DNA from: Nitrospiraceae bacterium
GTDB lineage: Bacteria > Nitrospirota > Nitrospiria > Nitrospirales > Nitrospiraceae
Direction: 5' to 3'
DNA: 64,000 nt
Assembly: GCA_037442105.1 (NCBI GenBank)
Contig: JBBIQV010000004.1
Span: 1 to 64,000 of the forward strand
Shown: positions 1 through 64,000 of the stretch, in pieces
Layout of the letters: each line of letters starts with the position of its first letter
Numbering within the stretch: the first letter of the stretch is position 1
Translations under genes and position numbers: made by a program
Notes under the pieces: generated by a model
Told to the model about the DNA's origin: nothing
The model's database searches: none
What the model saw: only the letters and a program-made list of their open reading frames with translations

Positions 1-248
1 CCAAGGAAGAGGGGGGGCGGCACACGCCGTTCTTCAACGGGTACCGGCCGCAGTTTTATTTCCGGACCACGGACGTGACGGGCATCGTGCAGTTGAATCC
101 GGGGGTGGAGATGGTGATGCCGGGGGACAATGTGAGTGTGGCGGCGGAGTTGATCAGCCCGATCGCGATGGATCAAGGGTTGCGGTTTGCGGTGCGCGAG
201 GGCGGCAAGACCGTCGGCTCGGGGGTGGTCACGGAAATCTTGGCCTGA
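1..248 (+). CDS. tuf: Elongation factor Tu, 3' end (partial, copy 1)
   Basis: Translates to ...[27 protein letters not shown]...[10 protein letters not shown]; nearly identical to 16523-16770. Confidence 0.98.
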
Positions 249-286
249 AGTTGAGAGCTGTCAGCTGACAGCTAAGGAGAGTTGAG

Positions 287-436
287 ATGCGCGAAATCAT
301 CGACATGGCCTGCACGGTCTGTAAAGAACGGAATTATTCGACCATGAAGAACAAGAAGAACGACCCTGACCGACTGGAGCGCAACAAGTTTTGCCGCGTC
401 TGCCGGAAACACACGCCGCATAAGGAGGTGAAATAG
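287..436 (+). CDS. rpmG: 50S ribosomal protein L33 (Zn-ribbon, CxxC..CxxC form)
   Basis: Not in ORF track; hand-translated [57 protein letters not shown] upstream. Confidence 0.96.
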
Positions 437-538
437 GCGAGAGGTTATAGGCTATGGGCTATCGGTAAGAGGATTGATAGCGGTCACCTCCGCTACCTAG
501 TTGTCTATCGCCCTTTGCCTATTGCCTGCGCGAAGCGG

Positions 539-615
539 AGGGGCATGGTGTTCAACGGCTAGCACGTCGGTCTCCAAAACCGAAGGTCTGGGTTCGATTC
601 CTAGTGCCCCTGCCA
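539..615 (+). tRNA. tRNA-Trp (CCA)
   Basis: Acceptor stem AGGGGCA/TGCCCCT, anticodon arm TCGGT-CTCCAAA-ACCGA, T-loop TTCGATT, encoded 3' CCA; canonical rpmG-trnW-secE position. Confidence 0.97.
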
Positions 616-783
616 CCCCAAGCTTGCTCGTACTGGGCGTCCTATGATGGCTCTTGGCGCCTGGATGGACACCTTGGGGGTTGGTTTTTGATGTAGAAGC
701 TTGCTCGACCCGGAGCCTCTCCAATTGCTCTTGGCGACGAGATAAATAACTTGATGGAATGATTCAGAAATTAGGAGGCAAGG

Positions 784-978
784 ATGTTTTCGAAGCTGAC
801 CGCGTCGATCCGCGAATTCTTTAGCGACGTCAGGGGCGAGGTGAAGAAGATCTCGTTCCCGACACAGGCTGAAACGGTTGGCTCAACGACGGTTGTCGTC
901 GTGTTCTGCATCATCATGTCGTTGTATCTCTCGGTGGTGGATTCGTTCCTGGCGTGGCTGGTGCGCAAGATCATTTGA
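784..978 (+). CDS. secE: Preprotein translocase subunit SecE
   Basis: EVKKISFP motif plus single TM helix, upstream of nusG. Confidence 0.95.
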   Translation: MFSKLTASIREFFSDVRGEVKKISFPTQAETVGSTTVVVVFCIIMSLYLSVVDSFLAWLVRKII

Positions 979-1072
979 TGGCAGCGTCGCCTGATGACGT
1001 ACGGAACACGGAGATGAGTTTGGGGGCGGCCGGATGTGGGTGGAGTGTCCGGTGTTGGTCTGAGGGGTGGCG

Positions 1073-1609
1073 ATGAATAAGAACTGGTATGTCATTCATA
1101 CCTATGCCGGGTTTGAAGGGCGTGTGAAAACCAGTCTCCTGGAACGAGCTAACCAGATGGGATTGGTCGAGAAGCTTGGCCAGGTGCTAGTGCCGACGGA
1201 AGATGTGGTCGAGATTAAAGATGGAAAGCGACGGACCTCCCGACGAAAGTTTTTCCCGGGCTATGTCTTGGTCGAACTCGAATCGCCGCTGACGGATGAA
1301 ACTTTGCAGATGATCAAGGAGACTCCAAAGGTCACCGGGTTTGTCGGAGGCGGAGCCCAGCCAACTCCCCTTACGGCGGAGGAAGTGGAGTCACTCCTGA
1401 AGCAGGTGGATGCGAGCACGGCCGGCCCGCGCGAGCAGATTCGGTTTATCAAGGGGGACAACGTTCGGATTATCGACGGGCCTTTCTTAGGTTTTAATGG
1501 AGTGGTTGACGAGGTAGACACCGATCACAGTCGAGTGAAGGTGTTCGTCAGCATCTTCGGCCGGTCAACACCGGTCGAACTGAGTTTCTTGCAAGTGGAA
1601 CGGATTTAG
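1073..1609 (+). CDS. nusG: Transcription termination/antitermination factor NusG
   Basis: WYVIHTYAGFE, FFPGYVLV, KOW domain, IFGRSTPVEL. Confidence 0.98.
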   Translation: MNKNWYVIHTYAGFEGRVKTSLLERANQMGLVEKLGQVLVPTEDVVEIKDGKRRTSRRKFFPGYVLVELESPLTDETLQMIKETPKVTGFVGGGAQPTPLTAEEVESLLKQVDASTAGPREQIRFIKGDNVRIIDGPFLGFNGVVDEVDTDHSRVKVFVSIFGRSTPVELSFLQVERI

Positions 1610-1733
1610 ACAGTCAGCCAGTAGCGAATAGCCAGCAGCGAACAGCAATGAGCGGGCAGCACGCTGCAAATAATCTGATAGTTCCATGCTACTAGCTGTT
1701 CACTCCTCGCTGCTCGCTTAGGAGAGTAATTCA

Positions 1734-2156
1734 ATGGCAAAGGAAGTATCTGCGCAGATCAAGTTGCAAGTCCCCGCGGGGAAGGCCAACCCGGCCCCGC
1801 CCATCGGCCCGTCGCTGGGCCAGCACGGCGTGAATATTATGGAGTTCTGTAAACAGTTTAATGCGCGAACTCAGAAGGAAGGCGACAGCATTATCCCTGT
1901 GATCATCACTGTTTATAAGGATCGCACATTCACCTTCATCCTGAAGACTCCGCCCGCTTCCGATCTGCTCAAAAAGGCAGCCGGAATTATCAAGGGCTCC
2001 GGGGTTCCTCATAAGGACAAGGTGGGTAAGGTCACGAAGGCGCAGGTTCGGGAAATCGCCCAGAAGAAGATGACGGACTTGAATGCGGCCGATCTGGAAG
2101 GGGCGATCAAAATTATTGAGGGCACAGCTCGGAGCATGGGGGTTGTCATCCAGTAA
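1734..2156 (+). CDS. rplK: 50S ribosomal protein L11
   Basis: [19 protein letters not shown] motif. Confidence 0.98.
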
Positions 2157-2195
2157 CGACTGGATGCGAGCAAAGCATAAGTAAGGAGCAGGGAC

Positions 2196-2888
2196 ATGGG
2201 AAAGAAGATGAAGGCAGCGACGGAGAAGGTGGAGCCTCGCCTCTATGGCCTGCGGGATGCCGTCGAGGTCGTAAAGAAGGCTGCCTATGCCAAGTTCGAT
2301 GAGTCGGTGGATTTGGCGATTCGGCTGGGAGTGGATCCTAAACGATCGGATCAAATGGTGCGCGGCACTACTGCCTTGCCGCACGGGACGGGGAAGAAGG
2401 TGCGGGTCCTCGTTTTTGCGAAGGGAGAAAAGGAGCAGGAAGCGCGCCAGGCTGGTGCCGACTACGTCGGCGCTGACGATCTGATGGAAAAAATCAAGGG
2501 CGGATGGATGGATTTTGACTGCGCCATTGCCACGCCTGATCTGATGGGGGCCGTCGGAAAGCTCGGCAAGGTCCTCGGACCGCGCGGACTCATGCCGAAT
2601 CCGAAGACCGGCACGGTGACTTTCGAAGTGGGAAAAGCTATTGCGGAGATTCGAAGGGGCCGCGTGGAATTTAAGGTGGAGAAGGCGGGGATTGTTCAGG
2701 TTCCGGTGGGGAAGGTTTCGTTCGAGCCCACGAAACTCTACGATAACGCCCAGGCTGTATTGGAATCGGTAATGAAGGCCAAGCCGGCATCCTGCAAGGG
2801 CCGGTACCTTAGGAGCGTGACCATCTCCAGCACGATGGGGCCCGGCGTGAAACTGGACACGGTGGCCATTGCCAAAGCGTGGAGTTGA
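2196..2888 (+). CDS. rplA: 50S ribosomal protein L1
   Basis: [29 protein letters not shown]. Confidence 0.98.
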
Positions 2889-2922
2889 GAAGGAAGCTAG
2901 GGAGAGAAAATAGGAGAGGGAG

Positions 2923-3858
2923 ATGAAACGGGAAGAGAAAGCGACAGCGGTTGCTGAGCTGACGGAAAAGTTCGGTCGAGCCAGGATCGCGATTCTGACT
3001 GAATGCGCGGGCCTTCCGGTCAACCAGGTGACGGAACTCCGCAGGCAGTTGCGCGGGGCCAAGGCAGAATACAAGGTCGTCAAGAACACCTTGGCGGCGA
3101 GGGCCTGCGAGGGTACTAGCATCGCCGGTGCGAAGCCGCACTTTAAGGGGCCGTTGGGCGTCGTGATCGGCTACGACGACCCTGTTCTGCCGACCAAGGT
3201 GTTGAGGGACTTCATTCAGGCTGAGAAACGCGAGGAAAAGATCAAGATTACCGTCGGCGTCCTCGATGGCAAGGTCGTCCAGCCGGCCGAACTGGCCGCT
3301 GTCGCAAAATTGCCGAAGAAGGAAGTCTTGGTGTCGATGCTTCTTTCAGCCATGCAGGGGCCGGTGCGGGGTCTGGTCTATGCGTTGAGCGGTGTGTTGA
3401 GCGGATTAGTGCGAGTGGTGGCAGCTATTCAGGAAAAAAAGAAAGGGGAGGGGGACATGCCAGCAACAGAAGGAAGGCTATCGCAGGACGAGTTGATCAA
3501 AGCAATCGAGAGCATGAGCGTATTGGAGCTGTCCGAATTGGTCAAGGGGCTCGAGAGCCGGTTTGGTGTGACGGCGGCGGCTCCGGTGGCGGTGGCGGCT
3601 GCCCCGGCCGGAGGTGGCGCGGCAGCGGCTCCGGCAGAGGAAAAGACGGCTTTTGACGTAATCCTCGCCAGCGCTCCGGCGGATAAGAAAATTCAGGTCA
3701 TCAAGGTGGTTCGCGAGTTGACCAGTCTTGGCTTGAAGGAAGCCAAAGATCTTGTCGAGGGCGCCCCGAAACCGGTGAAGACCGGCGTGACGAAGGAAGA
3801 AGCGGATACGATGAAGAAGAAGCTCGAGGAAGGCGGAGCAAAGGTCGAGATCAAGTAA
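2923..3858 (+). CDS. rplJ: In-frame fusion of ribosomal protein L10 (aa 1-178) and L7/L12
   Basis: N-part has L10 motifs ([26 protein letters not shown]); no stop before the L12 moiety. Confidence 0.9.
3457..3858 (+). CDS. rplL: 50S ribosomal protein L7/L12 (probable internal start within the fused ORF)
   Basis: ATG at 3457 preceded by [49 protein letters not shown]. Confidence 0.88.
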
Positions 3859-3975
3859 GAAGTAAGAGCGTCAATGGTCATTCGTCAACCTTGTGTGGAT
3901 GGTCGGCGACTGGCGGTTGACGAGAGGCGCGCACGGCTGGTGCGCGCGTGACGATTTAGCTTGGAGGAGTGAGGA

Positions 3976-6900
3976 ATGCCCGAAACGACTCTCAGTGAGT
4001 TCGTCGAACGGAAGGACTTCTCTCGAATCCGTACCAGTATCGAGATTCCGGATCTGATCGAGATACAGAAGCGCTCCTACGAAGAGTTTCTCCAAATGGA
4101 GGCGGAACCGGAGCGCCGGAGCGATCAGGGGTTGCAAGCCGCCTTGGCGAGCGTGTTTCCGATCGCCGATTACAACAATACGGCTGTGTTGGAATTCTCC
4201 AGCTACTCCCTGGGGGCCCCGAAGTACGATGAGCGGGAGTGCCAAGAGCAGGGCATGACCTTTGCGGTGCCGTTGAAGCTCCGCGTTCGCCTGGTCGTGT
4301 TCGATAAAGAAGACAAGGGACCCAAGAAGAAAGTCCTCGATGTGCGCGAACAAGAGGTCTACGTCGGAGAGCTTCCCTTGATGACCGAACGGGGGACGTT
4401 CATTATCAACGGAACAGAGCGGGTCGTCGTGAGCCAGCTCCACCGGTCTCCTGGCGCGTCCTTTACCCATGATAAGGGTCGGACGCACGCGAGCGGCAAA
4501 GTCCTCTATTCCGCCCGCATCATCCCCTATCGTGGTTCGTGGCTCGATTTCGAATTCGACGCCCGGGACATCCTCTATGTCCGCATCGATCGCCGGCGCA
4601 AGATGCAGGCAACGATTCTCCTGAAAGCGTTCGGCTATTCGGCCGACGATCTCCTTAAGATGTATTATCCAGTCGAGGAGATTCGCGTGGTCAAGGGTAA
4701 ACTGATGCGGAAGTTGGATCCGGAGATCCACCACGGGCTGCGGTGCGCCACGGAAGTGACGGAGAAGGGGGGCAAGGAGCCGATCGTTCGGGAGGGTGGG
4801 AAGCTGACCAGGACGTTGATCGCTCGCTTGAAGGCAGCCGGTATTAAGGAAGTGCCTGCCGCGCCGGCGGAATTTGTGGGCCGAGCGGTGTTGACCGAGT
4901 TGGTCGATCCTAAGAGCAAGCAGAAAATTGCCGAGAAGAATCAGCGTCTGACGGCGGAGATCATCGAGAAAATTCTGGAGAGCGAGGTCGAGGATTTCAA
5001 GGTCATCTATTTGGATACCGCAACTGCGACACCTGTCATTCTCGACACACTGGAGATGGAACGAACCGGCTCCAAGGAAGAGGCGATGGTGGAAATATAT
5101 CGCCGCTTACGGCCGGGAGAAACTCCGTCGATCGATACGGCGAAGGCGCTGTTCGACAACCTGTTTCTCAACGCCAAGCGCTACGATTTGTCGCCTGTGG
5201 GGAGGCTTAAACTCAACAAGAAGCTTGGACTCGATCTGCCGCTCGATCAGCGGACGCTCACGGCGCAGGATATCGTCGAGGTCATCCGCTATCTTGTGAA
5301 TCTCAAAATGGGGAAGGGAGAGATCGACGACATCGACCATTTGGGCAATCGCCGGGTTCGCTCGGTCGGCGAGCTGTTGGAGAATCAGTTCCGGCTGGGT
5401 TTGGTTCGGATGGAGCGCAGCATCAAAGAGCGCATGAACCTGCTCGATATGGAGACCGTGCTTCCGCACGACTTGATCAACGCAAAGCCGGTGGTGGCGG
5501 CGATCAAGGAGTTCTTCAGCAGCAGCCAGCTCTCGCAGTTCATGGATCAGACGAACCCGCTGGCGGAGATTACGCACAAACGCCGTCTGTCCGCGCTCGG
5601 TCCTGGCGGGCTGACACGGGAACGGGCCGGCTTCGAGGTCCGCGACGTGCACCCCTCGCACTATAGTCGTATCTGTCCGATCGAAACGCCCGAAGGACCG
5701 AACATCGGCTTGATCACGTCGCTGGCGACCTATGCACGCATCAACCAGTTCGGATTTATCGAAGCGCCCTACCGTAAAGTCGTAAAGGGCCGCGTCACGG
5801 ATACCATCGAGTTCTTGTCGGCTATCGAGGGTGACAAATATGTCATCGCGCAGGCCAACTCGAAAGTCGACGGGTCCGGCCGGTTGGTATCGGAAACGAT
5901 CTCGGCCCGATACGGCGGTGATTTTATTACGGCGTCACCCGACAAAGTCGAATATATGGATGTGTCGCCGAAGCAGGTGGTCAGTGTGGCGACCGCGTTG
6001 GTGCCGTTTCTTGAGCATGACGACGCCAACCGTGCCTTGATGGGGTCCAACATGCAGCGCCAGGCGGTGCCGCTCATTACGTCGGAGGCTCCGCTCGTCG
6101 GGACTGGGATGGAAGCCGTTGTGGCGCGCGATTCTGGTTATGTCGTGCAAGCTCGGCGGGCAGGGGTGGTGGAGAGTGTGGATGCGACCCGCATTGTCGT
6201 GCGAGCGGATTCCAAAGAAGGGCGTCGTCGGAACGATGCCGGGCTCGACGTGTACGAACTGATCAAGTTCCAGCGCTCCAACCAGAATACGTGTATCACG
6301 CAAACGCCGGTTGTACGGATCGGCCAGCCGGTCAAGAAAGGCCAGGTATTGGCCGACGGTCCGGCGATCGATCACGGCGAGTTGGCGTTGGGCAAGAATG
6401 TGCTTGTCGCCTTTATGCCGTGGGGTGGGTTCAACTTCGAAGATGCGATTCTCCTCAGCGAAAAGCTGGTTCGCGAGGATGCCTTCACCTCGATTCATAT
6501 CGAAGAATTCGAGGTCGAGGCGCGCGATACAAAGCTGGGCAAGGAAGAAATCACCCGCGACATTCCGAACGTGGGGGAGGAAGCCCTGCGCAATTTGGAT
6601 GAAAGCGGCATTATCCGCATCGGCGCGGAGGTCAAGCCGGGGGACATCTTGGTCGGCAAGGTGACGCCGAAAGGGGAAACGCAGCTCACGCCGGAAGAGA
6701 AATTGCTGCGGGCGATCTTCGGTGAAAAGGCCGGCGATGTGAAGGATACTTCCCTAACCGTTCCTCCCGGCGTCGAGGGGATCGTCGTCGATGTGAAGAT
6801 TTTCTCGCGCAAGGGGTTGGATAAGGATGAACGCTCCAAGAGCATCGAGAGCGAAGATGCGTTGAAGCTGCAGCGCGATCACCATGACGAGTTGCGGATC

Positions 6901-7935
6901 ATCGAAGAAGAGAAAACCAAGAAAGTTCGCAAACTATTGCTCGGTAAAGTCGTCGGTCGGGACATTATGGACCCGGAAACGGGCGACGTCATTTTGAAGA
7001 AGAAAGGCAAGCTGACGGCCGAGATCCTGAAGCGCTTGCCGGACGATGCCATCCGGCACATCATGCTCAGCGATCCGGATGAACAGAAGGAGCTGGAGGA
7101 CATCGAGCGGCGAGCGAAAGAGCAGATCGAGATCCTTCAGACGCTGTACGACGAGAAAGTCGGCCGCCTCAAGCGGGGGGACGAACTGCCGCCCGGCGTA
7201 ATCAAGCTCGTCAAGGTCTACATCGCGATGAAACGGAAGATCCAGGTCGGCGACAAGATGGCCGGACGCCACGGGAACAAGGGCGTGGTCTCGCGGGTGC
7301 TGCCCGAGGAGGACATGCCGTATCTGCCGGACGGCACTCCGGTCGAGATCGTCTTGAATCCGCTCGGCGTGCCGTCTCGTATGAACGTGGGACAGATTCT
7401 CGAGACGCATTTAGGATGGGCTGCCAAGGCCTTGGGAGTCAAAGTGGCCAGCCCGGTGTTCGACGGAGCCTCAGAGTCGGAGATCAAGGATCTGCTCAAG
7501 AAAGCTAAGCTGCCGACTTCCGGGCAAACGGTGCTTACGGATGGACGGACCGGCGAACCGTTCGGTAGCCCGGTCACGGTAGGTAATATGTACGTGCTGA
7601 AATTGCATCACCTCGTCGATGACAAGATCCATGCCCGTTCCATTGGGCCCTACTCGTTGGTGACGCAGCAACCGCTTGGTGGGAAGGCGCAGTTCGGTGG
7701 GCAGCGATTGGGAGAAATGGAGGTGTGGGCGTTGCAGGCCTATGGTGCCGCGTCCACATTGCAGGAATTCCTGACCGTCAAGTCCGATGACGTGCCTGGC
7801 CGGTCGCGCATGTACGAAGCAGTGGTGAAAGGGGAGCCGTTCCTCGAGCCGGGTCTCCCCGAGTCGTTCAACGTCCTCGTGAAAGAATTGCAAAGTCTGG
7901 GACTCGACGTCGAGCTGGTGAAATCGAAAGAATAA
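3976..7935 (+). CDS. rpoB: RNA polymerase beta subunit
   Basis: [42 protein letters not shown]. Confidence 0.99.
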
Positions 7936-8041
7936 CGATAGCAATCAGCCAGTAGCGGTCAGCCGGGATACGAAGCGAAGTCGGTGCTGAAGGCTGATTG
8001 CTGAAAGCTGACAGCCTACCTCATACAAGGGAGGTCATACC

Positions 8042-11000
8042 TTGGAAGGCGTCTATACATTGTTCGAGAAGCCACGGGACTCGGTATCCTTTGATTCCAT
8101 GCGGATCAGGGTCGCCTCGCCGGAGAAGATCCGGTCTTGGTCCTATGGAGAGGTAAAGAAACCGGAGACGATCAACTATCGATCGTTCAAGCCGGAGAAA
8201 GACGGTCTGTTCTGCGCCAAGATTTTCGGGCCGATCAAAGACTGGGAGTGTAACTGCGGCAAATACAAGCGCATGAAGCATCGTGGCATCATCTGTGACA
8301 AGTGCGGCGTGGAGGTCATTCAGTCCAAGGTGCGTCGGGAGCGGATGGGCCACATCGAGCTGGCGGCGCCGGTGGCGCATATTTGGTTCCTCAAGGGTGT
8401 GCCCAGCCGGATCGGCACGCTTTTGGACATGAGTCTCAAGCAGTTGGAAAAGATCCTCTACTTCGAAAGTTACGTGGCGGTAGATCCTGGCAGCACGAAT
8501 CTAAGTGAAAAAGAACTCGTCAGCGAGGAAAAACTGCGCCAACTTCAGCAGGAGTACGGCAGCGGGTCCTATAAAGTCGGGATCGGCGCCGAAGCGATCC
8601 GTGACCTGCTCAGGAAGATCGACATCAACGCACTGTGGGATGAACTGCAAGTGAAGGCGAAGGCGTCGACCTCTGCCGCGCTCAAGAAGAAGTATGCGAA
8701 GCGACTAAAAGTGCTTGAAGCGTTCCGCAAGTCCGGCAACAAGCCCGAGTGGATGATCATGGACGTGATCCCCGTGCTTCCACCGGAGTTGAGACCGTTG
8801 GTGCCGCTGGACGGCGGGCGGTTTGCGACCTCCGATCTGAACGATCTCTATCGGCGGGTGATCAACCGGAACAATCGGTTGAAGCGGCTGATTGAACTGA
8901 AGGCGCCCGGCGTGATCATCCGGAACGAGATGCGGATGTTGCAGGAAGCGGTCGATGCCTTGTTCGACAATGGCCGACGCGGGCGGGCTATTCGCGGTCC
9001 CAACAAGCGTCCGCTGAAGTCCCTCAGCGACATGCTGAAAGGCAAGCAGGGTCGCTTCCGCCAGAATCTCCTCGGTAAGCGCGTGGATTATTCTGGCCGC
9101 ACCGTGATCGTCGTGGGGCCGGAATTGCGGCTCCATCAGTGCGGGCTGCCGAAAAAGATGGCGCTAGAGCTGTTCAAGCCCTTTATCTTCCACAAGCTAG
9201 AGGAGCGGGGCGCGGCTACCACAATCAAGAGCGCGAAGCGATTGGTGGAAAAGGAGCGTCCGGAGGTTTGGGACGTGCTCGACGAAGTCATCCGTGAGCA
9301 TCCGGTCCTGCTCAATCGTGCGCCGACGCTGCATCGTCTGGGTATCCAAGCGTTCGATCCCGTGTTGGTCGAAGGGAAAGCGATCCGGTTGCATCCGTTG
9401 GTCTGTGCGGCGTTCAACGCAGACTTCGATGGCGACCAGATGGCGGTGCACGTGCCGTTGTCAGTGGAGGCGCAGGTCGAAGCACGCGTCTTGATGATGT
9501 CGATCAATAACATCCTATCGCCGGCGAACGGGAAGCCAATCGCGGTGCCATCCCAGGACATGGTACTGGGTTGTTACTGGCTGACGAAAGAGCGGGCGGG
9601 AGCCAAAGGCGAAGGGAAGATCTTCGGATCGCCCGAGGAAGTCCGTATCGCCTATGACGCGCGGGAGATCGAAGAGCACGCTCGCATCAAGGTGCGCATC
9701 GGCGGGGCGCTCGTACAAACCACCGTGGGACGCATCTTGATGGCGGAGATCCTTCCGCCGAGCCTCCCCTTCTCGGCCGCGAACAAGGTGATGACCAAGA
9801 AAGAAATGACCAAGCTGATCGATGCGGTCTATCGCCAGGCTGGGCATCGTGAGACGGTGGTGTTCCTCGATCGGATCAAAGACCTTGGGTTCCAGTATGC
9901 GACCAGGGCCGGGGTGTCGATCTGCATCGACAACATGCACATTCCGACCAAGAAAGAAGACTTGATCGGCAAGGCGCAACGTGAGGTCAATGAGATCGAA
10001 AGGCAGTACGCCGAAGGGTTGATTACCAACGGCGAGCGTTACAACAAGGTGATCGATATCTGGGCCCACGTCACGGAACAGGTGGCGAACGAAATGATGA
10101 AGGAACTGGGCAGCGGCGGCGATCCTAAGATGCAGCAGTCCTTCAATCCAATCTTTATGATGGCGGATTCCGGCGCCCGCGGTAGCTCGCAGCAGATTCG
10201 CCAGTTGGGCGGGATGCGCGGACTGATGGCAAAGCCATCCGGCGAAATCATCGAAACGCCCATCACCGCCAATTTCCGCGAGGGGCTGACGGTGTTGCAG
10301 TACTTCATCTCGACGCACGGTGCTCGCAAAGGCTTGGCGGACACGGCGTTGAAGACCGCAAATTCCGGTTACTTGACGAGGCGGCTTGTCGATATCGCGC
10401 AAGACGTGATCGTGAGCGAAATCGACTGTGGAACCAGTGACGGGATTATCGTGGGCGCCTTGGTCGAGGGCGGTGAAGTCATTCAGCCGTTGGAGGAGCG
10501 CATTCTGGGTCGCTTGGCCTCGGAGGATATCCGCGACCCGGTGACCGGAGAAATTATCGCTTCGCAGAACGAGGAAATCGATGAAGAACGGACCAAGGCG
10601 ATCGTGGAGGCCGGAGTCGATCGTGTGAAGATCCGGTCGGTGCTGACCTGCCAATCGCGGCGGGGCGTATGCCGCCTCTGTTATGGACGCGACCTGGCTC
10701 GTGGCCGTCTCGTCGAGAAGGGCGAGCCGGTTGGTGTGACTGCGGCCCAGTCCATCGGGGAGCCAGGTACGCAGCTTACGATGCGAACCTTCCACATCGG
10801 TGGAACTGCGAGCAAGGTGGTTGAGCAAACAGTGCTCGAAGCGAAACATGCTGGCCATATCAAATTCATGAGCTTCGACGCCAAGAAAAATGCCGATGTA
10901 CATAACGCGGGCATTGCGGTTCGGAACAAAGAGGGCGAATGGGTAGTGATGAACCGGAATGCCAAGATCGCCATTGCAGACGAAACGGGTCGCGAGCGCG

Positions 11001-12226
11001 AGAAGTATCCCGTCGTCTACGGGGCTAAGATCAAGATCAAGGACGGCGACCGCGTGGAAACGGGCCAGAAGCTTGTGGAGTGGGACCCCTATTCGCTGTT
11101 TATCTTAACGGAGGCGGGCGGCAAGGTGGCCTACGGCGACATCATCGAAGGCGTCACGATGAAGGAGGAATTCGACGAGGTCACGGGTCTGTCGCGCAAA
11201 GTGATCATCGAGCATTCCGGCGCGACGCTCCGACCCCGCCTTTCCATTAAGGATGAAAGTGGAAAGACAGCCAAGGTTTCCGGCAGCGGCGCCACTGTGG
11301 CGCGGTACCTCTTGCCGGTTGGGGCCAATATTTCTGTCGAGAAGGGACAGATGGTCCATCCCGGCGACGTGCTGGCTAAGATTCCGCGGGAGACCACCAA
11401 GACCAAAGATATCACCGGTGGTCTGCCGCGCGTGGCGGAATTGTTCGAGGCGCGCAAGCCGAAGGAACATGCCGTGATCAGCGAAATTGACGGCGAGGTG
11501 TCCTATGGCGGGTTCGTCAAGGGCATGCGCAAAGTGCTCGTCGATAACAAGATGGGGGATGTGAAGGAGTACTTCATCCCGAAGGGCAAGCACGTCAATG
11601 TGCATGAAGGCGACTGGGTTCGCGCCGGGGAGCCGCTGATGGACGGCTCGGCCAATCCGCACGACATTCTCGACGTGCTCGGCCCGAAGGAGCTGCAGAA
11701 GTACCTCGTGGACGAAGTGCAGGACGTTTACCGCTTGCAAGGCGTCACCATCAACGACAAGCACATCGAAATTATCGTGCGGCAGATGTTGCGCAAGGTG
11801 CGCATCGAAGACCCGGGCGATACGGAGTTCTTGCCGGGCAGCCAGGTCAGCAAGTGGGTCTTCGAAGAAGAGAACGGGCGGGTGTTGGGGAAGGGCGGAA
11901 AGCCAGCGCTGGGCAAGCCTGTCCTTTTGGGTATTACCAAGGCCGCACTCACTACGGATAGTTTTATTTCCGCCGCCTCGTTCCAAGAAACGACGCGCGT
12001 GTTGACGGAAGCCGCGATCAATGGGAAAGAAGATAATCTGCTAGGGCTGAAGGAAAACGTGATCGTCGGCCGATTGATTCCGGCCGGGACCGGATTTGAT
12101 GAGTATCGGGACACGTTCGTGATCAGCTCAAAACCGGAAGCCGCTATCCAGGAAGGAGGCGGTGAGTCTGTGGCAATCGGCCAGGAGGGTGTGGCAGCCA
12201 CTACTGGTGATGCGGCTCGTGGCTAA
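8042..12226 (+). CDS. rpoC: RNA polymerase beta' subunit (TTG start)
   Basis: [12 protein letters not shown] catalytic motif, Zn-finger cysteines; SD GGAGG upstream of TTG. Confidence 0.99.
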
Positions 12227-12252
12227 TGTTCGCAGCGGCGAGAGGCCAACGC

Positions 12253-12281
12253 TTGACATCAGGGCATTGCCTCATTATAAT
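12253..12281 (+). promoter_or_regulatory. Consensus sigma70 promoter of the str (rpsL) operon
   Basis: TTGACA (12253-58), 17 nt, TATAAT (12276-81). Confidence 0.85.
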
Positions 12282-12351
12282 CCCACGGCTTCGGTCATGA
12301 ATGCTGAGGCCACAAAGCGGTTTTTTTCTTGCGGCGAGAAGTGAGACTCTG

Positions 12352-12723
12352 ATGCCAACGATCAATCAACTAGTGAGAAAAGGACGGAGCCTCGTCAAGG
12401 CCAAGACGAAGAGTCCCGCCTTGAAATCATGCCCCCAAAAACGGGGTGTGTGTCTTCGAGTCTATACGACGACGCCCAAAAAGCCGAACTCAGCGTTACG
12501 GAAAGTCGCGCGTGTTCGGTTGACGAACGGGATGGAAGTCACGACCTATATCCCAGGAGTCGGGCATAATTTGCAGGAGCACTCGATCGTCCTCGTGCGA
12601 GGCGGACGCGTGAAAGACCTGCCCGGCGTACGCTACCACATTGTCCGTGGATCGTTGGACGCGGTTGGTGTGGCGGATCGAAAGCAGGGGCGGTCCAAGT
12701 ATGGAGCCAAGCGACCTAAATAA
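12352..12723 (+). CDS. rpsL: 30S ribosomal protein S12
   Basis: [32 protein letters not shown]. Confidence 0.99.
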
Positions 12724-12763
12724 GAGGAAGCTGATAGCTGATGCTATTAGCTGATAGCTACAG

Positions 12764-13234
12764 ATGCCGCGCAGTCAATTTTTTGGTCAACGCGAATCGT
12801 TACCGGATACACGCCATCGAGATAAGCTCGTCGGTAAGTTTATCAGTATCTTGATGGAGCATGGAAAGAAGAGTACGGCAGAGCGTATTTGCTACGGCGC
12901 GTTCGATCTGATTCAGGAAAAGACGGGCGGGGACGCGCTAAAGGTATTCCGTGCGGCGCTCGATAATGTGAAACCGATTGTGGAAGTGAAATCCCGGCGC
13001 GTGGGTGGGGCATCCTACCAGGTGCCAGTAGAAATACGGCCGAGTCGACGCTTGTCTCTGGCTTTGCGGTGGATTGCAGAGTACTCCAGGGCGCGAGGCG
13101 GTAAGAGCATGCACGAGAAGCTCGCGGCGGAGCTGCTGGACGCGTCGAACAATACAGGGGCTTCGGTTAAGAAACGGGAAGACGTGCATCGGATGGCTGA
13201 GGCCAACAAGGCCTTCGCCCATTATCGCTGGTAA
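12764..13234 (+). CDS. rpsG: 30S ribosomal protein S7
   Basis: [27 protein letters not shown]. Confidence 0.99.
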
Positions 13235-13348
13235 CGTCGTTCTGTGCTGCAGTCGGGCCGTGCTGCGCTCCGCAGGCGGATGCCCCCCCTGGGTCGCAGC
13301 AATGGGTAGAGGCTCGAACTGCAGCATCGTTTTTTTGTGGGGGATCAA

Positions 13349-15430
13349 GTGGCTCGCCAGGCTCCGTTAGAGCGGACTCGGAACATCGGCATCATGGCCC
13401 ACATCGATGCCGGGAAGACTACGACGACCGAGCGCATATTGTTCTATACCGGTATGACCCATAAGATGGGCGAGGTCCATGAAGGGGCCGCCACCATGGA
13501 CTGGATGGAGCAGGAGCGGGAGCGAGGTATCACGATCACGGCGGCGGCGACCACCTGCTTTTGGCGTGACCACCGGATTAATATTATCGATACTCCGGGG
13601 CATGTGGATTTTACGATTGAGGTGGAGCGGTCGCTTCGCGTGTTGGACGGGGCGGTGGCGGTGTTCGATTCGGTTCAAGGAGTGGAGCCGCAGTCGGAAA
13701 CGGTCTGGCGGCAAGCGGATAAGTACCGTGTGCCGCGGATTGCGTTTATGAACAAGATGGACCGAGTCGGCGCCGATTTTTACGCGAGCGTACAAACGAT
13801 GGTCGACCGATTAGGCGCAACACCCGTGCCGATTCAGGCCCCCATCGGTCGGGAGGCGGAATTCCGAGGGTCTGTCGATCTCGTTGCGATGAAGGCCTAC
13901 TTCTATGACGACGAAACCCTAGGGGCTAAGTATAAGATTGACGCGATCCCGGCCAACCTGGTTGACCAAGTGAAAGAATATCGAGAGAAGATGTTGGAGG
14001 CGGTGGCCGAGTTTGACGAACAAGTGCTGGAGAAGTATCTCAATGGCCAGTCGTTGAGCGAGGAGGAAATCCGCCGTGCAATTCGGGCCGGGACCATTAC
14101 GATGAAAGTAACGCCGATCCTGTGTGGGTCCGCTTTCAAAAATAAGGGAGTGCAGCAGTTGCTCGACGCTGTCGTGGACTACCTCCCATCCCCAGTGGAT
14201 ATTCCCGCTGTGACCGGAATTGATCCACATACCGGCAAGGAAGCGCAGCGTCGCCCTGCCGACAATGAACCCTTTGCGGCGCTGGCGTTCAAGATCATGT
14301 CGGACCCGTTCGCCGGCCAGTTGACATATTTCCGCGTCTACTCGGGAACGCTCAAGACCGGCTCGTCTGTGTTGAATGTTACCAAGGGCACCAAGGACCG
14401 CGTCGGGCGTTTGCTCAAGATGCACGCGAATAAGCGTGAGGACATCGATGCGGCTTACGCGGGCGACATCGTAGCGGCGGTGGGTCTGAAGGGGGCGACG
14501 ACCGGAGATACATTGGCTGAGGAAAAACAGCCGGTTCTTCTTGAGGTAATGAAATTCCCCGAGCCGGTGATCGCCATGGCGATTGAGCCTAAGACCAAGC
14601 AGGATCAGGAGAAGCTTGGTTTCTCCCTGCAGAAGTTGGCGCAGGAGGATCCTTCGTTCAGGGTGAGGACCGATGAAGAAACGGCTCAGACGATCATTGC
14701 CGGCATGGGAGAATTACACCTGGAGATCATCGTCGATCGCCTGCTTCGCGAATTCAAGGTTGAAGCGAACGTCGGGAAGCCGGAGGTCGCCTTCAGGGAG
14801 ACCATTCGCAAGAAGGCGGAGGCCGAGTCCAAGTATATCAAGCAAACTGGTGGTCGTGGCCAATATGGGCATGTAGTGTTGACGGTCGAGCCGGCCGAGT
14901 CCGGCAAGGGCCTTGAGTTCGTGAATAAGATTGTGGGGGGCGCCATTCCTAGGGAATACATTCCGGCGGTCGAAAAAGGCGTTAGGGAGCGGCTTGAGAC
15001 GGGAGTCGTTGCCGGATACCCGCTCCGCGACGTGCGCGTCACGTTGATCGACGGCTCGTACCACGAAGTAGACTCCAATGAGATGGCCTTCAAGATCGCC
15101 GCATCGATGGGTTTTGCCGATGCTTGCAAGAGAGCCGATCCGGTTCTGCTCGAGCCAATCATGAAGGTGGAGGTCCTGGTTCCGCAAGAATTCATGGGCG
15201 ATGTCATCGGCAACCTGAACGGGCGGCGCGGCAAGATTCAAGGCATGAAAGTGCGGGCTGGGTCGCAAGCGATTGAAGCCTCGGTCCCCTTGAGCGAAAT
15301 GTTCGGGTACGCCACCGATCTTCGTTCGCGGACGCAGGGGCGTGCTACCTATAGCATGGAGTTTGACCGATACGAGCAGGTACCTCGGCAGATCGCGGAG
15401 GGCATTATCGCCAAGTATCGAGGGGAATAA
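13349..15430 (+). CDS. fusA: Elongation factor G
   Basis: [33 protein letters not shown] start inferred. Confidence 0.99.
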
Positions 15431-15434
15431 GGTG

Positions 15435-15527
15435 GGCAGCGGACGGGACATCCCCCGTGCTCGCAGAGCCCGCACTTCAGAAAGTGCTCGCTCGATGCGC
15501 GCAGTCGGAGGTATCGCGACCGCTGCC
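15435..15527 (+). repeat. Structured intergenic hairpin element, copy 1
   Basis: Core GTGCTCGCAGAGCCCGCACTTCAGAAAGTGCTCGCTCGATGCGCGCAGT within outer stem GGCAGCGG/CCGCTGCC. Confidence 0.85.
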
Positions 15528-15564
15528 GGAACGAGGGGAAGAAGAAGCAGGGGAGGGAACGGGT

Positions 15565-16770
<1,206 letters not shown>

Positions 16771-16807
16771 AGCTGAGAGCTGTCAGCTGACAGCTTGGGA
16801 GTGAAGT

Positions 16808-17119
16808 GTGAAAGTGGATCAACGAATCAGGATCAGGCTCCGGGGATTTGACTATCGGGTGCTGGACCAATCGGTAGCCGAAATCGTCGAGACCGTGCGC
16901 CGAAGCGGGGCGAAGGTGGTGGGGCCGATCCCGCTGCCGACCAAGATCGAAAAATTTACGGTGCAGCGGTCGACGCACGTGGATAAGAAATCGAGAGAGC
17001 AGTTCGAGATCCGCACGCACAAGCGTCTGCTGGATATTATGGAGCCTACGCCAGAAACGATGGACTCGCTTATGAAGTTGAATTTGGCGGCCGGCGTGGA
17101 CGTGGAAATAAAGCTGTGA
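16808..17119 (+). CDS. rpsJ: 30S ribosomal protein S10
   Basis: [20 protein letters not shown]. Confidence 0.98.
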
Positions 17120-17173
17120 GCAGTCAGCCATCAGCTGTCAGCTGAGAGCTAAAAGCTTGATGACGAGCTAATC

Positions 17174-17794
17174 ATGACCGACGGATTGCTGGGCAAAAAA
17201 CTGGGAATGACCCAAGTCTATGACGAGAGCCGGCTGACGCCGGTAACGGTGATCGAGGCTGGCCCCTGCCGTGTGGTGACCGTCCGGACTCGTGAGCGGG
17301 ATGGGTATGAAGCGGTTCAGCTTGCGTTCGGCGAGACGGTGGAGCGCAAGCTCTCGAAAGCCGAACGCGGGCACCTCAAGAAGCATGAGGTGCCGCCGAG
17401 TCGTTGGCTTCGCGAGTTCAGAAAACTGGGCGATGTTACGGTCGGGCAATCGGTCAAGGCTGACATCTTCAAGAAGGGCGATTGGGTCGATGTGGTAGGG
17501 GTGTCGAAGGGGAAGGGCTATCAGGGTGTGGTGAAGCGGCATCACTATGCAGGCGGTCCAGAATCTCACGGATCGATGTTCCATCGCGCACCCGGCTCAA
17601 TCGGCAGTAGCGCCTTTCCCTCGCGGGTGTGGAAAGGGAAGACGCTTCCTGGTCATATGGGGGCGGAGCGTGTCACGGTTCAGCGGCTCAAAGTGATTGA
17701 ATCGCGTCCGGAAGAGAACCTCCTCTTTGTTCGAGGAGCAGTTCCCGGGGCGGATAATGGGTTGGTACTCGTTCGAAAATCGAAGAAGGCTTAA
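17174..17794 (+). CDS. rplC: 50S ribosomal protein L3
   Basis: GKKLGMTQ, SKGKGYQGVVKRH. Confidence 0.98.
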   Translation: MTDGLLGKKLGMTQVYDESRLTPVTVIEAGPCRVVTVRTRERDGYEAVQLAFGETVERKLSKAERGHLKKHEVPPSRWLREFRKLGDVTVGQSVKADIFKKGDWVDVVGVSKGKGYQGVVKRHHYAGGPESHGSMFHRAPGSIGSSAFPSRVWKGKTLPGHMGAERVTVQRLKVIESRPEENLLFVRGAVPGADNGLVLVRKSKKA

Positions 17795-17797
17795 GGC

Positions 17798-18421
17798 ATG
17801 CCCACGGTTGATGTTGTCGATTTGAAGATGTCCAAGGTCGGTTCGGTCGAGCTTCCCGCGGCGGTGTTCGGCTGTAAGCCGCACGCGGTATTGGTTCATG
17901 AGGCCGTGGTGATGCAGCGTGCATGCGAGCGACAGGGTACCGCCTCGACGTTGCGCCGTGGCGAGGTGAGCGGATCGGGCAAGAAGCCATGGAAGCAAAA
18001 GCACACGGGCCGAGCTCGCGCGGGGTCTACGCGCTCCCCTGTTTGGAGGCATGGTGGTTCCGTGTTCGGGCCCAAGCCGCGTAGCTACGCAGTGTCGATG
18101 CCCAAGCAGAAATATCGGGCTGCGCTCCAGAGTGCCTTGTCGGCCAAGCTGGCAGCAGGCGAAGTGGTGATCGTGTCAGATTTGGCGCTTGAGCAGCCGA
18201 AAACCAAGTTGTTGGCGAAAGCGCTGGCACAGCTTGGTGTGTCGGGGCGTGCGGTGGTGGTGGCGGGAGAAGGGCGGTCCGATCTGAAGCAGGCGGCCAG
18301 GAATCTGTCCAAAGTGAAAGTGGTGGGACCGGAACACCTCAACGTCTACGACGTGCTTTGCGCTCATTCGATCGTCATTCCGGAGCGGGAACTTGCTCGG
18401 GTGAGGGAGGCGTGGGCATGA
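17798..18421 (+). CDS. rplD: 50S ribosomal protein L4
   Basis: KKPWKQKHTGRARAGS. Confidence 0.98.
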   Translation: MPTVDVVDLKMSKVGSVELPAAVFGCKPHAVLVHEAVVMQRACERQGTASTLRRGEVSGSGKKPWKQKHTGRARAGSTRSPVWRHGGSVFGPKPRSYAVSMPKQKYRAALQSALSAKLAAGEVVIVSDLALEQPKTKLLAKALAQLGVSGRAVVVAGEGRSDLKQAARNLSKVKVVGPEHLNVYDVLCAHSIVIPERELARVREAWA

Positions 18422-18711
18422 AACGCGATCTGCATGACGTGCTGATCCAGCCTCTACTGACCGAGAAAATCACCGCGATGCGGGAGCAGGGTAATAAAGT
18501 GGGGTTCCTGGTTCGGAGTAGTGCGAACCGGATCCAAATTAAGCGGGCTGTTGAGGCGCTGCTCAAGGTCAAAGTTGATCGGGTGAATGTCATGAACGTG
18601 ACTGGAAAGATGAAGCGGCTTGGGCGCTTTGCGGGAAGGCGACCGGATTGGAAGAAGGCGCTGGTTACGTTGAAGGAAGGCGAGAAGCTGGAGTTGTACG
18701 AAAGCGCGTAG
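18418..18711 (+). CDS. rplW: 50S ribosomal protein L23
   Basis: PLLTEK, WKKALVTL; ATG overlaps rplD stop. Confidence 0.97.
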   Translation: MKRDLHDVLIQPLLTEKITAMREQGNKVGFLVRSSANRIQIKRAVEALLKVKVDRVNVMNVTGKMKRLGRFAGRRPDWKKALVTLKEGEKLELYESA

Positions 18712-18715
18712 GGCA

Positions 18716-18805
18716 GGGCTGACCGAGCCGTCTTTGTGCTCGCGGAGCCCCCACTTCGGAAAGTGGTCGCTCGACGCGCGCAGTGAAAGCCGGCTCGGTC
18801 AACCC
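18716..18805 (+). repeat. Structured intergenic hairpin element, copy 2
   Basis: Core GTGCTCGCGGAGCCCCCACTTCGGAAAGTGGTCGCTCGACGCGCGCAGT within outer stem TGACCGAGCCG/CGGCTCGGTCA. Confidence 0.85.
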
Positions 18806-18831
18806 CGCTCGGAGGGGTGAGGGAAAAAGAA

Positions 18832-19656
18832 ATGGGACTGAAAGCCTACAGACCAACGACGCCGGGACGGCGCGGCATGACGGCGGTGAGTGGGGAAGAA
18901 CTGGCGAAAAAGCGTCCTGAAAAAGGGTTGGTCAAGTTCCATCTTCGCTCCGGCGGTCGGAATAATGACGGTCGCATGACCGTTCGTTTCCGCGGAGGAG
19001 GGCACAAGCGCCTCTATCGGGTGATTGACTTCCGGCGAGACAAGATCGGGATTCCCGCTCGTGTAGTCGCGCTTGAGTATGACCCGAATCGCTCCGCGCG
19101 GATCGCATTACTCCACTATGCGGATGGCGAGAAACGCTACATTTTGGCTCCGGTTGGGTTGAGCCTGAAAGACCTAGTACAGTCGGGACCGGATGCTGAG
19201 GTGCGTACGGGCAATGCGCTGCCGCTAGCCAATATGCCACTGGGTACCACGATTCACAACCTCGAGCTGAAGCCCGGCAAGGGCGGGCAACTGATCCGCA
19301 GCGCAGGTGGTTTTGCGCAGGTAATGGGGCGTGATGGCGATTATGTCCAGGTACGATTAAAGTCCGGGGAGATGCGGCGCATTTTGGCGACCTGCATGGC
19401 CACCGTAGGGCAAGTGGGGAATCTTGATCACGAGAACATCACGGTCGGCAAAGCAGGACGCTCGCGGTGGAAAGGGTGGCGAGGGCATGTGCGGGGCGTT
19501 GTAATGAATCCTGTTGATCATCCGCATGGTGGGGGGGAGGGAAAATCCGGCCAAGGGAATCCGCATCCGGTTTCTCCGTGGGGACTGCCTACCAAGGGAT
19601 ATAAGACGCGGCAAAACAAGGCCACGGACAAATTCATCATCACCCGTCGGAAATAG
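18832..19656 (+). CDS. rplB: 50S ribosomal protein L2
   Basis: [25 protein letters not shown]. Confidence 0.99.
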
Positions 19657-19665
19657 GAGCGAGGT

Positions 19666-19953
19666 ATGCCGAGATCTATTACGAAGGGACCATTTGTGGA
19701 TGACCATCTGCTGAAGAAAGTGGAGCAGATGAATCAAACGAAAGACCGGAAGATTATCAAGACCTGGTCTCGGCGTTCCACGGTTGTTCCGGAAATGATA
19801 GGTCATACCCTGGCCGTCCACAACGGGAAGAAGTTTATTCCTGTGTTCGTGACGGAGAATATGGTGGGGCACAAACTGGGAGAGTTTGCTCCTACCCGAT
19901 TCTTCAAAGGACATGGACAAGCCAAGACGGAAAAGGCTGTGGCATTGAAGTAG
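19666..19953 (+). CDS. rpsS: 30S ribosomal protein S19
   Basis: [18 protein letters not shown]. Confidence 0.98.
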
Positions 19954-20048
19954 AGCGTGATTGTCAATGGTCAATCGTCAATCGTGAAAAAGATGATGAG
20001 GTGAGCGAGCAACTGACGTTTAACGAATGACGGTGACGGAGTTTGAGA

Positions 20049-20402
20049 ATGGCTGAAGCGAAAGCAATATTGAGATTTGTGCGAGTGGCGCCGCGGAAGG
20101 CTCGAGTGGTCGTCGACTTGATTCGCGGGCAGCAAGTTCCCAAGGCAGTGGCCATGTTGCGACACACGCCGCGGAACGCGGCGAAGGTCGTGGCAAAGGT
20201 GTTGCGCTCGGCTGTCGCCAACGCCGAGCAGAAGGAAATGGGCGATAGCGACTCGATGTGGGTTTCGAAAGCGTTTGTGGACTGCGGTCCGACGTATAAA
20301 CGTTTCCGGGCCCGCTCGATGGGGCGCGCCAATTCGATCCATAAGCGAACCAGTCACATTACAATTATCGTGGCGGCGCCGCCGGCGGGGAGCGGCAAGT
20401 AG
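20049..20402 (+). CDS. rplV: 50S ribosomal protein L22
   Basis: [20 protein letters not shown]. Confidence 0.98.
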
Positions 20403-20456
20403 CGGTCGACCGGCGCAAGAAAGAATTTCTCTCTAACATCCTAAGGCGGCTCTAGC

Positions 20457-21128
20457 ATGGGTCAAAAAACACATCCAGTTGGCTATCGACTCGGCTACAA
20501 CTACACGTGGAGTTCTCGTTGGTTTGCGGGGAAGGACTATGCCCGCCTCCTGCACCAAGACATCAAGATTCGGAGGATGGTCAAGGCGAAGCTCTATCAT
20601 GCCGGCGTCGCGAAGGTGGAAATCGAACGGTCGGGGGATCAGACGCGCGTCATCATCCATACCGCCCGCCCCGGGATCATCATCGGACGAAAGGGTGCTG
20701 AGGTCGACAAGTTGAAGGCGACACTCGAGAAAGAATATGCCGGGCAAGTCTACATAACTGTAAAAGAGATCAAGAAGCCTGAGCTGGATGCGCAACTGGT
20801 GAGCGAGAATATCGCGACACAATTGGAAAAGCGCGTGGCGTTCAGGCGGGCCATGAAGCGAAGCGTGCAGTCCGCTCTTCGTCTCGGAGCGCAGGGGATC
20901 AAGATTATGGTGGCCGGTCGCTTGGGCGGGGCGGAAATTGCGCGAACCGAATGGTATCGAGAGGGTCGCGTGCCCCTTCATACTCTGCGCGCCGAAGTGG
21001 ACTACGGCTTTGCGGAGGCTCGTACGACGATGGGACAGATCGGGGTGAAGGCCTGGATCTACAAAGGGGAGATTTTGCCGGCTCTGCATCAGAAGGCGGA
21101 TTTGGGGTTCGATCGGTTGGTCGTCTAG
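20457..21128 (+). CDS. rpsC: 30S ribosomal protein S3
   Basis: [27 protein letters not shown]. Confidence 0.98.
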
Positions 21129-21144
21129 GGGGAACGAGGGATCT

Positions 21145-21558
21145 GTGCTCGCACCGAAAAAAGTCAAGTTTCGTAAAATGCAAAAAGGTCGGATGCGCGG
21201 AAAGGCGTATCGTGGAGGCCAGATCACGCTCGGCGAATTTGGGCTCAAGGCCATGGAGCCTGGGTGGGTTACAAGCCGGCAGATTGAGGCAGCTCGGATC
21301 GCAATTACACGCTATGTCAAGCGCGGCGGGCAGGTCTGGACGAGAATTTTTCCTGACAAGCCTATTACTAAAAAGCCTGCGGAGACGCGTATGGGTAAGG
21401 GAAAAGGGAATCCTGAATATTGGGTGGCAGTCGTTAAGCCGGGCCGTATCCTCTATGAAATGGATGGCGTCACGCCTGCGGTTGCTCAAGAAGCCTTCAG
21501 GCTGGCGGCACACAAGTTGCCGGTGGAGACCCGGTTCGTGTCACGCAGCGAGTTTTAG
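21145..21558 (+). CDS. rplP: 50S ribosomal protein L16
   Basis: RQIEAAR, RMGKGKG. Confidence 0.98.
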
Positions 21559-21595
21559 TGGCCTAGTTGTTGTTGCACGTGGGTGAGATAGAAGC

Positions 21596-21817
21596 ATGGA
21601 CGTGAAAGAGTTGCGACAGTTGACGGCGCCGGAGTTGGCGGAGAAAGCAAGTCAGCTCAAGCAAGAGTTGTTTAATCTTCGGTTCCAATTGGGAACCGGG
21701 CGTCTCGAGAACCCGATGCAGATTCGCAGGGCCAAACGCAACCTCGCGCAGGTCAAGACAGTGCTACGGCAGGTTGAGCTGGCCGCAGCAGGCGCGGCGT
21801 CTCAAGGCAAGGGATAA
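21596..21817 (+). CDS. rpmC: 50S ribosomal protein L29
   Basis: [10 protein letters not shown], position in S10 operon. Confidence 0.97.
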
Positions 21818-21822
21818 GGATT

Positions 21823-22089
21823 ATGGCAGAAGTCGAGAGCAAGCGGCACGAGTTGGTCGGGCGGGTCGTGAGCGACAAGATGGACAAGACTGTGGTGGTG
21901 GCGGTCGAACGCTCGGTAATCCATCCGATGTATCGGAAGGTGTTGCGGCGCATCACGAAGCTTAAAGCGCACGATGAGCAGAACGGGTGTAAGGTCGGGG
22001 ATCGGGTACGGTTGATCGAAACGAGGCCGATCAGTAAACAGAAACATTTCCGGGTTGTGGAGATTCTGGAGAAAGGCCGGGTGAGCTAG
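21823..22089 (+). CDS. rpsQ: 30S ribosomal protein S17
   Basis: [18 protein letters not shown]. Confidence 0.98.
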
Positions 22090-22131
22090 CATGTTCCTCC
22101 GGCGATAGTTGAGACGCGGGGCAGTCGCTTT

Positions 22132-22500
22132 ATGATTCAGAACTATACCTACATGGATGTGGCAGATAACTCCGGCGCAAAGCAGGTGATGTGTTTCCAT
22201 GTCCTCGGCGGGTCTAAGCGGCGATATGGGTCGTTGGGCGATGTTGTGGTGGTGGCGGTGAAGGAAGCGATTCCTCAGGCGACGGTTAAGAAGGGGGATG
22301 TCAGCCGAGCCGTCATCGTCCGAACGACGAAGGGGGTCCGGCGCGACGACGGGTCCTATATCAAGTTCGATCGGAATGCCTGCGTCTTGATCAATGCGCA
22401 AGGGGAGCCGATCGGCACTCGTATCTTCGGTCCGGTCGCGCGTGAACTGCGGTGGAAGAAATTCATGAAGATCATTTCTCTGGCGCCGGAAGTGCTCTGA
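22132..22500 (+). CDS. rplN: 50S ribosomal protein L14
   Basis: [20 protein letters not shown]. Confidence 0.99.
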
Positions 22501-22523
22501 GCAATGGCTAGGTGAGCGGGGAC

Positions 22524-22853
22524 ATGCAGACAATGCACAAGAGTAAGATTCGGAAGGGCGATACGGTCGTGGTCATTGCCGGACGTGAGCGCGGCAAATC
22601 CGGTAAGGTGTTATCCGTCAATCCGGCCGAGGGGACGGTCGTGGTGGAGAAGCTCAATATCATCAAGCGCCACACAAAGCCGAATCAAAAAATAAAGCAG
22701 GGCGGCATCATCGAACGAGAAGCGCCGCTCGCCGTGTCGAACGTCATGTTTCTGTGTCCGGTGACCAGGAAGCCAACCAGGATTGGGGTCCGGCGCCTAG
22801 AGGATGGGCGGCTAGCCCGGTTCAGTAAGAAGTCGAAAGAACTCGTCGAATAG
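22524..22853 (+). CDS. rplX: 50S ribosomal protein L24
   Basis: KGDTVVVIAGRERGK; exact start uncertain (22512/22524/22533). Confidence 0.96.
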   Translation: MQTMHKSKIRKGDTVVVIAGRERGKSGKVLSVNPAEGTVVVEKLNIIKRHTKPNQKIKQGGIIEREAPLAVSNVMFLCPVTRKPTRIGVRRLEDGRLARFSKKSKELVE

Positions 22854-22871
22854 GGGTGAGGTAGAGCGGAG

Positions 22872-23528
22872 ATGGCCAAGGTCGAAAAAGGACGGGGCGG
22901 GAAAGTCGGCGAAAAGAAAACGTCTCCTAAGAAGGAGGCTGCTGCCCATGACGCGACCGCCGAAGAGTCCGTGAGCGAGGCTTCTGTCCAGCCGCGCCTT
23001 CGTGATACGTATCGGCAGCAGGTCGTGCCAGTGCTCATGAAGGAGTTCGGGTACAAGAATCTGATGCAGGTACCGAGGCTGCAATGCATCGTGCTGAATG
23101 TTGGGATGGGTGAGGCGATTCAAAACGTGAAGTTGCTCGAAAGCGCGGTTTCCGAGTTGGGCACGATTACCGGTCAGCGTCCGATTATTACGCGGGCAAA
23201 GAAGGCAATCGCCGGATTCAAACTGCGGCAGGGCATGCCCATCGGCGCCAAGGTCACCTTGCGCAGCCGGCGGATGTATGAGTTCTTCGACCGACTCGTG
23301 AGCACCGCCTTGCCGCGTATTCGCGATTTTCGCGGAGTGTCCCCGAAGGCTTTCGACGGGCGAGGGAACTATACGTTGGGGTTGAAGGAGCAATTGATCT
23401 TCCCTGAAATCAAGTACGATAACGTGGCCTCGATTCACGGAATGGATATCACGATCGTGACTACTGCGAGGACAAACGACGAGGGGAAGGCGTTGCTGAA
23501 ACATCTAGGCATGCCGTTCCGAACCTAG
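22872..23528 (+). CDS. rplE: 50S ribosomal protein L5 (with ~38-aa N-terminal extension)
   Basis: [21 protein letters not shown]. Confidence 0.98.
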
Positions 23529-23581
23529 CTAAGGTGGAGTCCGGCCGGAGTCGGCGCGATCTGAGAAAAAAAGGAGCACGA

Positions 23582-23767
23582 GTGGCGCGGTTAGCACTGA
23601 AGAACAAGGCGGCGGTAAAACCAAAATTCACGGCCAGGCAGTACAATCGCTGTCCGCTGTGCGGGCGAGTACGGGGGTTTCTGCGGCGCTTTCGCATGTG
23701 CAGGATCTGTTTCCGCTTCCTGAGCCTTCGTGGAGAAATCCCGGGAGTGCGGAAGGCGAGCTGGTAA
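23582..23767 (+). CDS. rpsN: 30S ribosomal protein S14, type Z (61 aa, Zn-binding)
   Basis: GTG start after AAGGAG; RCPLCGR...MCRICFR. Confidence 0.96.
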
Positions 23768-23840
23768 GGGGGCTGGCGAGATCGAGAGCGGATGTGTGTG
23801 CGGAGCTCACGATTGATCTAGGAGGTTGTGAAAAGCAGGT

Positions 23841-24236
23841 ATGGTTACTGATCCCATCGCTGATCTCTTGATTCGACTGCAGAACGGCGCGCGGCGCCGC
23901 CATGATGTGGTGTCTGTTCCTGCTTCGAAGTTGAAGCGTAACATCCTGCAGATTCTGCAAGCCGAGGGGTACATTCAGGGGATCGAGGACAGTGTCGAGA
24001 ATGACCATCCGGTCTTGCGCGTGAAGCTCCGGTACGTCGGAGAGGATCAGCCCATGATCACTGGGATGCGGCGCATCAGCAAGCCAGGTCGCCGGGTTTA
24101 CGTCGGCAGCCGTGATGTACCGAGGGTTCAAAATGGGATCGGACTGTCCATCTTGTCCACGTCGAAAGGGCTGATGACCGATCAGGAGTCGCGGCGGGCT
24201 GGTTTGGGCGGCGAGGTGCTCTGCGCAGTGTGGTAA
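23841..24236 (+). CDS. rpsH: 30S ribosomal protein S8
   Basis: DPIADLL, SKPGRRVY, GGEVLC. Confidence 0.98.
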   Translation: MVTDPIADLLIRLQNGARRRHDVVSVPASKLKRNILQILQAEGYIQGIEDSVENDHPVLRVKLRYVGEDQPMITGMRRISKPGRRVYVGSRDVPRVQNGIGLSILSTSKGLMTDQESRRAGLGGEVLCAVW

Positions 24237-24308
24237 CGCATTTTCTCGTGACGGCGATTGTCGGCAGGGAGTGGGTCGTAGGAAGTTGGTTTCAGGAGTC
24301 GAGGAGTC

Positions 24309-24845
24309 ATGTCGCGCATAGGACGAAAACCCATTGCGATTCCCAGCGGGGTCGAGGTGAAGGTCGCTGATCGGTTCGTGTCGGTCAAGGGGCCGTTAGG
24401 GAAATTGGATTGGCCGATCGCCACGGGAATCAGCGTGGCCGTGGATAAGGGGCAGGTTCAGGTGTCTCGATCGGATGATGATCGGAAAGTCAGAGCCCTG
24501 CACGGGTTGGTTCGCGCCGAGCTCAATAATATGGTTCATGGTGTCACTAAGGGGTACGAACGGTCCCTAGAGATTACGGGTGTCGGCTATAAGGCTCAGG
24601 TGCAGGGGAGGGTGATGAGCTTCAATGTGGGGTATATCAATCCTGTTATCTTCAATATTCCACAAGGCATTGAAGTAAAGGTGGATAAACAAACTTTGAT
24701 CACGATCCGCGGAGCGGACAAGCGGCTTGTTGGGCAGGTAGCCGCCAATCTCCGGGCGATCAAACCGCCAGACGTCTATAAGCAAAAAGGGATCCGGTAC
24801 GTCGGGGAAGTGTTGAGAAAGAAGGAAGGGAAGACCGGAAAGTAG
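24309..24845 (+). CDS. rplF: 50S ribosomal protein L6
   Basis: MSRIGRKPI, PPDVYKQKGIRY. Confidence 0.98.
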   Translation: MSRIGRKPIAIPSGVEVKVADRFVSVKGPLGKLDWPIATGISVAVDKGQVQVSRSDDDRKVRALHGLVRAELNNMVHGVTKGYERSLEITGVGYKAQVQGRVMSFNVGYINPVIFNIPQGIEVKVDKQTLITIRGADKRLVGQVAANLRAIKPPDVYKQKGIRYVGEVLRKKEGKTGK

Positions 24846-24848
24846 GGG

Positions 24849-25220
24849 ATGGCGATGAATAGTGCGGAAAAATCTCGTCAACTGCAGCGACGGAAACGAC
24901 GAGTTCGCCAGCGAATCTTTGGCACGCCGGAGCGACCGAGACTGAATGTCTTCCGCAGCCGGGCGCATATCTACGCGCAGATTATCGATGATGTGAAGGG
25001 GACGACGCTGGCGGCCGCCTCAACCTTGGATAAGACGTTGCGGACATCGCTCAAATCAAGTGGGACGATCGAAGCCGCCAAAGCCGTGGGTAAGCTCCTG
25101 GCTGAACGCGCCAAGGCTGCCAGGGTGCAGACGGTGGTGTTTGACCGTGGAGGGCGTCTCTATCACGGACGGGTCAAAGCCCTGGCGGAAGCGTCCCGTG
25201 AAAGCGGGCTCCAATTTTAG
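24849..25220 (+). CDS. rplR: 50S ribosomal protein L18
   Basis: [21 protein letters not shown]. Confidence 0.98.
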
Positions 25221-25245
25221 TCGGCTGTAAGAGGAGAATTACTGC

Positions 25246-25749
25246 GTGCGAGTTAATGCTGATGAACTGAGTTTGAAAGACAAGGTCGTCTTCATCAACC
25301 GGGTCGCCAAAGTGGTGAAAGGCGGCAAGCGATTCAACTTCTGCGCACTGGTGGTGGTGGGCGATGGCCATGGGTGGGTGGGAATAGGCAAGGGGAAGGC
25401 TGCAGAGGTGCCGGTCGCCATTTCTAAAGCGGTGGAACAGGCCAAAAAGCATCTCGTTCATGTGCCGTTGAAAGAAGGCACGATTCCCCATGAAGTGCAT
25501 GGCCTCTTCGGCGGGGAACACGTACTGCTCAAGCCGGCGTCGGAAGGAACGGGCATCATTGCGGGTGGAGCGGTACGGGCTGTTGTGGAATTGGTCGGGG
25601 CGCACAATGTGATCGCCAAGACTCTGGGGCGCGGGAATCCATTTAATACCGTACGGGCCGCGTTGGAAGGCCTCACCCAACTTCGAAATCCTCACGATGT
25701 ATTGCGGCTTCGGCGTGGGGTAGAAGCGGAAGCGCAACAGAGGGTGTAG
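25246..25749 (+). CDS. rpsE: 30S ribosomal protein S5
   Basis: [20 protein letters not shown]. Confidence 0.98.
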
Positions 25750-25753
25750 GGGC

Positions 25754-25963
25754 ATGAGCACGGTAAATCGCACGAACAAGTCGGGGCATGGATTGCGGAT
25801 CACGCTCAAGCGGAGTCCGATCGGCGCTCCTCAACGCCATCGTCTCGTGCTGCGAGGGTTGGGATTGCGGAAGGTGAGCCAATCGGTCGTTCGGCCCGAC
25901 ACTCCTCAAGTGCGAGGGATGGTTAAGAAGGTCGACTATTTGTTGGAAGTGCAGCCACAATGA
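25754..25963 (+). CDS. rpmD: 50S ribosomal protein L30
   Basis: ITLKRSPIG, LGLRK. Confidence 0.96.
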   Translation: MSTVNRTNKSGHGLRITLKRSPIGAPQRHRLVLRGLGLRKVSQSVVRPDTPQVRGMVKKVDYLLEVQPQ

Positions 25964-26406
25964 ACTTACATGAACTGGCGCCTCCCGCGGGGGCAAAGAA
26001 AAAAAGGAAGAGGATTGGCCGAGGACCTGGGTCGGGACATGGAAAGACTGCGACCAAAGGGCATAAGGGATTACTGGCGCGATCAGGAGGGGGCAAACGC
26101 CCTGGGTTCGAGGGCGGGCAGATGCCCCTTATCAGGCGTCTTCCGAAGTTCGGGTTTCGCAACCCATTCCGAACCGAATACAGCATCGTGAATCTTAAAA
26201 ATCTGGCCGACCTGATGAACGACCCGATCACGCCGGCGGTATTGATCGAAGCTGGGTTGATCAAGCGCGACCGACAGCCGATCAAAGTCCTCGGGGCGGG
26301 AGAGTTGAAGCGGCCGATCGTGGTCCAAGCGCACAAGTTCAGCAAGTCCGCGGAGGCGAAAATTCAGGCGGCTGGAGGGAGAGCCGAGGTCATTCGCAGT
26401 GTTTGA
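25960..26406 (+). CDS. rplO: 50S ribosomal protein L15
   Basis: GRGPGSGHGKT, GFEGGQMPL. Confidence 0.98.
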   Translation: MNLHELAPPAGAKKKRKRIGRGPGSGHGKTATKGHKGLLARSGGGKRPGFEGGQMPLIRRLPKFGFRNPFRTEYSIVNLKNLADLMNDPITPAVLIEAGLIKRDRQPIKVLGAGELKRPIVVQAHKFSKSAEAKIQAAGGRAEVIRSV

Positions 26407-27712
26407 GCGACTCCTGACCAGTTTTCAGAACGTTTTCAAGATTCCCGAGCTGCGCATCAGGGTCCTCTTTACTCTCGGGATGCTTGTTGTGTACCGGATC
26501 GGGGCGCATATCCCGACGCCGGGCATCAACGGCGACGCGTTATCGGAATTTCTACAAAAGCAAGGTGGTGCGCTCCTCGGGTTTTTGGATATTTTTTCCG
26601 GAGGCTCGCTGTCTCGGCTTACGATCTTTGCGCTGGGGATCATGCCCTATATCAGCGCATCGATCATTCTCCAGTTGCTGACGGTGGTGATCCCCCATCT
26701 GTCCAAGCTGGCCAAGGAGGGTGAGCGGGGGCGAAAGAAAATCATCCAATATACCCGTTTTGGGACCATTGGGATCGCGCTCATCCAGGGATTTGGGATT
26801 GCCGTCGGCTTGGAAGGGATGAACCAAGGCGCGTTCGTCCTGACGCCGGGGTGGGGCTTTCGGATGATGACCGTGATTACGCTCACGGCTGGGACCGGCT
26901 TCCTGATGTGGCTCGGTGAGCAAATCACGGAGCGCGGGATTGGAAACGGCATTTCGCTGATCATTTTTTCCGGTATTGTGGCGCGATTGCCGAGCGCCAT
27001 CGCCCAGACCTTTGATTTGTACAAGGTCGGGCAGTTGAGTTTTGTTCTGCTCGTTGTTTTGGCTCTTGTCATGCTGGCGGTGGTCGCAGCGATCGTGTTT
27101 TTGGAAAGCGGGCGCCGGAAGATCGCGGTTCAGTATGCCAAGCGGGTGATCGGGCGGCGGGTGTACGGGGGGCAGAGTACCCACATCCCGTTGAAAATCA
27201 ACACCGCCGGTGTCATCCCACCGATCTTTGCGTCGTCAATCATTGCGTTTCCGGCGACGATCGCGGGGTTCTTTGAAACCCCCTGGGTGAAGTCGATCGG
27301 GGCCCAGTTGGCTCCCGGGTCGTTGCTGTACACGTTGTTGTACATCAGCCTGATTGTGTTCTTTTGTTTCTTTTACACGGCCGTCGTTCTGAATCCCGTC
27401 GATATGGCCGACAACATGAAGAAGTATGGAGGATTCATTCCCGGTATCAGGCCGGGTCAGCGCACCTCGGATTATATCTATAAGGTGCTCACCAGAATTA
27501 CGTTTGTGGGTGCCGTGTATCTGGCGATCGTATGCGTCATTCCTGAGTTCCTCATTTATAAGCTGAACGTGCCGTTTTATTTCGGAGGAACTTCGTTGTT
27601 GATCGTGATCGGTGTCGGGTTGGATACGGCTCAACAGATCGAGTCACACATGCTGATGCGCAACTATGAGGGCTTTCTGGCAAAGGGTCGTCTCCGAGGC
27701 CGGAGCGGGTGA
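26399..27712 (+). CDS. secY: Preprotein translocase subunit SecY
   Basis: ALGIMPYISASII, GIGNGISLII, FIPGIRPG. Confidence 0.99.
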   Translation: MFERLLTSFQNVFKIPELRIRVLFTLGMLVVYRIGAHIPTPGINGDALSEFLQKQGGALLGFLDIFSGGSLSRLTIFALGIMPYISASIILQLLTVVIPHLSKLAKEGERGRKKIIQYTRFGTIGIALIQGFGIAVGLEGMNQGAFVLTPGWGFRMMTVITLTAGTGFLMWLGEQITERGIGNGISLIIFSGIVARLPSAIAQTFDLYKVGQLSFVLLVVLALVMLAVVAAIVFLESGRRKIAVQYAKRVIGRRVYGGQSTHIPLKINTAGVIPPIFASSIIAFPATIAGFFETPWVKSIGAQLAPGSLLYTLLYISLIVFFCFFYTAVVLNPVDMADNMKKYGGFIPGIRPGQRTSDYIYKVLTRITFVGAVYLAIVCVIPEFLIYKLNVPFYFGGTSLLIVIGVGLDTAQQIESHMLMRNYEGFLAKGRLRGRSG

Positions 27713-27718
27713 TCGTCG

Positions 27719-28378
27719 ATGATGCGTTTCGTGTTTCTAGGGGCTCCAGGGGTGGGAAAGGGGACGCAGGCGGACCGCGTGGCGGCTCAGTTACATGTGC
27801 CTAAAATTTCCACTGGGGATCTCCTTCGCGAAGCGGTGCGGAACAAGACCTTATTGGGGTTGGAAGCCAAGAGCTACATGGATCAGGGTAAGCTGGTTCC
27901 AGATTCAGTCGTGATTGGGATGATCAGGGAGAAAATCGGTGAGCCGGCCTGTGCCGAAGGATTTATTCTGGATGGGTTTCCCAGAACGGTGCCGCAGGCG
28001 GAGGAGTTGGCGAAAATTCTGGATTCGTGCGGAACCCGCTTGGATCGGGCGATCAATTTTCAGGTCTCCCGTGAAGATGTCGTCAGACGGTTGAGCGGGC
28101 GGCGGAGCTGTCCGAAGTGCCAAGCTGTCTTCCATATAGAGTTCGCTCCCCCGCAGCGCGACGGGGTCTGCGACCGGTGCGGCAGCGCCTTAGTTCAGCG
28201 AAGCGACGACAAGAAGGAAACTGTCGAGGCTCGATTGAAGGTCTACGAGGAACAAACCGCGCCGCTAATCAACTATTACGAGCAAAGGAAGCTGTTGTCC
28301 TGTCTGGACGGAGCGGGCTCGGTAGATGCGGTCTACAACCGGCTGAGTAAACTGCTTGCGAGTTGCGGGATGGCATGA
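27719..28378 (+). CDS. adk: Adenylate kinase (Zn-lid)
   Basis: GAPGVGKGTQ, LDGFPRT, CPKC..CDRC. Confidence 0.98.
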   Translation: MMRFVFLGAPGVGKGTQADRVAAQLHVPKISTGDLLREAVRNKTLLGLEAKSYMDQGKLVPDSVVIGMIREKIGEPACAEGFILDGFPRTVPQAEELAKILDSCGTRLDRAINFQVSREDVVRRLSGRRSCPKCQAVFHIEFAPPQRDGVCDRCGSALVQRSDDKKETVEARLKVYEEQTAPLINYYEQRKLLSCLDGAGSVDAVYNRLSKLLASCGMA

Positions 28379-29124
28379 TCGTTTTTAAGACGCCTGATGA
28401 GATTGACATCATGGCCCGGGCGTCGAAGGTGGTCGCTGAAACATTAGAAGTTCTCAAAAAGGAAGTGCGGCCTGGCGTGACGACGGACGATCTCGACCGG
28501 GTGGCGGAGAAGGAAATCCGCGCGCGAGGAGGGACCCCGGCATTCAAAGGCTATCGGAACTATCCGAAGACCCTCTGCGCGTCGGTGAACGAGCAAGTCG
28601 TACATGGGATTCCGTCGAAACGGAAGTTGAAAGAAGGGGATATTATCGGTCTCGACTTGGGCGCTATAGTCGGAGGGTTCTACGGCGATTCGGCGGTGAC
28701 GGTTCCGGTCGGGACGATCGCCGAGGAAGCCGCGGAGTTAATTCGGGTAACAGAGGAGGCATTGATTCTCGGAATCGAGCAGGCGGTCGTGGGCAATCGG
28801 CTTTCGGATATCTCCCACGCGATTCAGCGTCGTGTCGAAGCGGCAGGATATTCGGTCGTCACCGAGTTCGTCGGGCATGGCATCGGACGACAACTCCATG
28901 AGGAACCCCAGGTTCCGAACTATGGGAAGCCGGGACAGGGGCCTCGCCTACAACCGGGAATGGTGCTCGCGATCGAGCCCATGGTGAATATGGGAGACAG
29001 CGCAATCCGGATCTTAGACGATCAGTGGACGGCGGTTACCAAGGATGGCAGTCTCTCCGCCCATTTCGAGCATACGATCGCGATTCAGCCCACTGGCCCG
29101 GCTCGGATTCTGAGCAAGTTGTAG
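28375..29124 (+). CDS. map: Methionine aminopeptidase type I
   Basis: VVHGIP, GHGIGRQLHEEP, AIEPM, SAHFEHT. Confidence 0.98.
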   Translation: MIVFKTPDEIDIMARASKVVAETLEVLKKEVRPGVTTDDLDRVAEKEIRARGGTPAFKGYRNYPKTLCASVNEQVVHGIPSKRKLKEGDIIGLDLGAIVGGFYGDSAVTVPVGTIAEEAAELIRVTEEALILGIEQAVVGNRLSDISHAIQRRVEAAGYSVVTEFVGHGIGRQLHEEPQVPNYGKPGQGPRLQPGMVLAIEPMVNMGDSAIRILDDQWTAVTKDGSLSAHFEHTIAIQPTGPARILSKL

Positions 29125-29166
29125 TGGGTTGCCGGAAAGCTTAGGCGAAGGAGGAACGAGGAGTTC

Positions 29167-29385
29167 GTGCCGAAAGAAGATGTGATCGAGGTCCAAGGGA
29201 CGGTGGCGGAGACATTGCCGAACGCGATGTTCCGGGTAAAGTTGGACAACGGTCACGTCATCCTTGCTCACATCTCCGGGAAAATGCGCATGCATTTCAT
29301 CCGCATTTTGCCGGGAGACAAAGTGACGGTGGAGTTGTCCCCCTACGATTTGACGCGGGGGCGTATTACGTACCGTTTCAAGTAG
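29167..29385 (+). CDS. infA: Translation initiation factor IF-1
   Basis: [23 protein letters not shown]. Confidence 0.99.
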
Positions 29386-29401
29386 GAATGTGTGAGGGGT
29401 C

Positions 29402-29515
29402 ATGAAGGTCAAATCGTCGGTTAAACCGATTTGTGCGAAGTGCAAGGTCGTGCGACGCCGTGGAGTCGTGCGAGTGTTGTGCGAGAATCCGCGGCACAAA
29501 CAACGACAGGGATGA
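29402..29515 (+). CDS. rpmJ: 50S ribosomal protein L36
   Basis: Not in ORF track; hand-translated [37 protein letters not shown]. Confidence 0.97.
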
Positions 29516-29519
29516 ATCG

Positions 29520-29610
29520 GGGACAGATGAAGTACCCCTTGTGCTCGCGGAACCCCCACTTCAGAAAGTGGTCGTTCGACGCGCGCAGTGAGGGGTACTT
29601 CATCTGTCCC
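29520..29610 (+). repeat. Structured intergenic hairpin element, copy 3
   Basis: Core GTGCTCGCGGAACCCCCACTTCAGAAAGTGGTCGTTCGACGCGCGCAGT within a perfect 20-bp stem GGGACAGATGAAGTACCCCT/AGGGGTACTTCATCTGTCCC. Confidence 0.88.
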
Positions 29611-29639
29611 TAGGTAGGGCAAGGAAATTTGGAGGAAAC

Positions 29640-30032
29640 ATGGCGCGGATTGCGGGTGTGGACTTGCCGAGAGAGAAACGCGTTGATGTCGGGTTGACTT
29701 ATATCTATGGAATCGGGCGAATCTCTGCGCAACAGATTCTGGCGAAAGCCGGCGTGGACAGAGCTGTCCGAGTTAAGGATTTGACCGAAGATATGGTCGT
29801 CAAGCTCCGCGAAGTCATCAACGAGTTCTCCGTTGAAGGCGATCTTCGCAAAGAAGTCAGCATGAACATCAAGCGTCTCATCGACACAGGAACCTATCGC
29901 GGGCTCCGTCATCGAAAGGGGCTGCCGGTGCGCGGACAGCGGACCAAGACGAACGCACGGACGCGGAAAGGTCGTCGCGCAGGAGTTGGCAGTAAGCCGA
30001 AGAAACCGACTGCCGCACCAAGTGGTGCATGA
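29640..30032 (+). CDS. rpsM: 30S ribosomal protein S13
   Basis: [22 protein letters not shown]. Confidence 0.99.
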
Positions 30033-30065
30033 CATCAATCGCAAGCAGAATCGTAGGGGGCGTGC

Positions 30066-30449
30066 ATGAGCGTCAAAAAAGGTAAGAAAAAAGAACGGAA
30101 GCTGGTCCAAAGCGGAGTGGCGCACGTGCAGGCGTCCTTCAATAATACGATTGTAACGATTACTGATTTGAGTGGGAACACGGTGGTCTGGTCGAGCGCG
30201 GGTAATCAGGGGTTCAAAGGATCGCGCAAAAGCACGCCGTTTGCCGCCCAGCGGGCCGGCGAGGCTGCGGCGAAGAAGGCGATGGAGTCCGGTATGCGCC
30301 AAGTGGATGTCTATGTCAACGGCCCGGGGTCGGGACGAGAATCGGCGATTCGGTCGCTCCAAGGTGCGGGGCTGCGCATCAATCTGATTCGGGACGTGAC
30401 GCCGATTCCGCACAATGGGTGTCGTCCGCCGAAACGGAGACGCGTGTAG
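30066..30449 (+). CDS. rpsK: 30S ribosomal protein S11
   Basis: [23 protein letters not shown]. Confidence 0.99.
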
Positions 30450-30572
30450 CAGAATTGACGATTTGGGGATTTGGTAATTTGGTGATTGAATCATCGGATC
30501 AGAATATCGGTGGGCAAGAGTCTTTCAGATCGCCTGATCACCAAATCATGAAATTCTGAAGAGGAGGATAGA

Positions 30573-31199
30573 GTGGCGAAATATCGAGGCCCTGTCTGTC
30601 GGCTGTGCCGGAGAGAAGGTGAAAAACTGTTCTTGAAAGGGTCCCGCTGCATGACGGAAAAGTGCGCCATCGAGCGGCGCAGCTATCCGCCCGGCCAGCA
30701 TGGTCAGGCTCGTCAGCGTACCTCCGATTACAGCTTGCAGTTGCGCGAGAAGCAAAAATTGCGGCGGATCTATGGTTTGCAGGAGTGCCAGTTCCGCGGT
30801 GTGTTCGAGCGAGCAGAACGGCAGCCGGGAGTTACCGGCGACATGTTGCTTCGTCTCTTGGAATGCCGTTTGGACAATGTCGTGTATCGGCTTGGTTTTG
30901 GAGCTTCGCGCAAGGAGGCGCGGCAGTTTGTTAATCACGGCCATATCTCGGTGAGGGGCAGAAAGGTGACCATACCAAGCGCATTGGTCAAAGCCGGTGA
31001 TGTGGTGGAGGTGCGGCCGGGCAGCCGGAATCTGGCCTCGATCCAGGCGGCGCTTGAAGCGGTGGACGGGCGTGGGATTCCGGAGTGGCTGGAGTTGGAC
31101 AAGGCGGCCTTCAAAGGAACGGTTCGCGCCTTGCCGACAAAAGAGCAAATCGCTCTGCCGGTGAACGAGCAGATGGTTGTGGAACTGTATTCCAGGTAG
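30573..31199 (+). CDS. rpsD: 30S ribosomal protein S4
   Basis: [22 protein letters not shown]. Confidence 0.99.
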
Positions 31200-31282
31200 C
31201 ACGTGGCCCGACTTGTCTGGTTCGCCGTTCGCGACACGGCCCACGGGCTTTCTGGCTCATGTGATCATATGAAGGGGGAGTC

Positions 31283-32284
31283 ATGCTCAAATCGATGAAA
31301 GACTTTCAGATCCCGATGCGGGTCGAAGTCGACAAGGACACGCTATCCCCAACATTCGGCAGGTTCACCACGGAGGCGTTCGAACGGGGGTTCGGGACGA
31401 CCATTGGAAACGCGCTGCGCCGCGTGCTTCTTTCCTCCTTGACCGGCGCGGCGGTGACGACCGTGAAGATCGAGGGTGTGCTGCATGAATTTTCCACGAT
31501 TCCTGGGGTGACCGAGGATGTCACGTCGATCATCCTCAACATCAAGAGCCTCCGTCTCGCGTCACACACGGACAAGCCCAAAACGATTCGCCTGAAGAAG
31601 AAAGGACCGGGCGAAGCGAAAGGATCGGATATCATCCATGACGGCGATCTCACGATACTCACTCCGGATCTTCACATTGCGACCTTGGATAAGGATGCGA
31701 TGCTTGACATGGAGATGGTGGTGAAACACGGGCGGGGATACGTGCCGGCTGAACGTAACAAGGAAGAAGGGCTGCCGATCGGCGTGATTGCCGTGGATTC
31801 CATTTTTTCTCCCATTAAACGGGTGAATTTTCATGTCGAGAATGCCCGGGTCGGGCGGATGACTGATTATGACAAGCTGACCTTTGAGATTTGGACCGAC
31901 GGTACCATCACTCCGCGCGATGCCTTGTCAACAGCCGCCAGCATCTTGCGCGACCATCTGGATATCTTCATCGAGGCGGAGGCCCGCACAGAGGCACGAC
32001 CCGAAGTGGCGAAAGAGGAGGCGGCTCGCGAACTCAACAAGAACCTCTTCCGCAGCGTGAACGAGCTGGAGTTGTCGGTCAGGGCCGCGAACTGTCTGAA
32101 GAACGCCAATATCAAGACGATTGCGGATCTGGTGCAAAAAACGGAAACCGAGATGTTGAAGACCAAGAACTTCGGGAAGAAATCGTTGAATGAGATCAAA
32201 GAAATACTCTCAGAAATGGGGTTAGGCTTGGGAACCAAAATCGATGCGCTCACGTCGAGCGATAGCGGCTCCAAGGCTGAATGA
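31283..32284 (+). CDS. rpoA: RNA polymerase alpha subunit
   Basis: GTTIGNALRRVLLSS, LELSVRAANCL. Confidence 0.99.
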   Translation: MLKSMKDFQIPMRVEVDKDTLSPTFGRFTTEAFERGFGTTIGNALRRVLLSSLTGAAVTTVKIEGVLHEFSTIPGVTEDVTSIILNIKSLRLASHTDKPKTIRLKKKGPGEAKGSDIIHDGDLTILTPDLHIATLDKDAMLDMEMVVKHGRGYVPAERNKEEGLPIGVIAVDSIFSPIKRVNFHVENARVGRMTDYDKLTFEIWTDGTITPRDALSTAASILRDHLDIFIEAEARTEARPEVAKEEAARELNKNLFRSVNELELSVRAANCLKNANIKTIADLVQKTETEMLKTKNFGKKSLNEIKEILSEMGLGLGTKIDALTSSDSGSKAE

Positions 32285-32302
32285 CGAACAAGAGGATGGA
32301 CC

Positions 32303-32749
32303 GTGCGGCATAATAAGAAGGGTAGACAGCTCGGGCGGAAAACCAAACACCGATGGGCGCTCTTTCGGAGCCTCGTCACCTCGTTGCTTGATCAAGAGCG
32401 AATTGAAACCACCGCGGCGAAGGCGAAAGAAGTACGAGGGTTTACCGACCGGATGATTACGCTTGGGAAAGAAGGAAGCTTGCCGGCCCGACGGCGCGCG
32501 CTCGGCTTTCTCCGAAGCAAGGCGGTCGTCTCGAAATTATTCAGCGATGTTGCGGCGCGGTTTCGAGACCGATCCGGAGGGTATACCCGTATTATCCGAA
32601 CGCGCCGCCGTGTGGGGGATGCCGCGGAGATGGTGGCCATTGAGCTCGTGGCGAAGGCGGAACCAACAAAGAGCACCAAGAGTCGTGGGACTACCAAGAG
32701 TCCGGATGCCGGCGCTCCATCTCAACCAGAGGCGTCGGCCGCTTCGTAA
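32303..32749 (+). CDS. rplQ: 50S ribosomal protein L17
   Basis: MRH..GRQLGR, GGYTRI. Confidence 0.98.
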   Translation: MRHNKKGRQLGRKTKHRWALFRSLVTSLLDQERIETTAAKAKEVRGFTDRMITLGKEGSLPARRRALGFLRSKAVVSKLFSDVAARFRDRSGGYTRIIRTRRRVGDAAEMVAIELVAKAEPTKSTKSRGTTKSPDAGAPSQPEASAAS

Positions 32750-32796
32750 CCTTTCACTTCCTATTCCTCCCAGATATCGACCGACTAACAAGGATG

Positions 32797-32824
32797 GACA
32801 GGATTTCGCTCAGGGGATCCTGTC
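32797..32824 (+). terminator. Hairpin after rplQ (possible end of alpha operon)
   Basis: GACAGGATTTC...GGGATCCTGTC stem; no immediate U-tract. Confidence 0.4.
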
Positions 32825-32949
32825 AGCGCGTCCTATTGCTCGTCCTCAGTTTTCTCTTCGGCCCAAAGAGTTTACTTGCCTTCGGCCTGATGCTATTATC
32901 GTGCCATGTGGTTCAGATTATTTTCATGTGACGTGTAGGAGGAGGTGCG

Positions 32950-33522
32950 ATGTGGGAACGGTGGCTTCGCAGAGGCTTGCTCGGTTTGAGCGCCATCCTC
33001 GCATCGTCTCTGGCCTATCTCTTACTGACTCGCTCCGAGTCAGTCTCTACGCCGCAGGTGGCGCCCTCTTCAAGTTTTGAACATGCCGATGGCAGCATCC
33101 AAGAATTTACGTTTCGGCAAACGAAGGGTGCGACTGTGCAATGGGAGGTACATGCCAAGCATGCGCGGCTTTTTCAGGGCGAACATCGGGCTGTGCTCGA
33201 CGATGTTCAGGTGACTCTGTATGGTGACAGAGGGAAGCAACTCAGTTTGCACGGCGACGAGGGGACACTGGACACAGTCAAGAAAGATTTCGTGTTGTCG
33301 AACCGGAGTGTTCCTATTGCTGTTGAGACGAGCGACGGCTATACGATTTATACGAATCACTTAGCGTGGTCTGAGGGCCAGCGAGAAATTCGAACAAACG
33401 ATCCGGTGGTCATCAAGGGGCAGGGGATGGAGATCAACGGACAGGGTCTTCTCGCTAAGTTGGATTTAGAGGTATTCCAGGTCTTAGACGATGTTCAAGT
33501 GGATCTTGCTCCTGCTGAGTAG
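32950..33522 (+). CDS. lptC: LPS export protein LptC
   Basis: N-terminal TM then beta-jellyroll pattern; upstream of lptA/lptB. Confidence 0.85.
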   Translation: MWERWLRRGLLGLSAILASSLAYLLLTRSESVSTPQVAPSSSFEHADGSIQEFTFRQTKGATVQWEVHAKHARLFQGEHRAVLDDVQVTLYGDRGKQLSLHGDEGTLDTVKKDFVLSNRSVPIAVETSDGYTIYTNHLAWSEGQREIRTNDPVVIKGQGMEINGQGLLAKLDLEVFQVLDDVQVDLAPAE

Positions 33523-34096
33523 CGTCATGGGCAGCCTGGCCATGACGGCCTTGGGGGCCGATGCTGGTCTATCGCGGACGACCCCGTCGCAGGGAATCAG
33601 CACGACCATCACGTCGCAGCGTATGACGGTTCACAATCAGGATGGCCAAGCGATTTTCGAAGGGAGTGTGGTGCTGACGAAGGGCACGTTGGTTGTGCAT
33701 TCCGACAAGATGGTGGTCTCGTTCAGGCCGACGGACCAGGGTGCTGTGGAAACCAAGAATGGAGAAACAGGAAACAAGGCAGAAGTGAGCCGCGAGAAGG
33801 AGAGGGGAGGCGGGGCGCGCCGCGAGGCGTTCCCGGTGATGTCCAATCGCTCGGTGAGCACTATCGAAGCGACCGGCCGAGTCAAGATCGACAAAGAGGG
33901 AGGCCGTGCGACCTGTCAGAAGGCCGTTTTTTATCAAGACGAAGAAAAAATCGTGCTGACCGGTGAGCCGATCGCCTGGGAAAAAGGGACTCGAGTGACC
34001 GGGAAACAGATCACGATGTTTTTAGCTGAGGATCGGAGCGTGGTCGAAGGCGGTTCCCATGTCATGATTGAAGGAGAGGGAGGTTCAGGGCGTTGA
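33491..34096 (+). CDS. lptA: LPS transport periplasmic protein LptA/OstA
   Basis: Signal peptide, [23 protein letters not shown]. Confidence 0.88.
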
Positions 34097-34878
34097 TCCA
34101 GGCTTGTTCAGCGATACAAGACAAAACGGCCCCTCCAGCGCAGGACGGGAGGGTGGAGGAGCGTTTTGTCGCCACCAAGCTCGTGAAAAGTTTCAAAGGA
34201 CGGAAGGTCGTCAAGGGGGTCACGGTTGACGTTCACGCGGGCGAGGTGGTGGGGCTGCTGGGGCCAAATGGCGCTGGGAAAACCACAATTTTCGACATGA
34301 TGGTAGGGCTGTGCCAGCCTGATGAGGGCGCGATTGCACTGAATGGCGAGATCATCACGAACCTGCCGATGTATAAGCGCGCGCGCAAGGGGATCGGCTA
34401 CCTACCGCAGGAATCGTCGGTATTTCGGAGACTCTCGGTCGAAGATAATATTGCCGCGATCCTTGAAATGTTGGGTATGCCGGCGTCGGAGCGCAGGGAA
34501 CGGGTTGAAGAATTACTCAAGGAACTGGATCTCGCCTACATCCGGACCAGCAAAGCCTATGCCCTCTCGGGCGGCGAGCGTCGGCGTTTGGAAATCACTC
34601 GTGCACTGGCTACGAATCCTCGGTTTATGCTCTTGGATGAACCCTTCGCCGGGATCGATCCTATTGCCGTGACGGATATCCAGCAGATTATCACGCGACT
34701 GAAGCACAAACAGATTGGGATCCTGATTACCGATCACAATGTACAGGAAACTCTGTCCATCACGGATCGCGCGTATATTATTAATGAAGGGCTCATTTTG
34801 GAGGCGGGAACGCCTGATGTGATCGTGAAGAGTGAAACAGCGCGCGCCGTTTATTTAGGCGAACGGTTCCGTTTGTGA
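34093..34878 (+). CDS. lptB: LPS export ABC transporter ATPase
   Basis: [36 protein letters not shown]; start uncertain. Confidence 0.96.
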
Positions 34879-34897
34879 GCGACGAGGTGGCACACGC

Positions 34898-36409
34898 ATG
34901 AAGTTGCGGCTCGATCTGCGGCTCAGTCAAAAACTCATTATGACGCCGCAGTTGCAGCAGGCGATCAAGTTGTTGCAGCTCTCGCGGTTGGAACTTCAGC
35001 AGAGCCTCGCCCAGCATTTGATGGAAAACCCTCTGCTTGAGGAAGTGGCTTCCGACGGAGACGAGGCAGAGGCTTCCGGGGAAGAAGTCTCTCCTGGGGA
35101 GAGCCCGTCCTCTTCGACCAGTCAAGAGGAGGCCGGTGAGGGGAATGCGGCGGAAGGATCGGAAAGTCCTGAGGAACTGTCGGCGGCGAGCTGGGAGGAT
35201 TACTTTGATGGTGAGCGTCGCGCAGGCGATACGGAATATCCCTCCTCGAACCAAGACGAACTGCCGTCCTACGAACAGACGGTCGCCAAGTCCAATTCGC
35301 TCGAGGATCACTTGCTGTGGCAGTTATCACTCTCGCCCCTCTCGGAACGTGAGAAGGCTATCGGGCGTTTGATTCTTGGCAACCTCGATGATGACGGATA
35401 CCTCCGGATCTCCCTCGAAGAACTGGTGGCCCAGACCGATTTCACGATTGAGGAGGCGGAATCGGTCCTGAAGGACATCCAAACATTCGATCCTACCGGC
35501 GTGGGTGCGCGTAATCTCTCGGAATGTCTCCTGCTGCAGATCGGCTATCTCGGTCGCAGTCCAATGGGATCGCTCGGTGCACGACCGTGCGCCTTGCGGG
35601 GCTCGGTGATCGAGGGCATCATCGTTCACCACCTCAAAGATCTGGAGAAGAAACAGTACGGACGCATTGCCAAGGCGTTGAATGCAACCCTGGACGAGGT
35701 GTTTCAAGCGACCAAAATCATCGTGGGGCTTGAGCCGAAGCCGGGTCGGCCGTTTTCGAATAGCCAGAACTACGTGATCGTGCCCGACGTCTTTGTCGTC
35801 AAGAATGAAGGGGAGTGGGTCGTATTGCTGAACGATGACGGTTTGCCGAGGATGAGGATCAGCCCCTATTACAAGCAGATGCTCGCCTCTCGGACCAGTC
35901 CGTCGGCTGAGACCAAAGCCTACTTGGATGAAAAGTTACGGGCTGCGCAGTGGGTCATTCGAAGCATCGAGCAACGAAACAAGACGATCGTGAAGGTCGT
36001 CTCCAGTATTGTGAAGTTTCAGCAGCAATTCTTTGAGCAGGGGGTGCGGTATCTCAAGCCGTTGGTCCTCAAGCAGGTGGCAGAGGATATTGGGATGCAC
36101 GAATCCACGATTAGCCGCGTGACCGCCAACAAATATATGTACTGTCCCCAGGGGATGCTTGAGTTGAAGTATTTTTTCAATGCCGGTCTGCAACGAGTGG
36201 ATCAACCTTCTGACATGCTGTCGTCGGTGACGGTACGAGAAATGATCCGCAAGATGGTTGCGGAGGAAGATGCTTCGAGTCCGTTGAAGGACGAAGAGAT
36301 CGCCGCCCGCCTGCGCAACCAGCAAGTCATGATCGCTCGGCGAACAGTAGCAAAGTATCGTGCTGAAGAGAGCATCCCCTCTGCCAGCCAACGGCGCCGC
36401 TTCTTCTAG
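34898..36409 (+). CDS. rpoN: RNA polymerase sigma-54 factor
   Basis: MTPQLQQAIKLLQL, HESTISR, RpoN box ARRTVAKYR. Confidence 0.99.
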   Translation: MKLRLDLRLSQKLIMTPQLQQAIKLLQLSRLELQQSLAQHLMENPLLEEVASDGDEAEASGEEVSPGESPSSSTSQEEAGEGNAAEGSESPEELSAASWEDYFDGERRAGDTEYPSSNQDELPSYEQTVAKSNSLEDHLLWQLSLSPLSEREKAIGRLILGNLDDDGYLRISLEELVAQTDFTIEEAESVLKDIQTFDPTGVGARNLSECLLLQIGYLGRSPMGSLGARPCALRGSVIEGIIVHHLKDLEKKQYGRIAKALNATLDEVFQATKIIVGLEPKPGRPFSNSQNYVIVPDVFVVKNEGEWVVLLNDDGLPRMRISPYYKQMLASRTSPSAETKAYLDEKLRAAQWVIRSIEQRNKTIVKVVSSIVKFQQQFFEQGVRYLKPLVLKQVAEDIGMHESTISRVTANKYMYCPQGMLELKYFFNAGLQRVDQPSDMLSSVTVREMIRKMVAEEDASSPLKDEEIAARLRNQQVMIARRTVAKYRAEESIPSASQRRRFF

Positions 36410-36587
36410 TTGCCCTAACCGGTAGGAGCTGCAAATCCCCCACGCAGCATACGGTGAAGCTGGATGCCAGTCGAGTGCCCGGCCGGTTTGAATCTTGCGG
36501 GAGGTTGCGCGATCCCTCTGCGGCCGTGGCAAATTAATGTGGCGAGAGAATGTGACGTAGTGAGCTTTCTTGTCAGGAGGAAGATCG

Positions 36588-37109
36588 ATGCGCATTCGAA
36601 TTACCGGACTCAACATTGATGTAACTCCCGCGCTCAGGCGGTATGTCGAAACGAGATTGAATCGACTGGATCGGTATGGGCTGAAGGTAGGCGATTCGCA
36701 GGTGCTGCTGCGAGTGCAGAAGTTTCGCCACACGGCTGAAGGGATCTGTGCGCTGAACGGCCGAATCGTACAGGCCAAAGCCTCGACCGATGAAATGTAT
36801 TCGGCGATTGATGAGTTGGTCGACCGGATTGCCGCGCAAGTTCGGAAGCGCAAGGAACGGCTGGTAAGTCACAAGCCGAAGGCCGGCAAGCGGCTCCGGG
36901 CACCACTCCGTGAAAGAGTCTCCCTTGAGGAAGAGGAAGTGGAGGTCAATCGTCCAACGCTTCTCACGCTGAGGTTAGAGGATGCCCGTCGGCGGTTGGC
37001 TGGCGAGTCCTCGTCGTTTCTCGTGTTTATCAACGCGGTATCGGGAAAAGTGCAAGTGCTCCGTAGGGTAGCTGATGGGAAGCTGGAGTTAATTGATCCC
37101 CAATCGTAA
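36588..37109 (+). CDS. hpf: Ribosome hibernation promoting factor (long HPF/RaiA family)
   Basis: ITGLNIDVTPALRRYV, MYSAID; downstream of rpoN; SD AGGAGG. Confidence 0.9.
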   Translation: MRIRITGLNIDVTPALRRYVETRLNRLDRYGLKVGDSQVLLRVQKFRHTAEGICALNGRIVQAKASTDEMYSAIDELVDRIAAQVRKRKERLVSHKPKAGKRLRAPLRERVSLEEEEVEVNRPTLLTLRLEDARRRLAGESSSFLVFINAVSGKVQVLRRVADGKLELIDPQS

Positions 37110-37125
37110 GCGGTAGGGGCGAGGC

Positions 37126-37992
37126 ATGGCGGGTCTCAATCTTGTATTCATTAGCGGACTCTCAGGGTCAGGGAAAAGCCACGCGCTCAAGTATTTCGAG
37201 GATGCCGGGTACTTTTGTATCGACAATCTCCCACCCGCCTTACTGTTGACCTTTGTAGATCTATGTAACCAACAGAATAGTGAGATCAGAAACGTGGCGC
37301 TCGGTATCGATATCCGAGAACGCATGTTCTTTACGGATCTTATCGGGATCCTTGACCGTCTGAAGGCTCTCGGACATTCGGTCGAACTGCTCTTCTTGGA
37401 GGCCGGAGAAGAGGTTCTGGTTCGGCGTTTCTCAGAATCTCGGCGGCCTCATCCACTTCTGCCCAATTTGCCGTTGCTCGAAGGCGTCCGGCTGGAACGT
37501 GAGCGGTTAGCGGAACTGCGACGCTATGCTGACCGTATCATCGATACGTCCGACTTGAACATACATGAACTGCGAGAGCTGCTGGGGAGGCAGTTTGCTC
37601 GACAGAACCAGCCGCGGCGTCTTACCATCTCGCTCCTGTCGTTTGGTTACAAATTCGGAGTGCCGTACGACGTCGATCTTCTCTTCGACGTGAGGTTCCT
37701 GAGAAACCCCTTCTTTGTGCCTGATCTCAAACCCCTGAGCGGTCTGGATCCTCGTGTTCGAGCCTATGTCCTTGATGATCCTGAGGCGACGAATTTTCTC
37801 GGACTGCTGGAAGGACTGTTTAAATTTCTCATCCCCTTGTTTGAGCGAGAACAACGCAGCTACCTAACCATCGCCATCGGATGCACCGGAGGACGTCACC
37901 GGTCCGTTTCAATTGCGGCACGGCTCCAGGAAAGCTTTTCTGCGCTGGGATACAAGGCGTCGTTAACCCACCGGGACTTATACAAGTCATAA
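37126..37992 (+). CDS. rapZ: RNase adaptor RapZ/YvcJ family P-loop protein
   Basis: GLSGSGKS, DNLPP, SFGYKFG, DVRFLRNP, GCTGGRHRSV. Confidence 0.96.
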   Translation: MAGLNLVFISGLSGSGKSHALKYFEDAGYFCIDNLPPALLLTFVDLCNQQNSEIRNVALGIDIRERMFFTDLIGILDRLKALGHSVELLFLEAGEEVLVRRFSESRRPHPLLPNLPLLEGVRLERERLAELRRYADRIIDTSDLNIHELRELLGRQFARQNQPRRLTISLLSFGYKFGVPYDVDLLFDVRFLRNPFFVPDLKPLSGLDPRVRAYVLDDPEATNFLGLLEGLFKFLIPLFEREQRSYLTIAIGCTGGRHRSVSIAARLQESFSALGYKASLTHRDLYKS

Positions 37993-38041
37993 GAAGTTCG
38001 GTTCTATCTCCTGCCTCATTCAGAAGCGCTTGGGCAATTTC

Positions 38042-38075
38042 TTGACAGCTAGAGCATATTGACTATACTTAGTCA
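38042..38075 (+). promoter_or_regulatory. Sigma70-type promoter with palindromic operator over -10
   Basis: TTGACA (38042-47), 16 nt, TATACT (38064-69); TGACTA-TACT-TAGTCA inverted repeat at 38060-38075. Confidence 0.65.
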
Positions 38076-38118
38076 TGTACCTCATAGGCCAAATGCAGAT
38101 CGAGTATTTGAGCGCTCC

Positions 38119-38331
38119 GTGAGTAAGGTCAAACGTTCCTCCCCCAAAAAGTGGTTCAAGACTAACCAAGTGTGCGACTTGTTTGACATTTCGCGCGCCA
38201 CCTTATTCAGATGGGAGCGAGAGGGACTCATCTCCGGTCCGCCGCGGGACTGGCGGAACTGGCGGCTGTATACGGCTGAGAACGTCAACGAGATCAAGAG
38301 AATTATGAGGGCTCGAAAAGCGGTGATGTGA
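38119..38331 (+). CDS. Small MerR-type/excisionase-like HTH DNA-binding protein
   Basis: TNQVCDLFDISRATLFRWEREGLI..PRDWRNWRLY matches MerR HTH pattern; start inferred. Confidence 0.8.
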   Translation: MSKVKRSSPKKWFKTNQVCDLFDISRATLFRWEREGLISGPPRDWRNWRLYTAENVNEIKRIMRARKAVM

Positions 38332-38352
38332 GCTGTTGCGGAGGGGGAGCTT

Positions 38353-39453
38353 ATGTTGGCTGCTGTGAAAGGATTGATCGAGAAAGACGTCTTCTCCCTC
38401 TTCTCGCCTAAGCGCCAACTGCTCGGACTCGACATCGGATCGAGTGGGATCAAGTTGGTTCAACTGAGGGAGAGCAAAGGACGCTATTTCCTGCAAAAGT
38501 TTGCCGTGAAACCCCTTGAACCCGAGGTTATTGTCGACGGGACGGTGATGGATGAGGGGAGGGTCGTGAGCGCGATTCAAGAGCTGATAGAAACGACGGA
38601 TGTCAGATTGAAGCAAGTCGCCATCTCCATCTCAGGGCATGCTGTGATCATTAAAAAGATCAGCTTGCCTCCAATGCCCGATGAAGAACTCGAAGCGCAA
38701 GTCAAGCTCGCGGCGGAGCAGTATATTCCGTTCGACATCAACGAAGTGAATATCGACTTTCACGTCGTGAATTCAAGCGAAGCGGTGGGCGATGCGGAAC
38801 CCGATATGTCGGTGATCCTCGTCGCAGCCAAGAAAGACAAGATCAACGACCTCACCGAGTTGGTCAGGGGAGCCGGGTTGGTGCCCGTGGTTTTGGACGT
38901 GGATGCTTTCGCCATCGAAAACATGCACGCCATTAACTACCCTGTCGTCCAAGATGACACGACGACGCTGGTCAATATCGGTGCGAGTGTGATGAACGTG
39001 AATATCGTCAAGGCAGGCACATCGCTGTTCACCCGTGATATTCCGTTGGGAGGCAATCGCTATACAGAGGCGATTCAGCGCGAAATGGGATTGTCTTATG
39101 AGGAGGCGGAAGCAGCCAAGAAAGGCGAGCGAGAGACCCGCGATGCGTTGGCGCCGGTGCTCGATAGCGTGAATGCGGAGGTGGCCTCGGAAATCGCCCG
39201 GACGATCGATTACTTTAAGTCGACCGCATCTGCCGTTGAAGTGGATCGGGTTCTCTTATGCGGCGGAGGTGCCAAAGTGAACGGGTTGATGCAGCAGTTG
39301 CGGGATCGCATGCATGTGGCTGTGGAAATCGCAAACCCCTTTAATGAAATCGACACCACGATGTCCGATCTTGACCCTGATCTGCTCGCAGATCTGGCTC
39401 CTCTGGCAGGGGTAGGGGTTGGTCTGGCTCTGAGGACGGTAGGTGACCGATGA
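38353..39453 (+). CDS. pilM: Type IV pilus assembly protein PilM
   Basis: GLDIGSSGIK actin-like fold, AEQYIPF, LCGGGA, GLALR. Confidence 0.96.
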   Translation: MLAAVKGLIEKDVFSLFSPKRQLLGLDIGSSGIKLVQLRESKGRYFLQKFAVKPLEPEVIVDGTVMDEGRVVSAIQELIETTDVRLKQVAISISGHAVIIKKISLPPMPDEELEAQVKLAAEQYIPFDINEVNIDFHVVNSSEAVGDAEPDMSVILVAAKKDKINDLTELVRGAGLVPVVLDVDAFAIENMHAINYPVVQDDTTTLVNIGASVMNVNIVKAGTSLFTRDIPLGGNRYTEAIQREMGLSYEEAEAAKKGERETRDALAPVLDSVNAEVASEIARTIDYFKSTASAVEVDRVLLCGGGAKVNGLMQQLRDRMHVAVEIANPFNEIDTTMSDLDPDLLADLAPLAGVGVGLALRTVGDR

Positions 39454-40001
39454 TCAGGATCAACCTACTACCGGGGCCACGCGGGAAGCAGGCTAAACCG
39501 CAATGGGATGTCAGAGCGGAGGCTCTTCTCGGCGCGGGACTCATCATCATTACCTTGGCTGGATGTTGGTGGTACTCGGAATCGCTCGACTCCGATATCG
39601 AAGCTCGCCAGACTGACAAGCAGGACAAGGAACGGCAAGTTGCGTTACTCAAGGAGCAGGTTAAGCAAGTCCAAGATTTCGAGCAAAAAAAGAAGTTGCT
39701 TGAAGACAAAAACCGGATCATCGATCAGTTGGAGAAATCCCGTTCAGGGCCCGTGCATGTGTTGGATTATGTGAGCCAGAGTCTCGACCCGCTGAAGCTG
39801 TGGTTGGTGGGGCTGGCCATAAAAGGAAGCAATGTGGAATTGGACGGGCGGGCTCTTACCAACGATGATGTTGTAGATTTTGTCAACAACCTTCGTCGGA
39901 CCGACTACTTCTCGAGTATCCAATTGATCGAGAGTCGATCAGTGTCGGAGAGCAAGGCCAGCGTGTACCAGTTTAAGCTCGGGCTGGTTCTGAAAGGATA
40001 A
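39450..40001 (+). CDS. pilN: Type IV pilus assembly protein PilN
   Basis: MIRINLLP motif, TM, coiled coil. Confidence 0.95.
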   Translation: MIRINLLPGPRGKQAKPQWDVRAEALLGAGLIIITLAGCWWYSESLDSDIEARQTDKQDKERQVALLKEQVKQVQDFEQKKKLLEDKNRIIDQLEKSRSGPVHVLDYVSQSLDPLKLWLVGLAIKGSNVELDGRALTNDDVVDFVNNLRRTDYFSSIQLIESRSVSESKASVYQFKLGLVLKG

Positions 40002-40002
40002 C

Positions 40003-40626
40003 ATGAAGCTTCCAGTGATCAGCTTCGAGTTTTTGCGGAATGTTCCTGCTGCTCAGAAGGTAGCGCTCTTGGGCCTCCTCATAGCCGGGATCGGAGTCGG
40101 CTTTTATTATCTCGTTGTCCAACCGAAAACCGAAGTGCTCGATCAACTCCAGGTCGAGATCGGTAAGTTGGACACCGACATTCAGGCCTTGACCATTAAG
40201 GTCAAGCATCTCGACGAGCTGATCGCGGCTTCGAAACAATTGGAAATCGATCTTGCCAAGAAGAAAGAGCGACTTCCGCCTGAGGAAGAAGCGGTGATGT
40301 TGCTGAAGCAACTATCGGATCTCGGTATTCGCCTTGGTCTCGATATCAAACTGTGGAAGCCGGGGGCTCAGGCTGAAGATCCCTCCAAGCTGTTCGTCAA
40401 AATGCCGGTCAATGTCGAAGTGGCGGGGAGCTATCACACGGCGGCGCTCTTCTTCGATCGGATCAACAAATTGCCTCGAATCGTCAATGTATCGGATTTG
40501 AAAATCGGGGCTCCGAAAATCGATCAGGGGAGAGTTGTGACACAAACCGTGTTTGATCTTGTGGCTTATGCCGCACCGAAGGAGATGCCGAAGGCGGGAC
40601 CGCCGACGAATACGGCGAAGAAGTGA
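40003..40626 (+). CDS. pilO: Type IV pilus assembly protein PilO
   Basis: TM, coiled coil, LP..EE, GSYH..FF..I.KLPRIVNV. Confidence 0.95.
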   Translation: MKLPVISFEFLRNVPAAQKVALLGLLIAGIGVGFYYLVVQPKTEVLDQLQVEIGKLDTDIQALTIKVKHLDELIAASKQLEIDLAKKKERLPPEEEAVMLLKQLSDLGIRLGLDIKLWKPGAQAEDPSKLFVKMPVNVEVAGSYHTAALFFDRINKLPRIVNVSDLKIGAPKIDQGRVVTQTVFDLVAYAAPKEMPKAGPPTNTAKK

Positions 40627-40636
40627 GGCACGCGAG

Positions 40637-41266
40637 ATGGCGTCCATGAAGAGTCTAACCGAAAGTCTCCTACTCGGAAGCACGAGCTGTCTTATCGCGC
40701 TCTCGGCTACCTGTTGGGATGTGGCGCAGGCGCAACGAAGTACTCCGGTCGGGCATACGGGACAGATTAGTCCGATGAGGCCCGACTCCTTGAAGGTTAC
40801 GCCGATTACCGATCTCCCTCGGCAAGCTCCCGAAGCGCTGGCGGCGCCGGCAAGCCTTCCGCAGCCCGGCGTTCCTCAACTCGAGAGCGACGGGGCGGTT
40901 GGTCAGGGAGGAGGATTCACGTACGATCCAGCAGGGCGTCGGGATCCATTTGCTCCGATTCTGCAACCGGGTGCGGAGAGCGGAAAACCTGACGCGAGTT
41001 TGCCCCCACTGCAGCAGGTCGGCCTCTCGGAATTGAACCTCATCGGTATTGTGTGGGGAGCCTACGGATATACCGCACTGATCCAGACGCCTGATGGCAA
41101 GGGCTATACGGTCCGTCGGGGGACCCGCATTGGGATGAATAACGGAGTTGTCAGCGCGGTAACGGAGCGAGGCATTATCGTACAGGAGCGGTTTACCGAC
41201 ATCTACGGGAAGAAGCAGGAGCGAGAGCATGTCAAGCTTCTCCATGCCAAAGAGGGATCCGAATGA
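40637..41266 (+). CDS. pilP: Type IV pilus assembly protein PilP
   Basis: YDPAGRRDPF, PLQ..L.L.GI, PDGKGY.V..G..IG.N.G. Confidence 0.92.
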   Translation: MASMKSLTESLLLGSTSCLIALSATCWDVAQAQRSTPVGHTGQISPMRPDSLKVTPITDLPRQAPEALAAPASLPQPGVPQLESDGAVGQGGGFTYDPAGRRDPFAPILQPGAESGKPDASLPPLQQVGLSELNLIGIVWGAYGYTALIQTPDGKGYTVRRGTRIGMNNGVVSAVTERGIIVQERFTDIYGKKQEREHVKLLHAKEGSE

Positions 41267-43290
41267 CACCCACACATCAACACCTGAAGATTTGGGTTTC
41301 CATGCTCGCCTTCATATCAGCCGGAAGCTTCTCTCCGGTCGTCGGCCACTCGGCTGCAGGAGGACAGGCTGTAGCGGAGGCGGCCGGTGATCTCACCGAA
41401 GGGCAGATTGGCGATTCTGGACGAACGGGTGTTGGCCGGTACGACGGTGAAACAGGTGGCTCTCAGCCGGCCGTTAGCGGCGATGGGACAGCGAGCCGCT
41501 CAACGCGAATGCTGACGAAGATCGAAGTGAACCGAAATGACGACAGTGCAGTCGTGCATCTCTTCGGGGACGGCCAATTCAACTATCGGGCACAACTGAT
41601 TGGTGACCGGCGTCTCGCCGTCGATCTCATCAACGCGACGTCGACAATCCGTGAATCGGTCTTACCAGTGGGGCATAGCCGGTTGAGTCGCATTCGAGTC
41701 GGCTATCATGCTGATAAGGTACGGCTGGTGTTCGATCTGCCCGGTCCGAGCACCTATACCGTTCAGGAGGACAACGATCGCCTTGCAATCACCCTCGCGG
41801 CTCAGACGGCACGGGAAGCCGAGAAGACGGCCCGCGTCGCGCAGGTGGATAGTGTGCCTGTCGATATGTCACGACTCAACGAGTCGGAGTCCCTGCCGTC
41901 CGATCAGGTGCGCGAGAAGCCCCCAATCAAGCATGCGCAGTTGACGGCTCGCACGGCGGCCGGGAAGATCAAACCCCGATTAGTTCAGATGGCCATCGAA
42001 GAGGAAAAAGACGACCGTGAACCTGACGTTGTGACGGGTCAGAAGCGCTTTGTCGGTCGACGAATCTCGCTCGATTTCCAGCAGGCGGATATCACCAATA
42101 TCCTGCGCCTCATCGCGGAGGTAAGCGGGTTCAACATCGTCGTGGGAGAGTCGGTCAAGGCCAAAGTTACGATGAAGCTGGTAAGCGTGCCCTGGGACCA
42201 GGCGTTGGACATGCTGCTCAGGATGAATAATCTGGGCATGATTAAGCAGGGCAACATCGTGTGGGTGGATAGCCTGGCGAATATTTCGAGGCAACAGGAA
42301 GAAGAAGCGAAAGCGAAAGAGTCCAAAGTCAAGGCGGAGGAACTGGTCACACGCGTGCTCTACTTGCGGAATACCAATGCGCAGGAAGCAATGACCACGC
42401 TGCGCCAATACCTCAGCCCCAGGGGCGTGATGAACTTCGCCCAAGCCACCAACTCGCTGATCATCCGAGATGCAGAGTCAAAGATGGCCACGCTCAAGCA
42501 GTTGGTTGACAGCATTGATCTCGAGGTGCCTCAGGTTCAGATCGAAGCGCGGATCGTTCAGGCCGATACGACCTATTCGCGCGCTCTTGGGGTGCAATGG
42601 GGTATCCAGAACGTCAACACGATGGGTTCGGCTCAGGGCGTGGCGAATTTCAAGAGTGGCAGTACCGGCACCTTCGGCAATCAGACCTCGGATTTTCTTG
42701 TGAATTTGCCTGCCGCGGTGAGCGGTTTGACGAGCATCCCGGCGGCAGGGTTCACATTCGGGAAAACGGATGGGGCTCTTCTCGATATCAGATTGTCCGC
42801 TGGAGAGCTCTTGGGTCTTTCGAAGGTCATCGCCGCTCCAAAAATTACGACGCTGGACAAGAGGGATGCGAAGATCTCCCAGGGCGAATCGATCCCGTTC
42901 CAGACGATCTCGCTCCAGGGCACTCAGACCACCTTCGTGGATGCCAATCTCGAGTTGAACGTGACGCCGCAGATTACCTCGCGCGATCCGAAGGAAGTGG
43001 GCAAACAGATTATTCTCAAGGTCCGGGCGACGAGGAATGCCGTCGGCGCGCGCAGCAATCCCGCCGGACCAAGCATCGACCGGCGTGAGGCTACCACGCA
43101 GGTATTGGTGCGCGATGGGGAAACGATGGTGATCGGCGGTGTCTTCATCGATACGCAAAGCAATACTGTCACAGGTGTGCCGTATCTCTCCAGAATCCCC
43201 GTCCTCGGCTGGTTGTTTAAGAGCAAGAAAGAGGATGTCGCAAAGCAGGAGCTGCTGATCTTCTTGACACCGAGCATCGTCAAGAGTTAA
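41263..43290 (+). CDS. pilQ: Type IV pilus secretin PilQ (AMIN, STN, secretin domains)
   Basis: ISLDFQQADI, VPWDQALD, QVQIEARIV, GVPYLSRIPVLGWLFK. Confidence 0.97.
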   Translation: MTPTHQHLKIWVSMLAFISAGSFSPVVGHSAAGGQAVAEAAGDLTEGQIGDSGRTGVGRYDGETGGSQPAVSGDGTASRSTRMLTKIEVNRNDDSAVVHLFGDGQFNYRAQLIGDRRLAVDLINATSTIRESVLPVGHSRLSRIRVGYHADKVRLVFDLPGPSTYTVQEDNDRLAITLAAQTAREAEKTARVAQVDSVPVDMSRLNESESLPSDQVREKPPIKHAQLTARTAAGKIKPRLVQMAIEEEKDDREPDVVTGQKRFVGRRISLDFQQADITNILRLIAEVSGFNIVVGESVKAKVTMKLVSVPWDQALDMLLRMNNLGMIKQGNIVWVDSLANISRQQEEEAKAKESKVKAEELVTRVLYLRNTNAQEAMTTLRQYLSPRGVMNFAQATNSLIIRDAESKMATLKQLVDSIDLEVPQVQIEARIVQADTTYSRALGVQWGIQNVNTMGSAQGVANFKSGSTGTFGNQTSDFLVNLPAAVSGLTSIPAAGFTFGKTDGALLDIRLSAGELLGLSKVIAAPKITTLDKRDAKISQGESIPFQTISLQGTQTTFVDANLELNVTPQITSRDPKEVGKQIILKVRATRNAVGARSNPAGPSIDRREATTQVLVRDGETMVIGGVFIDTQSNTVTGVPYLSRIPVLGWLFKSKKEDVAKQELLIFLTPSIVKS

Positions 43291-43304
43291 TAAACGCCCC
43301 CAGG

Positions 43305-44465
43305 ATGTTGCGTTATTTGAATGGGGGCGAGTCCCACGGGAAGTATCTCATCGCTGTCCTCGAAGGCGTTCCTGCCGGTCTCCCGCTAACCGCCGACATG
43401 ATCAATCAGGATTTGGCCCGCCGCCAAAAGGGGTACGGGCGCGGCGGCCGTATGCGCGTCGAAGAAGACCGCATCGAGTTTGCCTGCGGTGTCCGGAAGG
43501 GGCAAACCATCGGCAACCCACTGGGACTACTGATTGCGAACAAGGATTGGGATAATTGGAAGGAAGTCATGGCGTCGGAACCCGGCCCGGTGCCGACGGA
43601 GAAGGTCGTTACAAGGCCGCGGCCTGGTCATGCCGATTTAGTCGGCGCAATCAAGTACGGGCATCGGGACATCCGCAATGTGCTGGAAAAGGCCAGCGCC
43701 CGTGAGACGGCGATTCGCGTGGCCATCGGCGGGGTAGCCAAGGCGCTGCTCGGTCACTTCGGGATGCGCGTCATCAGCTATACGGTCGAAATTGGTGGCG
43801 TCGTTGCCAAGCGTTGCGATCATCCAGTCGAGTCCTATGAGCGGGCGGAATTGTCTGAAGTCCGGTCACCGGATTCGGAGGCTGGTGTCAAGATGATCGA
43901 GCAGATCAGAACGGCCAAGCACCGTGGCGATACGCTTGGGGGGGTCTTCGAGGTCGTCGTGACGAATCCGCCGATCGGGCTGGGTACCTATGCTCAGTGG
44001 GATCGGCGGCTGAGCGCGCGGCTGGCGATGGCGGCCATGAGCATCCAGGCCATGAAGGGAGTCGAAATCGGGATGGGCTTCGAATCAGCCCGCCGTTTCG
44101 GCTCGGAAGTTCACGACGAGATTTATTACGATCAGACCGGCCGCGAATTTCTCCGCCACACGAACAATGCCGGAGGCCTTGAAGGCGGGATTACGAACGG
44201 CCAACCGATCGTCATGCGGGTGGCTATGAAGCCGATCTCGACGCTGTACAGCCCGAAGATGAGCGTGGATATCCGGACGAAAGAACCGTTCGAGGCGACC
44301 GTTGAGCGGTCGGATATCTGTACGGTTCCGGCGGCTGGCGTGGTCGGCGAGGCCGTGGTGGCCTACGAGATGGCGAACGCGATGATTGAGAAATTCGGAG
44401 GCGATAGCCTGGAGGAAATGAAACGCAACTACGATGCTTATATGGCCTATGTGAGATCCTTTTAG
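43305..44465 (+). CDS. aroC: Chorismate synthase
   Basis: GESHG, RPGHAD, SARETA, NNAGGLEGGITNG, MKPIST. Confidence 0.98.
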   Translation: MLRYLNGGESHGKYLIAVLEGVPAGLPLTADMINQDLARRQKGYGRGGRMRVEEDRIEFACGVRKGQTIGNPLGLLIANKDWDNWKEVMASEPGPVPTEKVVTRPRPGHADLVGAIKYGHRDIRNVLEKASARETAIRVAIGGVAKALLGHFGMRVISYTVEIGGVVAKRCDHPVESYERAELSEVRSPDSEAGVKMIEQIRTAKHRGDTLGGVFEVVVTNPPIGLGTYAQWDRRLSARLAMAAMSIQAMKGVEIGMGFESARRFGSEVHDEIYYDQTGREFLRHTNNAGGLEGGITNGQPIVMRVAMKPISTLYSPKMSVDIRTKEPFEATVERSDICTVPAAGVVGEAVVAYEMANAMIEKFGGDSLEEMKRNYDAYMAYVRSF

Positions 44466-44601
44466 TTTCCACAAGGCTGTGCTACCATTCTTCCCGCTTG
44501 AGCCTGCTTTTCCTGCTCCGACCTCCGACGGAATTGGTCGACCGGTGATTCGCCAGTGTCGCAGCCCTTCTCTCACCGGGGAACAGCGCGTTTCAAAGAC
44601 G

Positions 44602-45759
44602 ATGGGTTCGATAGCCCAACAAACTGTTACGGTTTCGCTCGGTGACCGAAGCTACGACATTGTCATCCGCCCCGGACTTGTGCGGGAAGTCGGGTCGGCT
44701 CTATTAGGACTCGGGCTCAAGGGGAAGGCCGCAGTTGTTACAGATCGCCATCTTGCCAAGCATTACCTAGATCTAGTCGCGCGATCGCTTCGGGGAGCCG
44801 GGTTTGAAACCGTGCCGGTCGTTCTTCCCCCAGGGGAACCAACGAAAACGCTCGCATCTACGGCGAAGATTCTGGATGTCTTAGCCGCTCATCGATTCGA
44901 GCGAACATCGGTTCTCGTGGCGTTGGGCGGGGGAGTGATCGGCGATCTCACCGGATTTGCCGCAGCCGTCTATCAGCGAGGAATTCCGTTTGTCCAAGTG
45001 CCGACCTCCTTGGTTGCGCAGGTGGATTCGAGCGTCGGAGGAAAGACGGGCGTCGATCACCGTCTTGGTAAGAATCTGATCGGCGCATTTTATCAGCCGC
45101 GAGTGGTCTTGGTAGATCCGGACACTCTGCGGACGTTACCCGTGCGGGAATGGATCGCTGGCTTGGCGGAGGTCATCAAGTATGGGATCATAGCGGACGA
45201 GGGATTCTTCCAATTTTTGGAAAAGGAGATGCCGGCGCTGCTGAAACTTCAAGAGATGCCGGTCACCTACATCATTAAACGCTCGTGCGAAATCAAGGCG
45301 CAAGTGGTGGCGGAGGATGAGCGAGAGGCCGACCGGCGGCGCATCCTGAATTACGGGCACACCATCGGTCACGCACTGGAAGCGATCGGGGGGTATCGCT
45401 CTCTCATTCATGGAGAGGCGGTCGGTATCGGGCTCGTGCACGAAGCCGATCTGGCTCGGTATCAGGGGATCTGTTCCGAAGATGTGGTGCAGCGTATTCG
45501 AGCACTGGTACGGGTGGCGGGACTGCCGGATGAGTTGCCTTGCGCCACGTTCGGCCAGCTATGGAATGCGATGCTGCATGACAAGAAGGTGGCGCAGGGG
45601 CGCGTGCATGGCGTGTGGCCGCAGCGAGTCGGTCAGGTCGTGATTGCCCCGCTGGCGCGCACGGTATGTCGGGACTGGTTCCGTAGCCGGAAGAAATCGG
45701 AAAAGACAAGACGACGCGGGCTGGCGCGTGCGCCCTCCCACAACACAGGGCAAGCCTGA
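44602..45759 (+). CDS. aroB: 3-dehydroquinate synthase
   Basis: GGGVIGDLTGF, VDSSVGGKTG, LNYGHTIGHALE. Confidence 0.98.
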   Translation: MGSIAQQTVTVSLGDRSYDIVIRPGLVREVGSALLGLGLKGKAAVVTDRHLAKHYLDLVARSLRGAGFETVPVVLPPGEPTKTLASTAKILDVLAAHRFERTSVLVALGGGVIGDLTGFAAAVYQRGIPFVQVPTSLVAQVDSSVGGKTGVDHRLGKNLIGAFYQPRVVLVDPDTLRTLPVREWIAGLAEVIKYGIIADEGFFQFLEKEMPALLKLQEMPVTYIIKRSCEIKAQVVAEDEREADRRRILNYGHTIGHALEAIGGYRSLIHGEAVGIGLVHEADLARYQGICSEDVVQRIRALVRVAGLPDELPCATFGQLWNAMLHDKKVAQGRVHGVWPQRVGQVVIAPLARTVCRDWFRSRKKSEKTRRRGLARAPSHNTGQA

Positions 45760-45805
45760 CGTCTCGAGAGGACAGATTCGCACGCCGTCAGGACGGCAGG
45801 AATTC

Positions 45806-47068
45806 ATGGAATCGAAACGGCGTTCCATCGCACAGCTTGATCAGGCTTTGCGTGTAAGGACTCGCGAAGTGGACGTGCTCCACCGCATCAGCGAGTCAAT
45901 CAGCAATACGCTGGATCTCGAGGCGGTCCTGAAACACATCGTCGAGGTGGTCGTAGAAGTCACCAAAGCCGATGCCTGCCTGCTGTATCTGCTTTCCGAC
46001 CGCCACGACGAACTCATTCTTCGGGCGTCGAAGAATCCGCATCCCAAGCTGATCGGCCGCATTACGATCGGGCTCGGCGAGGGGATCACCGGCTGGGTCG
46101 CGCGCGAGCGGACCCGCGTCGTGATTCCGAGCAATGCCAGCGACGACTCCCGCTTTAAGTTTTTCCACAACCTGCCGGAGGACCGCTACCAAGCATTCGT
46201 CTCGGTGCCCATTATGGCCAAAGGAGAAGTGGTGGGGGTTATCAACGTCCAACACAAACGGTCGCGCAAATATCGTTCCGATGAGCTTGCGCTGCTGTCG
46301 ACCATCGCAAACCAGGTGGGTGGGGCGATCGAGAACGCCCGTCTCTATGATCAGATGAAGCGCAAGGCGCTCCAGTTGGAGACGCTCTCGCAGGTGTCGG
46401 AGACGGTGACCTCCAACCGTCTGATCGATGATATTCTTCAGCTCATCGTGACCATGACGGCGCAAATGATGGGTTCCAAGATTTGTTCGATCATGTTGCT
46501 TGACCAAGCGACAGGCGAGTTGCGGATCGTCGCGGCCCAGAGCCTCAGCGAACAGTACCGGCGCAAGCCGAATCTCAAAGTCGGCCAGAGCATCAGTGGA
46601 CGGGCCGTGCAGGAACGGCGTCCCATCATCGTGCCGGATGTGACGAAAGAGAAGGACTATATGTATCCGGACATGGCGATCAGAGAAGGACTCTGTTCGT
46701 TATTGTGCGTGCCCATGATGATCCGCGAGAAGACGGTAGGCGTGATCAATAGCTATACCTCGGTCCCCCACATGTTCACGGGCGAGGAGGTCAAGCTGTT
46801 GCAAGCCATCGCCAATCAGGCAGCCATCGCCATCGAGCACACGACGCTCATGGAGAAATCCTTCGAGATGCAAGAAGCGTTGGCGGTGCGCAAGTTGCTC
46901 GAACGAGCGAAGGGCTATTTGATGCGCGCGAAGAAACTCTCAGAGGAAGAGGCCTTCAAGCTGATCCAGCGGCAGAGCATGGACCTGCGCAAATCCATGC
47001 GCGAGATTGCAGAGGCGATTTTGCTGGCGGGGGAGATCGAGGAGCGGGCGGAGCGGCAAAGGATGTAA
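45806..47068 (+). CDS. GAF-GAF-ANTAR RNA-binding regulator
   Basis: Two GAF repeats (GEGITGWVA; GQSISGRAV) and C-terminal ANTAR (RKLLERAKGYLM..LSEEEAF..IQRQSMD). Confidence 0.92.
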   Translation: MESKRRSIAQLDQALRVRTREVDVLHRISESISNTLDLEAVLKHIVEVVVEVTKADACLLYLLSDRHDELILRASKNPHPKLIGRITIGLGEGITGWVARERTRVVIPSNASDDSRFKFFHNLPEDRYQAFVSVPIMAKGEVVGVINVQHKRSRKYRSDELALLSTIANQVGGAIENARLYDQMKRKALQLETLSQVSETVTSNRLIDDILQLIVTMTAQMMGSKICSIMLLDQATGELRIVAAQSLSEQYRRKPNLKVGQSISGRAVQERRPIIVPDVTKEKDYMYPDMAIREGLCSLLCVPMMIREKTVGVINSYTSVPHMFTGEEVKLLQAIANQAAIAIEHTTLMEKSFEMQEALAVRKLLERAKGYLMRAKKLSEEEAFKLIQRQSMDLRKSMREIAEAILLAGEIEERAERQRM

Positions 47069-47218
47069 AGAGGGGGCGGGATAGCCTCTCCCGGTTGACG
47101 GCAAGCGCCGTGTGCTTTCTGACAGTGAAGAGAAAGGTTGACCGAGCACCGGCTTTTTGGTAAAAGGCCATGACGTTTTCTGCTCGTGGGTGGGGTGTCC
47201 CCTCGTTGGAGACTCATC

Positions 47219-47782
47219 GTGCTTGACCATCCCTGGTGGTGGACTCGGCGCTCGTTCCTCACGACCTCGTTCTTTGGTTGCGCGATCCTCGGCGGATTCG
47301 TCACCTGGCCGGCCGGGGCGCGAGCAAGCCAGATGCCCGAGGGGCGGCTGACCTTCTATAACCTGCACACGGACGAACGGTTGGCCGTGACGTATCGGGA
47401 TGAGGATGGCCGCTACGATCAGAGCGCGCTCGACGAGATCAATTTCATTCTGCGATGTCACCACACAGGTGAAGTAGCGGCGATGGATGTGCGGGTGATC
47501 GAGTATGCGAACCTCGTCCAGAAAGCGGTGGGCGGAGATCGCGAGATCCATGTCGTATCCGGGTTCCGGTCTCCAGAATACAACGAGTTCCTGGTCCGAG
47601 CCGGACGCCGGGCGGTGAAGAACAGTTTGCACGTCCAAGGCCAGGCGATCGATATCCAGATCCCTGGCGTACACCCAAGGGCCGTGCGGCAGGCCGCGAT
47701 GACGATCGAGTACGGCGGTGTGGGGTACTATCCGCGATCGAAGTTTGTCCACCTAGATTCCGGCCCCTTTCGCTGGTGGTGA
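47219..47782 (+). CDS. Tat-exported YcbK/DUF882 (MepK-like, peptidase M15) protein
   Basis: TRRSFL Tat motif; SGFRSP, SLHVQGQAID, GGVGYYP..FVHLDSG; start inferred. Confidence 0.9.
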   Translation: MLDHPWWWTRRSFLTTSFFGCAILGGFVTWPAGARASQMPEGRLTFYNLHTDERLAVTYRDEDGRYDQSALDEINFILRCHHTGEVAAMDVRVIEYANLVQKAVGGDREIHVVSGFRSPEYNEFLVRAGRRAVKNSLHVQGQAIDIQIPGVHPRAVRQAAMTIEYGGVGYYPRSKFVHLDSGPFRWW

Positions 47783-47886
47783 GCCGGGAAACCGGTTAGT
47801 TCTCCTCGTCAGTCCGACACCGGCCTCACGCTAAGATCCTCACCCTATTCCGGCGAATACGTCTCGCTTATTGGTGATCAGCAACG

Positions 47887-47911
47887 AACCGTCATGAATA
47901 ATGCGGGCTAG
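47887..47911. mobile_element. Solitary IS/MITE-like terminal inverted repeat
   Basis: TCATGAATAATGCGGGCTAG (47892-911) is the exact reverse complement of 58972-58991. Confidence 0.6.
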
Positions 47912-47975
47912 CTATCCGTCACCTGGCGGAGAGTGATTTCGTCTTGATATTCGTGGAATCGAAAGGAGGTCGTGT

Positions 47976-48410
47976 ATGGTTGTGACACGGGGGGCGGTGG
48001 TGTCGGTGGAGTACACATTGTGGTTGGATGATCGGCAGGTGTTCGAAAGCAACGTGGGGGATGCTCCGCTCACCTATACGCACGGCGCGCGTGAAATCAT
48101 CCTCGGTTTGGAAAAAGGACTGGAGGGGATGAGTGTCGGAGAGACGAAACACGTCACGGTGAATCCCGTGGAAGGTTACGGGGAAATGCAGCCGGAGGGT
48201 TTTTTCGAAGTCGGCAAGGAGCGGATTCCTGTGGAAGCTTTGATAGTCGGCACGAAACTCGAGGGAGAAGCTCCGGACGGGACGCCGGTATTTCCGCGTG
48301 TGGCGGAAATCCGGGAGGACACCGTGGTGCTTGATCTGAACCACCCGCTCGCAGGCAAGACGCTCTATTTCGATGTCAAGGTCTTGGATATTCAACAGGG
48401 ACAAGGATAA
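47976..48410 (+). CDS. slyD: FKBP-type peptidyl-prolyl isomerase, SlyD family (no His-rich tail)
   Basis: GLEKGLEGM, P.EGYG, LDLNHPLAGKTLYFDV. Confidence 0.9.
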   Translation: MVVTRGAVVSVEYTLWLDDRQVFESNVGDAPLTYTHGAREIILGLEKGLEGMSVGETKHVTVNPVEGYGEMQPEGFFEVGKERIPVEALIVGTKLEGEAPDGTPVFPRVAEIREDTVVLDLNHPLAGKTLYFDVKVLDIQQGQG

Positions 48411-48555
48411 TGGCCGAGGAGCATTCGTGTACGGCCTGGATTCTTGGCCTGCGTTGTGGGGCTGTGCGCAACGAGAGCGTCGCATTGAGCGCTTCAAGCG
48501 GCTGCGAAGTTGTAGTGACGCGAGGTAGTTCGGCGGGAGTTCCGTTGGGAGAAGA

Positions 48556-48993
48556 TCACCCGACAAGATCGGGATTGAGATGGTTCAGTGATCTGATCGC
48601 GGTAGCCTTGATTTCGTTATACACAATCATGCGGCCACTCTGGCGCAAACGGCTGAAGATACCTTCCACGATGACTTGATCGCCTTCCCGCACTTCCGCC
48701 TGCCCGAGAGAGACCACCTTCAGTGTGCCGGCATGACTCTGTAAGAGAAAGCCGTAGGCCGGCTGTCCTTGCCGATTCGTTGCGAGTTGCACGTTGGTTA
48801 TCTTTCCCGTGACGGTCACCACCTGATGATCGTATTGATCGGGGTGGGACAGAAGTTCGGCGATTTCCAGCAGGTTCGCCGATACGCCAGCCGCCGACAA
48901 AATTGCAAGAAGAGGGATGACGAGGAGAAACATTTTCCAATAAACCCCCAGTGCGCGGGGACGATGAGAATGGACTGAAGGAGGCAAAACCAT
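48556..48993 (-). CDS. Exported hypothetical protein, OB-fold-like
   Basis: Hydrophobic signal; ELLSHPDQYDHQVVTVTGKI...EGDQVIVEGIF resembles OB-fold/CcmE-like strand pattern; start 48993 or 48933. Confidence 0.7.
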   Translation of the reverse strand: MVLPPSVHSHRPRALGVYWKMFLLVIPLLAILSAAGVSANLLEIAELLSHPDQYDHQVVTVTGKITNVQLATNRQGQPAYGFLLQSHAGTLKVVSLGQAEVREGDQVIVEGIFSRLRQSGRMIVYNEIKATAIRSLNHLNPDLVG

Positions 48994-49001
48994 ATGGTGC
49001 A

Positions 49002-49029
49002 ATTATACCGTCATTTTTTCGAATTTCAA
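49002..49029 (-). promoter_or_regulatory. Sigma70-type promoter
   Basis: Minus strand TTGAAA, 16 nt, TATAAT. Confidence 0.6.
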
Positions 49030-49124
49030 GGAGACTCTAGCTAGAAAAGTTTTCACTGCCGGAAAAAAGATGCGTCGGGCGAGCGCAGGAACTGGGCCAG
49101 CGGACATCAGGCCGGCGTGGGACC

Positions 49125-50303
49125 CTACCCGCGTCCGCTGTAATTGTCCGGGTTTTGTTCACCTAACATGCTTTTGAGGATGTGCTCCGCCATCTCTCCA
49201 ATCACCGGCTCCCCTTTCTTCTCCTCTAAGAGCTCAACTGCTTCAGTCTTTGGGTTCGGGGTGATACGGGCGAGGAGCACTTCTTCAAGCGACTCCGGTG
49301 AGGTATCCAGATCAGCCAGGATGGCGGCCAAACGCTGGAGGCCGAAGAGGGAGCGGGTGAGTTCCGGATGCATGGCGGCGGAACTTGCGCCATGGACGAG
49401 CGACAACCAGAACTTCGCTTCGAGGTCTTCAGGCATGGTGCCCCAGGCGAACGAGGTGAGCTTTTCCAGCAATCTCTCCTCCGTCCGCTCGAGTCCGTCG
49501 TAGGTTGAGACGGACCGTTCAACTGGCCGCCCGGTTAACGCGGTCAGGGTTTCTCGCCATAAGTCGAGGGGGGGAATCTTGGCAGGATCATTCGTGGTGG
49601 TCGTTCCCTGGAGGGCCTTGTGGAGTGCCTGCAGGTATTGGTTCAAATACTTCACCTTGCGCGCGGCTAAGGCGCCGGCTGGTATTCCCCAGATGTGCGC
49701 GATTTCATGGTCCTGGAGCGGGGAGGCGTTGGCGGTCTGCCATTCCCGGTCAGCCAAGTCCAGCCGTTTGCGGTATTTCTCCGCGAGCCGCAGTTGGGTC
49801 TGCAATTCGATGCACAATCGTTCCCGCTGGTAATCCTCGGCGGTGATGTCGTCGTTCTCCCATCTTTGATCGAGTGCTCGAATAGCAGGTTTGGGAATAG
49901 CCGACCTTGCTTCTGCGCTCAAGCGGTGAAGCCTCTCTTCGGAAACACCGAACTTGGATCTCAGCATCTGCTTGGCCTGGCTCGCCAGAGCGTCGCACAT
50001 GTCGCTCATCTTTCGGAGACACTGAGTTTGCAGCCATGTCCGTTCGCGGCGTAGCCGAACCTGCCGGCGATATTGATCCCGGCGTTCCTCGATGCTGTGG
50101 ATCGCATCCCGCGTGGTGCCATAATTGGTCGATTTATGCCCTGACTGAGCGCGTGGGTCAGGCCGGTCCATGGCCATGTACTCAATCTCCTCCTGCGTCA
50201 CGTCGTAGTGTTGGAGCAGGAGCAGCCGCAGCATGATACGGCCTTGGATCGGCAGGGAGGCGATGACTGACTCGATCTGTTCTTGGGTGAGCAGCGAGGG
50301 CAT
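49125..50303 (-). CDS. Hypothetical protein with helical/coiled-coil core and HTH-like segment
   Basis: 392-aa ORF with normal composition; LQDHEIAHIWGIPAGALAARK is HTH-like. Confidence 0.8.
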   Translation of the reverse strand: MPSLLTQEQIESVIASLPIQGRIMLRLLLLQHYDVTQEEIEYMAMDRPDPRAQSGHKSTNYGTTRDAIHSIEERRDQYRRQVRLRRERTWLQTQCLRKMSDMCDALASQAKQMLRSKFGVSEERLHRLSAEARSAIPKPAIRALDQRWENDDITAEDYQRERLCIELQTQLRLAEKYRKRLDLADREWQTANASPLQDHEIAHIWGIPAGALAARKVKYLNQYLQALHKALQGTTTTNDPAKIPPLDLWRETLTALTGRPVERSVSTYDGLERTEERLLEKLTSFAWGTMPEDLEAKFWLSLVHGASSAAMHPELTRSLFGLQRLAAILADLDTSPESLEEVLLARITPNPKTEAVELLEEKKGEPVIGEMAEHILKSMLGEQNPDNYSGRG

Positions 50304-50336
50304 CTGGATTAGGGGGATTATATGGTCGGCTTGGCC

Positions 50337-50549
50337 TTAAGCAGACCCGGCCTGCTGTTGTTCGAAGTAGAGGGCGACATATTCACGGATCTGCTGGACC
50401 GTCCCGCTGATGAACAGCTCGCGAGGCACTTCGACTCGGACAAGTTTCTGGGGGTCCACGCCGCGTTCCACTGCGTATTCTTCGTCAATGTATAAACTCA
50501 CGGACCCGTCGGGGAAGCGAATCGCATAGACTGCGTTGTTGTCGGCCAT
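50337..50549 (-). CDS. Small hypothetical protein
   Basis: 70-aa ORF with SD GGAGG, co-oriented with the downstream 392-aa ORF. Confidence 0.75.
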   Translation of the reverse strand: MADNNAVYAIRFPDGSVSLYIDEEYAVERGVDPQKLVRVEVPRELFISGTVQQIREYVALYFEQQQAGSA

Positions 50550-50625
50550 GGCCGGACGTCCTCCCTGCTCCAGGCAGGCAAATTAATTATCTCTGTAACA
50601 TACGCCAGGTTTGGGTGTCAAAGTC

Positions 50626-51312
50626 TCAAGCCTGCCTCGGATGTGGCTCCGATGGGAGGAAACAGTCCCGCCGCCAGAGCACATAAGCGGTGAAGGCCAT
50701 GAGGCTGATCAGAAAGACTGTGCGGACTCGTCCATAGCCGAAGCAGGCGAAGTTGGCCACAGCATTGATCAGGCCGAAACTCGCATAGGCCAGATAGAGC
50801 AGCAACGACCAGCGGCGGAGATGCAAGAATCCGACGCCGATGAAGGTATGGATCGTCGGCGATTGGGCTTTGACAAGGACGCCCAGACTGCCGTCCGGTT
50901 TGGTACAGAAGACCGAGAGGGCATAGTCAGGCTGCTTGAGGATAATATAGAGATCCATGAGGGCACTCAGCAGGAAGAGCGCGCCGAGGTACCGCACATC
51001 ATGCGCGCGTGTCCATACCTTGTGCCAGGTACGTCCCAGTCTCGCCATGTGTGGGGAGAGAGACAGGTAGGCGTCGTAGCTCTGGATCGCCCACCAGGGC
51101 AGAACGATCAGCATGAACATGAACACTTCCGCTCCTGAACCGGCGAGGTGGCCTGTAACCATGGCTAAGATGATCAGGATGAGCGTCGTGCCGAAGTACA
51201 CTCCCGCTGTCGCCGGTTGTCCTTGTACTGCTTGACCGAGTCCGGGAAGGAGGGCCGACAGTGCGGCTGCCAGAGGGTTTGGGGTAGCTGAGAAGTGGGT
51301 GCGGAACATCAT
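50626..51312 (-). CDS. Hypothetical multi-pass membrane protein
   Basis: LSALLPGLGQ motif and about six hydrophobic segments. Confidence 0.75.
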   Translation of the reverse strand: MMFRTHFSATPNPLAAALSALLPGLGQAVQGQPATAGVYFGTTLILIILAMVTGHLAGSGAEVFMFMLIVLPWWAIQSYDAYLSLSPHMARLGRTWHKVWTRAHDVRYLGALFLLSALMDLYIILKQPDYALSVFCTKPDGSLGVLVKAQSPTIHTFIGVGFLHLRRWSLLLYLAYASFGLINAVANFACFGYGRVRTVFLISLMAFTAYVLWRRDCFLPSEPHPRQA

Positions 51313-51430
51313 TAACCCGTCAGATGCCGGTGGCTGGGACTGTGAGAGGGCCCCGAGAGGTCGTCCCAAAATGCAACGGCCTTCGATCGCGTGACCGAAG
51401 GCCGTGCCTGAGCGTCAACTCCGCCGTCGC

Positions 51431-52138
51431 TCACCCGCCCAAGGTATCCAGCGATTCTTTCAAGCTTTTCCGGACGCAGGTGAAGATCGGTGTATCTCGC
51501 AGCGTGTAGCGGCTGCCTTCTGTTTCGCGCAAGGCCATCACCAGATCCAGGAAGTCCTCCGGCTTGTCGCTCTCGAATGCGACCACCCATTCCTGGTCGT
51601 CCAACCCGAACGAGTAGGTCGTGTTCAGCTTAACGGAGGGGAACCGATGACCGACTTCGATGTGTTCGTCCATCATGCCCTGCCGCGCCGCTTTGGTGAG
51701 CAGGAACCATTCCCGCGTTTTCAGGAATGGATAGACAAAGATGTACTTGCTTTTGCCTGGGATGATCGACAGGCGTTTGCTTTCCTGATTCTCGTGGGTG
51801 TGATGGTCCACATAGATCGAGCGTTTGGTCATCGAGAGGTAAGAATAAGGAGTCGTCACATACTTCCCAAGGCCGGACGTGAGAATCTTCGTGGTCATTT
51901 CCTGGAACAGCTCCAGTTCGTAGCTGATCCGCCAGAGCATCAGATCGCAATCCCCGCGGATGCCGACTGTGGTATAGGCGAGGACCATCACTTTCCCGCT
52001 GTAGTCCTCGACCGCACGCATAAACTCCTGCTTTCCGCGCGTGCGCTCATCGTCCGGGAGACGACGCCAAGCAGGATCGACCTTATAGAAAGCGAAATTC
52101 ACATACTGGCGCTTGGGCGGCTGCTCAGGGCTAGACAT
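51431..52138 (-). CDS. Chlorite dismutase-superfamily protein, probable coproheme decarboxylase (ChdC/HemQ)
   Basis: YPFLK..EW, MMDEH (proximal His), SFGLDDQEW, LRETE. Confidence 0.85.
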   Translation of the reverse strand: MSSPEQPPKRQYVNFAFYKVDPAWRRLPDDERTRGKQEFMRAVEDYSGKVMVLAYTTVGIRGDCDLMLWRISYELELFQEMTTKILTSGLGKYVTTPYSYLSMTKRSIYVDHHTHENQESKRLSIIPGKSKYIFVYPFLKTREWFLLTKAARQGMMDEHIEVGHRFPSVKLNTTYSFGLDDQEWVVAFESDKPEDFLDLVMALRETEGSRYTLRDTPIFTCVRKSLKESLDTLGG

Positions 52139-52286
52139 ACCGGTCCTCCATGAAACAAACTTCTTGAAAACGCGCAGCTAATGAGGAAGTTTTGTTTAGC
52201 ATTTCGCTTTCAGTATTGTCAACAGACTGGATGTAGCCCAGCCCAGCGTTGACACGGCTGGAACGATCTGTTACTGGCTCTCGATC

Positions 52287-52904
52287 ATGAAGAGGTTCCG
52301 TACCCTCGCCGGTCGGATGGTCACCGCTCTTGGTCCTGGCGCGCTGCTGGTCTGCATGCTATGCCCAGCCACGAGCCAGGCCATCGAAGTTCACCCGACT
52401 GCGACGCAGGTCCAGGCCGCGTTACAGCGGGGGAAGCAGGCGGCCGAGCAGCGGATTCCTCCCGATCAATTGTATGCCTGGTTTGGCGAGGACGGCGACT
52501 TGCACCCGCGAGGATTTTTGATGACCAAGCTTGGCGGGCTTGCGGTCATGGGGACGCACTTCTATCTCCGGGGCGCCACGCCGGACGAAGTCGAGATCGC
52601 GCAGATTCTCGACGGCAAGACGCTCTTGGTCGGTGTCATCCTCTATGGAGACCGTTCCACTTTCGCCATCGACAGTTATGCCTTGTTCGATCAGGGGGGT
52701 CGGACAATCAAGCCGGTGTCGGTGCGGTTTGACGGCCAGGCTGCGCGCAGTTCAGTGTGGCCGAAGTCGCCGGCCTACCGGGCCAAGGTGGTGGCGTCCT
52801 TCGCCTACGCGGATTTCGATCCGGTTGCCCGGACGACGTTCTCCGTTTTTCTGTCAGGAGGCGGGCAGGTGACATTCGACCTTGACTTTTCTCAAATCGA
52901 ATGA
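52287..52904 (+). CDS. Exported hypothetical protein
   Basis: Signal peptide ending SQA; 205-aa ORF; TTGACA at 52249 upstream. Confidence 0.75.
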   Translation: MKRFRTLAGRMVTALGPGALLVCMLCPATSQAIEVHPTATQVQAALQRGKQAAEQRIPPDQLYAWFGEDGDLHPRGFLMTKLGGLAVMGTHFYLRGATPDEVEIAQILDGKTLLVGVILYGDRSTFAIDSYALFDQGGRTIKPVSVRFDGQAARSSVWPKSPAYRAKVVASFAYADFDPVARTTFSVFLSGGGQVTFDLDFSQIE

Positions 52905-52933
52905 GCAGAGCGAGCCGTCGCGAGAGGAAGTCG

Positions 52934-54232
52934 ATGCGCGCTGCCGAAATCATCGCCATCGGGTCAGAACTCCTGATAGGAGGACGGCTCGATACCAACT
53001 CGCTCTTCCTGGCCGAACAGTTGGCGTCGATCGGGATTGTCGTACGCTTCAAGTCGGTCGTCGGGGACGACGAGCGGAACATCGTCGAGGCGATCAAGAC
53101 CGCTGTGAGACGGGTCGACCTGATCGTCATGACCGGAGGCTTGGGTCCAACCGTGGACGATTGCACGAGGGAAGCGGTCGCTCGGGCTACCGGACACAGG
53201 CTCAGTCGCAGGAAAGCAGCGCTGGAGGGCATGACCGCGCGACTTGCTCAGTGGGGACGGACACCGAGCGCGGCGCAGGTGCGTCAGGCGATGATTCCGT
53301 CAGGCGCCACCGTCCTGGCCAATCCGGTCGGGTCTGCGCCGGGGTTCAGCCTGACGTGGGAGAAAACAGTGTTCGTGGCCTTACCGGGCGTTCCACAGGA
53401 AGCCGAGCAGATGTTTGCGCGAGAAGCCATGCCGATCTTGCTGGCGAAGGTTGCACAGGACAGGGGGCGGTCTCCGAGCCCCATTGAGCGACAGGTCTTT
53501 CACACGTTCGGTCTGCCGGAAGTGGATGTCGAGGCCAAGTTGAACGGGCTCATTCCAAAAGGAGTTCCGGTGGAATTGGGCTTGCTGGCGTCGCCCCTGG
53601 GTGTGCTGGTGTCGTTGACCACCAAGGGGACAGGTTCGCACGAGAGACGAACGGCAAAAGGACGAGAGAGGCGCCGGGATCTGCTGCAACCCTTGGCGGA
53701 AGAAGTTCGATCTCGATTAAGCCGCTGGCTCTTTGCTGAGGGGCACGACACGATGGAAGAAGTGGTCGGACGAGCCCTGGCCAAACGGGGCCTTACCGTG
53801 GCGGTTGCCGAATCCTGCACCGGCGGTTTGATCGGCCATCGTCTCACGCAGGTGCCTGGTTCCTCTGCTTATGTGGATCGAGTTGCAGTGTGTTACAGCA
53901 ATCGCGCCAAGATAGAAATGTTGGGCGTGCCGGCAGAGTTGATTGCACGTTGCGGCGCCGTGAGCGGGGAAGTGGCGGCGGCAATGGCGCGCGGCATTCG
54001 CGAGCAAAGCAACGTCTCGGTGGGTCTCAGCATCACCGGCATTGCCGGGCCGGGCGGTGCGACCGAGACCAAGCCGGTCGGGCTGGTCTACGTTGGATTG
54101 GATAGCGGAGACGGAGAGCCAATCACGAAGGAATTCCGGTTTCATGGCGACCGCTCGATGATCAAGCAACGGTCGTCGCAAGCAGCATTAGACCTGCTCC
54201 GCCGGTGGCTGATCGGCGAGGGGGCAAAATGA
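52934..54232 (+). CDS. cinA: Competence/damage-inducible protein CinA (MocF + PncC domains)
   Basis: AEIIAIGSELL, GGLGPTVDD, LPGVP, AESCTGG, SITGIAGPGG. Confidence 0.96.
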   Translation: MRAAEIIAIGSELLIGGRLDTNSLFLAEQLASIGIVVRFKSVVGDDERNIVEAIKTAVRRVDLIVMTGGLGPTVDDCTREAVARATGHRLSRRKAALEGMTARLAQWGRTPSAAQVRQAMIPSGATVLANPVGSAPGFSLTWEKTVFVALPGVPQEAEQMFAREAMPILLAKVAQDRGRSPSPIERQVFHTFGLPEVDVEAKLNGLIPKGVPVELGLLASPLGVLVSLTTKGTGSHERRTAKGRERRRDLLQPLAEEVRSRLSRWLFAEGHDTMEEVVGRALAKRGLTVAVAESCTGGLIGHRLTQVPGSSAYVDRVAVCYSNRAKIEMLGVPAELIARCGAVSGEVAAAMARGIREQSNVSVGLSITGIAGPGGATETKPVGLVYVGLDSGDGEPITKEFRFHGDRSMIKQRSSQAALDLLRRWLIGEGAK

Positions 54233-54837
54233 TCCGCGCCTTTCTGGCGGTTGAGCTGAACGAAGTCGTGCGGGGCGAGCTTGCCAAGCTGCAACGGGAG
54301 TTGAAGCAACGGCTCGATCGGGAGATCCAGCGAAAGGCGAGGGTCTCCTGGGTGCAGCCGGCATCGATCCATCTGACGCTCAAGTTCCTCGGCGACACCG
54401 ACGAGCAACTGGTTGGAGCGCTACGCGACGCAGTTGAACAGGCGATTGGAAGTCATGAAGCTGTGAGCGTACCACTCCAAAGGCTCGGATCCTTTCCTCG
54501 TTCTCAAAGCCCTCGTGTTCTCTGGGTCGGACCGAGTGAGGAGTGGGAACGGGGAGATGGCGCGAAGCGGCTGGCCGAGCTGCATCAGTCAATCGAGCAG
54601 ATCTGCGAAGGATTCGGCTTCGCCCGTGAGACGAAGCCATTCAACCCACATCTGACGTTGGTGCGGATCAAAGAAGGGGAGCGATCCGTTGGGCCGGCGC
54701 TGGCCAAAAGCGGCGTAGCGGATCGTCCGCTGACTTTGGGCTTGTTGGTGGTGGGGGCAGTCGCGCTGATGAAAAGTGAATTAAGACCGACCGGGCCGGT
54801 CTATACGAAGCTGTGGGAGGTACGGCTGAGGGAGTAA
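54229..54837 (+). CDS. thpR: RNA 2',3'-cyclic phosphodiesterase (2H family, LigT)
   Basis: RAFLAV, HLTLKFLG, PHLTL. Confidence 0.95.
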   Translation: MIRAFLAVELNEVVRGELAKLQRELKQRLDREIQRKARVSWVQPASIHLTLKFLGDTDEQLVGALRDAVEQAIGSHEAVSVPLQRLGSFPRSQSPRVLWVGPSEEWERGDGAKRLAELHQSIEQICEGFGFARETKPFNPHLTLVRIKEGERSVGPALAKSGVADRPLTLGLLVVGAVALMKSELRPTGPVYTKLWEVRLRE

Positions 54838-55211
54838 AGGTCCTCGCCGGCCAGCCAGCTTGCCCGTTGCTCCGTCCCTTCTCTTTCCTCCTCTTTCCTC
54901 ATCACCTCCAGTCGCTATCACTCGAAAGGGTGAGCGAAATTCCCTCCCATGGGTGATTTCGCTTGCCGCTTGTAAGGGGCAGAATACACCATCTGACCTG
55001 GCGCCGCAGAAGTAAAGTTTCTGCAAAAGGCGACCATCATGCGCCCAAGCGTCCTTTTTCAGTCAAGCCGTTTAGCCCCATGTTCCAAGAAATCTAACGC
55101 AGTCGAACATCCTCACAATAAGACCGTTGATGGTGGCCAATCAAGAAACGGAGGTGATGGGCGACGTTAGGTCATGCGAATACCAATGTCTCTAGCAAGG
55201 AGGGACGAGCC

Positions 55212-56384
55212 ATGCGGTACTTCAGTGTCATACTGGCAGCGGTTGGGGTACTTGCCTTTGCGACCACCGCAGGGGCGCAGTCGTTTCAGGACAAGGCGCA
55301 GGTGACGATCGGGGGGGCGGAGTCCGTGATCACCGGGTTTGTTACCAAGGTTGAGCCGGATGCCTACTGGGTGAGGAAGACCTCGGGTGATGAGATAAAG
55401 CTGGCAGTCACGGACGCAACCCATATGGTCTGTAAGACTCTTCCCGGAGCCAAGAAGGAGGGGAAAGTCGAGACTAAGCCGGGCACCGGCTTTCGGATTG
55501 GGGATTGTCCGTTTCACGTGGGAGAACCGGTGAAGGCTGAGATCTCGGATCTCGGATCGGTAACCTTCATGCGGTACCTTGAGGGGACGCCGACTTTAAA
55601 GACTGCGGAACTTGGACTGCCCCGAGAGTGGGAAGGGGGAGCCCTGGCCGTTCCCCAGGGGGCGCTCACTCTCAGCGAAGGCCCACAGGTTCCCGTGCGA
55701 ACGACAGAGGGAAAAGCGTTTGGAGTTCTTGTGGCGAGTGTTCTGGATACCGACCTGGGAACTGCTTACGGCATTGTCGTCCGCAACGAAGACCAACATT
55801 ATTTCCCCGTTCCTTGGGGCAAGATGAAGATGACCACTGCGGATGGCAAGCGTGTGGCCGTGATACAGGGCACCTCCGAGGAGATCGCGCTCATGTTCCC
55901 ACCTCTCTATGAGAGCATGAACCGCATCTCGATGCCGGCCCTTCGGGAGTACTGGGAGAAAGAAGCCCGGCCCGAACCCACTCGGAAAAGAGAGGTTGAT
56001 GTAGAAGTGGTGATGAAGGATAAGTCATTTCAGGTCATATCAGGACAGAGCGAGAGGGGGTTCTTGCTCGTGGCCGGCATGGAAGCCGACATTCGTCTTC
56101 GGAACGAAGACCTTGTGGCTCATGAGTTCGTATCCCCGCTGCTCTACAACGTGCCGTTCCGAATATCGGGCACGGCTACGCTTGTGAAGCTGTCGAAAGC
56201 CACCGGCGTTCGCATAGACCCCGGACAGACCGTCATATTGTCCTTCCAGGTCCCGGCAGACCTGAAGGAGTTTGACACTCTCTATGATGTTTTCTGGTGC
56301 AATGTCCATGGAAAGCAGCACGGAGACAAAATGCGTGGAGAGATCGTGATCGCCGAGACCAGGGGCGAGATTGGAGGAGGCTGA
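55212..56384 (+). CDS. Secreted multidomain protein: beta/OB-like + PRC-barrel-like + C-terminal cupredoxin
   Basis: Signal peptide ending AGA; AYGIVV..PVPW is PRC-like; RNEDLVAHEF...FWCNVHGKQHGDKMRG. Confidence 0.75.
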   Translation: MRYFSVILAAVGVLAFATTAGAQSFQDKAQVTIGGAESVITGFVTKVEPDAYWVRKTSGDEIKLAVTDATHMVCKTLPGAKKEGKVETKPGTGFRIGDCPFHVGEPVKAEISDLGSVTFMRYLEGTPTLKTAELGLPREWEGGALAVPQGALTLSEGPQVPVRTTEGKAFGVLVASVLDTDLGTAYGIVVRNEDQHYFPVPWGKMKMTTADGKRVAVIQGTSEEIALMFPPLYESMNRISMPALREYWEKEARPEPTRKREVDVEVVMKDKSFQVISGQSERGFLLVAGMEADIRLRNEDLVAHEFVSPLLYNVPFRISGTATLVKLSKATGVRIDPGQTVILSFQVPADLKEFDTLYDVFWCNVHGKQHGDKMRGEIVIAETRGEIGGG

Positions 56385-56430
56385 AACTGAGCATCTCCGG
56401 GTCGCCCGATGAGTCTCTCGGGTGACCAGG

Positions 56431-56478
56431 AGAGAATGGGCTTCGGCTGGGCGGACCGGCTGAAGCCCATTCTCTTTT
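56431..56478 (+). terminator. Intrinsic terminator-like hairpin
   Basis: AGAGAATGGGCTTCGGCTGG-loop-CCGGCTGAAGCCCATTCTCT followed by TTT. Confidence 0.65.
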
Positions 56479-56552
56479 GATTCGATGGTCGTGTTTCCCC
56501 AACTGTATGGGCTTGCGTGACAGACCGGCATCGAAGGGAAGAAAGGGACCGT

Positions 56553-57092
56553 ATGATGGAGAGGGGGGTTCCCCATCCATTTCATGCCTGTGTCATTTCC
56601 GTGGCCCTTGCGGTTGTGTTGCTCGGCTCGGCCGGCCCTTCCGAGCTGACTCAGGTTGCTCCCCCCGACCCCACTCAGGCTGCCGAGTTTGAGTATGAAC
56701 CCGACGTGATCCTCGTCATGAAGGATCAGACTTTCCACGTCGTCAAGGGGGCAGCTATGAAGGGAGAGCCGCAGCGCCCGAGCTTCTCACTGGTCGCCGG
56801 GGGGGACGCCGTCATCCTGCTCCGCAACGAAGACCGTGTCGCACATGAGTTCGTTTCCCCTTTGTTCCATCGGGTCGAATTCCAGTTCTCCGGCAAAGCG
56901 ACCATAGTCTATACCCATACGGCTACCGGGGTGCGCATTGATCCAGGGGAGAGCGTGATTCTCCGCTTTGAACTCCCGGAGCGTTCGTCTGAGTTGTTCT
57001 CTTTCTGGTGTAACGTCCATGGGAAACTCCATGGCGATCCCATGCGAGGTGAGATCTTTGTTCTGGAGCCCACCAAAGAGATCTCTCACTGA
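56553..57092 (+). CDS. Exported cupredoxin-like protein
   Basis: Hydrophobic N-terminus; RNEDRVAHEF...FWCNVHGKLHGDPMRG. Confidence 0.8.
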   Translation: MMERGVPHPFHACVISVALAVVLLGSAGPSELTQVAPPDPTQAAEFEYEPDVILVMKDQTFHVVKGAAMKGEPQRPSFSLVAGGDAVILLRNEDRVAHEFVSPLFHRVEFQFSGKATIVYTHTATGVRIDPGESVILRFELPERSSELFSFWCNVHGKLHGDPMRGEIFVLEPTKEISH

Positions 57093-57108
57093 CTCGGCAG
57101 AGAGCCCC

Positions 57109-57648
57109 ATGACGCTCTGGGCCAAACTGGCCCTCTCGTTTGCGGTCGTCATATTAGGGGGGGCGTTGGGGACGTTTCTCGTCCTTCATCACGCCAAAGC
57201 CACGGAGAGTGACAGTGTCCCCCATGTACACGACGGCGCCCATCCTTTATCAAAAACGCCGGCCGTCGAGGTCGAAATCATCATCCGGGATGGGCGGTAC
57301 CAGGTTCTCAAGGGAGAACAGCCGTACGCCTCCGGCGTATCGCTTGTCGCCGGTGCGGACACGGTTCTCATTCTGCGGAATGGGGATACTACCCCTCATG
57401 AGTTCATTTCTCCCCTCTTCATACGGACCGACATCCATTTCGCGGGACGGGCGACCGGGATCTTCAGGAAGGAAGCGGCCGGGTTTCGCCTAAATCCCGG
57501 GGACATCCTGACCTTGCGGTTCACGGCGCCTTTCTCCGACTTCCGGACCATGTACGATCTCATCTGGTGTAGTCAGCATGGGGAGCAACGTCCAGAGGGG
57601 AAGGAACTGCTGATTCTGGTAACCAAGGAGACGCAGCCCCGCTCGTAG
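57109..57648 (+). CDS. Membrane-anchored cupredoxin-like protein with His-rich linker
   Basis: TM, HH..HVHDGAH linker, RNGDTTPHEF...IWCSQH. Confidence 0.75.
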   Translation: MTLWAKLALSFAVVILGGALGTFLVLHHAKATESDSVPHVHDGAHPLSKTPAVEVEIIIRDGRYQVLKGEQPYASGVSLVAGADTVLILRNGDTTPHEFISPLFIRTDIHFAGRATGIFRKEAAGFRLNPGDILTLRFTAPFSDFRTMYDLIWCSQHGEQRPEGKELLILVTKETQPRS

Positions 57649-57679
57649 CGGGGCTGCGTGGCCTGCAAGGAGGATTGCC

Positions 57680-58264
57680 ATGCGCACGACGAGGAAGGAA
57701 TTTCTTATCTTCGTTGGTTTCTGCGCGCTCACGCTGGGGGGCGTGGCACGGGATCTCGCGTATTCCGGGGAGCAGGCCGGGATTCCTCCTGAGGTGGTGG
57801 CCGAATACATCCATGCAGTCGTTCAGTCGGATCGAACCCTGTATGCAACCCACGTGGTGGAGCGGATGCAGGACCTCGGCATCGTTGGAGCTACAGAACA
57901 GTGGAAGAAACGGGGGGCCTTGCCGCTACCGGCGCAAATGATCCTCATGGCGGGACGCGATATTGAAGGACAGGGCATGGGTCTGCGCATCCGGCTGATC
58001 AGTCTGTGGCCGATTAACAAGGAGAACGGCCCAGCCGATGGTTTTGAGCAGGCCGGGTTAGAGGCGGTGGCAAAGGAACCTGGTAAGCCTTATACCGGCA
58101 TCATTACCCAGGGGGACAAGCGCTTCTTCAAAGCCATTTACGCGGATCGGGCCGTCACGAGAGCTTGTGTTGAGTGTCACAATGGCCACGTCTTCAGCCC
58201 AAAGCGGGATTACAAGCTCTATGAGGTTATGGGTGGGATCGCCATCTCATTCCCCTCACCATGA
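57680..58264 (+). CDS. DUF3365 (Tll0287-like) c-type haem protein
   Basis: LPLPAQ, RLISLWPIN..NGP...FE, CVECH, MGGIAI. Confidence 0.85.
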   Translation: MRTTRKEFLIFVGFCALTLGGVARDLAYSGEQAGIPPEVVAEYIHAVVQSDRTLYATHVVERMQDLGIVGATEQWKKRGALPLPAQMILMAGRDIEGQGMGLRIRLISLWPINKENGPADGFEQAGLEAVAKEPGKPYTGIITQGDKRFFKAIYADRAVTRACVECHNGHVFSPKRDYKLYEVMGGIAISFPSP

Positions 58265-58366
58265 GCGGGCGTCGCGGAACGCGATCCGAGTAGAGGCGTG
58301 CAGGCACTCATGCAGTGATTTTGTCGCTCGCTGAGCCGACATAGACCTGAGAAAGGAGAGGGCATC

Positions 58367-58975
58367 ATGTTCAGAAAAGTCTTCATATGGGGAGCGGTGG
58401 CATCCTGCATCACAGTGCTGGGATACATAGGGATTTCATTAGGGGCAAAGGACTCCAATACTCAGGCTTGTGCTCAGACTGGGATTCCCGCGGAAAAAGT
58501 GGCCGACTACCTGCATGCCGTGATCCAGGCTGATCGGACCTTCTATACGACCGATGTCGTGGAGAGGATGCAGGTGAAGGGTGTTGTGGTCGCTTCGGAA
58601 AATTGGCGGGAAGCCAAAACATTGCCGCTTCCAGCCCAATTTTTGAATGAGTCATCCCGGGTGGCTGGCACGACACAAGCCGGGCTTGCCTATCGGCTTA
58701 TCAGCCTCTGGCCGATCAACAAACGCAATGGGCCGAAGACCGAGTTCGAGCAAAAAGGGCTCTGGGAAACCCTGCAGAATCCTGATCGTCCCTATACCGA
58801 AGTGGTCATGATCGGGCGGGATCCCTACTTGCAGGCAATCTATGCCGACAGAGCCGTTGCTCAGGCCTGCATCGGGTGTCACAACGCCCACCCGGACAGT
58901 CCGAAGCAGAACTTCAAGCAGAATGACGTGATGGGTGGGATTCTGATCACCATTCCGCTTGCCCCTCGCCTCTAG
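58367..58975 (+). CDS. DUF3365 (Tll0287-like) c-type haem protein, paralog
   Basis: LPLPAQ, YRLISLWPINKRNGP, CIGCH, DVMGGILI. Confidence 0.85.
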   Translation: MFRKVFIWGAVASCITVLGYIGISLGAKDSNTQACAQTGIPAEKVADYLHAVIQADRTFYTTDVVERMQVKGVVVASENWREAKTLPLPAQFLNESSRVAGTTQAGLAYRLISLWPINKRNGPKTEFEQKGLWETLQNPDRPYTEVVMIGRDPYLQAIYADRAVAQACIGCHNAHPDSPKQNFKQNDVMGGILITIPLAPRL

Positions 58976-59151
58976 CCCGCATTATTCATGAGCGCTTCTG
59001 CTGCAATCGCGCACTCGCCTGCCTGTGCCGGGCACGGCAGACAGGTGCCCATCTCGCGACGCGACTGCGCCTGCCTGTGCCTGCCCGCAGCCATGCAGGC
59101 GGGCGGACACGCAGACAGGCGATTTCGCGACAAACCGTCATGAACAATGCG
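58972..59151. mobile_element. MITE-like element with nested palindromic repeats
   Basis: Left end CTAGCCCGCATTATTCATGA, degenerate right end TCATGAACAATGCG; internal CGCCTGCCTGTGCC..GCAGACAGG hairpins. Confidence 0.6.
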
Positions 59152-59239
59152 CGTGAACCTTTCATCCAAAGGTGGGCTAGGTTTGCGGGGGGAAGTTCGG
59201 TATAATCCCCCGATTCCGATCCAAGAGAAGGAGTGATAC

Positions 59240-60334
59240 ATGGCTGAAAAGGATGACAAGAAGCGCGCGTTAGACCTTGCCCTGTCCCAAATCGAGAAGC
59301 AATATGGGAAGGGCGCGGTGATGAAACTCGGGACGGCGGAGGCGCCTGCCGATGTACCGGCGATTTCGACCGGTTCTCTAGGGCTCGATATTGCTCTGGG
59401 AGTGGGCGGTTTCCCGCGAGGGCGAGTCGTTGAGATCTTCGGGCCGGAGGCGTCCGGCAAGACAACGCTGACTCTCCATGCGATTGCAGAAGCGCAGAAA
59501 GCGGGAGGCATTGCGGCCTTCATCGATGCCGAGCATGCGTTGGATCTGACCTATGCCGGGAAGCTGGGGGTTCAGACCGACGACTTGCTCGTGTCCCAAC
59601 CGGATACGGGCGAGCAGGCGCTGGAAATTGCCGAAACCCTTGTTCGGAGCGGAGCGATCGATGTGATCGTGGTCGACTCGGTCGCGGCCTTGGTGCCGAG
59701 GGCAGAAATCGAAGGCGAGATGGGCGACGCCCATATGGGGCTGCAAGCGAGGCTTATGTCGCAGGCCCTACGCAAATTGACGGCGGCGATTTCGAAATCA
59801 CAGACGACGGTGATTTTCATCAACCAGATTCGAATGAAGCTAGGGGTCATGTTCGGAAATCCCGAAACGACGACCGGAGGCAACGCGCTCAAGTTTTACT
59901 CGTCGGTGCGGCTTGATATCCGGCGTATCGAATCGATCAAGGAAGGCCAGGAGGTGACAGGGAGCCGCGTACGGGTCAAGGTCGTCAAAAACAAGATGGC
60001 TCCCCCCTTCAAGCAGGCAGAGTTCGATGTAATGTTTGCGGAAGGCATTTCAAAGACCGGCGAGCTGGTCGATTTGGGTGTCGAGAAGAAGGTCTTGGAA
60101 AAGTCCGGTGCCTGGTACTCTTATAAAGGAGAGCGGCTCGGTCAGGGCCGTGACGCGGTCAGGGACTATCTCAAGAATAATGCGGTCGTCGCAAAAGAAA
60201 TTGAAGCGAAGCTACGCGAGTTGGCTGGTGTCCCTGTGCGGGCGGTGGAGAAGCGGGCGGAAACCAAAGAAGAGAAACGCCTTGAGCTGCGTGGTGAGGA
60301 GAAACGGAGTCACGCCGGGCGATCCGGTTCTTGA
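59240..60334 (+). CDS. recA: Recombinase A
   Basis: [35 protein letters not shown]. Confidence 0.99.
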
Positions 60335-60386
60335 CGGGACGAGGGGCCGCTGGTTTGAAGCTTGAGGCGGCGGATTTCGGACAGGA

Positions 60387-60863
60387 GTGAATCGCGAGCA
60401 GCAAGACGCTCCAAGTGCGGTGTATTTGAAGCTGGCAATCCGGTACCTGGCTCGTCGGGATCGGACAAGAGTGCAGGTTGCCCGGCATCTCCAGTCGAAA
60501 GGAGCAAGCTCGGCGCAGCGACGAGCGGTCGTCACACAACTGGTTCAGCTTGGCTACCTGAACGACGAGGCATTCGCGGCGCGCTGGGCTGATGCGAGGC
60601 TTTCGCGCAAGCCGGTCGGCCGTGCCAGACTCAAAGCGGAACTTGATGCGCAAGGGGTTGCGGAACAAATCGTCGAGCGTGTTCTGGAAACAGCCTATCG
60701 CAGGAGCGGCGAACGAGCATTGGCCGAGCAGGTGGTTCGGCATGAGCAGGCGGTTCGCCCTGCGGTGAACCGCCGTCGTCTAGTCCGCCTGCTGCAGCAG
60801 CGTGGATTTGACGATGAGACGATCCGGGCGACCCTGAAGCTTGAGACAGACGATGGAGTGTAA
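60387..60863 (+). CDS. recX: Regulatory protein RecX
   Basis: AIRYLARRDRT, GYLND..FA, L..RGF; follows recA. Confidence 0.92.
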   Translation: MNREQQDAPSAVYLKLAIRYLARRDRTRVQVARHLQSKGASSAQRRAVVTQLVQLGYLNDEAFAARWADARLSRKPVGRARLKAELDAQGVAEQIVERVLETAYRRSGERALAEQVVRHEQAVRPAVNRRRLVRLLQQRGFDDETIRATLKLETDDGV

Positions 60864-60869
60864 CGGATC

Positions 60870-63500
60870 ATGAGTCATACGGCAGAGGGTCTTCGCAATG
60901 CCTTCATCCGCTACTTCGAGGAGCAAGGGCACCGGGCTGTGCCGAGTGCGCCGCTGATTCCCCAGGCAGATCCCACGCTGCTCTTCACGAACGCCGGCAT
61001 GAACCAGTTCAAGCGGGTGTTCCTCGGTGAGGAGACCCGTCCGTATCGCCGTGCCGTCAGCGTCCAGAAGTGTCTCCGGGCCGGGGGGAAGCATAACGAT
61101 CTGGAGAATGTCGGGTATACGCGACGGCACCATACGTTTTTCGAAATGCTGGGCAACTTTTCGTTCGGCGATTACTTCAAGGAGGACGCCGTCCGGTTCG
61201 GGTGGGAGTTCCTCACCCGGACGGTCGGTCTGGCCAAGGAGCGGATGTGGGTGACGGTGTTCCGGGACGACGATGAAGCCTATCGTCTGTGGGAGCGGAT
61301 CGGGGTGCCGTCTGCGCGGATCATGCGTTGTGGCGAAAAAGACAACTTCTGGCAGATGGCCGACACGGGCCCCTGCGGGCCTTGCTCGGAAATTCATTTC
61401 GATCAGGGTCCCTCTGTCCCCGGCGACGATGTGCCGAACGGTGAGGGTGACCGGGTCATCGAAATCTGGAATCTCGTCTTCATGCAATACAACCGCGATG
61501 CCTCCGGCACGTTGCATCCGTTGCCGAAGCCCAGTATCGACACAGGGATGGGACTCGAACGTCTCGCGGCGGTCGCACAAGGCAAGTCCAGTAACTACGA
61601 CAGCGATCTCTTTACACCGCTGCTCGGCGCGATAGGGACTCGGGCGGGATACGGATATGGCGAGAAGGATGCGGCAGATCGTTCGATGCGGGTGGTGGCG
61701 GATCATCTTCGCGCCATCACGTTCCTGATGGCGGATGGCGTTCTGCCGTCGAACGAAGGGCGCGGCTATGTGTTGCGGCGCATCCTGCGGCGTGCCGCCA
61801 GACACGGGCGCTTGTTAGGCATCGTCGAGCCATTTCTGCACGAGCTGACGGGTGTCGTAGTGAAGCAGATGGGGTCCGCCTATCCTGAGCTCCGCAGCGC
61901 GGCCGGCACGATCGGCGAGGCTACGCGGGGAGAGGAAGAGCGGTTCATTGCCACGCTCGATCAGGGGCTGCCGATACTGAACGAGATGCTGACCAAAGCG
62001 CGCGGGGCCGGACAAACCACGTTGCCGGGCACGGATGTCTTCAAGCTGTACGATACGTATGGATTCCCGCTCGATCTCATTGCCGAGGCCTGCCGCGAAC
62101 AGGGGATGAGGCTGGATGAAGCCGGATTCGATCATGCCATCGAAGAACAGCGGACGCGTGCCAGGAAGACGGCAGGATTTGAAGTGGAAGCTGCGAGACC
62201 GGTGGTGGCTGAGCTGGCCGGGCGAGTGGGCGCCACGAAATTTGTCGGCTACGAGCGGTTGGACGCGGAGAGCATCGTGCAAGCCATCCTCAAAGGCGAG
62301 CGGCTGGTAAAGGAAGCGGTCGAAGGTGACGAGATTGAACTGGTGCTGGATGTTACACCGTTCTATGCGGAGGGCGGTGGGCAGGTCGGTGACCAAGGGG
62401 TGTTGAGCGGTCCGGAAGGACGGGTCGAGATCGAGGAGACCACGCGTCCGGCGCCGACCGTGATTCTGCATAAAGGAACGGTGCGTGCGGGTCGGATTCA
62501 CGAAGGCGAACGTCTTCGGATGAGCGTCAACCCAACGACGCGGCATGACGCGGCGCGCAATCATACGGCAACGCATTTGGTCCATGCCGCGTTACGCGAG
62601 TTGCTGGGTCCTCATGTAAAACAGTACGGCTCGCTGGTGGCGCCCAATCGGCTCCGCTTCGATTTCGCTCATTTCCGGCCCCTGTCGTCGCGAGACATCG
62701 ATGAAATCGAAACCGTCGTGAACGAGCAGGTTCGACGAAACGAATCCGTCCGTACCGAGGTCATGGGTGTACAGGACGCGGTGGCCGGCGGGGCCTTGGC
62801 CTTCTTCGGCGATAAGTACGGCGATCAGGTTCGTGTGGTGAGCATCGAGTCTTTCAGCAAGGAGCTGTGTGGTGGGACGCATTGCCGGCATACCGGCGAG
62901 ATCGGAGTGTTTCGCATCGTGTCCGAGACGGGTGTGGCAGCCGGCGTGCGGCGTATCGAGGCGCAGACCGGAAGCGGCGCGTTGGCCCACATGAAACGGC
63001 TCGATGCGGATATCCGCGAGCTGTCCGAGCTTTTGAAGGTGGGTCCGGCCGAACTGCTTCCTAAGACCCGCAAGCTTGTGACACAGCTCAAAGACAAAGA
63101 ACGGGAGCTCGATGAGTTGAAGCTCCGTATGGCGAGCGGGTCTGCTGTCGAGTCGCAAACCAGGACAGTCCAGGGTGTGAAGGTGCATGCGCAGCGTACC
63201 GATGGCCTGGATGTCGCCGGCATGCGGACGTTGGCGGATCAATTGCGGGATAAGATGAAGAGCGGGGTGATTGCTTTGGGCGCCGCCAACGAGGGCAAAG
63301 TCATGTTGCTGGTGGTTGTGACCAAAGACCTGGTACCTCGACTCAAAGCCGGTGAGCTGATCAAGGACATGGCGGCGGAAGTTGGAGGGACGGGCGGAGG
63401 ACGCCCCGAGATGGCGCAGGCGGGAGGCAAGAACCCTGAGCGACTCGGAGCGGCGCTGGAAAAGGTTTTTGGACTGGTCGAATCGGCGTTGCAGCGGTAA
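60870..63500 (+). CDS. alaS: Alanine--tRNA ligase
   Basis: LLFTNAGMNQFK, HHTFFEMLGNFSFGDYFK, HTATHL, ELCGGTH. Confidence 0.99.
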   Translation: MSHTAEGLRNAFIRYFEEQGHRAVPSAPLIPQADPTLLFTNAGMNQFKRVFLGEETRPYRRAVSVQKCLRAGGKHNDLENVGYTRRHHTFFEMLGNFSFGDYFKEDAVRFGWEFLTRTVGLAKERMWVTVFRDDDEAYRLWERIGVPSARIMRCGEKDNFWQMADTGPCGPCSEIHFDQGPSVPGDDVPNGEGDRVIEIWNLVFMQYNRDASGTLHPLPKPSIDTGMGLERLAAVAQGKSSNYDSDLFTPLLGAIGTRAGYGYGEKDAADRSMRVVADHLRAITFLMADGVLPSNEGRGYVLRRILRRAARHGRLLGIVEPFLHELTGVVVKQMGSAYPELRSAAGTIGEATRGEEERFIATLDQGLPILNEMLTKARGAGQTTLPGTDVFKLYDTYGFPLDLIAEACREQGMRLDEAGFDHAIEEQRTRARKTAGFEVEAARPVVAELAGRVGATKFVGYERLDAESIVQAILKGERLVKEAVEGDEIELVLDVTPFYAEGGGQVGDQGVLSGPEGRVEIEETTRPAPTVILHKGTVRAGRIHEGERLRMSVNPTTRHDAARNHTATHLVHAALRELLGPHVKQYGSLVAPNRLRFDFAHFRPLSSRDIDEIETVVNEQVRRNESVRTEVMGVQDAVAGGALAFFGDKYGDQVRVVSIESFSKELCGGTHCRHTGEIGVFRIVSETGVAAGVRRIEAQTGSGALAHMKRLDADIRELSELLKVGPAELLPKTRKLVTQLKDKERELDELKLRMASGSAVESQTRTVQGVKVHAQRTDGLDVAGMRTLADQLRDKMKSGVIALGAANEGKVMLLVVVTKDLVPRLKAGELIKDMAAEVGGTGGGRPEMAQAGGKNPERLGAALEKVFGLVESALQR

Positions 63501-63504
63501 ACTG

Positions 63505-64000
63505 ATGTCGAAATCACGCATTCTGGCGCTGGATTATGGAACGAAACGCATCGGTGTGGCCGTCAGCGATGAGTTGGGTTGGACGGCTCAGCCGCTTGAA
63601 ACGTACGAGCGGAGGACGATCGAAAAAGACCTGGCCCATATTCGGGAACTGGTGCGGGTCCATGAAGCGGATCGGGTCGTTCTCGGTCTCCCGTTGCGGC
63701 TCAACGGGGCGATAGGGCCTGCGGCGCAGGCGGCCTGTGAGTTCGCCGATCGATTGGAGCGGGCGTTGTCTGTTCCGGTAGTGACGTGGGATGAGCGAAT
63801 GACGACCAAGGCGGCTGAGGAAATGCTCATCGCCGCCGATGTCAGCCGCAAGAAGCGCAAGGGCATCGTCGATCGAGTCGCGGCGGCGATCCTGCTGCGA
63901 AGCTACCTGGAGAATCTCACGAACGCCGGCGTGCCATCCGATGCAGATGCCCCGCGCGACATAACCGACGCATTCTCGATGGCGCCGCATGAGGGTGCCC
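63505..64000 (+). CDS. ruvX: Holliday junction resolvase-like / pre-16S nuclease YqgF (partial, runs off window)
   Basis: Not in ORF track; MSKSRILALDYGTKRIGVAVSD, VLGLP, WDERMTT, D.VAAAILL. Confidence 0.95.
   Translation, partial: MSKSRILALDYGTKRIGVAVSDELGWTAQPLETYERRTIEKDLAHIRELVRVHEADRVVLGLPLRLNGAIGPAAQAACEFADRLERALSVPVVTWDERMTTKAAEEMLIAADVSRKKRKGIVDRVAAAILLRSYLENLTNAGVPSDADAPRDITDAFSMAPHEGA

Follow-up and report, generated by a model that had tools for sequence, protein, structure and literature searches.

The ribosomal stalk recruits every translational GTPase, and in its canonical bacterial form, uL10(bL12)4-8, it is built from the products of separate rplJ and rplL genes (E. coli; T. 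maritima, 1ZAV). In the window studied here, the whole stretch of 64,000 nucleotides that was analysed, the same domains lie in one uninterrupted frame, which raises the question of how a several-fold excess of bL12 would arise without termination-reinitiation or an L10 leader.

The joint rplJ-rplL frame and its operon

The locus is laid out as follows:

2889..2922, + strand: rplA-rplJ spacer of 34 nt, too short for an L10 leader and with no Rfam match
2923..3858, + strand: rplJ-rplL joint frame, a uL10-bL12 fusion of 311 aa and 32.8 kDa
2923..3444, + strand: uL10 part (aa 1-174), colinear with T. maritima L10 up to the C-terminus
3430..3444, + strand: codons Q170-K174; a single substitution would turn any of them into a stop, and none of the 85 fused loci has a stop here
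3457..3858, + strand: bL12 part (133 aa, 13.7 kDa), with N-terminal dimerisation helices (aa 188-214), hinge and C-terminal domain (aa 244-311)

The first-pass annotation had described L10 as running in frame into L12 within one ORF, and profile searches upheld this description. The single 311-aa frame (ATG start, TAA stop) scored above the cut-off for both bacterial families, with NCBIfam NF000955 for uL10 at 163.8 bits (cut-off 85; aa 4-173) and TIGR00855 for bL12 at 157.7 bits (cut-off 84.4), the latter with dimerisation domain, hinge and C-terminal domain all present. Pfam placed L10 (PF00466) at residues 1-97, L12_N (PF16320) at 188-234 and the L12 C-terminal domain (PF00542) at 244-311. 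The bL12 part matched 1DD3 with an E-value of 4.6e-40, and a Foldseek search with a model of the fusion returned uL10 and bL12 structures. By tblastn against its own genome, a metagenome-type assembly in 62 contigs that is 86.7% complete, the fusion locus was single copy and a second rplL was not found.

The junction reads CAG GAA AAA AAG AAA GGG GAG GGG GAC ATG, or Q170-E-K-K-K-G-E-G-D-M179, with the ATG at 3457 in frame. No stop codon occurs in any frame between 3410 and 3493, a wider interval than the 3421-3457 for which a stop-less junction had been claimed. It follows that a single indel in the A7 run (3434-3440) yields no stop ahead of the Shine-Dalgarno (SD) sequence, as the first-pass annotation had also argued; what that annotation lacked is that single substitutions, as opposed to indels, at codons 170-174 would recreate a stop. 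With all frames open over 3410-3493, the canonical arrangement of two genes with a stop after rplJ is absent.

For comparison, 96 loci were examined, 85 fused and 11 separate; the 85 were the best-scoring matches, one of them from an unpublished genome (G006), and they are kin, so that counts over them are not independent. Gene order in the window is tuf-rpmG-tRNA-Trp-secE-nusG-rplK-rplA, the 311-aa frame, rpoB and rpoC (names from translations), which shares the canonical order rplK-rplA-rplJ-rplL-rpoB-rpoC; unlike the canonical operon, the fused locus lacks the stop, the spacer and the L10 leader. A scan of 16 loci for the leader (RF00557), which canonically lies upstream of rplJ, gave a sole, weak match of 33.5 bits (gathering threshold 44) in the unfused locus L058. 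The rplA-rplJ spacer of the fused loci is short (median ~35 nt; 82 of 85 measured); family f5 and some other classes have spacers of 157-286 nt. We considered a link between the fusion and loss of the leader and rejected it, since 16 of 19 additional class relatives that lack the fusion (loci L131-L149) likewise have a spacer below 100 nt. As the leader is absent from most unfused class relatives too, its loss preceded the fusion.

Downstream, the rplL-rpoB spacer (3859-3975) holds two hairpins (-46.5 kcal/mol, z -2.7) with no U tract, possibly acting as an attenuator or processing site where the stalk gene gives way to rpoB. The minus strand carries long open frames at 1731-3122 (opposite rplK-rplA-rplJ) and at 3871-4734 (opposite rpoB), and antisense frames over the fusion also occur in several relatives; these frames are most likely shadows of codon bias.

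Distribution of the fusion in Nitrospirales

The same read-through recurred across the order. A full-length, stop-free frame was present in 38 of 40 relatives, the other two being one locus cut by a contig end and one genome without a match. A search of 401 genomes of the order, including the unpublished G617, matched 369; all 150 of the matches listed were stop-free, with 236 further matches beyond those 150. The conclusions rest neither on G617 nor on the other unpublished genome, G006. In a 301-genome sample of the phylum, order members were again stop-free among the matches listed, and outside the order all 45 of the listed matches that spanned both halves held 1-4 stops, with 287 further matches beyond those listed. 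When 26 order genomes with split, weak or missing matches were re-searched, 24 matched and none had a junction stop, the odd matches being explained by contig breaks or by breaks early in L10. The first-pass annotation had looked to close relatives for a stop ahead of position 3457 as evidence against its reading; at the junction, none of the matches listed from the order, nor of those re-searched, has one. Two loci, L102 (G608) and L114 (G439), have N-terminal L10 breaks near codons 77 and 51-81, respectively, with the junction intact, and these breaks are probably assembly errors.

Within the class, 71 genomes outside the order were searched. L10 was matched in 68, and in 67 of these its open frame was at most 255 aa. 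The remaining match, G657, is fused with a different junction and is the only such case among 36 matched genomes of its order. In two L10+L12 trees, each built from a subset of the loci, the fused rows of Nitrospirales formed one clade, with support of 96/93 (20 of 31 rows) and 97/91 (11 of 41 rows); G657 falls apart from this clade, yet its joining was not rejected (p-AU 0.124). The frame at the G657 locus (L130, G657:C122) runs from near locus position 770; its junction is …QNKSNAQEGKEEAM…, and the stretch leading up to the ATG is rich in purines.

Based on these searches, the fusion appears to be common to the sampled members of the order, Nitrospira and its kin. The first-pass annotation had taken the fusion for a property of the one locus; the locus is indeed fused, and it was the local character that did not stand, the fusion being order-wide and similar fusions occurring in other lineages. 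NCBI records from Nitrospira japonica, N. moscoviensis and Nitrospira sp. KM1, which are orthologues 84-87% identical over all 311 aa, carry the name [quoted passage not shown]. These names give one product, without an internal start or a free bL12, and many other orthologue records are called merely L7/L12 or L10. No study devoted to a natural L10-L12 fusion was found in the literature searched by titles and abstract starts; outside that search lies the work of Davydov et al. 2013, reportedly a survey of stalk stoichiometry, which may mention these sequences. The fusion is built from known parts, is labelled as such in databases and is apparently unstudied.

The internal start and the maintained read-through

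Two initiation sites are apparent within and ahead of the joint frame, with SD energies calculated for an assumed anti-SD because no 16S 3' end turned up in the assembly:

2912..2925, + strand: uL10 start, with SD AGGAG at 2912-2916 and ATG at 2923, -7.3 kcal/mol
3442..3454, + strand: internal SD zone AAAGGGGAGGGGG, read as K-G-E-G, -11.6 kcal/mol
3457..3459, + strand: in-frame internal ATG (M179), putative start of free bL12

The strong SD-like sequence that had been noted ahead of the L12 ATG, GGGGAGGGGG at 3445-3454, holds up both in its calculated energy and in its conservation among the fused loci. An in-frame ATG is kept in 85 of 85 of these, at position 178-181. Over the same loci, again with the assumed anti-SD, the internal start has a mean SD energy of -9.65 kcal/mol; the L10 start averages -7.76, and 510 further Met codons in frame average -3.20. 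The M179 site is the strongest Met site by SD in 80 of the 85. The codon for Gly175 is GGA or GGG in 80 of 80 loci; the tree shows no change there between purine and pyrimidine, compared with 6-20 such changes at each of 17 other conserved glycine columns, and K174 is AAA in 78 of 84. In family f3 (5 loci) an AAGGAGG stands in a different register, where it is read as K-E-D/E, that is, as other residues. Selection at the internal start plainly acts on bases and not on residues.

The surroundings of M179 also resemble a gene start. A 40-nt interval at M179 averages -2.5 kcal/mol compared with -9.0 for the frame, is the least structured stretch of that frame, and falls in the top decile in 68 of 85 loci; third-position A reaches 0.48 in the eight codons after M179 compared with 0.14-0.17 in gene bodies. 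The residue following M179 is P, A, S, T or V in all 85 loci, the kind that permits removal of a first Met. The bL12 part has its own SD and start codon, as rplL has in the canonical operon, and, as in nested dual-start genes, the internal SD and start codon show the marks of selection. A strong, unstructured start is likewise shared with canonical rplL (cf. PMC13001810); unlike there, initiation of bL12 in the fusion cannot follow rplJ termination.

In the window, structure is lower at the L10 start (0.0) than at the internal one (-3.3), and over the fused loci the internal start is the less structured of the two, or equal, in only 59 of 85, so that a 5:1 ratio of free bL12 to fusion is one that we infer. 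Higher codon adaptation in rplL than in rplJ is described, for species with strong bias, in PMC13001810. In our set of 85 loci, adaptation was higher in the bL12 part in 31 only and no step at M179 favored that part; bias is weak in this genome. A consensus scan of the plus strand from 1 to 4200 found no internal promoter.

The absence of a stop at the junction was assessed over the tree of loci, with rates fitted on 51 four-fold sites. At codons 172-174, ~57 nonsense changes would be expected under neutrality (35 when K174, a part of the SD, is set aside), and none was observed in the 85 loci. Stops do not interrupt matches in the genome search, which would thus have picked up any reverted loci. 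These codon comparisons show that the read-through is maintained by selection against a stop at codons 172-174. The selected property may be the tether, the RNA context or translational coupling, and the nonsense test fits all three. A stop at codon 174 would create TAAGGAG, with L10 then ending where T. maritima L10 ends; the reverse change, loss of that stop, would be an easy way for the fusion to have originated.

Stalk composition, alternatives and related systems

Two predicted elements bear on how the tethered bL12 might be placed:

3319..3441, + strand: predicted C-terminal helix alpha8 (aa 133-173), of the length of three bL12-dimer sites
3442..3483, + strand: predicted flexible linker (aa 174-187), coil, pLDDT under 50

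In PMC3299993 and PMC4592705, bL12 sites are given as ~10 residues each and dimer number as tracking helix length. The C-terminal helix of the L10 part aligned gap-free with the three-dimer L10 of T. maritima (1ZAV chain A) through query residue 174, and two-dimer L10s aligned only to ~residue 158. Three 10-residue sites are accommodated by alpha8 on this alignment and on the predicted helix, in agreement with the long, three-segment helix that had been proposed from the sequence. AlphaFold predicted residues 133-173 as a helix and 174-187 as coil, with the bL12 helices beginning at 188; the model has low overall confidence (pLDDT 66.7, pTM 0.43), low also near the junction, and left the tethered domain unplaced. 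Modelling aa 125-222 as a complex with a single free N-terminal domain of bL12 scored 0.18, which speaks neither way. As the 14 linker residues follow directly on the outermost site, the tethered bL12 could plausibly fold back into the distal dimer. Separately, we rejected the idea that the longer N-terminus of bL12 is an adaptation to serve as linker, since comparable extensions occur in unfused relatives.

Since bL12 works as dimers whose loss slows E. coli growth (PMC3299993), a lone fused bL12 should be insufficient. We consider it likely that the stalk consists of one uL10-bL12 chain plus about five free bL12, with one arm tethered, supplied from two starts in one frame. The rplJ stop would have been lost once, in the ancestor of the order, with the rplL ribosome-binding site retained, so that one frame would yield two products. 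Initiation at 2923 and read-through would give uL10-linker-bL12 (32.8 kDa), and initiation at the internal SD and ATG at 3457 would give free bL12 (13.7 kDa) in several-fold excess. On the 23S rRNA, uL10 would hold three bL12 dimers along its three-segment helix, five of the bL12 being free chains and the sixth the tethered one, which would fold back over the 14-residue linker to the outermost site. We infer that both proteins are made, at a ratio near 1:5, and that the tethered copy occupies the distal dimer site; the benefit may lie in a first partner supplied in cis, which would stabilise both uL10 and the outermost dimer. The covalent L10-L12 with free L12 from internal initiation that the first-pass annotation proposed gains support, at the level of sequence, from the fixed frame, the conservation of ATG and SD at synonymous sites and the three-segment helix.

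Archaeal and eukaryotic uL10/P0 has a C-terminal arm of its own, and by comparison the tethered bL12 could be an extra, seventh arm outside the three dimers, with six free bL12 joining the fusion. The dual-start evidence fits such an arrangement equally well, and dimer-surface conservation is uninformative because the tethered and free copies share one DNA. We find it unlikely, however: the N-terminal hairpin of a bL12 without a partner would leave a hydrophobic face uncovered, bL12 dimers are strong in solution (PMC3299993), and the linker starts exactly at the end of the outermost site.

It is rather improbable, in our judgment, that the fusion is a precursor cut in the linker, with an ordinary uL10(bL12)6 as the mature stalk. 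The linker is predicted to be disordered, is rich in K, E and G, and has residues that are explained by the SD and not by a protein role. Yet no protein motif is kept in it, f3 and other clusters differing in linker residues, and restoration of the stop would then be near neutral, contrary to the missing nonsense changes. GenBank annotates one product and codon usage has no step at M179, as would suit a fusion that is the sole product, with SD and ATG as relics and a stalk of either a single bL12 or several fusion chains. Relics, however, should decay at synonymous sites, and Gly175 and K174 do not; the SD outlives a change of register, all three dimer segments are kept, and tblastn of the 86.7% complete genome found no second rplL. 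We regard a sole fusion product as very unlikely.

Just ahead of the SD in the window, A AAA AAG at 3435-3441, which we take to be a dnaX-type slippery sequence, could end uL10 by programmed frameshifting, with no fusion accumulating. An X XXY YYZ heptamer is present there in only 7 of 85 fused loci, and the distance to the first stop varies, from 4-175 codons after a -1 shift to 5-25 after a +1 shift, with no conserved position. The conserved heptamer and nearby conserved stop of a dnaX-type -1 site are both lacking, which makes frameshifting highly improbable.

Contigs from runs X2 and X3 cover 3405/3408-4100 and are unchanged over 3405-3616, with no indel; the comparison is of contigs, X2 and X3 are so alike in size and content that they may be a single data set, and the source could be X1. 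An error of sequencing or assembly would suit the metagenome-type assembly, with its 62 contigs, and the homopolymer runs at the junction, but an identical junction recurs in other runs' contigs, in single-contig genomes and in named Nitrospira records, and this conservation across relatives refutes an artefact, to which we assign a negligible probability: the fusion, conserved among relatives, forming one clade and labelled at NCBI, is real.

The reading that we prefer, two starts in one frame and one tethered arm, has partial counterparts among known systems. The genes infB (IF2), cheA and clpB have nested in-frame starts that give a long and a short product; like them, the locus has one frame with an internal SD and ATG, and the short product would be the C-terminal part. 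Unlike them, the fusion joins two ancient separate genes, and here the short product would have to outnumber the long one, both entering one complex in a fixed ratio. Archaeal and eukaryotic P0 carries a flexible factor-binding tail besides P-protein dimers, which the fusion would resemble as a stalk base with a covalent factor-binding arm and free dimers. Unlike in P0, the arm is non-homologous, a whole bacterial bL12, and archaeal L10 models reached 24-34 bits against cut-offs of 331-547, over the first 70-90 residues only. From the canonical stalk it would differ in having one bL12 covalently tied to uL10.

PMC3299993 and PMC4592705 describe as unanswered why the stalk requires several bL12 dimers that can exchange, and a lineage-wide natural tethered arm would be a ready test of stalk stability, factor recruitment or uL10 turnover with a fixed arm. 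Annotation, proteomics and marker-gene work on nitrifiers would be affected as well: free bL12, probably among their most abundant proteins, would be hidden inside a single 311-aa record.

Similar fusions were also found beyond the order. Among 50%-identity representatives, the best 150 matches included 21 further full-length fusions, and a profile of these found more. Both searches together gave 138 proteins of 290-335 aa, 131 of them clean L10+L12, in 26 clusters that are known from protein sequence; one is Nitrospirales, one is named Candidatus Fervidibacterota, and 17 are single sequences that may include errors. In 20 of the 26 clusters a Met stands at the junction, often after G-G or G-E, which look like a translated SD; 6 clusters lack it. 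Where measurable, the distance from helix to L12 is at least 52 residues, in line with three sites, a tally biased because the query itself had three sites. The ESM Atlas contains fused clusters with Nitrospirota or Bacillota as the commonest taxa, which serve as leads only. It is quite possible, if somewhat short of probable, that the tethered-arm stalk is a recurrent, selected bacterial design, in which rplJ and rplL merged many times independently, the internal start was kept each time, stoichiometry would be set by two initiation sites in one frame and one arm would be non-exchangeable.

The P0122 cluster (73 proteins), a large lineage with a uL10-bL12 fusion of its own, has a near-invariant junction that ends SSGGEM directly before the first bL12 helix; a metagenome scan with the P0122 query returned one locus, L099, unfused and unrelated. 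P0125, P0139, P0149, P0158 and P0160, of 320-1056 aa, carry 4-8 stretches resembling the bL12 C-terminal domain.
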